A stretch of 40,069 nucleotides of DNA from Cellvibrionales bacterium (lineage in GTDB: Bacteria; Pseudomonadota; Gammaproteobacteria; Pseudomonadales; JAHEGP01): contig JAHEGP010000003.1 of the NCBI GenBank assembly GCA_024645065.1, forward strand, positions 1 through 40,069, given 5' to 3'. Below are positions 1-40,069 of this stretch, in pieces (the stretch's first letter is position 1; each line of letters starts with the position of its first letter). Under the pieces are notes generated by a model, which saw nothing but the letters and a program-made list of their open reading frames with translations, made no database searches and was not told the DNA's origin. Made by a program: the position numbers and the translations under genes.

Positions 1-196
1 CCCTCTCGAACCAGGAATATATCGGTAATCCCCATGCCGACAACAATATTGAAGCTCCGGGGTGGAATCATGAGATTTCCGTCAAAATCGACAGCGATGG
101 AACAAAAACACCGCTCTTTTCGGGGTAGAGTTTTTCGAAGGGTCTCTACAGGCCACCGGGGGCGATAGCTTGAGAACAGCGCAATTGGCTCGCTAA

Positions 197-2308
197 TCAG
201 AACTCGAGGCTCAGCCCAAGCTCCAGTCCCCGCCCGGGCTCAGGAGCAAAATCACGCAGGTAGGATGTACTGCTGCGTATCTCGGCGTTACCCAGGTTAT
301 TGCCCTTTAAAAAGATCTGCCAAGTCGAGCTGGGCAGGTTTACGCTGTAGAAAAGGCCGGCATCAACGCGGGTATAAGCCGCGGTCGGGGTTTCGTTAGC
401 GCCGGGCTTATCCTGCTCGAAACCGTGATGGACCCTGACAAAACCCGACCAATTGTGCAGGTCGATATTAAACTGCGCGCCGAGTCGAGCCGGTGGCATT
501 CGCGGCACATCTTCGTCGCTGTCTTGCAGCGTGGCTCGAGTATAGTCGCCAAAGAAGTCCAGTGAGAACTCACCCTCGGAATCTTTCCAGAGCGGCACAC
601 TTAACTCGGCCTCGATCCCTCGAAACAACGCTGCTTGTTGGGTATACAGCAGAACGGGCGGGCCCTCGTCCGCCACTTCGGGGGCGCAAACCACGGCTCC
701 CGAACATTCCCCCGGGTTGTAAATCAGCCCGGTGTTTTCCAGGTAAATATAATCGCTGAAATTATTGTAAAACAGGTTAACGTTGGCGCTGTAGCGCTCG
801 CCAAAATGGGTCCAGCCCAGCTCAAGGTTGTTTGAGGTTTCACTGTCCAGCTCGGGGTCGCCAATCTCCACCGCAGCCGTTGCGGCATGCTCAACCAGCT
901 CATCGCCGCCCAGATTAACGACATTCGAATACAACTCCTCAGCGTAGGGTGCCCGCTGCGACGCAGACAAAGCCAGTGTCAGGTTGTTGTGTTCGTTGAT
1001 CGACCATATAGCACCGGCCGAAACACTCCAGGTGGCAAAAGACCTTTGCTCCAGGCTTTTATCGTCGGGGTCAACCTGCTGGTATTCACCGCGCAAGCCC
1101 AGCTCAAGGGTCCAGTTGTCAAAGTGCCTATCCTCCAGCAGGAATAGACCGATGTTGCGGGTTACCGATTCCGGTACAAACACCTCCTCTCCGGCGGCGG
1201 CAAAGTCCCTGGTGCTGGCATCAATACCAAAGGCTCCGTGCCAGCCAGCCAGCGAATGGTGCACCGCCTCCCAGCGCAATACCCAGGCGTCATTGTCAAA
1301 GGTAGTACCGACTTCCCGGCCTTCGAGCTCGCTATGCGTATAGCGAGTGTTTGCCAGTTGCAGCCGATTGACCTCCAGCCATGGCAGCGGATGGTATATC
1401 TCAGACTTCAGGTCGAAGCGCTGCTGCTCCATATCAATGCGGATATCTGGTTCGGCGTGGAATTCTCCGCCGTCTTCACCATCCTCATGCTCATGCCCGG
1501 CGTGGGCACCTTGCGGAATCCCGTAATTATCTTTCAACTGGCTGGCACTGATGCCCACATAGCCCCAGTCCTGAACCCAGGAAGTGCCGGCAGTAATACT
1601 ACTGTTATGGCCATTGGAATTGCCGATATAGCCGTCGGTATTATCCTCCGGCATTTCACCATCGATTTTGATCGCTTCACCGGGTATCGAGACATCATCA
1701 TTTTCACCGTAGAGACCATCCAGGTGAAAAGCCATTGACCCTGCCCCGGCATCCAGCTTGAACATCGTGACATTGCCATCGTCAACAGTATTGTGGCGCC
1801 AGGCAATGCCACCCCAGGGCGCCTCCGGAACAGTGTCGGGGATGCGCCCATCGATAACGTTGACCACTCCCCCGATCGCCCCGTTGCCGTAAAGCAACGA
1901 TGCCGGACCCTTGATCACTTCAATTCGCTCCGCCAGGAATGGCTCGGCGGCATTCGCGTGGTCGGGACTAAGGGTGGATACGTCCTGTATCGCCAGACCG
2001 TTTTGCAGCACTAGTACACGCGGCCCGGTTTGACCTCGGATGACAGGCTTACCGACCCCTGGGCCGAAGGACGTGCTGCTGACCCCCGGTTCGAAGGACA
2101 GGGTTTCCCCCAGGCTGGAGCTGACCACGTTACGCAAATCGTCTCCAGCCAGAGTTATCACCGGCATTGCCGTCTCGGCTTCTGATTTGTGCAGTGGTGC
2201 AGTCACCACAACATGCTCTATTTCGGTTTCATTGGGTTCGAGCGCGACCACACCTGTGGCGCACGCAATCGAAGCCCCGGCGGCGACAGCCCCGCGTAGA
2301 TAGTTCAT
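197..2308 (-). CDS. TonB-dependent receptor, ZnuD-like (metal uptake)
   Basis: 703 aa; signal peptide; TonB-box-like EHVVVTA; plug motifs GKPVIRG and ERIEVIKGPASLLYGNGAIGGVVN; His/acidic loop HAGHEHEDGEDGGEFH typical of ZnuD; C-terminal Phe; AGGAG RBS upstream. Confidence 0.9.
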   Translation of the reverse strand: MNYLRGAVAAGASIACATGVVALEPNETEIEHVVVTAPLHKSEAETAMPVITLAGDDLRNVVSSSLGETLSFEPGVSSTSFGPGVGKPVIRGQTGPRVLVLQNGLAIQDVSTLSPDHANAAEPFLAERIEVIKGPASLLYGNGAIGGVVNVIDGRIPDTVPEAPWGGIAWRHNTVDDGNVTMFKLDAGAGSMAFHLDGLYGENDDVSIPGEAIKIDGEMPEDNTDGYIGNSNGHNSSITAGTSWVQDWGYVGISASQLKDNYGIPQGAHAGHEHEDGEDGGEFHAEPDIRIDMEQQRFDLKSEIYHPLPWLEVNRLQLANTRYTHSELEGREVGTTFDNDAWVLRWEAVHHSLAGWHGAFGIDASTRDFAAAGEEVFVPESVTRNIGLFLLEDRHFDNWTLELGLRGEYQQVDPDDKSLEQRSFATWSVSAGAIWSINEHNNLTLALSASQRAPYAEELYSNVVNLGGDELVEHAATAAVEIGDPELDSETSNNLELGWTHFGERYSANVNLFYNNFSDYIYLENTGLIYNPGECSGAVVCAPEVADEGPPVLLYTQQAALFRGIEAELSVPLWKDSEGEFSLDFFGDYTRATLQDSDEDVPRMPPARLGAQFNIDLHNWSGFVRVHHGFEQDKPGANETPTAAYTRVDAGLFYSVNLPSSTWQIFLKGNNLGNAEIRSSTSYLRDFAPEPGRGLELGLSLEF

Positions 2309-2367
2309 TGCCTTGCTCCTGTAAAAAAGCTGGTGAAATCAAGAGTGAGATACTGCTTGAATACTGC

Positions 2368-2649
2368 TCAGGAGACTGCGGGTGGGGCCCTGCCATAAAA
2401 ACAGGGATAATGGCCGATAAAGACACAATTGGTAACGCTGGCGGCTAACACTTCGCCACAGTTTAAAGGGGGCGAACCGAGTTCGGTCGCTGCCACAGCC
2501 GGGTTATGGTCGACCTGGCAGTGAAAACACGTTGCGCTGTCGCTGTCGCTATGCAGGTGCACGGTTCCCTGCAGGAAAGACATCGACAACAGGGCCATCA
2601 CCAGAATCAGGCAACGCGGCAATGCATGTGATGAGCGTGCAGTGGACAT
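2368..2649 (-). CDS. DUF2946/CruR-like leader protein (hydrophobic N-terminus, HxH, CxxC, C-terminal RAPP)
   Basis: From ATG 2649: MSTARSSHALPRCLILVMALLSMSFLQGTVHLHSDSDSATCFHCQ...FYGRAPPAVS, 93 aa; ends 59 nt upstream of the TonB receptor on the same strand. Confidence 0.8.
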   Translation of the reverse strand: MSTARSSHALPRCLILVMALLSMSFLQGTVHLHSDSDSATCFHCQVDHNPAVAATELGSPPLNCGEVLAASVTNCVFIGHYPCFYGRAPPAVS

Positions 2650-2777
2650 GAGGTACCAGAGAGGGTTACAGGATTTGGACAGATTCCAAATACCAGTGGA
2701 CGACCTCGACCGCATCGCCCTTGTTCACCCGATTACAATCCGCTAGATTCTAAACCAACTCCAACAAAGGTGTCACG

Positions 2778-5207
2778 ATGAAAAAGCCCTTCCCGCAAGC
2801 TGCTGTGGAGTTGGATCTGGACATTGAAGGAATGAGCTGCGGCGCCTGTGCAGCGAAAATCCAGCGCCAGGTTAGCAGGCTGCCGGAGGTTGAACAGGTC
2901 AGCGTCAACTTTGCCGATGGCTCGCTTCACGCCCGCGCCAAACGTGACGTAACTGACAGCGTCATAAAACTGGTCGAGAGTCTGGGTTACCGCGTTAGCG
3001 ACGTAGCCCTGCCGCTGGCCCTGGCGATAAGCGGCATGCACTGCAGCAACTGCGCCAGCAAAATCCAGCAACAGCTCAGCCAACTACCCGGGGTTGAGAA
3101 GGTTGAAGTAAGCTATGCTGCCGGGTCGCTGCGGGCGCTGGCAAAACCAAGCCAACTACCCGCCATCCAGGCGCTCATCGAATCGCTGGGATACCAGAGC
3201 TTCGAGTCCAGTGCTGCGCGCAAGCAATCCGCCTACGAACACCGAAGACAATTGCTTCTGGCTGAAGAGAAACAGTTGCTGCAGATGTTCATCATCGGGC
3301 TGGCCTGCAGCATGCCCCTCGTTGTGAACATGGTGCTGATGCTGACGGGCGGGCCCCAGCTGCCCCGTTGGCTTGAGTTTGCCCTGGCGACCCCGGTCCA
3401 ACTGGTGCTGGGCCAGCATTTCTATCGCGGGGCATGGCGGGCGCTCAGGGCTGGTTACGCCAATATGGACGTGCTGGTCGCGCTGGGAACCAGCACGGCA
3501 TATCTGTTGAGCCTCTACAACTGGCTGTTCACCACCAGCGGGCATTTGTATTTTGAATCCGCGGCGGTTGTGCTGACCCTGGTTTTCCTCGGCAAGTGGC
3601 TGGAGAGTCGCACCAGGCGGCGCACCAGCTCGGCGGTAGAAAGCCTTATCCAATTGACCCCCAAGCGGGCAACGGTCGTGCGGGGCGGAGAAAGCTTGAG
3701 CGTGAACGTCGAGCAATTGGCGGTCGGCGATACTATCAGGATCAGTCCCGGGGAAAAGGTTGCCGCCGACTGCCTGGTCATTGCCGGCCAGAGTGAGCTC
3801 GACGAATCGCTGCTAACCGGCGAGAGCCAGCCGGTGCATCGTGCTGCTGGCGACAAGCTGGTAGCCGGAGCGATCAACGGCAGCGGTGCCCTCGAAGCCC
3901 GTGTCATAGCCACGGGAGACAATTCAAGCCTGGGTAAAATCATCCAGTGGGTTGAACACGCACAGGCGAGTAAGGCGCCCATACAGCGCCTGGTCGATCG
4001 GGTATCCCTTTACTTCGTGCCCACTGTTATTGTGATCGCCCTCGTCACACTGCTGTGCTGGGGTAGTCTGGCGGGTGACTGGAGCAAAGGCTTTCTGAGT
4101 GCCGCAGCAGTGCTGGTAATCGCCTGTCCCTGCGCATTGGGGTTGGCGACACCCGCGGCAATCATGGCCGGCAACGGTGTCGCCGCGGGACGCGGCATTC
4201 TGTTTCGCGACGTCGATGCACTGCAGCGGGCAGTTACGGTGGATGCGGTAATGTTTGACAAGACCGGCACCCTGACCGAAGGCAAACCGGCACTCGAGAA
4301 AATACACTACTTCGATCCGGATACGGACGCCACGCTGGCCCTTTTGTATGGGCTGCAACTTCACTCGGAGCACCCGCTGGCAACAGCCGTGGTCAACTAC
4401 GCCAAACAGCAACAGCTGCAAACGCTGCCCGTTGATGGAGTCAAGGCACTGGTCGGTCGCGGTGTCGAGGGTACTGCGGGGACACGGCGACTACTCGCCG
4501 GCAGCCAGCGCCTGCTGCAGGAACGCGGCATCGAGATTGAGCCACAGGCCAGGAACACCTACCGGCAGCTCAGTGCCGGTGGCGCCACCGTGGTATGGTT
4601 TTGCATCGATGAGCAGCCGGCCGCTGTTTACAGTATCACCGATCCCCTGCGCCCCTCTGCCGCTCGAGCCATCGAACTGCTGCGCCAGCGCGGCGTCGAG
4701 ATTCACATGTTGACGGGCGACCAACACTCGGTGGCGACCCGGGTGGCACAAGCACTGGGGCTGGAGAATTTTACCGCGGAGGCCAGGCCGGAGGACAAGG
4801 CCAGTAAGATCGCTGCCCTGCAGGACTGTGGCAAGCATGTCGCCATGGTGGGCGACGGTATCAACGATGCCCCGGCACTGGCCCGGGCAGATATTGGCAT
4901 CGCCATGGGCTCGGGCACCGATGTCGCCGCTGAGACAGCCGGAATCACCCTGCTGCGCAGCGACCCGCTGCTGGTGGCAGACAGCCTGGAAATCGCCGAT
5001 CGCACTTACACCAAAATAAAGCAGAATCTTTGGTGGGCCTTCCTTTTCAATAGCGCCGGTATTCCACTGGCCGCACTGGGAATGCTCAATCCGATGCTTG
5101 CCGGGGCTGCAATGGCGTTTTCCAGTGTGCTCGTGGTCAGCAACGCGCTGCTGTTGCAGCGCTGGCGGCCGCCCTCCACGGAACAGGCACCTGCGCCATC
5201 ACCTTAG
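2778..5207 (+). CDS. copA: P1B-type heavy-metal (Cu+-like) translocating ATPase
   Basis: Two HMA domains (GMSCGAC, GMHCSNC), YFESAA, TGES, CPCALGLATP, DKTGT, SEHP, GDGINDAP, MAFSS. Confidence 0.9.
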   Translation: MKKPFPQAAVELDLDIEGMSCGACAAKIQRQVSRLPEVEQVSVNFADGSLHARAKRDVTDSVIKLVESLGYRVSDVALPLALAISGMHCSNCASKIQQQLSQLPGVEKVEVSYAAGSLRALAKPSQLPAIQALIESLGYQSFESSAARKQSAYEHRRQLLLAEEKQLLQMFIIGLACSMPLVVNMVLMLTGGPQLPRWLEFALATPVQLVLGQHFYRGAWRALRAGYANMDVLVALGTSTAYLLSLYNWLFTTSGHLYFESAAVVLTLVFLGKWLESRTRRRTSSAVESLIQLTPKRATVVRGGESLSVNVEQLAVGDTIRISPGEKVAADCLVIAGQSELDESLLTGESQPVHRAAGDKLVAGAINGSGALEARVIATGDNSSLGKIIQWVEHAQASKAPIQRLVDRVSLYFVPTVIVIALVTLLCWGSLAGDWSKGFLSAAAVLVIACPCALGLATPAAIMAGNGVAAGRGILFRDVDALQRAVTVDAVMFDKTGTLTEGKPALEKIHYFDPDTDATLALLYGLQLHSEHPLATAVVNYAKQQQLQTLPVDGVKALVGRGVEGTAGTRRLLAGSQRLLQERGIEIEPQARNTYRQLSAGGATVVWFCIDEQPAAVYSITDPLRPSAARAIELLRQRGVEIHMLTGDQHSVATRVAQALGLENFTAEARPEDKASKIAALQDCGKHVAMVGDGINDAPALARADIGIAMGSGTDVAAETAGITLLRSDPLLVADSLEIADRTYTKIKQNLWWAFLFNSAGIPLAALGMLNPMLAGAAMAFSSVLVVSNALLLQRWRPPSTEQAPAPSP

Positions 5208-5290
5208 CTGTAATCGACAGCAAGCCGGCAGCAAGGCCTCCGACCTCCGGGTAAATCGATGGGCCGGAGATTCATGGAATTTCAACAGCC

Positions 5291-6352
5291 CTAGTAGGTC
5301 CACTCCAACGATGTGATGATACCGTAATCAGTGCCACTGGCACTGTCGTCGCCATCGCTTGACTCGGGAGGCTGATTATCGGTGCTGGAGTAAACTGTAA
5401 TGACCCAGTTGAGGTCCGGGATGATCTCCCAGCGAATCTTGCCGTCCAGGGTGGTACGAATCCGCCCTCCTTCGGTCAGGCTGGGAAACACCGTGAACTG
5501 GATAGACACATCGGCTTTGGGCGTGTTGAACTTGAAGAAGTCGTAGCCAATCCCTGCGAATATCTCCAGTGAGGTACGTTTTTCCCGGTCGACGGAGAAA
5601 TAGGTTTCGTTGTTCAGGGCCAATCCCGCCGCGGTCGCCAGAATCGTGCGATTGGTATTCACAAAGTGATAAGACCCACCTGCCAGCAACAGCCCTCGCA
5701 GCTTCAAATCCAGCTCGGTATTTTGCTCGAACTCGGCCTTGGAAAGCGATGTCCAATTCGAGCCCAGATAGCCCTCGTGGGTGAAACTGCCGACATAGCG
5801 TTCGGTCGCGGGCTCTGAATTACGACTGGAAACCAGTGCACTGATATCAATGCCATAGGTGTGGATGGCGGAGCGGTAGGTTCCGCTCGAGGCGAAGTTG
5901 AGCTGTATATCGTCGTTTGCCTTTTTAAAGCTGAAGCCCAGGCTGACCGCGCCGCTCATACGAGCCCAAAAAGTATCCTCTACCGCCGCAATGCTAACTA
6001 CCGTGCTCTGTTTGAGCTGCACACTCCGACCCTCAGCTTCGATCTCGAGCCTGGCGCCGTCCGCTGTCGTGCGCAGCGCACCAAACGCCAGTATTCCACT
6101 TGCCGTCTCGACAAAGAAATGCTTATTCGACTGCACCGTCGCGATGTCCAGCCATTCGATGTAAAGCGTACCGGCACTGTCGGTCTTGACTCTCAAAAGC
6201 CCCCGCTCGAGCTCCTTGATCTCACAGGTGATGCGATCGCCATTCACCAGCGTGATAACGTCGGTCTTTTGCGCCATCGCCGGCACGGGGCGCAGTGCCA
6301 GCAAAACTGCCAGCACAATTTGAAGTCCCAACCTGGCGAAACGACTCAACAT
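5291..6352 (-). CDS. DUF481-family outer-membrane beta-barrel protein
   Basis: Likely start ATG 6352 with GGAG RBS; signal peptide; N-domain DVITLVNGDRITCEI; amphipathic strands; ends LEWTY. Confidence 0.7.
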   Translation of the reverse strand: MLSRFARLGLQIVLAVLLALRPVPAMAQKTDVITLVNGDRITCEIKELERGLLRVKTDSAGTLYIEWLDIATVQSNKHFFVETASGILAFGALRTTADGARLEIEAEGRSVQLKQSTVVSIAAVEDTFWARMSGAVSLGFSFKKANDDIQLNFASSGTYRSAIHTYGIDISALVSSRNSEPATERYVGSFTHEGYLGSNWTSLSKAEFEQNTELDLKLRGLLLAGGSYHFVNTNRTILATAAGLALNNETYFSVDREKRTSLEIFAGIGYDFFKFNTPKADVSIQFTVFPSLTEGGRIRTTLDGKIRWEIIPDLNWVITVYSSTDNQPPESSDGDDSASGTDYGIITSLEWTY

Positions 6353-6655
6353 CCAGTCTCCATCTTCGACGAGCTGCGCTGCGTTATTGGTTTCTATAGC
6401 TAGCGGCCCGAATGCCGCGCCCAAACGGAGGTATTTGTATCCTCGCAGGGGAAACCCCTGGCGACCATGGCAGGCAGCTCACCGTCCCGGAACGTGCTCA
6501 CGGTAGCTGCGACCTGGAATCGCACGCCGCCGATTATACGCTGCAAGCCGCGCCGGGTGGCAAGCGTTCGCTATCCCGCAAAGATTCACTCTGGCGGGAA
6601 CATGCACAGTATTATATCTTGTCGGTATAGACCGTCGCGATGCGGAGCCTGCACG

Positions 6656-7180
6656 ATGTCCTTTAGCAAATTGTCAGATAATCAATTCCTGTCGCTTGGC
6701 ACCTGGCGGAAAAACGGCAAGGTGGTGGACACAACTGTCTGGTTTGCCAAAGAAGGCAAGTATCTGCTGGTTTTTTCATCGGCGGACGCGGGCAAGGTGA
6801 AGCGCCTGCGAAATAGCAGCCGGGCCCGAGTGGCCCCCTGCACCGTTTCGGGAAAGCTATTGGGCGACTGGATCGACGTGAAGGCTGAAATCATTACCGA
6901 TGAGGCTGCCATGGAGCGCGCCTACACTGCCCTGCGCAATCGCTACGGCTGGAAAATGCTGGTCACTGATTTCTTTTCCCGGGTAGCGGGAAAAATGTCC
7001 AGGCGCGTGTTTATTCGAATCACTCCAGCAACGAAAAAGAAAAGCCAGCCCGGGGCCAAGACCAAAACCAAAACCAAAACCGGCAAAGCCAAACCGATAA
7101 CCAGAAAAGCGGCGCCCAGGAGAGCAAAAACCAGGCGCACCCCGCCCGGGCGAAGCAAAACGCCGCAAAAATCGGCCTGA
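6656..7180 (+). CDS. PPOX-class (pyridoxamine 5'-phosphate oxidase-like, Rv2061-type) putative F420-dependent oxidoreductase with Lys/Arg-rich C-terminal extension
   Basis: ATG 6656 after GGAG; motifs FLSLGTWRKNGKVVDTTVWF and AGKVKRLRNSSRARVAPCTVSGK; basic tail after RITPA. Confidence 0.8.
   Translation: MSFSKLSDNQFLSLGTWRKNGKVVDTTVWFAKEGKYLLVFSSADAGKVKRLRNSSRARVAPCTVSGKLLGDWIDVKAEIITDEAAMERAYTALRNRYGWKMLVTDFFSRVAGKMSRRVFIRITPATKKKSQPGAKTKTKTKTGKAKPITRKAAPRRAKTRRTPPGRSKTPQKSA
7061..7081 (+). repeat. Short tandem repeat (ACCAAA)3-ACC encoding TKTKTKT
   Basis: accaaaaccaaaaccaaaacc seen directly within the basic tail. Confidence 0.7.
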
Positions 7181-7206
7181 GCTGGTATTGGCGGCCCGGC
7201 CTCCAA

Positions 7207-7212
7207 TATAAT
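7207..7212 (+). promoter_or_regulatory. Possible sigma70 -10 element for hinT-cmoAB
   Basis: Perfect TATAAT 23 nt upstream of the hinT ATG; no good -35 at canonical spacing. Confidence 0.35.
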
Positions 7213-7235
7213 CAAATGCGACAGGGGATCTCGAC

Positions 7236-7577
7236 ATGACTTGCTTGTTCTGCAACATCATCAGTGGCGACGTGCCAGCTGATATCGTCTACCAGGATGA
7301 TCGCATTATCGCTTTTCGTGACATCTCTCCCAAGGCTCCCAACCACGTACTGATCATCCCCAGGAAGCACATTCCGACTCTCAACGATGCACAAGCCGGC
7401 GATGCCGAACTGCTCGGGCATATCCTGCTAACCGCCGCGACATTGGCCGGGCAGCTTGGCTGCAAGGAGCAGGGTTACCGGGTCGTCATGAATTGTAATG
7501 CGGCCGCGGGCCAGACCGTATTCCATATTCACCTGCACTTGCTTTGCGGGCGCACCATGCACTGGCCCCCGGGTTGA
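7236..7577 (+). CDS. hinT: Histidine triad nucleotide-binding protein
   Basis: CLFCNII start, AFRDISPKAPNHVLIIP, GQTVFHIHLHLL (HxHxH), C-terminal WPPG. Confidence 0.95.
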   Translation: MTCLFCNIISGDVPADIVYQDDRIIAFRDISPKAPNHVLIIPRKHIPTLNDAQAGDAELLGHILLTAATLAGQLGCKEQGYRVVMNCNAAAGQTVFHIHLHLLCGRTMHWPPG

Positions 7578-7596
7578 CCCCCGACATCGTGTATCC

Positions 7597-8334
7597 GTGA
7601 ACAACACACCTTCCGTCACCGATACCCTGTTCGCCCAACCGCTAGAGCAATTGCAGCGATTTCGCTTCGACGAGCATGTCGCTCGGGTGTTCGCCGACAT
7701 GATCAGCCGCTCGGTGCCGGGTTACGACCTGACCCTGAGCATGATTGGAGTCCTGGCGGCGCACTTCGCCCAGGGAGACAGCCGCTGCTACGATCTCGGT
7801 TGTTCCCTTGGCGCGTCTACCCTGGCAATGCGCCACCGGGTACCCGCCAGTTGCCATCTGCTTGCCATCGATAACTCCATGGCGATGCTCGAACGCTGTC
7901 GGGATAACCTGCGGCGCGATAGTGGCGCGGCCCGGGTCGATATCATTTGCGCCGACATCCAGCAGGCCGTGATCAGCAACGCCTCGATGGTAACCCTCAA
8001 CTTCACCCTCCAATTCGTGCCCGCTGACCAGCGCCTGGATATGCTTCAGCGCATTCATTGCGGGCTCAGACCCGGTGGAGCACTGGTGCTGTCGGAAAAA
8101 ACCGCCCTGCCGGGGAAGTCCCAGCAACAGCTATTTGAGTCGCTGCACCATGATTTCAAACGCGAGATGGGCTACAGCGACCTTGAAGTAGCGCAAAAGC
8201 GGGCAGCGCTCGACCAGGTGCTGATACCGGATACCGCCGCAAGCCACATGGAGCGCCTGCACAAAGCCGGGTTCAAGGAGGTTTACACCTGGTTCCAGTG
8301 CCTCAATTTCGCCTCCTGGCTGGCGATCAAATGA
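7597..8334 (+). CDS. cmoA: Carboxy-S-adenosyl-L-methionine synthase
   Basis: Likely GTG start at 7597; FRFDEHVARVFADMISRSVPGY, YDLGCSLGA, LNFTLQF, GYSDLEVAQKR; ATGA overlap with cmoB. Confidence 0.95.
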   Translation: MNNTPSVTDTLFAQPLEQLQRFRFDEHVARVFADMISRSVPGYDLTLSMIGVLAAHFAQGDSRCYDLGCSLGASTLAMRHRVPASCHLLAIDNSMAMLERCRDNLRRDSGAARVDIICADIQQAVISNASMVTLNFTLQFVPADQRLDMLQRIHCGLRPGGALVLSEKTALPGKSQQQLFESLHHDFKREMGYSDLEVAQKRAALDQVLIPDTAASHMERLHKAGFKEVYTWFQCLNFASWLAIK

Positions 8335-9308
8335 TCCCATTCGATGATTTTTACCGGGAACTTGAGACCACCCCCCTCAAAACCGGGATCCCCCGCTTCA
8401 GAGACGCAATAGACCGCCGTTACAGCCATCGAATACACGGCGATCATCACAAATGGCTGAAGGCTTATCGAGAATTGCCGGCGCTGGCCGCCGATACCGT
8501 TGCCCTCGATAGCGATACTGTCTCGGCCTTCCGTCGCCAGGCTTTGCTGCCGGCAGAGCAACGGCAGCTGGAAGGCGCCCTGCAGCAACTGCACCCCTGG
8601 CGTAAAGGCCCCTATCAGTTGTTTGATGTCGTCATCGATACCGAATGGCGCTCGGATTGGAAATGGCGCCGCCTGGCACCTCACATCAGCTCGCTTCAAG
8701 GGCGCATGGTTCTCGATGTCGGTTGCGGCAGCGGCTATCACTGCTGGCGTATGGCCGGGGCCGGGGCTCGTCTGGTGGTGGGAATCGACCCATCGCAGAA
8801 GTTCCTGTTCCAGTTCCAGGCCATAAAAAAGTACCTCGGACGGCAGCCGGTCTTCTATCTGCCGCTGCGAAGCGAAGACTTGCCGCCGGCGCTCGGGCGC
8901 TTCGATACTGTTTTCAGCATGGGTGTGCTGTACCATCGCCGCTCACCGTTCGAGCACCTGGAGGAACTGCGCGGGGCGCTGAGACCAGGCGGTGAATTGG
9001 TACTGGAGACGCTGGTGACCGAGGGCGCCCGACACCAGGTGTTGGTGCCCGGCGAGCGCTATGCGCAGATGCGAAACGTCTGGTTCATACCCAGCGCTGC
9101 AGAACTATTGCACTGGCTTGCTCGCGCCGGCTTCCGCGAACCGCGTCTGGTCGACAGTAACAGGACTACGACCGACGAACAGCGCAGTACACCCTGGATG
9201 CGCTTTCACTCCCTGGAAAACTTTTTGGATCCCGCTGACCCCGGTCGCACCATAGAGGGGTATCCTGCCCCCCATCGGGCGTGTTTTATAGCACGTCGCC
9301 CGCCATGA
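8331..9308 (+). CDS. cmoB: tRNA 5-methoxyuridine(34)/uridine 5-oxyacetic acid(34) synthase
   Basis: PWRKGPY, IDTEWRSDWKW, LDVGCGSGYH, SMGVLYHRRSP, RYAQMRNVWFIPS, TIEGYPAP. Confidence 0.95.
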   Translation: MIPFDDFYRELETTPLKTGIPRFRDAIDRRYSHRIHGDHHKWLKAYRELPALAADTVALDSDTVSAFRRQALLPAEQRQLEGALQQLHPWRKGPYQLFDVVIDTEWRSDWKWRRLAPHISSLQGRMVLDVGCGSGYHCWRMAGAGARLVVGIDPSQKFLFQFQAIKKYLGRQPVFYLPLRSEDLPPALGRFDTVFSMGVLYHRRSPFEHLEELRGALRPGGELVLETLVTEGARHQVLVPGERYAQMRNVWFIPSAAELLHWLARAGFREPRLVDSNRTTTDEQRSTPWMRFHSLENFLDPADPGRTIEGYPAPHRACFIARRPP

Positions 9309-9438
9309 GTGGCGAGCATTCCACCTCATGCAGCCCTGGTAAACCGACTGATCGCCAGCTACCGGCATTGAACACCCCTGATCCCGGCGCGCAACCGACA
9401 CTCCGGATACGCTTCAATGATACGTCAGGGGTTGCGGT

Positions 9439-10269
9439 TTGAAGCACCACGCCTCACTTTGCCTGATTTCGACGCTCGCCGGTGCTCCCTGTTGCTATGG
9501 CGACGGGCCGCCGCTAATGCCGCTTTGGGAGATAGGCGCCGGCCTGGCCTCGCTGGAACTGCCACAGTATATCGGCTCCGACCAGCGTACCCGCAGCACC
9601 ATTCCGATCCCCTACTTCGTCTATCGTGGCGAGTCTATCAAGATCAGCCGTGAAACCCTTAGCGGAAAAATATTTGAGCGCGCCGACCTGTTGATCGATC
9701 TCAGCGCAGACTTCAGCTTGCCGGTGGATAGCACCGAGAACCGCGCCAGGGAGGGTATGCCTGATATTGATTTCATTGCCGAGGTGGGCCCGGCCCTTCG
9801 CTACACCTTGCTGCGCAATGCTGCCGGACGCAGGACTTTCAGCCTGGAGATTCCACTGCGAATGGCACTGCAGTCTGACCTGCGCTACCTCGATTACGAG
9901 GGTTGGCGGGTAAACCCCCGATTTCGGGTACAGCGATATTCAGGTCCCTGGGCGCTGTCGGCCTGGGCTGGACTCTACTGGAATAGTGAGGGGTACAACG
10001 ATCTGTTCTACGGCGTCAGCGCGGATCAGGCGACCAGCCAACGCCCCGCCTACGCGGCGGATTCAGGCTATGGCGGCTGGGCCCTGTCTGCCAGCCTCTC
10101 CTACCGCCACAATAACTGGTGGGTTGGCGGATTTCTCCGCTGGTACGACATCAACGGCGCCAGTTTCGCCGACAGTCCCCTGACACTGGAAAGTAGTAGC
10201 GCAGGTTTCGGACTGGCGGCGGCCTGGATCTTCAAAAGCTCACCACAGAGCGTGCCGCGCTGGGAGTGA
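9439..10269 (+). CDS. MipA/OmpV family outer membrane protein
   Basis: PLWEIGAG, PQYIGSDQ, PIPYFVYRG, AREGMPD, YGVS...RPAY..GYGG; start codon uncertain (TTG). Confidence 0.8.
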   Translation: MKHHASLCLISTLAGAPCCYGDGPPLMPLWEIGAGLASLELPQYIGSDQRTRSTIPIPYFVYRGESIKISRETLSGKIFERADLLIDLSADFSLPVDSTENRAREGMPDIDFIAEVGPALRYTLLRNAAGRRTFSLEIPLRMALQSDLRYLDYEGWRVNPRFRVQRYSGPWALSAWAGLYWNSEGYNDLFYGVSADQATSQRPAYAADSGYGGWALSASLSYRHNNWWVGGFLRWYDINGASFADSPLTLESSSAGFGLAAAWIFKSSPQSVPRWE

Positions 10270-10341
10270 TCACAGCGATGCCATGCCTTGAATGCGACAG
10301 CACACCGTTACCCCTTACCGGGCGTCGGCACTGAACACCCG

Positions 10342-10893
10342 CTAAACGTCGGCCAACGCGTATATCGCGCGACTGTTGCGCAGATAACCCTTGTAATCCA
10401 TACCCATACCGAACAGGTAGCGGTCAGGCAGTGTAAGCCCAACGACGTGCGGACTGTGTCGACCGCTTTTGCGCTCATGGCGCTTGTTAACCAGCACCAC
10501 CGAAAGCACCCGGCAGGCGCCCTGGGCCAGGCAATAATCCACAATGGCACCCAGGGTGATGCCCTCGTCAAAAATATCATCGACAACAATCACCGCCTTA
10601 CCCTGCAGGTCTTCCACCGGAAGAGCCTTCCAGGTCATTTCCGCTCCCCGCAGCCGCTGCTGGTAGCGGCTGGCATGAACATAATCAAGGCTGAGCTTAC
10701 CATTCAGGCGCCGGAGTAATTCTGACGCCACTATCAGGCCGCCATTCATTACGCACAACAGCACCGCCGGCTCCGGCAACCGGGCATTTTCGATCGCGAC
10801 GGCCATTTCATCCAAGGCTGTCGTCACCTGTTGCTCATCGGCAACGCAAATCGCGGAGCGCCGGACCTGATCCAGCTCTTCGACTATCGACAT
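10342..10893 (-). CDS. Hypoxanthine-guanine phosphoribosyltransferase
   Basis: LCVMNGG, HASRY, PRPP motif VIVVDDIFDEGITL, DRYLFGMGMDYKGYLRN. Confidence 0.9.
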   Translation of the reverse strand: MSIVEELDQVRRSAICVADEQQVTTALDEMAVAIENARLPEPAVLLCVMNGGLIVASELLRRLNGKLSLDYVHASRYQQRLRGAEMTWKALPVEDLQGKAVIVVDDIFDEGITLGAIVDYCLAQGACRVLSVVLVNKRHERKSGRHSPHVVGLTLPDRYLFGMGMDYKGYLRNSRAIYALADV

Positions 10894-10899
10894 CCCGTT

Positions 10900-11958
10900 T
10901 TATTCCCTGGACTCGTTCTTGTAATCCTCGAACAGCTTCTTGATAGCCTCGAGGCGATTTTTGGTGTACCGGATTCGCATGGCCACGGGAGGACGATGCT
11001 CCCCTTCCAATGAGCTATGTTCCCGGGTGAGCTTTGCCAGCAACTGTTCCAGCATGCGCTTCTCCTTGCGCAGCTCCAAAAGGGCTTCTGCCATTTCCGC
11101 CTTGTCAAAAATTTTTCCCTCGGGAATGATTGATTCCTCTGGCGATTCTGCAACCGGTTGCTCTGCCGGAGGAATAAAGGGTGACGCCTCGTCAATGCGA
11201 CGCTGGTTCATAAAAGCAGGAGAGACGATTTCCATACCCCGGCCATGCAGGGTGTCCAGCATGTGCTTACGCAGGTTTGAGCGCGCGCTCAGCAGTTGCC
11301 TGGGTTCACTCAGAAAACCGGCGATCCGGTAGACCACCGAGTAATCCTGCAGATCGACAATCTGGACGAAGGGCTGTGTCAGATCAGCCTCGACGGCGGC
11401 ACTGATCAGCGCCTCCTCGATGTTTCGGCGCGAGATATCGTAGCCCAACGATACCGTCGCCGAGACGATGGTTCCCGAGGATCGAACGATGGTATAGGGG
11501 TTTGATATCAACGTGAGATTGGGCAAGGTGGTCAGGTCACCATCCTCGGTCTGGATCTCGGTATGCAGCAAGCCACGCTCGGTTACCCGACCAAAATGCT
11601 CTGCCAGACGCAGGAAATCTCCAAGCCGAAAATTTTCAACCGTACGCAGCATGACACCGGCCAGTGCGTTGGCAACAAAAGTCGTCGAGGAAAAAGTGAG
11701 CACTGCAGTCACCACCAGACCCAGCACCGTGATCAGTTGCCCCTGGGTGGCGTCATCCAGGGGCAAAACCAGCAACAACGCAAGCAGCCCCAGGAACAGC
11801 AAACCGATTTTGATGCCCTGGCGCATCAGTCGCAAATCCTTGTCGGTTTGGCGCATTCTCGCTGCCACCAGGTAATTGGTCAGCCCCATACCAACAAACA
11901 TCAGGGCTACAATCAGGAACGGCAGAACGAATGGTTTGATTTGAATTATAAAATCCAC
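10900..11958 (-). CDS. MscS-family mechanosensitive ion channel
   Basis: Three N-terminal TM segments; FRLGDFL..FGRVTERGLLHTEI..LPN; VSLGYD; EIVSPAFMNQR; helical C-terminal extension. Confidence 0.85.
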   Translation of the reverse strand: MDFIIQIKPFVLPFLIVALMFVGMGLTNYLVAARMRQTDKDLRLMRQGIKIGLLFLGLLALLLVLPLDDATQGQLITVLGLVVTAVLTFSSTTFVANALAGVMLRTVENFRLGDFLRLAEHFGRVTERGLLHTEIQTEDGDLTTLPNLTLISNPYTIVRSSGTIVSATVSLGYDISRRNIEEALISAAVEADLTQPFVQIVDLQDYSVVYRIAGFLSEPRQLLSARSNLRKHMLDTLHGRGMEIVSPAFMNQRRIDEASPFIPPAEQPVAESPEESIIPEGKIFDKAEMAEALLELRKEKRMLEQLLAKLTREHSSLEGEHRPPVAMRIRYTKNRLEAIKKLFEDYKNESRE

Positions 11959-11967
11959 TGTCAGTGC

Positions 11968-13131
11968 CTACCCCTGCTTGCGGCTGTTTTCAACCGTGAC
12001 GCCGGAAAACTCCCTTGGCATCACTTCGTAAAGGTAGTGTCTGGCAGTGGCGACTTCCAGCGCGGTGCGCGCAAAATGCTGCTGCAGAAACTGTGATACC
12101 GCCAGCACCGTCATACGTTGCTGCAGCACCGGATTGATCGCCGTCGATAATTCACCCGAGCAGGGGCGGACAGGTTCTATAGCGCTGATACCATCGGCAG
12201 AGTCACCAAGCAACTGATCCCAGCCCTGTGGCAGGGTTTGCCGTTCCAGCAGGCTCAGTACATAGCGACAGACAAGGGCATCGGGATTGTCAAGCCAGCG
12301 TGTATAGCGGGACAAACCGCTGAAACCGCTATGGGAACCGTTTGCCAGTGTCACCAGGGTAACATCAGGGGCTTTGCTCAGCAGAGGGGCTGCGTTGTCC
12401 TGGTAATCCACCAGCGCATCACCCGGTGTCGCCACTACCAGCAGCGGCACCTGCGACGAGCTGAAGAACCCGGGGCCCAGCATGGACGATGGACCGGCTA
12501 TCGAAATCGCCAATTGCAAGCGCTCATCACGCCAGCGGGGATGGTAAGCCGACAGGGTGCTGGTCAAACCGCCCAGCGAAATGCCCATCGCCGCGATTCG
12601 CCCGGCATCCACTCGTTCAAAAAATGGCGAATCCGGATCCCTGTCCCAGGCGAGCAGAGTATCGAGCAGGAAGCTGATGTCTCCCGGCTGGTTGACGACA
12701 TCCGCCAGGCGAGCCCCACCGGGCGCAAAGAATCGGGTCAATGGATAATCGGCCGCCACCACAAGGTAACCCTGGCGGGCCATATACGCTGCGAGATAAG
12801 CGCCACTGAGCTTATTCGCGGCATAGCCGTGGCTATAGACGAGCAAAGGGTGGCGACCCGGTGCTACCCGGCCATTTTCAACTCTGGGAAACCAAACCCT
12901 GATATCCAACTCGCGATGATCAAGCCCGGGGAAGTCGCCATTGGCGCCGGTAGCCCTGCTGGTGTCAACCAGGTGGTAGTCGATGTCTCCAACCGTGTAA
13001 ATACCGCTTTGCATCAAGCGGCTACTCATGCTTTGGGCTGCCGGCTCCGCCGGCAGCCCGCTATAGCGAAACATGGCAAGCAGTAACCCGGCCAGCAAGC
13101 CGAGCAGCAGCGCTATGCGCCATCCGCTCAT
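11968..13131 (-). CDS. Membrane-anchored or exported alpha/beta hydrolase (PAF-acetylhydrolase/dienelactone hydrolase-like)
   Basis: N-terminal hydrophobic segment; PLLVYSHG; nucleophile elbow GISLGG; candidate Asp (GDALV) and His (GSHSGF). Confidence 0.75.
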   Translation of the reverse strand: MSGWRIALLLGLLAGLLLAMFRYSGLPAEPAAQSMSSRLMQSGIYTVGDIDYHLVDTSRATGANGDFPGLDHRELDIRVWFPRVENGRVAPGRHPLLVYSHGYAANKLSGAYLAAYMARQGYLVVAADYPLTRFFAPGGARLADVVNQPGDISFLLDTLLAWDRDPDSPFFERVDAGRIAAMGISLGGLTSTLSAYHPRWRDERLQLAISIAGPSSMLGPGFFSSSQVPLLVVATPGDALVDYQDNAAPLLSKAPDVTLVTLANGSHSGFSGLSRYTRWLDNPDALVCRYVLSLLERQTLPQGWDQLLGDSADGISAIEPVRPCSGELSTAINPVLQQRMTVLAVSQFLQQHFARTALEVATARHYLYEVMPREFSGVTVENSRKQG

Positions 13132-13279
13132 GCGTGTTCTCCCTGATGTCGTTTCTGTTTGCGGCTGGTAAAATTACTTCCGAGGTGGCCTATCAGGCCT
13201 TTTCATCCTGGCAATTCGTCGCAAAACCACCCCCGGGCCGGGTTCCGGTGAATGCAAAACTGCCTCAAACGGAGAGTGT

Positions 13280-14905
13280 ATGCAGCGCTTGTCAAAAAAG
13301 ATAGCCCATGTGTACCTGGCGCTTGGCATCCTTTTTTCCGCTGCCATGGCCTGGCACCTGTATGGCCTGGAGACAGAAAAAATTGATCGACAATTTCGCC
13401 GCGAGATCGATCGGCATAGCGCCGCTATCGAGCAGCTGCTGGTACAGCATTACGAAATCGTGCACGGCCTGACCAACGCGCTAGGCCTGCTGCCGCAACC
13501 TGAGCCAGATTATTTCGCCCGGCTGTGCGCACCGGTAGAACGACGCCACCCCGTCATCAGGTCGCTGGCATGGTACTGGCATGTTGCCGGCTCCGACCGC
13601 AAGGAACTGGAACAACGCTTACGCCATAGCCATTCCAAGTTTGCCATTAAATCATTCGACAGCGCGGTGAATCCCACCAGGCTGGGCAGGGCAAGCGCAT
13701 TGCTTACCCGCTCCCCGGCGCAAAACTACCTGCCGATGATCGCAATTGTACCGCACGGCGATTCACGCTCTGCTTACCTGGGCCTCGACCTGTACAGCCT
13801 GCCTGCAATAGTGCCCGGGCTGGCCAGCGCCGCTGCGAACGACCGGATTTATGTATCAGGAGCCTATCGGCCTGCGGACAGCGATGCACTCAGCTTTGCC
13901 GCCTTTTACCCGGTCTATCGCTCGTTCCCCGGCGACCAGGAGCACGAATTCGTCGGCTTTGTGTCCGTCACTTTCGCCATCGAGTCACTGTTCGAGCAGG
14001 AGATGGAGAAAAACCTGGAGCACTGGGCGTTACGAATCGAAGCGCCCCATAACGTCGATGTCGACCCGGCTGTTTTCACAACCGGCCCAGCCCGCAAGCG
14101 TTTGGCCGAAAAGCACAGGTATCAACGTAAGATCTATGTCGGTGGCGACCGGTACTGGGATATGGAAGTTCGGCCGAGCGCAGCCTACATCGCGCAGCAA
14201 CGCAGCAATACTCCGCTTTGGGCGTTTCTGGGCGGCCTCGTATTCACCGGGGTTATCTATTACCTCTGGCTAAACCAGATATATCGTACCTACAATATCG
14301 AGCTCCTGGTGGCCAAGAGGACCGAGAAGCTGGCGCTGGCCAATAAGCGCCTGCGAGAGCTTTCACAGACCGATGCTCTCACTGGAGTTGCCAATCGGAG
14401 GTTGTTCGAGGAGCGCCTGCAGCAGGAATTCCTGCGCCTGCGACGCAGCAAAAAAACCTTGTCATTGATGATGATCGATGTCGACTATTTTAAATCCTAC
14501 AACGACTATTACGGACACCAGAAAGGCGATGAAACTCTTGAGCGTATTGCAAACTGCATCGCGGCAACGGTCAATCGCCCGGCCGACCTGGTAGCACGTT
14601 ACGGTGGCGAGGAGTTTATCGTGCTGCTGCCTGACACCGATGAAAGTGCGCTGGAGTTAGGTCGTGATATTCTCCGAGCGGTCAGGCAACTGAATATTCC
14701 CCATGCACGCTCCAAAAGCGCTGATCGGGTCACCGTCAGTATCGGCTTTGGTTATGCTCCGGCAAACCAGTTGCAAACCCCCAAGCAACTTGTCCTTGCC
14801 GCTGACCAGGCTATGTACTTCGCCAAAGCCTCGGGACGCAACTGCATCGCCAGCGCAGCGGCGAATACCGATGAGCTGAAACCCACTCTCTTCCCGGAAC
14901 ATTGA
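13280..14905 (+). CDS. Membrane diguanylate cyclase with CHASE-like sensor domain
   Basis: Two TM segments flanking a periplasmic domain (YLGLDLYS); DALTGVANRR, DVDYFKSYNDYYGH, I-site RPAD, intact GGEEF. Confidence 0.9.
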   Translation: MQRLSKKIAHVYLALGILFSAAMAWHLYGLETEKIDRQFRREIDRHSAAIEQLLVQHYEIVHGLTNALGLLPQPEPDYFARLCAPVERRHPVIRSLAWYWHVAGSDRKELEQRLRHSHSKFAIKSFDSAVNPTRLGRASALLTRSPAQNYLPMIAIVPHGDSRSAYLGLDLYSLPAIVPGLASAAANDRIYVSGAYRPADSDALSFAAFYPVYRSFPGDQEHEFVGFVSVTFAIESLFEQEMEKNLEHWALRIEAPHNVDVDPAVFTTGPARKRLAEKHRYQRKIYVGGDRYWDMEVRPSAAYIAQQRSNTPLWAFLGGLVFTGVIYYLWLNQIYRTYNIELLVAKRTEKLALANKRLRELSQTDALTGVANRRLFEERLQQEFLRLRRSKKTLSLMMIDVDYFKSYNDYYGHQKGDETLERIANCIAATVNRPADLVARYGGEEFIVLLPDTDESALELGRDILRAVRQLNIPHARSKSADRVTVSIGFGYAPANQLQTPKQLVLAADQAMYFAKASGRNCIASAAANTDELKPTLFPEH

Positions 14906-14936
14906 CAGTCGCGACCAGCGCAGCGGCGTGGGCAGG

Positions 14937-15881
14937 CTAGATCTCCCCGGGCAAGCGGGCGCAGCTGATAACCAGTCTGCGAAACCATTGGTGCCCCGGA
15001 TTATGATGCAATAACGGACTCCAGATCATTTTCAATTCAAATGGCGGCACGGTGAACGGCGCTTCGCGAATTTGCAGGGATTGATCGCCACCCAGGGTTA
15101 GCGCCAGGCGGGTCGGCAGTGTCGCCACCAGGTCTGGCTGTTGCGCGATCCTGGCAGCCACACCGTAGTGACGTGTAAACACCACGATATGGCGCTCGTG
15201 ACCCAACTCGGCAAGCGCCTCATCAACTCGCCCCAGGCGCATCGACTCCTGGGGGTTGATGCCGACCCCCTGCCCCATGCCGGTCTTGCTGACCCAGATG
15301 TGACGAGCAGCCAGGTAGCTTGCGAGGCTGAAGTCTGAAGACAGCGGGTGTCGCTGGTTGAAGACACAGGAGAAGCTGTCGTGCCAGATGGTATTCTGGT
15401 GAAACGAATTCGGCATATGGTCGAAACGATTGATTGCCATATCGACGCGACCCTGTTCCAGGTCGGCAAAGCTGACATCACTCGGTGTCAGGATATCCAG
15501 AGCCACCCCCGGCGCCACATTCGCCAGATGCTGCAGTAATGCAGGCAAAAGGGTTGCCTCTCCGTAGTCACTGGCCATAATTCTGAACACCCGCTTGCTG
15601 GCCGCGGGATCAAACTCGGCCTGCGGTTGTACGGTTCGCTCTATGATGCCCAGAGCCTCGCGAATGGCGGGCTGCAGCGCCTCGGCACGCTCGGTCGGTT
15701 GCATACCGGCACTGGTTCTAACCAACAGAGGGTCATCGAACAGCTCCCGCAGTCGGCGCAAGCCATTGCTCATCGCCGGCTGGGTAATTCCCAGACGAGC
15801 CGCGGCCCGGCTTACATTACTCTCGGTCAGGAGCACGTCCAGATAGACCAGCAGGTTAAGATCCATGCGGGATATATTCAT
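14937..15881 (-). CDS. LysR-family transcriptional regulator
   Basis: DLNLLVYLDVLL..VSRAAARLGITQPAMSNGLRRLRELFDDPLLVR HTH; 314 aa; divergent from aceK. Confidence 0.95.
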   Translation of the reverse strand: MNISRMDLNLLVYLDVLLTESNVSRAAARLGITQPAMSNGLRRLRELFDDPLLVRTSAGMQPTERAEALQPAIREALGIIERTVQPQAEFDPAASKRVFRIMASDYGEATLLPALLQHLANVAPGVALDILTPSDVSFADLEQGRVDMAINRFDHMPNSFHQNTIWHDSFSCVFNQRHPLSSDFSLASYLAARHIWVSKTGMGQGVGINPQESMRLGRVDEALAELGHERHIVVFTRHYGVAARIAQQPDLVATLPTRLALTLGGDQSLQIREAPFTVPPFELKMIWSPLLHHNPGHQWFRRLVISCARLPGEI

Positions 15882-16100
15882 ACGCTAAATACCCATTGCC
15901 ATTATCATATACCGGAAGAATCTTACTGCATCACCCTCAGGGCGGCAGCAACTTTTATCCGGCGCGAAACCGCTGTGGAGACGTTCGGACGGACTATTGA
16001 CCTGCTCCGGAGCATTCTCGCCGCTAGCCATATTGTGTAAACTCGCCCGCTCATCTGCGCCTGAAGGCGTGGCCAGCGCCTGCACAGGGAAAAGCCCACC

Positions 16101-17822
16101 ATGTCCAGCTCCCATCGACTCGCCCGCACTGTACTGAATGGCTTTCACGCCATGTTTGCGGATTTCCAGAATATCACCCTGGGTGCAAAAGCCCGATTCG
16201 AGCAGCAGGACTGGCACGGCGTCCAGCAAGCCCAGGCTGATCGTTTGGAGGTCTATAAGTCCAAAGTCGACAAGCTGATGCCGATGCTCAACAGCATGGT
16301 CAACAACGAGCTGAATGACTTTGGGCTGTGGAAAGATATCAAGCGCCACTACCAGGTCCTGATCGCGCACCAGAACAATTTTGAAATTGCAGAGACCTTT
16401 TTCAACTCGATATTCTGCAAGGTCTTTGACCACCAGCAGATCACCGATGACTATGCTTTTGTCACTTCCTCACGCCAACGACCCACCGCTAATCTCGACG
16501 ACATGCTGTACAACAGCTACGCGATAAAAGCGGATTTTCGCCAGGTCATCACCACCATATTGCAGGACTACCGCTTTGCCGTGCCCTACCAGAACCTGCG
16601 CCAGGATGTGCGCAATGTCGCCCGGGAGGTGTATCGCGAGATAGTCCCCAAATACCAGGAGTCGCTGGACAATATTATCGTCGATGTCATGGACTCGGTG
16701 TTTTATCGCAACAAGGGTGCTTATCTCGTGGGCAGGATTTGCGTGCCCAACAGCCAGCCGATTCCCTTCGTATTACCCATCCTCCATGCCGGCGACGGTA
16801 CCCTGTATGTCGACACCCTGATTCATGACCCTGACGAGGTCAGTATTATATTTTCCTTCACCCGTGCCTATTTCATGGTGGATGCGCCCACTCCCGCCGC
16901 TATCGTGGCATTTCTCCATAGCCTGATGCCGCACAAGAAAATCTATGAGCTGTATGCCAGTTTCGGCTTTCGCAAGCATTCGAAAACAGAATTCTATCGG
17001 GACTTTGTCAATCACCTGCCAAACTCTGACGACTCATTTGTAGTGGCCCCCGGCATCAAGGGCATGGTCATGACGGTATTCACCCTGCCGTCCTACGACA
17101 TTGTATTCAAGCTGATCAAGGATCGGTTCACGCCGCCCAAGGAGGTCACCGCAGACATCGTCAGGGCCAAATATCGCCTGGTTACCCGCCACGACCGTGT
17201 GGGCCGCATGGCCGATACCCAGGAATTCAGTGGCTTTCGCTTTCCCCTTGACCGCTTCGATCCGCAGCTGTTGCGGGACCTGCAGGAGGAAGCCGGTTCG
17301 CTGCTTGAGATCGGCGAGCGCGAAATCACCATCAAGCACCTCTACACCGAGCGCAGGATGACGCCTCTCAATCTTTACCTGCGCAGCGCCAACGATCAGG
17401 AAATTGCCAATGTCATGGACGAGTACGGCAACGCCATCAAACAGCTGGCAGCAGCCAATATATTCCCCGGTGATATGCTGTTGAAAAATTTTGGCGTGAC
17501 TCGCCATGGCAGGGTGGTGTTCTACGACTACGACGAGATCTGCCACATTACCGAGTGCAATTTTCGCAGGATTCCCGAAGCCAAAACCGAAGAACAGGAG
17601 ATGGCATCGCAGCCCTGGTATGATGTTGGCCCCTTCGACGTTTTCCCGGAGGAGTTTCGCTTGTTTTTTTCCGGCAACCCGAAGGCACGCCGGGCGTTCG
17701 ACTGCCTCCACAGTGATCTCTACGAGGCCGAATTCTGGCAAAGCCTCAAGCGGCAGATCGAGGAGGGTAAGGTCGTGGATGTGTTTCCTTACCGTCGCAA
17801 GCGGCGCTTCGATCAGAACTGA
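16101..17822 (+). CDS. aceK: Isocitrate dehydrogenase kinase/phosphatase
   Basis: EIAETFFNS, FYRNKGAYLVGR, APGIKGMVM, HDRVGRMADTQEF, NIFPGDMLLKNFGVTRHGRVVFYDYDEI. Confidence 0.97.
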   Translation: MSSSHRLARTVLNGFHAMFADFQNITLGAKARFEQQDWHGVQQAQADRLEVYKSKVDKLMPMLNSMVNNELNDFGLWKDIKRHYQVLIAHQNNFEIAETFFNSIFCKVFDHQQITDDYAFVTSSRQRPTANLDDMLYNSYAIKADFRQVITTILQDYRFAVPYQNLRQDVRNVAREVYREIVPKYQESLDNIIVDVMDSVFYRNKGAYLVGRICVPNSQPIPFVLPILHAGDGTLYVDTLIHDPDEVSIIFSFTRAYFMVDAPTPAAIVAFLHSLMPHKKIYELYASFGFRKHSKTEFYRDFVNHLPNSDDSFVVAPGIKGMVMTVFTLPSYDIVFKLIKDRFTPPKEVTADIVRAKYRLVTRHDRVGRMADTQEFSGFRFPLDRFDPQLLRDLQEEAGSLLEIGEREITIKHLYTERRMTPLNLYLRSANDQEIANVMDEYGNAIKQLAAANIFPGDMLLKNFGVTRHGRVVFYDYDEICHITECNFRRIPEAKTEEQEMASQPWYDVGPFDVFPEEFRLFFSGNPKARRAFDCLHSDLYEAEFWQSLKRQIEEGKVVDVFPYRRKRRFDQN

Positions 17823-17876
17823 CAATGGCCCACTGGCGGTAAGCCCGGGCCGGCAAAAACGGGTACACTAGGAGTA

Positions 17877-18698
17877 ATGGAAAAACACCCGCCGTTTGGC
17901 CGCCTGTTGCGCTTCTGGCGCAATACCTTTTCCCTCAGCCAGGAAGCCTTGTCACTGGAGGTGGGGGTGTCCGCACGCCACATCAGTTTCCTTGAGACCG
18001 GCCGATCGAAGCCGGGTAAAAGCCTGGTTTACCAGTTGGCCGGGGCGTTTGGCCTGTCGGGCCGGGATACCAGCAACCTGCTGGCGGCGGCAGGGTTTTT
18101 CCCGGGTCGCGCCGACAGCGACCTGTCGACACCGGAACAGCGTTGGCTGCGTAAAGCGGTCGCTATGCGATTGCGAGACCTGGACCCGGTTCCCGCCTGG
18201 GTCGCAGACTCCTGTGGCCGCATCCTGATGGTCAATCATGGCTGGATTCACCTGAACCGGGATAACCTCCACGAATTTGGCAAGTCGCTGCTCGAAAACT
18301 CCTATCACATGTATTTTTCCGAACTCGGACTGCGCAAGCAATTACTCGACTGGGAGGATCTCGCCTGCGCGCTACTGGTCAATCTGCAACAGGAAGTCCT
18401 GCTCACCGAAGACCAGGCAGCCAGCCAGGTGCTGGATGAATTGCTGCAATACTCCGATGTACCCAGCGACTGGGCCCTGCGGGGAGCCCGCATTCCCTAC
18501 TCCCACAGTTTCAAGATTCGCAGCCAGCGCGACCAGCAACAGATCACCTGGATTGCGGTTAACAACACCGTTGGCGCGACCCCCTATGTCGCCCAGCCTC
18601 GCTTGCTACTGTCGGCGCTGCACCCCCTGGACGCTGACCAATGGCCGACACGGGAGCAACTGCAGCAGCTCGAGCATCCCCTGCTATATCCCGCTTGA
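17877..18698 (+). CDS. XRE-family HTH regulator with MmyB-like ligand-binding domain
   Basis: FGRLLRFWR..SQEALSLEVGVSARHISFLETGRSKP; LLAAAGFFP; DPVPAWVAD..ILMVN; AGGAG RBS. Confidence 0.85.
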   Translation: MEKHPPFGRLLRFWRNTFSLSQEALSLEVGVSARHISFLETGRSKPGKSLVYQLAGAFGLSGRDTSNLLAAAGFFPGRADSDLSTPEQRWLRKAVAMRLRDLDPVPAWVADSCGRILMVNHGWIHLNRDNLHEFGKSLLENSYHMYFSELGLRKQLLDWEDLACALLVNLQQEVLLTEDQAASQVLDELLQYSDVPSDWALRGARIPYSHSFKIRSQRDQQQITWIAVNNTVGATPYVAQPRLLLSALHPLDADQWPTREQLQQLEHPLLYPA

Positions 18699-18707
18699 AA
18701 CACCCGG

Positions 18708-19493
18708 TTAGTGATGACTGCGATGGCGTCCCACCGGCACAATCAGGGAGAGATCCTCACTCTCAACCCAGCGGGTATCAATCCCGTAGACCCGGCGCAG
18801 TATCTCCGGCTGCAGGACTTCCGCCGGTGCACCCTGGATCACGCTATTGCCATGATCCATCAACAGCAGGCGGTCGCAGAACCTGGCGGCATAATTGAGA
18901 TCGTGCAACACCACCAACACGCTGCCACCACTGCGCGCATGCTCGGCAAAAATCTCCATGATGTGGAATTGATGATAGGGGTCCAGCGATGCAATCGGCT
19001 CGTCTGCCAGCAACGACGGCGCACCTGTGGCCAACAGGCGCGCGAGATTAACCCGCATGCGCTCACCCCCCGACAGAGTCGTAACTACCCGCTCCAGCAA
19101 GTCCTCGACTTCGGCCAATTGGACCGCCCGGGCAATGGCCTGCTGGTCCCCCGGGCCCGGGCGCTGCCAGTACGACAGGTGGGGGAGCCTACCCATAGCG
19201 ATCACGCGGGCGGCGAGCAGCGGCCAGTGTGACTCCGTGTTTTGCGGCAGATAAGCCATCTGCCGGGCCCGCTCCCGCATCGACCAACTCTCCAGCTGGC
19301 GGCCCTGCAAGCGGCAACTGCCCGCGTCCAGTTGCACCAGGCCCAGCATGGCGCGCATCAAGGTGGACTTGCCCGCGCCATTGGGACCGATCAGGCCCAC
19401 GACCTGGCCTGGCACGAGTTCTACCGATACCCCATCGACGATTGCCACGCCGTTGCGCACGACCCTGGCCTGTTCAATTTGTATATGGCTCAT
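18708..19493 (-). CDS. ABC transporter ATP-binding protein (BtuD/FecE-like)
   Basis: Walker A GPNGAGKST, LSGGE, Walker B LLADEP, H-loop VLHDLN. Confidence 0.92.
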   Translation of the reverse strand: MSHIQIEQARVVRNGVAIVDGVSVELVPGQVVGLIGPNGAGKSTLMRAMLGLVQLDAGSCRLQGRQLESWSMRERARQMAYLPQNTESHWPLLAARVIAMGRLPHLSYWQRPGPGDQQAIARAVQLAEVEDLLERVVTTLSGGERMRVNLARLLATGAPSLLADEPIASLDPYHQFHIMEIFAEHARSGGSVLVVLHDLNYAARFCDRLLLMDHGNSVIQGAPAEVLQPEILRRVYGIDTRWVESEDLSLIVPVGRHRSHH

Positions 19494-20485
19494 ACCGCCT
19501 CATGCCGCATGCGGTAAACCAGCCAGAGAAAAAACGGCCCGCCTACCAGTGCGGTGACCACTCCCAGCTTCAGCTCCTGCTGCGGCGATAGTAACTGCAC
19601 TGCAGCGTCCGCCAACAACACCATCACGGCTCCCGCGATGGCACTGGGCAATAACAGCCGGCCGGGCTCGGCGCCGACCAGCGGCCGAATCAGGTGCGGC
19701 ACCACCAAACCGACAAATCCCACGTTGCCACTGACCGATACCGCCGCCCCCACCGTAAGCGCGACACCAACAATAATGAAAGCTCGTTGGCGCCCGATAT
19801 TGAAACCCATGCTCTGGGCACCCTCCTCCCCAAAGCTGAGCGCGTCGAGGAAGCGACCGCTACCCAACAGGCACAGCCATCCAGCGAACATAAACGGAAC
19901 CGCTATGGCGACATCTCTGATGCTGCTGTCGGCCACTGACCCCAATAACCAGTAGACGATCTCACTCATGGCATAGGGATTCTCGGAAAAGTTGAGGGCC
20001 AGCGAAATCAGCGAGGATGCGACGGCATTTATCGCCACCCCGGCCAGTATCAGCCCCAGCACGCTGGCCTCCCGGCCGGCCAGGAAGAATATCAGCATCA
20101 CCCCTAGCGCGGCACCTACCAGGCCACCCAGGGGCAACAGGTACCACGCCAGCCCGGCAAAACCAAAATAAAACGTGATGACTGCGCCAAGGGCAGCACA
20201 ATTACTTACCCCGACCAGGCCCGGGCCGGCCAGGGGGTTGCGCAGCAAGCCCTGCATAGCGGCGCCAGCCAGCCCCAGGCAGGCGCCCACCAAGCCCGCC
20301 AAGATTGACCGTGGCAGACGGATCTCGAGCAACACCAGCGCATCCACCGAGCCCTTGCGCGCACCGCTGGAGAATACTTCGCTGAGTTTTAACGGAAAGG
20401 GGCCACTCAAGAGGTCCAGCAAAAATGCCAGCAGCAGGGCCAACACAAGGAACGGCAGCAGCCACCAGCGAGGCTTTGATCGCAC
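19490..20485 (-). CDS. FecCD/BtuC-family ABC permease
   Basis: EIRLPR, QGLLRNPLAGP, WLLGS, GFVGLVVPH, GGPFF; GTG start at 20485 overlaps the upstream TAG (TAGTG). Confidence 0.9.
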   Translation of the reverse strand: MRSKPRWWLLPFLVLALLLAFLLDLLSGPFPLKLSEVFSSGARKGSVDALVLLEIRLPRSILAGLVGACLGLAGAAMQGLLRNPLAGPGLVGVSNCAALGAVITFYFGFAGLAWYLLPLGGLVGAALGVMLIFFLAGREASVLGLILAGVAINAVASSLISLALNFSENPYAMSEIVYWLLGSVADSSIRDVAIAVPFMFAGWLCLLGSGRFLDALSFGEEGAQSMGFNIGRQRAFIIVGVALTVGAAVSVSGNVGFVGLVVPHLIRPLVGAEPGRLLLPSAIAGAVMVLLADAAVQLLSPQQELKLGVVTALVGGPFFLWLVYRMRHEAV

Positions 20486-21321
20486 TAGCGTAAATCCCGC
20501 AGTTCGGCAACCGCCTGCGCAACCATCGGTGTCGGGCAGGACCAAAGCCGGCCGTCAATCCGGGCCGTGGCGCTGGCAGCGATATTCTTTTCGAGCGCAG
20601 GATGGCGTAATTTTTTTTGCGCCAGTGAGTTCATATTGGGCTCCTGGTCATCGATGATATACAGGTCCGGCTGGTGACGCAGCAACTGTTCCAGCGGGAT
20701 TACGGCACCGTATTGATTGCCCAGGCGATCCGACAGGTTAGCAAAACCCGCCGCCTCCAGCACCGCGCCCGGCAGGGTTTCGGCCCCGGGGCTGTAGCCG
20801 TTGGGGGCGTAGATGACAGCCAGTGGCCTTGGGTCCGCCGGGGCTGCGCGCCCCGGGTCCAGCTGGCGATCCATTGCGGCGAGCAGTTCTGCGCCCGCGG
20901 CTGGCTGCTGCAACAGCGCTGCAGTATGGGCGATGACAGTAGCGACATCTTCCAGCGACTTCGCCCCCGGCACCAGCTCGACCCGATAGCCCAGCTCACG
21001 CAGCAACCGAACCAGGCGACGATCGGAGAGTTCATAGGCCAGAACAAGGTCGGGGTCGAAAGCCACTATCTCCTCGACCCGGGCATGGTTCAGGGGTATC
21101 TGCCCAACCCGTTCGGCATATGCTGAATACACCGGGTTGGCGGCCATGAAAGAGACCGAACTGATCCGCTCGACAGGGGCCAGCAGCAACAGCAATTGGT
21201 CAGTACAAAGGTTGATCGAGACGATACGTTCGGCGGCCTGCGTGCGCCCGCCACAGAGGTAACACAGGATCAACAGTGTTAGCCAGAGGCACCGGCGGTC
21301 GAGCTTGACGGAGGGAATCAC
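20485..21321 (-). CDS. Periplasmic binding protein, BtuF/cobalamin-like
   Basis: Signal peptide; RIVSINLCTDQLLLLLA; C-terminal WSCPTP (Cys pair typical of this subfamily). Confidence 0.85.
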   Translation of the reverse strand: MIPSVKLDRRCLWLTLLILCYLCGGRTQAAERIVSINLCTDQLLLLLAPVERISSVSFMAANPVYSAYAERVGQIPLNHARVEEIVAFDPDLVLAYELSDRRLVRLLRELGYRVELVPGAKSLEDVATVIAHTAALLQQPAAGAELLAAMDRQLDPGRAAPADPRPLAVIYAPNGYSPGAETLPGAVLEAAGFANLSDRLGNQYGAVIPLEQLLRHQPDLYIIDDQEPNMNSLAQKKLRHPALEKNIAASATARIDGRLWSCPTPMVAQAVAELRDLR

Positions 21322-21600
21322 AAACTATGGCCTGCAACAATGGACACGCTTGTCAGGCACACAGCAAGGCGCACTCGACCTGCGGCACTTTAGGAACAGT
21401 GCCCATTATTGTCAAACGTCAGGACCGGGGGTCGCAGAGTAATGATCCCAAAGAACCTCACTGCAGGTACTCCTGCCTGCACCACACTTTCGCCTCGCGG
21501 CTGCCCCCGACAGCGACTTGCGCTGGCTGATACTTTTCTGGCATGGTGCGCGCCTTTCAAACAACAAAGCGCACCTTGTTACATTACGAAGCGGGCAACT

Positions 21601-22227
21601 ATGAGCACCTCAAGCAGCAACCCTCATGCGGTAAAATACCTTGGCACGCTGGCGCTCAAGTCCAGTCATCCCGCCGTTAAAAAACTGCGGCGTGACGGCC
21701 ACGAGCCCTCGATACATGGCAACAAGGTATGGCGCTCAAGCTTTGTACTCATGAACTATCTCAAGTCCAAGCCCCTGCCGGAGGGGGCCAGGGTGATCGA
21801 CGCCGGCTGCGGCTGGGGGCTGACCGGGATCTACCTCGCAAAACGCTTCGACGCCCGGGTTACCGGTATCGATGCGGATGCAGACGTGGCTCCGTTCCTG
21901 GCGGCCCAGGCTGCCATCAACGATGTCGAAATTGACTTCCAGCGCAAAAAGTTCCACCAGATCAGCAAGCGGGACCTGGTTGGCGTGCACACCCTCATCG
22001 GCGCCGATATCTGCTTTTGGGACGAACTGGTGAAACCGCTTTACCGTTTGATCGGTCGCGCCATGAGCGCGGGGGTGGAACAGGTACTGATTGCCGACCC
22101 CGGCCGCAGCCCGTTCTGGGAGCTGGGCAGGCTGTGCGAAGAAAAATTCAACGCGACCACAATCGAGCGCCGGATCAGCAAACCCTACAACACCAGCAAG
22201 CAGATTCTCGCGGTGCAGCGACCCTGA
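21601..22227 (+). CDS. Class I SAM-dependent methyltransferase (Methyltransf_16/METTL21-like)
   Basis: ATG 21601; HGNKVWRSS, VIDAGCGWGLTG, IGADICF, ADPGR. Confidence 0.75.
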   Translation: MSTSSSNPHAVKYLGTLALKSSHPAVKKLRRDGHEPSIHGNKVWRSSFVLMNYLKSKPLPEGARVIDAGCGWGLTGIYLAKRFDARVTGIDADADVAPFLAAQAAINDVEIDFQRKKFHQISKRDLVGVHTLIGADICFWDELVKPLYRLIGRAMSAGVEQVLIADPGRSPFWELGRLCEEKFNATTIERRISKPYNTSKQILAVQRP

Positions 22228-22264
22228 ATCCCGCTCAACCATTTTGAAAATTTGACTCAGCGGT

Positions 22265-23248
22265 TCAACCATACACCCCGGGGTTGGCGCAGTGGGGTAG
22301 CTCCCTGCCCTGCAATCCGGCCACCAGGTTGGCGACTGCCATGCTCGCCATCTGCTCGCGGGCATGTCGGGTAGCACTGCCGATATGTGGCGTTAGCACC
22401 ACGTTCGGCAATGCCAGCAGCTCGCTATCAGGTTCCAGGGGCTCGCGCCCAAAAACATCGATACCGGCGGCAAACAGGCGCCCGCCGCGCAGCGCCTGGC
22501 ACATGGCAAGCTCATCCACAATTCCGCCGCGGGCCGTGTTGACCAGGACCGCGCCGGGCTTGATCCGCTCAAATGCCGCCCGGTCGAGCAACATTCTCGT
22601 TTCTTCTGCCAGGGCGAGGTTTACGCTGATGAAGTCCGACTCCGCCAGCAACCCGTTCAGGCTTGCAGCCTCCACGCCAGCGACTTCGCGCCCCGATCGC
22701 GACCAGCCCATAACCCGCATATTGAAGGCCGCGGCGCGGCGCGCCACGGCCTGACCGATAGCCCCGAGCCCGATGATACCGAGCGTCGCGCCGTGCAGGT
22801 CACGACCCAACAGCATCTCCGGATACCAGCGATTGTCGTCCCGCCAGCACTGGTTGCGAATGTAGCGGTCGGCCTCAACCACCCGGCGCGCCGCCGCTAA
22901 CAACAGCGCAAAGGTGAGGTCAGCCGTGGTTTCCACCAGTACGCCCGGGGTATGTCCAATGGCGATACCGCGGCGGCTGGCGGCAGCCTGGTCGATATGA
23001 TCGATCCCCACCGACATGGTCGACACTACCCTCAGGCCAGCGCAGCGCTGCAGCAACTCGGCGTCAATCTGTTCAGTGAGCATACACAACAGGCCATCGA
23101 CATCCGCCGCTCTGGCCAGTAATTGCGCCCGCCCTATCTGTCGGGGCTGTTGCCAAATGTCCAGTTCGGCTGCGGCCCGCAACGGCGCCAGGGCGGATTC
23201 AGGTAACTGCCGGGTCACCAGTACTTTTGGCCTGGCTGTATGCATCAT
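22265..23248 (-). CDS. D-2-hydroxyacid dehydrogenase (glyoxylate/hydroxypyruvate reductase, GhrB-like)
   Basis: SVGIDHID, TPGVLVETTADL, GIIGLGAIG, NTARG, DVFGREP, TPHIGSAT. Confidence 0.9.
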   Translation of the reverse strand: MMHTARPKVLVTRQLPESALAPLRAAAELDIWQQPRQIGRAQLLARAADVDGLLCMLTEQIDAELLQRCAGLRVVSTMSVGIDHIDQAAASRRGIAIGHTPGVLVETTADLTFALLLAAARRVVEADRYIRNQCWRDDNRWYPEMLLGRDLHGATLGIIGLGAIGQAVARRAAAFNMRVMGWSRSGREVAGVEAASLNGLLAESDFISVNLALAEETRMLLDRAAFERIKPGAVLVNTARGGIVDELAMCQALRGGRLFAAGIDVFGREPLEPDSELLALPNVVLTPHIGSATRHAREQMASMAVANLVAGLQGRELPHCANPGVYG

Positions 23249-23492
23249 CACAGCTTTGCCTACCTACGCGTTATGGTTTCAATGTGGCAAAAAGCTTGTC
23301 GGAACACCGTTGCGCCGCAACAAACGATCGAACCACTATCTGAGTCAATTGCCTGGCTTGTTCCTGCTTTTCAGCAGCACCGGGCCCGGATCATCGACAG
23401 GACCCATGCAGATCACGAATTCTGCCTCTGGCTGATAAAGAATTACGTCCACTCCCTGCCCCCACGGAATGACCGTACTAACCCCGACCCAT

Positions 23493-25376
23493 TCAAACCT
23501 CCGCCAGATTGCCCTTGCTCTCCAGCCATTTTTTTCGGTCCGGGGAGCGCTTTTTCGACAGCAGCATATCCAGCACCTCGCGGGTGCCATCGGCGTCATT
23601 GATCGAAAGCTGTATCAATCGGCGGGTATCCGGATTCATAACGGTATCCCTTAGCTGCATGGGATTCATCTCACCCAAGCCCTTGAAACGGGTGACCTGG
23701 ATTTTTCCCTTTTTCTTTTCCGCGGCAATCCGATCCAGCACCCCGGATTTTTCCGACTCGTCGAGGGCGTAGAATACTTCCTTGCCGACATCGATGCGAT
23801 ACAAGGGCGGCATCGAAACGTAGACATGCCCCTGGGCGACCAGCCTGGGAAAGTGACGCAGGAATAGCGCGCACAACAGGGTGGCGATGTGCAGGCCGTC
23901 GGAATCGGCGTCGGCCAGAATACAAATCTTGTTATAGCGCAATCCGCTGAGGTCGGAGTTTCCAGGCTCGATCCCGAGCGCCACGGAAATATCGTGGATT
24001 TCCTGGGATGCCAGCACTTCGGATGACTCCACTTCCCAGCTGTTGAGAATCTTGCCCCGCAGCGGCAGGATGGCCTGGTACTCGCGGCTACGCGCTTGTT
24101 TCGCAGAGCCGCCCGCTGAATCGCCCTCCACCAAAAACAGTTCAGTTCGCTCCATATCACCGCCAGCGCAATCCGCCAGTTTGCCCGGCAGGGCTGGGCC
24201 TGAGGTAACTTTCTTGCGAGCAACCTTTTTGCTTTTCCGCAAGCGCCCCTGCGCGTTGCTGATAAAAAGATCCGCCAGGCGGTTGGCCTCTTCGGTATGC
24301 TGGTTGAGCCAAAGCCCGAAAGCATCCTTGGCGACGCCGGATATGAAGGCCGCGCACTCGCGTGAGGTCAGCCGCTCCTTGGTCTGGCCGGAAAACTGTG
24401 GGTCAGCCATCTTGGCAGACAACACGTAGGCACACTTGTCCCAGATATCATCCGGCGTCAGTTTGATTCCCCGGGGCAGCAGGTTGCGGAATTCACAGTA
24501 CTCACGCACGGCTTCCAGCAAACCGGTACGCAAACCATTGACATGGGTACCGCCCTGGGTGGTGAGGATAAGGTTGACATAGGATTCGGCGGTTACCTCC
24601 CCTTCATCCACCAGCCATTGCACTGCCCAGTCAACGGCTTCGTTGCCGCCGGCGAAGCTTCCCACGAAGGGCTGCGCCGGCAGGGTTTCGCAGCCCGCTG
24701 TGGATTCCCTGAGGTAGTCGGTAATGCCGTCCTCAAAATACCATTCCTGCTTGTCACCACTGGCTTCGTCCTCGAAGATTACCCGCAGGCCCGAACACAA
24801 AACGGCCTTGGCCCGCAGCGTGTGCTTGAGCCTGGATACTGAAAACCTGGGCGAGTCAAAATACTTTGGATTGGGTGAAAATTGAACCGTTGTCCCGGTG
24901 TCACGCTTCTTGCAACTGCCGATAATTTCCAGCCCACTCACCGGCTCACCATTGGCGAACCGCATTTCATAGACATTGCCATCACGCCTGATCGTGACTC
25001 GCAGGGCAGCGGACAGGGCGTTAACCACCGACACTCCGACGCCATGCAAACCTCCGGAAAACTGGTAGTTGTCATTGGAGAATTTGCCACCGGCATGGAG
25101 CGTGGTCAGGATCACCTCTACACCCGGCTTGCCGATTTCAGGATGCATATCCACCGGCATACCGCGGCCATCGTCGCTGACGCTCACTACGCCGTCGCGA
25201 TGCAGCAGCAGCCGAATTTCACTGCAGTGACCAGCAAGCGCTTCATCCACACTGTTGTCTATGACCTCCTGGGCGAGGTGATTCGGCCGGGCGGTCTCGG
25301 TGTACATACCCGGTCGCTTGCGCACCGGATCCAGCCCGGTGAGTACTTCAATATTCTGTGCCGTATACTGGCTCAT
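23493..25376 (-). CDS. parE: DNA topoisomerase IV subunit B
   Basis: MSQYTAQNIEVLTGLDPVRKRPGMY, EVIDNSVDE, GGLHGVG, EGDSAGGS, PLRGKILN, DADSDG, RFKGLGEMNP; about 627 aa, lacking the GyrB insert. Confidence 0.97.
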   Translation of the reverse strand: MSQYTAQNIEVLTGLDPVRKRPGMYTETARPNHLAQEVIDNSVDEALAGHCSEIRLLLHRDGVVSVSDDGRGMPVDMHPEIGKPGVEVILTTLHAGGKFSNDNYQFSGGLHGVGVSVVNALSAALRVTIRRDGNVYEMRFANGEPVSGLEIIGSCKKRDTGTTVQFSPNPKYFDSPRFSVSRLKHTLRAKAVLCSGLRVIFEDEASGDKQEWYFEDGITDYLRESTAGCETLPAQPFVGSFAGGNEAVDWAVQWLVDEGEVTAESYVNLILTTQGGTHVNGLRTGLLEAVREYCEFRNLLPRGIKLTPDDIWDKCAYVLSAKMADPQFSGQTKERLTSRECAAFISGVAKDAFGLWLNQHTEEANRLADLFISNAQGRLRKSKKVARKKVTSGPALPGKLADCAGGDMERTELFLVEGDSAGGSAKQARSREYQAILPLRGKILNSWEVESSEVLASQEIHDISVALGIEPGNSDLSGLRYNKICILADADSDGLHIATLLCALFLRHFPRLVAQGHVYVSMPPLYRIDVGKEVFYALDESEKSGVLDRIAAEKKKGKIQVTRFKGLGEMNPMQLRDTVMNPDTRRLIQLSINDADGTREVLDMLLSKKRSPDRKKWLESKGNLAEV

Positions 25377-25593
25377 GGATACAACTGACCTTGTTGAGGA
25401 TGGAAAGTAATGAGGACAGCGAACAGACCGGCGACGATGCAACCGACCACCAGCTCGCTTGGGGTGAGCGCATTTTGGCAACTGGTGGCTTTTAGTCAAG
25501 GATTAGCAGCGACAAATTGCCCGTTGATGTGTCGCATTTTCAGCCTGATGGTGTGCAGCCGGCGCAATTGCGTGCTGGTTGCAGCGCAAGCGC

Positions 25594-26409
25594 TCAATAA
25601 CCATTGCATTCGTAGTCGGCATCAAAGAGTTCAGCGGAGATCCGCCCTACCTCGGTACCAATCGAGCCATCTTCTTCCAACCACAAGCGACGGTATCCCG
25701 GTTGCTGGTGATCGACTTTGAAATGTTCGCTGCCCGGAGCGAATTGAACACAGCTTGAAGGTGTGGCCAGTAGCCGGTAATGCTGTCGCTGCAGATCGAA
25801 CTCCTGGTGCACATGCCCCCACAATAACGCCTTTACCCGCTTGCAAGCATCCAGCATCTGCAACAACCTGGCACCGTTGCTGATGATTTGCTGGTCCAGC
25901 CAACGACACCCTATGGCCACCGGATGATGATGCACGCAGACCAGCAGGTGTTGGTAGTCGGGCTGCTGCAAAAACTGCTCGAGCCGCTCCAGCTCGGCGT
26001 CGGCCAACTCGCCGCCCACCGCACCGGGAATCTGGGAATTCAACAGGATAATACCCCAGCAACCTGCCCCGATAGTCTTCGCCATATGGGCTGCTGCCAC
26101 CGCCTCCATATTCGCGATATCGTCGTGATTACCAGGCAGCCAGGCGTGCAGGATACCGGTCGCATCTACCTGGCGCCGCAGTTCCCGATAAGCAGCGACA
26201 CTGCCGTCATCAGAAAGATCGCCGGTGAGCAGCATCAGGTCACTGGCACCAGTTTCGGTGGCCGCGCGCAGCACGTGCGCCAGGCTCTGACGGGTGTCTA
26301 CTCCCGCAAGCCGGTTATCTGCAGCGGCGCCGATATGGGTGTCGGTTACCTGCAGGACCGCCAGCGGCCCCCCGTTGTGATCAAGTTTCAAATGCAAAAC
26401 AGTTCCCAT
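25594..26409 (-). CDS. cpdA: 3',5'-cyclic-AMP phosphodiesterase
   Basis: Metallophosphoesterase motifs DTH, GDLSDD, GNHD, HHHP, GHVHQ; TPSSCVQF; synteny with yqiB and parE. Confidence 0.93.
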   Translation of the reverse strand: MGTVLHLKLDHNGGPLAVLQVTDTHIGAAADNRLAGVDTRQSLAHVLRAATETGASDLMLLTGDLSDDGSVAAYRELRRQVDATGILHAWLPGNHDDIANMEAVAAAHMAKTIGAGCWGIILLNSQIPGAVGGELADAELERLEQFLQQPDYQHLLVCVHHHPVAIGCRWLDQQIISNGARLLQMLDACKRVKALLWGHVHQEFDLQRQHYRLLATPSSCVQFAPGSEHFKVDHQQPGYRRLWLEEDGSIGTEVGRISAELFDADYECNGY

Positions 26410-26660
26410 ACCTCATACTTGTGTTGCAACGGTTCGCAGCTTCCTTGCAACGACCATCCCGCTGGCCCAGCGCCCCGGCTGGAATAATACAGGCTCCCGC
26501 CTGCCACGGCTCTATTCACGCCCGCCCCATAGCGGTCCCGCACGAGGTCCTGGAGGCGAATAGAGAGCCATTGTGACGGGTCCGGCATTTGTTCACCATG
26601 CAATCCTGCGGCATTAGTCGTCGCCATGTTGCCACGGTAAAGCAGGTAAAATGGCAGGTT

Positions 26661-27113
26661 TCAGCTGAGTAACACGTGACTGTGTACGGAACGCCCGTTG
26701 GCAAGGCAAAGGCTCAACCACTCACCGAAAAAGCGGTTCAGCTGAAATTTTTCATCGCGTTGGTACATTCCGGCATTCGGATAATCGTAGCGCGGTTTGA
26801 TATGGCGATGCCCCTGGCAGGCTACTACCTCTGCCATACGGGCGTCGTGGTAAACACGAACCTGGAACTGGGGTGGCGGCGCCGCACTCGCCGCATTGCC
26901 GCACTGCTCTATATCGATGATCGTCGTGTAGGGGGCCCGCTCCAAAATCCTTACCGCCACGTCGTGGCCGCCGAGGGCATCGACGATAAAGCCGCCCACA
27001 GTATCGCCCCGCAATTGTGGCATTAGCTTTTCCAATGCCACATAGTTGGCGGCGCACAGCGCTTGCAGGCCTGCCAGATCGACCTTGTGACGGCTTCTGT
27101 GGTGAGCTCGCAT
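26661..27113 (-). CDS. yqiB: DUF1249 protein (YqiB-like)
   Basis: CAANY..L, PYTT, VRVYHDARMAEV, YDYPN..MYQRDEKFQLNRFFGEWL..CL; likely ATG 27113. Confidence 0.88.
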   Translation of the reverse strand: MRAHHRSRHKVDLAGLQALCAANYVALEKLMPQLRGDTVGGFIVDALGGHDVAVRILERAPYTTIIDIEQCGNAASAAPPPQFQVRVYHDARMAEVVACQGHRHIKPRYDYPNAGMYQRDEKFQLNRFFGEWLSLCLANGRSVHSHVLLS

Positions 27114-27215
27114 TGAACCGGATTTACTCCTGCCTGATGAAGTTACGCCCGGATACAGTAGCAGAATTCGGCGCCATGCCGCAATTCGACTGAAAGCAGT
27201 TTTTCGATGATTTTT

Positions 27216-27234
27216 TGCAACAAACTTTGTTACA
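27216..27234. promoter_or_regulatory. Imperfect palindrome (candidate operator) in the yqiB/tolC divergent region
   Basis: TGCAACAAA-C-TTTGTTACA, 8 of 9 arm positions complementary; overlaps a TACACT -10-like hexamer. Confidence 0.4.
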
Positions 27235-27282
27235 CTGGGGCGCAATAAAAATCCGGCGAAAATACACACAGCAGGGGTCGCT

Positions 27283-28728
27283 ATGTTTTGCAGACGCACC
27301 AGGACGCTTCTCAATCGCGCCGCAATTGGCCTTACCGTATTGACATCATGCTCTCTTGCTACCGCCGACAACCTGCGCGAGATTTACGAACTTGCCCTGC
27401 GCAATGATCCGACGATTCGCGCCGCTGAGGCGAACTACAAGGCCGGCCTGGAAAATGAGAACCTCGGGCGCGCCGGGCTGCTGCCCCAGGTCAATGCCAG
27501 GGCCGACTACAACTCTACCGACCTGAGTAACACAGGCGGCTTCGTCATCCCGATACAGGATCCCAACACGGGTAACATTGTCTCTGTTGAATCCAACAAC
27601 AATGACACCAAGGCAGACACCACTGCCTGGGGAGTCAGCCTCGACCAGCGGGTTTTCGATATGCCGGCCTGGTTCAGCTTTACCCGGGGCAAGGAACTGT
27701 CTCGCCAGGCCCAGGCGCAGTTTGCCGCCGACCAGCAGGACCTGATCGTGCGCGTTGCAGAAGCCTACTTCGACGTCCTGCGCGCCCTCGACAACCTCAA
27801 TGTATCCCGCGCCCAGGAGCGCACCAACAAGCGCCAGCTGGAGCAGACCCAGCAGCGCTTCGACGTTGGCCTGATCGCCATTACCGATGTCCACGAGTCC
27901 CGCGCCGCCTACGATCTGGCGGTGGCCCAGCGCCTGAGCGACGAGGGGAGCCTCGGGGTCGCGCTGGAACGCTTGTCGACCTTGACCGGGCAGCAACATG
28001 AGAACGTCTGGCTGCTCGAGGAGGACTACCCGGTGGTGGATCCCGACCCCATGGAAAAAGAAGAGTGGGTCGATTTTGCCCTCGACAACAATTACTCCGT
28101 CAAGGCGGCAGCTTACGGCCGGGATGCGGCCAACGAGTTTGCCAAAGCCAGGAAATACGAACATGCCCCCAAGCTGACCGCCAGACTTGGCTATGACGAC
28201 TCGAAGACTGATATTGAACGGGAAACCGATAATTTCAGCACAGATTTCAACCAGGATTTCGACGGCACATCGGTGCGCCTCGACCTGAGCCTGCCAATCT
28301 ACAGCGGCGGCGCCATCAGCGCTTCCCGGCGCCAGGCCTACGAGCAGTACAATAGCGCCCAGGAAGTCTACGCCGGTACCGTGCGTAACACGGTGCAGGC
28401 AACACGGGCACTGCACCTGCAAACCACAGTCGACGTGGCGACGACCAATGCCCGGCGCCAGGCTATCACTTCCAGCAAAAGCGCCTTCGAAGCCACCCAG
28501 GCCGGCTATGAAGTGGGCACCCGGAACATTGTCGACGTGCTGAACGTGCAGCAAAACCTGTTTACTGCGGTTCGCGATTACGCCAACGCACGCTATCAGT
28601 ATGTTCTCGATATGTTAAGGCTGAAAAGGGAGGCCGGCATCATCAGCCCACAGGATGTGTACGAGCTGAACAACTGGCTCAAGCCGCCGGATGCGCCGAC
28701 GCTATCAGGCACACCCCTGACCCAGTAA
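27283..28728 (+). CDS. tolC: TolC-family outer membrane channel
   Basis: Signal peptide; IYELALRNDP, LIVRVAEAYFDVL, RFDVGLIAITDV, GYEVGTRNIVDVL; conserved position. Confidence 0.93.
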   Translation: MFCRRTRTLLNRAAIGLTVLTSCSLATADNLREIYELALRNDPTIRAAEANYKAGLENENLGRAGLLPQVNARADYNSTDLSNTGGFVIPIQDPNTGNIVSVESNNNDTKADTTAWGVSLDQRVFDMPAWFSFTRGKELSRQAQAQFAADQQDLIVRVAEAYFDVLRALDNLNVSRAQERTNKRQLEQTQQRFDVGLIAITDVHESRAAYDLAVAQRLSDEGSLGVALERLSTLTGQQHENVWLLEEDYPVVDPDPMEKEEWVDFALDNNYSVKAAAYGRDAANEFAKARKYEHAPKLTARLGYDDSKTDIERETDNFSTDFNQDFDGTSVRLDLSLPIYSGGAISASRRQAYEQYNSAQEVYAGTVRNTVQATRALHLQTTVDVATTNARRQAITSSKSAFEATQAGYEVGTRNIVDVLNVQQNLFTAVRDYANARYQYVLDMLRLKREAGIISPQDVYELNNWLKPPDAPTLSGTPLTQ

Positions 28729-28741
28729 ACCCGGCCTGGTT

Positions 28742-30016
28742 TTATGCCACTTTACCATCGACGACATTAGCAATAACGTCGAGCAGGCGTTGCAGTGATC
28801 CACGGTTTTGTTCTATCACTGAATACGCACGTTCACCCGCCTCCTGGCGATAAGCCGAACTCGCTAACAGTCTTACGATGGCGCTCTCGATATCCAGGGC
28901 ATTGGGGCATATCTGCAGCGCGCCGGCTTCCAGCATCAGGTCGGCGATTTCCTGAAAATTAAAAAGGTGGGGACCTGACAGCACCGGCATCGACCACAGT
29001 GCCGGCTCGAGTAAATTGTGACCACCCCTTGGTATCAGGCTACCGCCCACAAAGGCGATATCGGCAGCGCCGAACAAACCCAGCAAGTCCCCCATGGTGT
29101 CACCGATGACGACACCGGCATCAGCCCCCGGCATCGCTCCGGAACTGAGCCGATGGGGGACCAAACCAGCCTGGCTTACCAGCTCCACAGCCCTGTCGAA
29201 TCGCTCTGGGTGGCGCGGCACCAGAATCAGCAACAGCGCTGGATCATGCTGTAGCAAAGCCAAATGGGCCCGGAGGATGATTTCATCCTCTCCCTCGTGG
29301 GTACTAGCCGCAATCCAGCACAGCCGACCGCGACCCCAGGCCCGGCGCCAGGCGCTGGCTTTATCGCGATCAGCATCGTCCAGCTGCATGTCGAACTTGA
29401 TGTTGCCGGTAACCCTGGCTTTCTCAGGCGGCAGACCCAATGCTATAAAACGCTGGGCCTCGATTTCAGTCTGCACGGCAACGGCGCTCAACTGGTAGAG
29501 CATATTCCGGGTTAAATTCTCGACGCGCTGGTAGCCGTCCGCTGATTTTTTCGACAGCCTGGCGTTCGCCAGTATCACCGGCACCCCGGCGCTGTGACAG
29601 CTGTAGATCATATTCGGCCACAGCTCGGTTTCGATAATAACCAGCAGCGTGGGCTGGAAATGACGGATAAAACGCTGCATCACCCCAGGCAAATCATAGG
29701 GCGCATAGACGTGGCTAACCAGGCCACCCAGCAGCGCCCTGACCCGCTCGGCACCGGTAGGCGTGGTGGTGCTCACCACTATTGGCAAGTCGGGATAGAG
29801 CACCGCCAATTGCCTCACCAGGGGCACGCTGGCTATGGTTTCACCCACCGACACCGCATGTACCCAAATGCACCGCTGCAGCGCCGGCTGGTTATAGTAG
29901 CCAAAGCGCTGGCCAATACCATCGCGATAGGCTGGGGCCTTGATCGAGCGCCAGTACAAGCGCAACAGCAGCAATGGCTGCAACAGGTAAAACAGGAATG
30001 TATAGAGGATGCGCAC
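28742..30016 (-). CDS. waaA: 3-deoxy-D-manno-octulosonic acid (Kdo) transferase
   Basis: IWVHAVSVGE, APYD, ETELWPN, NARLS, GNIKFD, ASTHEGE, PRHPERF, GGHNLLEP; likely GTG start at 30016. Confidence 0.96.
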   Translation of the reverse strand: MRILYTFLFYLLQPLLLLRLYWRSIKAPAYRDGIGQRFGYYNQPALQRCIWVHAVSVGETIASVPLVRQLAVLYPDLPIVVSTTTPTGAERVRALLGGLVSHVYAPYDLPGVMQRFIRHFQPTLLVIIETELWPNMIYSCHSAGVPVILANARLSKKSADGYQRVENLTRNMLYQLSAVAVQTEIEAQRFIALGLPPEKARVTGNIKFDMQLDDADRDKASAWRRAWGRGRLCWIAASTHEGEDEIILRAHLALLQHDPALLLILVPRHPERFDRAVELVSQAGLVPHRLSSGAMPGADAGVVIGDTMGDLLGLFGAADIAFVGGSLIPRGGHNLLEPALWSMPVLSGPHLFNFQEIADLMLEAGALQICPNALDIESAIVRLLASSAYRQEAGERAYSVIEQNRGSLQRLLDVIANVVDGKVA

Positions 30017-30100
30017 GAAATAACCGGGCCCTTTAGCTTCATCGAAAGACACACGGTATACTACCGCGACTTACTCCTGCAAACGAGAGGCGCACGGCCG

Positions 30101-31312
30101 ATGCTCAACCCGGATGAAGAAAAGCTCGTCGAGGTCGATGTCGCTATTGTCGGCGCCGGAATTGCCGGCCTGTGGCTACTCAACCGTCTGCGAGGAGCCG
30201 GTTACTCGGCAGTACTGCTGGAGAAATCGGCCCTTGGCAGCAGCCAGACGATCGCCTCCCAGGGGATGATTCACGGTGGCTTGAAGTACGCCCTTGCCGG
30301 GACCCTTACCGGAGCTTTCGAGTCGATCAAGTTGATGCCTCAGCTGTGGCAGCAGTGCCTCGACGGCAACGGTGAGATCGACTTGCGAGCCACCAGAAAA
30401 TTATCGGACGACTTCATCATGTGGTCCGCCGGCAGTGTCGGCTCAAAGCTGGTTTCCTTCTTCGCCAGTAAATCACTTCGGGGCCGGGTCGAGAAACTCA
30501 AGCGCGAGGACTTTCCACCACCTTTTGCCAACTCCCCCTACAAAGGCACTATCTACCGCCTGGTCGATGTGGTGCTCGATGTACCGTCATTGCTGGAAAA
30601 CCTGTCTGCTCCCCATATGCCGGCAATTGCCAAAACTGAACAGTTGGATTGGCGCACGGGCGAGCAGGAAGTCGAGCAGCTGGTCTGTGACAACGGGGTG
30701 GCGATACGGGCGCGGCGCTACGTCATCACCGCCGGGGAAGGAACCGGCGCAATCCTCAGCGCGCTCAACATTCAACAACCCGAGATGCAGATTCGCCCGC
30801 TGCACCAGGTGATGGTAAAACACAAACTGCCTTACAGCCTCTACGGGCACTGTATCGGCGCCCAGACTTCGGCATCACCGCGCCTTACCGTCTCCACCCA
30901 CCCTTGCCGGGATGGCGATCCGGTCTGGTACCTTGGCGGTGACCTGGCCAACGATAGTATCGACTGGTCGAGCGACAGGCTGATCGACCACGCCCGCAAG
31001 GAGCTGGCCGATATTTTTCCATGGCTGGACTTCAGCGGCGCGCAGTGGGCGACCACCCTGATTAACCGCGCTGAACCGAAGCAGGAGCAGTTGATCAAAC
31101 CCGATACCGCATTTTCCAGCGGGACCGATGCCCGGCAAAATGTCGTTGTTGCCTGGCCCACCAAGTTGAGCCTGGCTCCCGATCTCGCGCAGCAGGTGCT
31201 CACCTTACTGCAGGACCAAATCCAGCCCGGTCCGGCGCGACACTTCGAGCAACTCTCTGCGCTGCCAAAACCACCGATTGCAACCCCGCTGTGGGATGAG
31301 GTTTGGGGTTAG
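30101..31312 (+). CDS. FAD-dependent oxidoreductase of unknown function
   Basis: ATG 30101; Rossmann VAIVGAGIAG; QTIASQGMIHGGLKY; RAEP; WPTKL. Confidence 0.85.
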   Translation: MLNPDEEKLVEVDVAIVGAGIAGLWLLNRLRGAGYSAVLLEKSALGSSQTIASQGMIHGGLKYALAGTLTGAFESIKLMPQLWQQCLDGNGEIDLRATRKLSDDFIMWSAGSVGSKLVSFFASKSLRGRVEKLKREDFPPPFANSPYKGTIYRLVDVVLDVPSLLENLSAPHMPAIAKTEQLDWRTGEQEVEQLVCDNGVAIRARRYVITAGEGTGAILSALNIQQPEMQIRPLHQVMVKHKLPYSLYGHCIGAQTSASPRLTVSTHPCRDGDPVWYLGGDLANDSIDWSSDRLIDHARKELADIFPWLDFSGAQWATTLINRAEPKQEQLIKPDTAFSSGTDARQNVVVAWPTKLSLAPDLAQQVLTLLQDQIQPGPARHFEQLSALPKPPIATPLWDEVWG

Positions 31313-31315
31313 GCA

Positions 31316-32107
31316 GTGGAATTGCGGCAAGTCGGTGATACCGGCGTATGGGTATCGGCACTGGGCCTTGGCACGGTAAAGCTGGGCCGCGACCAGGGGG
31401 TCAAGTACCCCAACCGGTTCACGATTCCCGACGACCGGCAGGCCAGCGCCCTGTTGACCAGGGCCCGACAACTGGGCATCAACCTGATTGATACCGCTCC
31501 CGCCTACGGTAATAGCGAACAACGCCTCGGTGAATTGCTCGCCAGGCAACGGCGTGACTGGGTCATCTGTACCAAGGTAGGTGAGGAATTCGAACAGGGG
31601 AAATCGCGCTACGATTTCACCCCGGAGCACATTCGCAACAGCGTTGAACGCAGCCTCAAGCGAATCCAAACCGATTATCTCGATCTGGTAATGGTCCATT
31701 CCAGTGGCGATGACGAGGCCATCCTGCAGCGACACGATCCTCTCGGGGTGTTGGCCGAAATGAAACGCCGGGGCATGATACGCGCCTTTGGTATGTCCAC
31801 GAAGACCGTCAGTGGCGGCATTCTGGCTGCATCACGTTCAGACTGTGTAATGGTCACCTACAACCTGGACTACCGCGATGAGCAGCCCGTGCTGGACTAT
31901 TGCTCGTCCCACAACAAGGGCGTTCTGATCAAAAAAGCCCTCGGCAGTGGCCACTTGAGTCGCGACCTGGAGGATCCGGTAACGGCGAATCTGGACTTTA
32001 TCCTGCGCCACCCGGCGGTGACATCTATTGTCCTCGGCACCATCAACCAGGATCACCTCGCCAATAACGTCGCCATTTGCAACGCCCTGCTGTCGAGCCA
32101 GCTATAA
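31316..32107 (+). CDS. Aldo/keto reductase
   Basis: VSALGLGTVK, IDTAPAYGNSE, CTKVGE, SLKRIQTDYLD. Confidence 0.9.
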   Translation: MELRQVGDTGVWVSALGLGTVKLGRDQGVKYPNRFTIPDDRQASALLTRARQLGINLIDTAPAYGNSEQRLGELLARQRRDWVICTKVGEEFEQGKSRYDFTPEHIRNSVERSLKRIQTDYLDLVMVHSSGDDEAILQRHDPLGVLAEMKRRGMIRAFGMSTKTVSGGILAASRSDCVMVTYNLDYRDEQPVLDYCSSHNKGVLIKKALGSGHLSRDLEDPVTANLDFILRHPAVTSIVLGTINQDHLANNVAICNALLSSQL

Positions 32108-32127
32108 GCCGCGACCAGCGGCGCCAT

Positions 32128-33270
32128 TCATCGATTCGCGGCCAGCTCAGGCACCAGCTTGAGGTAGGACAAAGCCACCGCCTCAGGCTCCAGCAGCGAT
32201 AGCACCCCGTCACGCAGCGCTGGCTCGACGGGCTGCGACACCCTCTCGACCAGGCCCTGGGCCAGGCGCCTGGTGAAAGTCGCCTGGGGCTCGATCGCAA
32301 CCAGCGCCGAAGGCTGAAAGAATTCCAGCGCTCCTGGATAAGCGCTGACCAGAAACGGGGTGCCCAGCACCGCGGCCTCGAGACAGACGTAGCCCATGGC
32401 CTCGGATTTTGAGGGCAACACCAATAACTGCGCCTGCTCCATGTAAGGATAGGGATTCGCCTGGAAGCCGACAAATTGCACCCTGTGAGCCACACCAAGG
32501 GCAACGGCCCGCTGTTCCAGCTGAGCCTGCTCCCGACCTCGGCCGACATACCAGAGCTGGAGCTGCAAGCCACTTTCAGCGTAGGCTTCGAGTAATTCGA
32601 ACACACCTTTGCTGCGATCGAGCTTGCCGACGTAGACGATATAATCGCCGACGGGAGTATAGGCCGCCGCGAGCCGCCTGATCCCGGCGACGTCGAGGGG
32701 ATTGTACAGAACATCGCTAACGCTCAGTCCTAGCTGATGCGCATCGTCAGCAACCGCACTCGATACGGCCGCCAGCCGATATCCCGCCGCTGCCCTGTCA
32801 CGCAGGCGAGAATTCTGCTGCCAGGTCGCCGACAGGGTTTGATGAATGACCGCCAGCACGGGTTGTTGCCTGAAGTAGCTTGGTACATCGCAGGTGAAGT
32901 CCTTTACCACCAGGTCGAGCCTATCCTGCCAGCCCAGGCTCGCCAGGGCTTTGGCCACTCGCTGGTTAATCACCTGGTCAGAGCGTGAGGCAAACCAGGC
33001 CGGAAACAGCTTGTGCAGCTGCAATAGCCGACTGATTCGCAGTAGCGGGTGACTGCGGGCGCGCCCGGTGTATATCACGGAATAGTCCGGCGGTATCGCA
33101 ACCTCACCGGGATCGCCCAGCACGATATGACTGACCGGACAGCCCACCCGCCGCAATGCACCCTGCAGGGCAAGAATCCAGGAGCTGGAACCTGAAAGAC
33201 GCAGGCTACCCGACACCAGCAGCACCCGGTAACTGGCAAATCGAGGACTCCCGGCGCCACCGCCAGCCAT
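32128..33270 (-). CDS. GT4-family glycosyltransferase (LPS core associated)
   Basis: VGKLDRSKG, GFQANPYPYM, EX7E motif EAMGYVCLE; TGATG coupling to waaC. Confidence 0.85.
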   Translation of the reverse strand: MAGGGAGSPRFASYRVLLVSGSLRLSGSSSWILALQGALRRVGCPVSHIVLGDPGEVAIPPDYSVIYTGRARSHPLLRISRLLQLHKLFPAWFASRSDQVINQRVAKALASLGWQDRLDLVVKDFTCDVPSYFRQQPVLAVIHQTLSATWQQNSRLRDRAAAGYRLAAVSSAVADDAHQLGLSVSDVLYNPLDVAGIRRLAAAYTPVGDYIVYVGKLDRSKGVFELLEAYAESGLQLQLWYVGRGREQAQLEQRAVALGVAHRVQFVGFQANPYPYMEQAQLLVLPSKSEAMGYVCLEAAVLGTPFLVSAYPGALEFFQPSALVAIEPQATFTRRLAQGLVERVSQPVEPALRDGVLSLLEPEAVALSYLKLVPELAANR

Positions 33271-34322
33271 CAGCCCGATCCCGCTGACGCCAGCCCCTGC
33301 TGGGCACAGAGACTCGCCCAGACCTGCTGCGCGGTAACGGTCTTCAGGCACTGGGCCTCAGGCCCGCTGTAGTCGGCCGTGGCGCACTGTCGCTTGTAAC
33401 AGGGAACACAGGGGTAACCACCAGCCACCAAATGCGTTGCATAGGGCCCGCTGGCGCCGATGAGATTCGGGTCGGTCGGCCCGTACACCGCAACCACGGG
33501 GGTATCGAGGCAGGCCGCGATATGGGCAAGACCGGTATCATTGCAAACCGCGCCGGCACTACCCCGCATCAGGGATGCCAGATCCGTCAATGGCAACCTG
33601 GGTAAAACCTCGCAGTGCGCGAAAGGGGCAGCCAGGTCTAGCGCCTGTTGCTGTTCGGCAGCCGATCCCCAGGGTAGTAGCACCCGATAGCCGCAGTCAC
33701 CTGCCAACGCCAACAGGCTGGCCCAGTGGCTGTCGGGCCAGCGCTTGTTGCTCCAACTGGCATTGGTAACGCAAATCAGGTAGGGCTCTGGCGGAACCGC
33801 AAAGTCGGGTTCGGGCCACTGCCTGTCGGCCAGGCCGAAATCAATCGCAGTGTCGGGCATTGGATAGTCCAAAACCCGGGAATACATTTCCCGCCAACGC
33901 CAGATCGCCAACTGCCTGGTATTCACCGGGAAACGGTGGTGGTAGGCAAGATGAGCGCCCCGCTCACGCACGGAGTGCTTGTCGGGTCCGTATTTTTCGC
34001 CCCTTGCCAGTGCAGTCACTACCGCGCTTTTGATATTGGTCTGGGAGTCGATAACCCGGTCGTAACGGGTCGCACGCAGCCGCTTCAGAAAGTGTGGCAC
34101 TTCAGCGTTGCGCCAGTAATGCAGGGGTTGCTTGCGCCAGCGCCGATGCGCGCTAATGATGGTATTGGCAACAGCCGGGTGCCACCCCGGGATTTCGGCA
34201 AAGGCTTCATCCACGACCCAGTCGAACTGCGCCTCGGGTAGCGCCCGGCTGGCATCCGTCAGTGCCGGCAAGGCCTGGATCAAATCACCCATGGAGCTGA
34301 GTTTTACAATCAGGACCCGCAT
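33270..34322 (-). CDS. waaC: Lipopolysaccharide heptosyltransferase I
   Basis: MRVLIVKLSSMGDLI..PALTDA, DWVVDEAFAEIPGWHPAV, LPWG, DTGLAHIAA, YGPTDP. Confidence 0.92.
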   Translation of the reverse strand: MRVLIVKLSSMGDLIQALPALTDASRALPEAQFDWVVDEAFAEIPGWHPAVANTIISAHRRWRKQPLHYWRNAEVPHFLKRLRATRYDRVIDSQTNIKSAVVTALARGEKYGPDKHSVRERGAHLAYHHRFPVNTRQLAIWRWREMYSRVLDYPMPDTAIDFGLADRQWPEPDFAVPPEPYLICVTNASWSNKRWPDSHWASLLALAGDCGYRVLLPWGSAAEQQQALDLAAPFAHCEVLPRLPLTDLASLMRGSAGAVCNDTGLAHIAACLDTPVVAVYGPTDPNLIGASGPYATHLVAGGYPCVPCYKRQCATADYSGPEAQCLKTVTAQQVWASLCAQQGLASAGSG

Positions 34323-34380
34323 TGCATGTGACCGCAGGTCGATACTGTAGTATGTGCGGGGGCCGAGGTTCGCATCCGCC

Positions 34381-35805
34381 CTAGCGCTGCTTGATCTTCT
34401 CGACAATCGCAGTGGTCGAGCAGTCGTCGAGAAACTCCAATGCTGCCACCTCACCGCCGTAGGATTCTACGATCTCCCAGCCGACCACCTCTTCTTTCCC
34501 GTAGTCGCCGCCCTTTACCAGGAGGTCCGGTTGCAGCAGGCTCAGGAGTCGCTCCGGCGTGCTGTCGTTAAAGCTCACCACCCAGTCGACAGCTTCCAGC
34601 CCTGCCAATACCGCCATGCGGCGTTCGAGCGGGTTGATGGGTCGGCCCGGCCCTTTCAACCGGCTTACCGACGCGTCGCTATTCACGGCCACCACCAGGC
34701 GATCTCCCCTGGCCCTGGCCTGCTCCAGGTAGCCGACATGGCCGGCATGAATGATATCGAAGCAGCCGTTGGTAAAGACGATTTTTTCACCATGGGCTCG
34801 GGCATCCTGCAGCGCCACCACCAATTGCTCCTCGCTCATTATGCCGCGCTCGGAGCCCTCCTCACGCATCAGTGCCCGCCGCAATTCGGGGCCGCTGACT
34901 GTCGCCGTTCCCAGTTTGCCCACCACAATGCCGCCCGCCAGATTGGCCAGCGCAACAGCGTTGGCAAAGGACTCACCGGCGGCAACGCTCGCCGCCAATA
35001 CCGAGATCACGGTGTCGCCGGCGCCGGTAACATCAAAAACTTCTTTAGCCCTGGCAGGCAAATGCAGGGCAATCGCATCGGGGCGAAGCAGAGTCATACC
35101 CTGCTCCCCACGGGTCACCAGCAGTGCTTTCAGCGACAGCTCGGCCAACAGTTGGCGACCCTTGAGAACCAGCTCGGCCTCCGACTCGCAATGCCCTGCC
35201 ACGGCCTCGAACTCATGCAGGTTGGGGGTTAACAGGGTAGCGCCCCGGTAGCGCTGGAAGTCGGTACCCTTGGGATCGACAAAAACCGGCACATTATATT
35301 CCCGCGCCAGCTGGATCAAGGGCTGTGGATCGACCAGCGCGCCCTTGGCGTAGTCTGACAAAATAATGGCGCCCATGGGCTCAATCATTGCCAATGCCCT
35401 CTCGGTCATGGCACTGGCATCATCGGCGCTGAACGCGTCCTCAAAATCCAGTCGCAACAACTGCTGCTGGCGACTGATCACCCGCAGTTTGGTTATGGTC
35501 GGATGCTGGTCAGACACCAGGAAATCACAGTATACGCGCGCCGCCCGCAGGCGTTCTGCCAGGGCCGAGCCCGCTTCATCAGCGCCGGTAATACCGACCA
35601 GAGTCACCCCTGCCCCCAGGGCTGCGATATTCAGGGCAACGTTGCCTGCCCCACCCGGGCGATCCTCGATCTGGGTGACCTTCACCACCGGTACCGGCGC
35701 CTCGGGGGATATCCTGGAGGTCGGGCCATACCAATAGCGGTCCAGCATGATATCGCCCACAACCAGAATCTGGGCACGATCAAAGTGAGGCATGGTCAAC
35801 AGCAT
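34381..35805 (-). CDS. hldE: Bifunctional D-glycero-beta-D-manno-heptose-7-phosphate kinase / 1-phosphate adenylyltransferase
   Basis: [49 protein letters not shown]. Confidence 0.97.
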
Positions 35806-35935
35806 GGCTTATCCGGGCTCCGGGATCGCTGACGATTAACGGGACGCTGGGCATCATACCACAAACTCCTGTTTGCCCCGCTGATGCTTATTGGCTATGG
35901 TGCTGGCGCTGCCAGGTCGACAGGAGACACGCAGG

Positions 35936-36547
35936 GTGAAGCTGCCGTTGGATATGACACAGGTAAAGGGGTTTCTTGCCGAAGACGAGGGCATGGCATT
36001 GTACGAGGCGGCCCGGGTGGCAGCCAGCCTGGGTCCAGTGCTCGAAATTGGCAGCTACTGCGGTAAATCGACGATTTACCTCGGCCTCGCCTGTCAGGCC
36101 ATGCAGTCGACCCTGTATGCAGTTGACCATCACGCCGGTTCCGAGGAACACCAGCCGGGCGAAATGTTCCACGACCCCGGCCTGTTCGATAGCGACAGCG
36201 CCCGGATGGACAGCTTCAAAACGTTTCGCCGCAATATCAATGCAGCAGGACTCAGTGACACCGTGGTACCACTGGTCGCACCGTCGAGCCTCGTGGCGCG
36301 TGACTGGCGAACCCCTCTGGGGATGGTATTCATTGACGGGGGGCACAGCCTTGACGCAGCCCTGGAGGACTACCGCGGCTGGAGCGGCCATCTCGTACGT
36401 GGCGGGATACTGGCGATACACGACCTGTTTCCCAACCCCGCTGAGGGTGGTCAAGCGCCCTATACCATCTACCAACTGGCGCTGGCGTCAGGTCTCTTTG
36501 AACCGTTGCGACAGGTCTGCACCCTCGGCTTGTTGCAGCGGCGGTAA
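35936..36547 (+). CDS. Methyltransf_24-family O-methyltransferase resembling mycobacterial MeT1 (MMP 1-O-methyltransferase)
   Basis: GTG 35936 after AGGAG; KGFL..DEG..LY, EIGSYCGKST, VDHHAGSEEHQPG..HDP, WRTPL..FIDGGH, IHDLFPNPAEGGQAP match the MeT1 motifs as I recall them. Confidence 0.8.
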   Translation: MKLPLDMTQVKGFLAEDEGMALYEAARVAASLGPVLEIGSYCGKSTIYLGLACQAMQSTLYAVDHHAGSEEHQPGEMFHDPGLFDSDSARMDSFKTFRRNINAAGLSDTVVPLVAPSSLVARDWRTPLGMVFIDGGHSLDAALEDYRGWSGHLVRGGILAIHDLFPNPAEGGQAPYTIYQLALASGLFEPLRQVCTLGLLQRR

Positions 36548-37576
36548 CAGCTTCACCTGGGTAAACAAGCGTGACGCCGGGGTGTGCAGCGTAAGGGCAT
36601 CCGCCGCCAGCAATATCGCTGCCGAGGTCCAGGTGGGCCGTTCATCGGGCCACATAACATCCTCGATAAACTGGTAACCCGTCCAGTACGCGCCCCCTTC
36701 ATGGCGCCATTGGTGCAGCCAGCTGTACAGGATCACTGCTCGCGCGTGATCCCCGGCAGCCAATAGGGCCATGGTCAATTCACAGGATTCAGCCACCGTG
36801 ACCCAGGGCTCATCGCTGGTACAGCGCACGCCCATTCCTTCCTCGACAAACAGCTCCCAACGCTGCTGCAATCGAGCCCTTGCCGGCCCCCGGGTATAAA
36901 CTCCGCACAACACGGGATAGAACCAATCCATGGAATAGCGCGCCTTGCTCGCCCAGGTGCGATCGAACCGCTCCGGCTTGTTGCGCAGGGCATTGCCCAG
37001 CGCCTCGCGAGCCACCAGCCAATGAGGGCGGTGCTGTCCTACAGTTACCGCAATATTGTGGGCGCACTCGAGGCTCTTGAAAATAGAGCTGCAGCCGGTA
37101 ATCAGGGCGTCTTCCCGCGGTGTGCCGCAGGCTTCGACCGCCCAGTGAATCTCACCGTGCTCAGTCTGGAGGCGCAACACAAACTCGATTGCATTCTCCA
37201 CCGTGGGCCACATCGAGCGTAAAAAAACCTCGTCGCCGCTGATCAGGTAGTGGTGCCAAACGCCCACCGCCACATAGGCGACAAAATTGGATTCCCTGCG
37301 ATCGGTATTTTCCACCTCGCCCTGGATGTAGGCAGCCCACCAGCTGCCATCCTCGAGCTGATTATCCTGCAGCCAGCGATAGGCACGCACCGCTGCGACG
37401 TGCTCACCGCCAATGCTCAATCCCATCGCTGCCTCAACATGGTCCCAGGGATCAAGGTGTCCGCCATGAAACCAGGGTATCGCGCCGGAATCTTCCTGGC
37501 TGCGAACGATAAACTCAAGCGTGGGCCGCAGGTAGTCCTTGGGGAAGAGTCCCTGGGAAAGATATAAACCACTCAT
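36488..37576 (-). CDS. (alpha/alpha)-barrel protein usually annotated 'prenyltransferase/squalene oxidase repeat'; resembles mycobacterial MmpH (MMP hydrolase)
   Basis: Q..SGAIPW..GGHLDPWDHVEAAMGL, QLEDGSW, ESNFVAYVAVGVWHH, RYSMDWFYPVL, PWVTVAESCE, GAYWTG, WP.ERPTWT. Confidence 0.75.
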   Translation of the reverse strand: MSGLYLSQGLFPKDYLRPTLEFIVRSQEDSGAIPWFHGGHLDPWDHVEAAMGLSIGGEHVAAVRAYRWLQDNQLEDGSWWAAYIQGEVENTDRRESNFVAYVAVGVWHHYLISGDEVFLRSMWPTVENAIEFVLRLQTEHGEIHWAVEACGTPREDALITGCSSIFKSLECAHNIAVTVGQHRPHWLVAREALGNALRNKPERFDRTWASKARYSMDWFYPVLCGVYTRGPARARLQQRWELFVEEGMGVRCTSDEPWVTVAESCELTMALLAAGDHARAVILYSWLHQWRHEGGAYWTGYQFIEDVMWPDERPTWTSAAILLAADALTLHTPASRLFTQVKLLPPLQQAEGADLSQRFKET

Positions 37577-38289
37577 GCGGCTCTCTCCTTGTGAAAGTAC
37601 ATGACCACGCTCTTGCCCATGATGGGGTTGAGCACTTTCTCTGTGGTTTGCGTCAGCCAGGGCTGATCAAGGATGTCCCAGACCAGTAGCCGATGGTACA
37701 TCTTGATAATGGGGTTGCTATACTGGGTATTCCAGAACGCGCACCTAAGCCACCAGAACGGTGTGTGAAGGGCGTGGGCCCAATGCCGGTAATAGTAGCG
37801 AAATCCGCAGGACTCAATATCCAGGCGCAACTCATCGGCATTGAAAATACGCAAGTGCCCGCCCTCGCAATCATGATACTCACGACTGAAAGCCCAGCAG
37901 ATTTGTTCTGGCCATGAGCGCGGCACGCTGGCACAAAACGCGCCGCCGGGTTTCAAAACCCGCTCGATTTCCGCCAACACACCGCGCCAATCGTCGATGT
38001 GCTCCAGCACCTCAGAACAGATGACCTTGTCGAAGGTATTGTCGGCAAACGGCAAATTCAGGGCATTGGCGCAGGAAAGTGCAAAACCCGCCTCGCGGGA
38101 TGCATGGGGTGCCAGCGGCGCAAATTTTTCAATCGTGGTTTTGAGGTCTTCGATATTCAGGTCGATACCAAAGGCGTGGACATCTTTATCCATGTGCGCG
38201 GTGATGGTATGGCGGCCCTCACCGCAGCCCAGGTCAAGCACATAGTCACCGGGCAGCAAACCAAGCCGGCTGTAGTCAACTGTTCTCAT
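37573..38289 (-). CDS. Class I SAM-dependent methyltransferase (Methyltransf_11) resembling the OrfD putative 3-O-methyltransferase of MMP clusters
   Basis: MRTVDYSRLGL, VLDLGCGEGRH, LPFADNTFDKVICSEVLEHI, PEQICW..S.EYH..EGGH.RIF, HALHTPFWWLRC, GKSVVMY; ATGA overlap with the downstream gene. Confidence 0.8.
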   Translation of the reverse strand: MRTVDYSRLGLLPGDYVLDLGCGEGRHTITAHMDKDVHAFGIDLNIEDLKTTIEKFAPLAPHASREAGFALSCANALNLPFADNTFDKVICSEVLEHIDDWRGVLAEIERVLKPGGAFCASVPRSWPEQICWAFSREYHDCEGGHLRIFNADELRLDIESCGFRYYYRHWAHALHTPFWWLRCAFWNTQYSNPIIKMYHRLLVWDILDQPWLTQTTEKVLNPIMGKSVVMYFHKERAA

Positions 38290-39598
38290 GGGCCTTCAAC
38301 ACGTCACGGTAATAGCTGGTCATTTGACGGGCACAGACATCCCAGCAAAACTTTTCCAAAATCCTGTCTCGACCCGCCTGGCCCAGCTGGGCGCGCCGGG
38401 CCGGGTCATCCAGCAAGCGCGCCACGGCTCCGGCTAGAGCCAGGGAATTCCGGGGTGGCACCACTTCTCCGGCGTCGCCAACCACCTCTGCCAGCGCGCC
38501 ACCGGTGGTCGAGACAACAGGCACCCCGCAGGCCATAGCCTCGCCGGCGGGCAGGCCAAAGCCCTCGTACACCGAAGGCACCACCACCAGCGTTGCCTCG
38601 GCATAGTAGCGCACCAGACGTTCGGTCGAGATCCCGTTGACGAGTTCGATCGCGTGGCCCACGCCCAGCTTCGCTATCAGCCGCTGGGTCTCGCCACCGG
38701 GCCTGGGTTTACTGACCAGCAGCAGCTCCAGACCCGGATACTGCCGCAACAAGCGGGCGAATGCCTCGATCAGGTAGCGTACGCCCTTGAGCGGCGCATC
38801 TGCGGAAGCCGTTGCCATCAGCCTCAGGGGCCGCCGTTCCACCCCGGGCACAGGCGCAAAAACCTCGGTGTCGATGCCGTTGTAGACCAGTTGGATGCCT
38901 TGTTCAGGCATATCGAAAGCCAGCGCAATGTCCTTTCGCGATTGGCTGGAAACGGTCACCACGTTGCGCAGTTGACGGGCCACCCGTCTCTGCATCGACA
39001 GAAAATGATACCAGCGACGGATCAACAGCTTTTCCCACCATTTATGAGCGGCGTTGAGGGCGATCATCTTGTCACTGCTTATGGGATGGTGAATAGTGGT
39101 GACCAGGGCTTGGCGACGCTGGATATTGAGCATGCCATAAGCCAGGCACTGGTTATCATGCACCAGGTCGTAGCGGCTGCCATGCCGCTTCAGGTAGTCG
39201 TCCACGCGCATACCGAACGCCAGAGGCTCGGCAAAACCGCCGGTGAGCTTGCCAAACCATTCCGCCCAGTTGCTCAACCTCAGCATGTGGCGCGGGCGAA
39301 TCGAGGCCAGGCCGTTCTCGTAAATATTCATTCCCGGCAGTTTGATCAGTTTGACCCTGGGATCGAGGTGCGGGTAGGGCTCTCCCGAGATGACATCGAC
39401 CCGATGTCCCGCGTCCACCAGCGCCTTGCTCAGGTATTTCAGGTAAATGCCCTGGCCACCACCGTAGGGCGCGCTGCGATAGCCCAGCAGGCATATCCGC
39501 AGTGATGCCTGCTGGGCTGCGGCGCCGATCGGGATCACCTCTGCTGATCGGCCAGGATGGGGAGGGCTGGAATTTGCTTCCGCCTGATTGATCAACAC
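38276..39598 (-). CDS. GT4 glycosyltransferase resembling mycobacterial ManT (alpha-1,4-mannosyltransferase)
   Basis: RICLLGYRS.PYGGGQGIY, SGEPYP, TGGFAEPLAF, HDNQCL, TIHHPI, TASADAPLKG, EX7E motif EGFGLPAGE; AGGAG RBS; 14-nt overlap with the next gene. Confidence 0.85.
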   Translation of the reverse strand: MLINQAEANSSPPHPGRSAEVIPIGAAAQQASLRICLLGYRSAPYGGGQGIYLKYLSKALVDAGHRVDVISGEPYPHLDPRVKLIKLPGMNIYENGLASIRPRHMLRLSNWAEWFGKLTGGFAEPLAFGMRVDDYLKRHGSRYDLVHDNQCLAYGMLNIQRRQALVTTIHHPISSDKMIALNAAHKWWEKLLIRRWYHFLSMQRRVARQLRNVVTVSSQSRKDIALAFDMPEQGIQLVYNGIDTEVFAPVPGVERRPLRLMATASADAPLKGVRYLIEAFARLLRQYPGLELLLVSKPRPGGETQRLIAKLGVGHAIELVNGISTERLVRYYAEATLVVVPSVYEGFGLPAGEAMACGVPVVSTTGGALAEVVGDAGEVVPPRNSLALAGAVARLLDDPARRAQLGQAGRDRILEKFCWDVCARQMTSYYRDVLKAHENS

Positions 39599-39855
39599 AA
39601 CTCTCCTGCGCCCGCACTATTCGCTTAGGGATTAGGGTTCCGGAAACCGCTCTGCGAATTGTTCCAAACTTGCCTGCTCAACCGACCCACAACGATGCAG
39701 CGCTGGCACCGCGACCAGGCGGGTTCACGTATCAGGGGCACTGCGGAATCGACATAGCCCGAGTATACAGCAAACCGTGGCCAGCTGCGGTATGATTCCC
39801 AACCGTGGAATCGCCAGCCAGGCCCAGAGGGGGTACTATTATCAAGCTGACCAAT

Positions 39856-40069
39856 ATGGCGGAAGCCGAGTACAGGAGCTTGCAGCAGGGCGCCAGGGTG
39901 CTGGAGGAGGATTACCGGGGACCCAAGGTAATGATCCTGGCAGACGGGCGCATCATGAAATTATTTCGGCCACGCAAGACCTGGACCAGCGCCCGATTGT
40001 TTCCCCGCAGTTTGCGCTTTGCGAAAAATGCCCGGACGCTGCAGCAACTCGCCATCCCAACCGTTAGCG
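39856..40069 (+). CDS. Partial LPS kinase (Kdo/WaaP family, 'toluene tolerance protein'-like); runs off the window end and is absent from the ORF track
   Basis: MAEAEYRSLQQGARVLEEDYRGPKVMILADGRIMKLFRPRKTWTSARLFPRSLRFAKNARTLQQLAIPTVS, open to the end; start may be upstream (in-frame GTG 39805). Confidence 0.7.
   Translation, partial: MAEAEYRSLQQGARVLEEDYRGPKVMILADGRIMKLFRPRKTWTSARLFPRSLRFAKNARTLQQLAIPTVS

Follow-up and report, generated by a model that had tools for sequence, protein, structure and literature searches.

Four adjacent genes near the end of a gammaproteobacterial contig raise the question of whether the methylmannose polysaccharide (MMP) pathway of actinomycetes also occurs in Gram-negative bacteria. 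We addressed it in a stretch of 40,069 nucleotides from contig JAHEGP010000003.1 (Cellvibrionales bacterium, assembly GCA_024645065.1), the whole of which is referred to here as the window. The function of MMP is still debated, with proposals including fatty-acid metabolism and cold adaptation, and we know of its description only from mycobacteria and Streptomyces; the mycobacterial MMP cluster and the MeT1 structure were reportedly presented by Ripoll-Rozada in 2019 (PNAS). A sequence-only reading of the window had proposed an apparently complete MMP gene set and was aware of no biochemical description of such a glycan in Proteobacteria, and our literature search agreed, finding MMP described from Actinobacteria only; the homologue alignments in the supplements of PMC9883506 (150 MmpH, 149 ManT) may contain non-actinobacterial sequences. 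The published MMP gene survey covered only actinobacterial genomes (PMC9883506).

The four genes and their MMP counterparts

The open reading frame listing showed the four genes at 35936-39598 (Table 1) to be arranged as the sequence-only reading had described them: a GT4, a Methyltransf_11 and an alpha/alpha-barrel gene overlap on the minus strand (by 14 bases and 4 bases), and a plus-strand Methyltransf_24 gene converges on the last of these with a 60-base overlap. The four reading frames are uninterrupted and retain their functional residues. A simple hydropathy scan found neither membrane-span-like nor signal-peptide-like hydrophobic stretches in the four proteins (KD19 maximum 1.37), all of which look soluble by their sequences.

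Table 1. Genes of the putative MMP cluster in the window
Gene	Assignment	Coordinates	Strand	Length or family
manT-like	GT4 (GT-B) alpha-(1->4)-mannosyltransferase homologue	38276..39598	-	440 aa
pmeT3-like	class I SAM methyltransferase, candidate mannose 3-O-methyltransferase	37573..38289	-	Methyltransf_11
mmpH-like	(alpha/alpha)6-barrel endo-alpha-(1->4)-mannosidase homologue (MMP hydrolase)	36488..37576	-	
meT1-like	MMP reducing-end 1-O-methyltransferase homologue	35936..36547 (ORF 35891/35936-36547)	+	Methyltransf_24

The meT1-like protein (PF13578, E 1.4e-21) had M. hassiacum MeT1 (6g7d/6g80/6h40) as its sole match in the PDB, aligned to residues 24-217 of the 218-aa ORF (194 residues) with an E-value of 2.1e-54; because its relatives measure 203-205 aa, we favor the GTG start at 35936. 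In the resulting 203-aa protein we found all four of the MeT1-like motifs claimed earlier, i.e., EIGSYCGKST at position 37, DHHAGSEEHQPG at 64, FIDGGH at 132 and HDLFPNPAEGGQAP at 162, each aligned with the same block of M. hassiacum MeT1 (6g7d), and these blocks were kept across 82 homologues. A search of its own genome returned the meT1-like protein as the only strong match.

While Pfam offered only a sub-threshold GH95 match for the mmpH-like protein (21.6 bits vs. a cut-off of 27), phmmer matched its residues 9-344 to MmpH (PDB 7qsj) with an E-value of 6.4e-96 vs. 9.5e-5 for the runner-up chain. In MmpH catalysis Asp47/Asp50 serve as acid and Glu262 as base (PMC9883506), and MmpH residues Asp47, Trp49, Asp50, Phe102, Thr163, Met215, Tyr219, Glu262 and Glu265 correspond to D42, W44, D45, F98, T160, M216, Y220, E263 and E266 of the window protein. 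These nine were kept in 88-94 of 94 homologues (E263 in 94/94, D42 in 93/94, D45 in 88/94); in Nonomuraea MmpH the positions of Asp50 and Phe102, which the window shares with M. hassiacum, are occupied by Asn and His.

The manT-like protein (PF00534/PF13439, E 9.4e-30 and 1.8e-22) matched M. hassiacum ManT (PDB 7qsg) over residues 29-432 (phmmer; 3e-99, runner-up chain 8.8e-30); its length is counted from a GTG at 39598, an uncertain start, with homology from about residue 29. The ManT residues His142, Lys240, Glu313, Gly314, Phe315, Leu317 and Glu321 (named in PMC9883506) are H170, K271, E345, G346, F347, L349 and E353 in the window, and are invariant in 76/76 homologues, all but Nonomuraea from Pseudomonadota loci. 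ManT also has modelled guanine contacts, Leu291/Asp293, which imply a GDP-mannose donor (PMC9883506). In our alignment with 7qsg this Asp was absent from the window protein: Asp293 (GLSD) falls on T325 (GIST), a mapping taken from a printed alignment and uncertain by one position, and position 325 is Thr in 74 of the 76 homologues, with Nonomuraea keeping the Asp. ManT may thus use a different donor here, although a Thr at this position could still hydrogen-bond. A supply of GDP-mannose is indicated by a mannose-1-phosphate guanylyltransferase encoded in the genome (TIGR01479, 540 bits vs. a cut-off of 373), its gene split over two contig ends. Nearly all of the published catalytic and sugar-binding residues that we checked in ManT and MmpH are kept in the aligned sequences, and one putative ManT guanine contact is not.

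Judged as sequence similarity, the PDB matches to MMP enzymes (E 2e-54 to 3e-99) are far beyond chance, and three of the four roles are supported by direct matches to solved M. hassiacum enzymes together with the functional residues. The comparison with these enzymes that had been suggested earlier gave MeT1, ManT and MmpH each as by far the best PDB match, and by homology the roles proposed for the other three genes were borne out, ManT and MmpH by E-values of 3e-99 and 6e-96 and the candidate OrfD-type role by position and 43% identity.

This fourth gene, pmeT3-like, encodes a Methyltransf_11 core (PF08241, E 1.4e-20) with a conserved C-terminal extension of ~110 residues. Its matches at E <= 1e-30 comprised 147 representative clusters, many full length (1-234); among solved structures its best relatives were generic methyltransferases (3bus, E 2.5e-12), none of them MMP-specific. 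The gene holds the pMeT3 position between manT and mmpH, likewise in the Cellvibrionales-type loci, and its product shares 43% identity (E 1e-62) with that of the Nonomuraea gerenzanensis gene between ManT and MmpH; it is this position and the identity to an actinobacterial equivalent that point to a putative pMeT3 role. The taxa named in three cluster look-ups were Acidimicrobiia, Ilumatobacter, Desulfobacterales, Desulfatibacillaceae and Cellvibrio, with no Mycobacterium, and the control set of the genome search (n=14 genomes) likewise contained none. Even for the mycobacterial pMeT3 (MHAS_04403/MSMEG_6483) a 3-O-methyltransferase function is no more than "putative" (PMC9883506), and for the window's pmeT3-like enzyme 3-O specificity is likewise a prediction.

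Distribution and evolutionary history of the cluster

All 7 genomes of the window's genus carry the cluster, as do 59 of the 151 genomes sampled from its order. The co-occurrence survey that the sequence-only reading had called for showed MeT1 and MmpH in exactly the same 59/151 genomes (in 14 of the 59, by hand count, separated by >5 kb or placed on separate contigs) and all four genes together in 71 of 80 Cellvibrionales-type loci. Cultured carriers include Congregibacter, Halioglobus, Zhongshania, Spongiibacter and Litorivivens. Elsewhere in Pseudomonadota the cluster is sporadic, and in the examined loci of other orders and classes, and in Nonomuraea, all four genes were found together in the same order. 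The earlier claim of an MMP gene set in a Gram-negative gammaproteobacterium was right as to the host, as the nearby hldE, waaC and waaA and the nearest named relatives confirm; the set is not confined to this organism but widespread in the order. Hundreds of gammaproteobacterial species genomes, those of easily grown marine strains among them, hold a complete conserved set, which suggests that a glycan regarded as peculiar to actinomycetes probably has a much wider range of producers.

In single-gene and three-gene trees the window genes sit inside the clade of all Cellvibrionales-type rows; both include one actinobacterial row, and neither resolves the long, deep branches or favors a direction of transfer. 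The three-gene tree included 20 of the 80 Cellvibrionales-type loci and omitted L091, L092 and L097, which lacked one of the three genes in the locus sequence retrieved. A further implication is that the cluster has moved between phyla. The sequencing runs containing the stretch were four DNA runs from one sediment-metagenome study, with no RNA run listed among them.

Marine Gammaproteobacteria of the kind that carry the cluster often have many wax-ester/triacylglycerol synthase (WS/DGAT) genes; we counted 7 matches in the source genome and 12-14 in three congeners. WS/DGAT was present in 38/59 MMP carriers vs. 28/92 non-carriers (naive Fisher p 5e-5, a signal at clade level), and the two traits did not track each other in the three mixed families inspected (f5, f12 and f18). 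We treat a link between MMP and wax-ester synthases as a lead only.

The expectation that automated annotation hides the cluster held for most names we met ("class I SAM-dependent methyltransferase", "YrrM", "UbiE", "prenyltransferase"), but one JGI record (P0033) does read "MMP 1-O-methyltransferase". Annotations now reading "prenyltransferase" or "UbiE/YrrM methyltransferase" can be corrected, and the easily grown, non-pathogenic marine carriers offer simpler organisms for testing the polymer's function.

Proposed product and alternative explanations

Our preferred explanation, with a probability of roughly 0.7, is that the four genes are orthologues of the actinobacterial manT-pmeT3-mmpH-meT1 genes and would most likely yield an O-methylated alpha-(1->4)-mannan, soluble and cytoplasmic, through the mycobacterial mechanism. 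The analysis showed homology, residue and gene-order conservation, strict co-occurrence and a supply of GDP-mannose. We infer enzyme specificity, product structure, location and physiological role as follows: ManT would lengthen oligomannoside primers from GDP-mannose, the Methyltransf_11 enzyme would methylate the 3-OH of the added mannoses, MeT1 would cap the free reducing end by 1-O-methylation, and MmpH would cut mature chains into defined fragments serving as new primers ("self-recycling"). An enzyme that 1-O-methylates reducing ends implies that the reducing end of the glycan is free rather than attached to lipid. By analogy with the proposals for mycobacteria, the glycan could bind long acyl chains or contribute to cold adaptation. 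The carriers presumably use type II fatty-acid synthesis, and the mycobacterial rationale of FAS-I relief may therefore not carry over; this raises the question of why a lipid-binding glycan would be kept alongside a Gram-negative envelope and such a fatty-acid synthesis system.

The same enzymes might instead make a related but chemically distinct methylated glycan, with another donor sugar or nucleotide, chain length, methylation pattern or extra substituents, which we regard as unlikely. Identities to the actinobacterial proteins of only about 42-50%, the Thr replacing the ManT guanine-contact Asp in nearly all homologues, the second methyltransferase's specificity being putative everywhere and the acetylated variant made by S. 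griseus (PMC9883506) all point this way; they have to be set against the retention of the named mannose-binding and catalytic residues of MmpH and ManT (except that Asp) and of the MeT1 motif blocks, and against the fact that all four functions stay together across very distant lineages. We think it improbable that the product is a cell-surface modification, i.e., a methylated mannan placed on the LPS core or exported as O-antigen or capsule, despite a genomic setting that suggests it. In the genus LPS-core genes surround the cluster, with hldE, waaC and a GT4 gene on one side (waaA is also nearby in the window) and, in a sister genome, a Kdo/WaaP-family LPS kinase and a GT4 gene on the other; further neighbours in the window or in L008, a locus from an independent genome of the same genus, encode a DUF6625 protein and a protein without a family. 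Moreover, 3-O-methylmannose reportedly caps the chain end of polymannose O-antigens in Gram-negative bacteria (PMC9445017). However, while hldE is the immediate neighbour in the window and in 30 of the 80 related loci, it is not in the other 50, the four genes occur together without an LPS neighbourhood in other lineages, and among the genes examined beside the cluster in the window or L008 there was no transporter, polyprenyl-phosphate priming enzyme, ligase or WbdD-like terminator. All four proteins also look soluble, and the pairing of a reducing-end 1-O-methyltransferase with a primer-regenerating endo-hydrolase does not fit assembly on a lipid carrier.

An artefact, in which actinobacterial DNA was mis-assembled or mis-binned onto a gammaproteobacterial contig, or a decaying relic, is very improbable. 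The assembly is fragmented (353 contigs, 87% complete, 3.3% contamination) and has the cluster close to the end of a contig, but L008 has the same hldE/waaC junction (86-91% identity), the cluster is also found in complete chromosomes of cultured strains, and the genes keep open frames and functional residues. Their GC content (0.57-0.62) is unremarkable, being within the window's range, and together with the tree placement this argues for long residence rather than recent import or a chimeric contig.

Extending the preferred reading, that of a cytoplasmic MMP-like mannan, we tentatively speculate, while still rather doubting it, that polymethylated mannose polysaccharides may be widespread in the cytoplasm of abundant marine Gammaproteobacteria (Halieaceae, Spongiibacteraceae, allies and some lineages with 0.9-2.1 Mb genomes), where they would carry or buffer long acyl chains in cells without a type I fatty-acid synthase. 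If so, these polymers could also add O-methylated sugars to marine organic matter.

Comparison with known systems

In polymannose O-antigen systems with a 3-O-methylmannose cap, the chain grows on a lipid carrier, an ABC transporter exports it, and methylation is confined to its end. They resemble the proposed system in combining GT4 mannosyltransferases with SAM-dependent mannose methylation in a Gram-negative cell, but the window has a reducing-end methyltransferase and an endo-hydrolase instead, with no transporter or terminator among the genes examined beside the cluster. Streptomyces griseus, whose ManT homologue is 53% identical to the M. hassiacum enzyme (PMC9883506), provides an MMP-type polymer from outside Mycobacterium; its polymer bears acetyl groups, whereas the window's conserved four-gene unit includes no acyltransferase. 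In Nonomuraea gerenzanensis (NZ_LT559118.1, locus L100), for which we found no MMP report in the literature, ManT, Methyltransf_11 and MmpH are co-directional and MeT1 is convergent as in the window, with tblastn identities to the window's ManT, Methyltransf_11, MmpH and MeT1 of 44, 43, 43 and 49%; it differs by a 1.3-kb gap before MeT1, and the region is unannotated in the record. The M. hassiacum cluster, MHAS_04402-04405, encodes ManT, pMeT3, MmpH and MeT1 in that order (Maranha 2023, PMC9883506). The window differs from it in its host, a Gram-negative gammaproteobacterium with LPS genes alongside, and in the Thr found in place of the modelled guanine contact Asp293 of ManT, but it shares the same four families, a gene order that matches the locus-tag order, and three proteins that match the solved structures.

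The cluster and its match to mycobacterial enzymes

The source genome is a 3.1 Mb assembly in 353 contigs (87% complete), and the window is one entire contig of 40,069 bases. The sequence-only reading had placed four adjacent genes of a methylmannose polysaccharide (MMP) set on it, and the ORF listing and Pfam bear out their position. Successive genes of the minus-strand trio overlap by 14 and 4 bases, and the 362- and 203-residue genes are convergent with a 60-base overlap. A longer Methyltransf_24 frame is possible from 35891; we favor the tabulated start because relatives are 203–205 residues long. NCBIfam supplied a specific name for none of the four proteins. The GC content of the cluster (0.57–0.62) falls inside the range of the whole window, and the contig outside it, with genes for a TonB-dependent receptor, a copper ATPase, AceK, a topoisomerase B subunit and a FecCD permease, is ordinary gammaproteobacterial chromosome.

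Genes of the MMP-type cluster in the window
Product	Residues	Position	Strand	Basis
Methyltransf_24 (MeT1-like) protein	203	35936-36547	+	ORF listing and Pfam
Barrel (MmpH-like) protein	362	36488-37576	-	Sub-threshold GH95 match only (Pfam)
Methyltransf_11 protein	238	37573-38289	-	Pfam
GT4 (ManT-like) protein	440	38276-39598	-	Pfam GT4 domains

When each cluster protein was compared with all solved structures (PDB), the sole matches to the Methyltransf_24 protein were those of M. hassiacum MeT1 (6g7d, 6g80 and 6h40; E-value 2.1e-54), and the MeT1-like motifs named in the sequence-only reading are all present, aligned with the MeT1 structure. The best structure for the barrel protein was MmpH (7qsj, 6.4e-96; runner-up chain 9.5e-5), and that for the GT4 protein was 7qsg (3e-99; runner-up chain 8.8e-30). 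The latter was deposited as 'D-inositol 3-phosphate glycosyltransferase'; its residue numbering agrees with that of Maranha et al. (PMC9883506), and on that ground we treat it as their ManT structure. The Methyltransf_11 protein matched generic methyltransferase structures only, the top one being 3bus (2.5e-12). The matches to MeT1, MmpH and ManT, together with the shared gene order, support the interpretation of these genes as a putative MMP gene set.

The same paper gives Asp47 and Asp50 as the acid and Glu262 as the base of MmpH, with Trp49, Phe102, Thr163, Met215, Tyr219 and Glu265 surrounding the sugar subsite, and names His142, Lys240, Glu313, Gly314, Phe315, Leu317 and Glu321 in ManT (PMC9883506). 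We mapped these residues by eye on printed structure alignments and then tallied them in MAFFT alignments of homologs from the fetched loci. All equivalents are kept in the window's MmpH (D42, W44, D45, F98, T160, M216, Y220, E263 and E266), being conserved in 88–94 of 94 sequences, and in its ManT (H170, K271, E345, G346, F347, L349 and E353), where they are conserved in 76 of 76. The exception is ManT Asp293, modeled as a guanine contact (PMC9883506), which aligns with Thr325 of the window (38624–38626), a mapping uncertain by one residue. Of the 76 ManT homologs, which apart from Nonomuraea come from Pseudomonadota loci, 74 have Thr at this position; Nonomuraea, the single actinobacterial sequence in the alignment, has Asp. 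The Asp-to-Thr change may reflect a lineage-specific shift in donor recognition.

Distribution and inheritance

A literature search that covered few subscription papers returned no account of MMP or MMP genes in Proteobacteria, and the published survey was confined to 162 mycobacterial and related actinobacterial genomes (PMC9883506). The cluster described in the sequence-only reading is real, but it is not peculiar to this organism. A MeT1 homolog is found in all seven genomes of the window's family, which consists of one genus, and in 59 of 151 sampled genomes of the order (32 of 96 genera; E-value ≤1e-30). MmpH is present in exactly the same 59 genomes, less than 5 kb from MeT1 in 45 of them (hand count); in the other 14 the genes are 20–710 kb apart or on separate contigs, both nonetheless retained. 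Scanning a single genome from each species confirmed at least 588 MmpH relatives, the best 80 of which are all from Gammaproteobacteria, chiefly Halieaceae and Spongiibacteraceae. The four-gene set is complete in 71 of these best 80 loci; of the rest, seven show no MeT1 in the sequence fetched, while two are truncated at the contig start. In 30 of the 80, hldE adjoins the cluster. The MMP-type gene set is more aptly described as lineage-wide among marine Cellvibrionales-type Gammaproteobacteria than as a feature of a single organism. Cultured carriers among the best 80 include Congregibacter variabilis, C. brevis, Halioglobus sp. Uisw_031, Zhongshania aliphaticivorans, Z. aquimaris, Spongiibacter thalassae, Litorivivens lipolytica, Kineobactrum sediminis, Pseudohalioglobus lutimaris, Seongchinamella sediminis and Haliea sp. 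E17, and through such non-pathogenic strains the predicted glycan chemistry is directly testable. At the L. lipolytica locus, mmpH and meT1 are separated by an insertion of two paralogous ORFs (583 and 563 residues; L028:7090–10623), both of which are hydrophobic at the N-terminus.

Occurrence is sparse at the class and phylum levels, with matches in 10 of 401 genomes of the class sample (several of them 0.9–2.1 Mb in size) and 5 of 401 of the phylum sample (two from other classes). Every gene found at the 12 loci from these samples outside the window's own keeps the cluster order; in fetched stretches of roughly 4 kb, no MeT1 was found at L091, L092 and L097 and no ManT at L093. The order is retained in the small genomes G192, G274, G401, G546, G357, G370 and G169 (loci L092–L096, L098 and L099), which are Gammaproteobacteria of other orders, 0.9–2.1 Mb in size and mostly 96–100% complete. 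That the cluster is kept in small genomes suggests that its product matters. By methyltransferase sequence, the family also has named members in Cellvibrio, Acidimicrobiia, Ilumatobacter, Desulfobacterales and Desulfatibacillaceae. One JGI record of the MeT1 family is already titled 'MMP 1-O-methyltransferase', so automated pipelines are starting to label this family.

In a methyltransferase tree the Pseudomonadota loci, except two, fall in one well-supported group, and the Nonomuraea and Acidimicrobiia representatives form a group apart from it. In a three-protein concatenated tree the window is nested in a clade that takes in all 20 of the Cellvibrionales-type rows used. Branching inside this clade broadly mirrors taxonomy, which fits vertical descent over a long period in that lineage. 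The trees do not resolve their deep branches, which are long. Some gammaproteobacterial versions are more distant from the window than the actinobacterial version is, so the cluster has passed between phyla.

The wax-ester synthase/diacylglycerol acyltransferase family (PF03007) has seven matches in the window's own 87% complete genome (G000; contigs C61, C229, C273, C317, C88, C101 and others), 12–14 in three congeners (G001, G003 and G004) and none in 14 control genomes. Many PF03007 genes are a mycobacteria-like trait, and their abundance overlaps with MMP carriage at the clade level only.

A predicted cytoplasmic pathway

The simplest reading of the sequence matches is that the mycobacterial MMP scheme operates with these four proteins. 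ManT would elongate an oligomannoside, the Methyltransf_11 enzyme would methylate its 3-OH groups, MeT1 would block the reducing end, and MmpH would cut mature chains into new primers. The genome encodes a mannose-1-phosphate guanylyltransferase; this guanylyltransferase/isomerase gene is split over two contig ends (G000:C235:1–1089 and G000:C221:4676–5095), which is an assembly break and not a broken gene.

The surroundings of the cluster would suggest another, unlikely product, a lipid-linked polymer of LPS type, as its neighbors are the LPS-core genes hldE (766 bits), heptosyltransferase I and waaA, along with a GT4. Divergent from manT, a plus-strand ORF (39805–40068) runs off the contig; its counterpart at the sister-genome locus L008 has 259 residues (L008:2898–3677), and no Pfam family was found for either. 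Downstream of this counterpart come DUF6625, a GT4 and a Kdo/WaaP-family kinase, and in this genus the cluster is therefore embedded in an LPS-core region. However, enzymes predicted to methylate the reducing end and to regenerate primers by hydrolysis fit a free cytoplasmic glycan and are ill-suited to a lipid-linked surface polymer; this is the chief argument against the LPS-type product. All four cluster proteins lack a hydrophobic stretch resembling a membrane span or signal peptide.

The second methyltransferase and actinobacterial gene order

The Methyltransf_11 family, with 147 representative clusters at E-values ≤1e-30, many of them full-length matches that take in the C-terminal extension, is by its sequence a distinct one. 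Some database proteins are open frames uniting the methyltransferase with MmpH (P0141, 606 residues; P0154, 590 residues) or with ManT (P0194, 530 residues; P0177; P0257); these could be real fusions or equally frameshift artifacts, as cluster genes overlap by few bases.

A tblastn search of a plasmid collection matched Nonomuraea gerenzanensis record NZ_LT559118.1 (L100). This record has the size of a chromosome (11.85 Mb) and is filed among plasmids under the name 'plasmid I'; just 10 features are annotated in it, and the MMP-type cluster carries no annotation. ManT, Methyltransf_11 and MmpH are consecutive on one strand there, with a convergent MeT1 1.3 kb beyond, and have 44, 43, 43 and (MeT1) 49% identity to their window counterparts. 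From this layout and these identities, the window Methyltransf_11 protein is a member of the family occupying the pMeT3 slot of an actinobacterial cluster. According to the published account, the order in M. hassiacum is ManT (MHAS_04402), pMeT3 (04403), MmpH (04404) and MeT1 (04405) (PMC9883506), and the window has this same order; whereas 1.3 kb separate MeT1 from the rest of the Nonomuraea cluster, the window's MeT1 and MmpH genes overlap.
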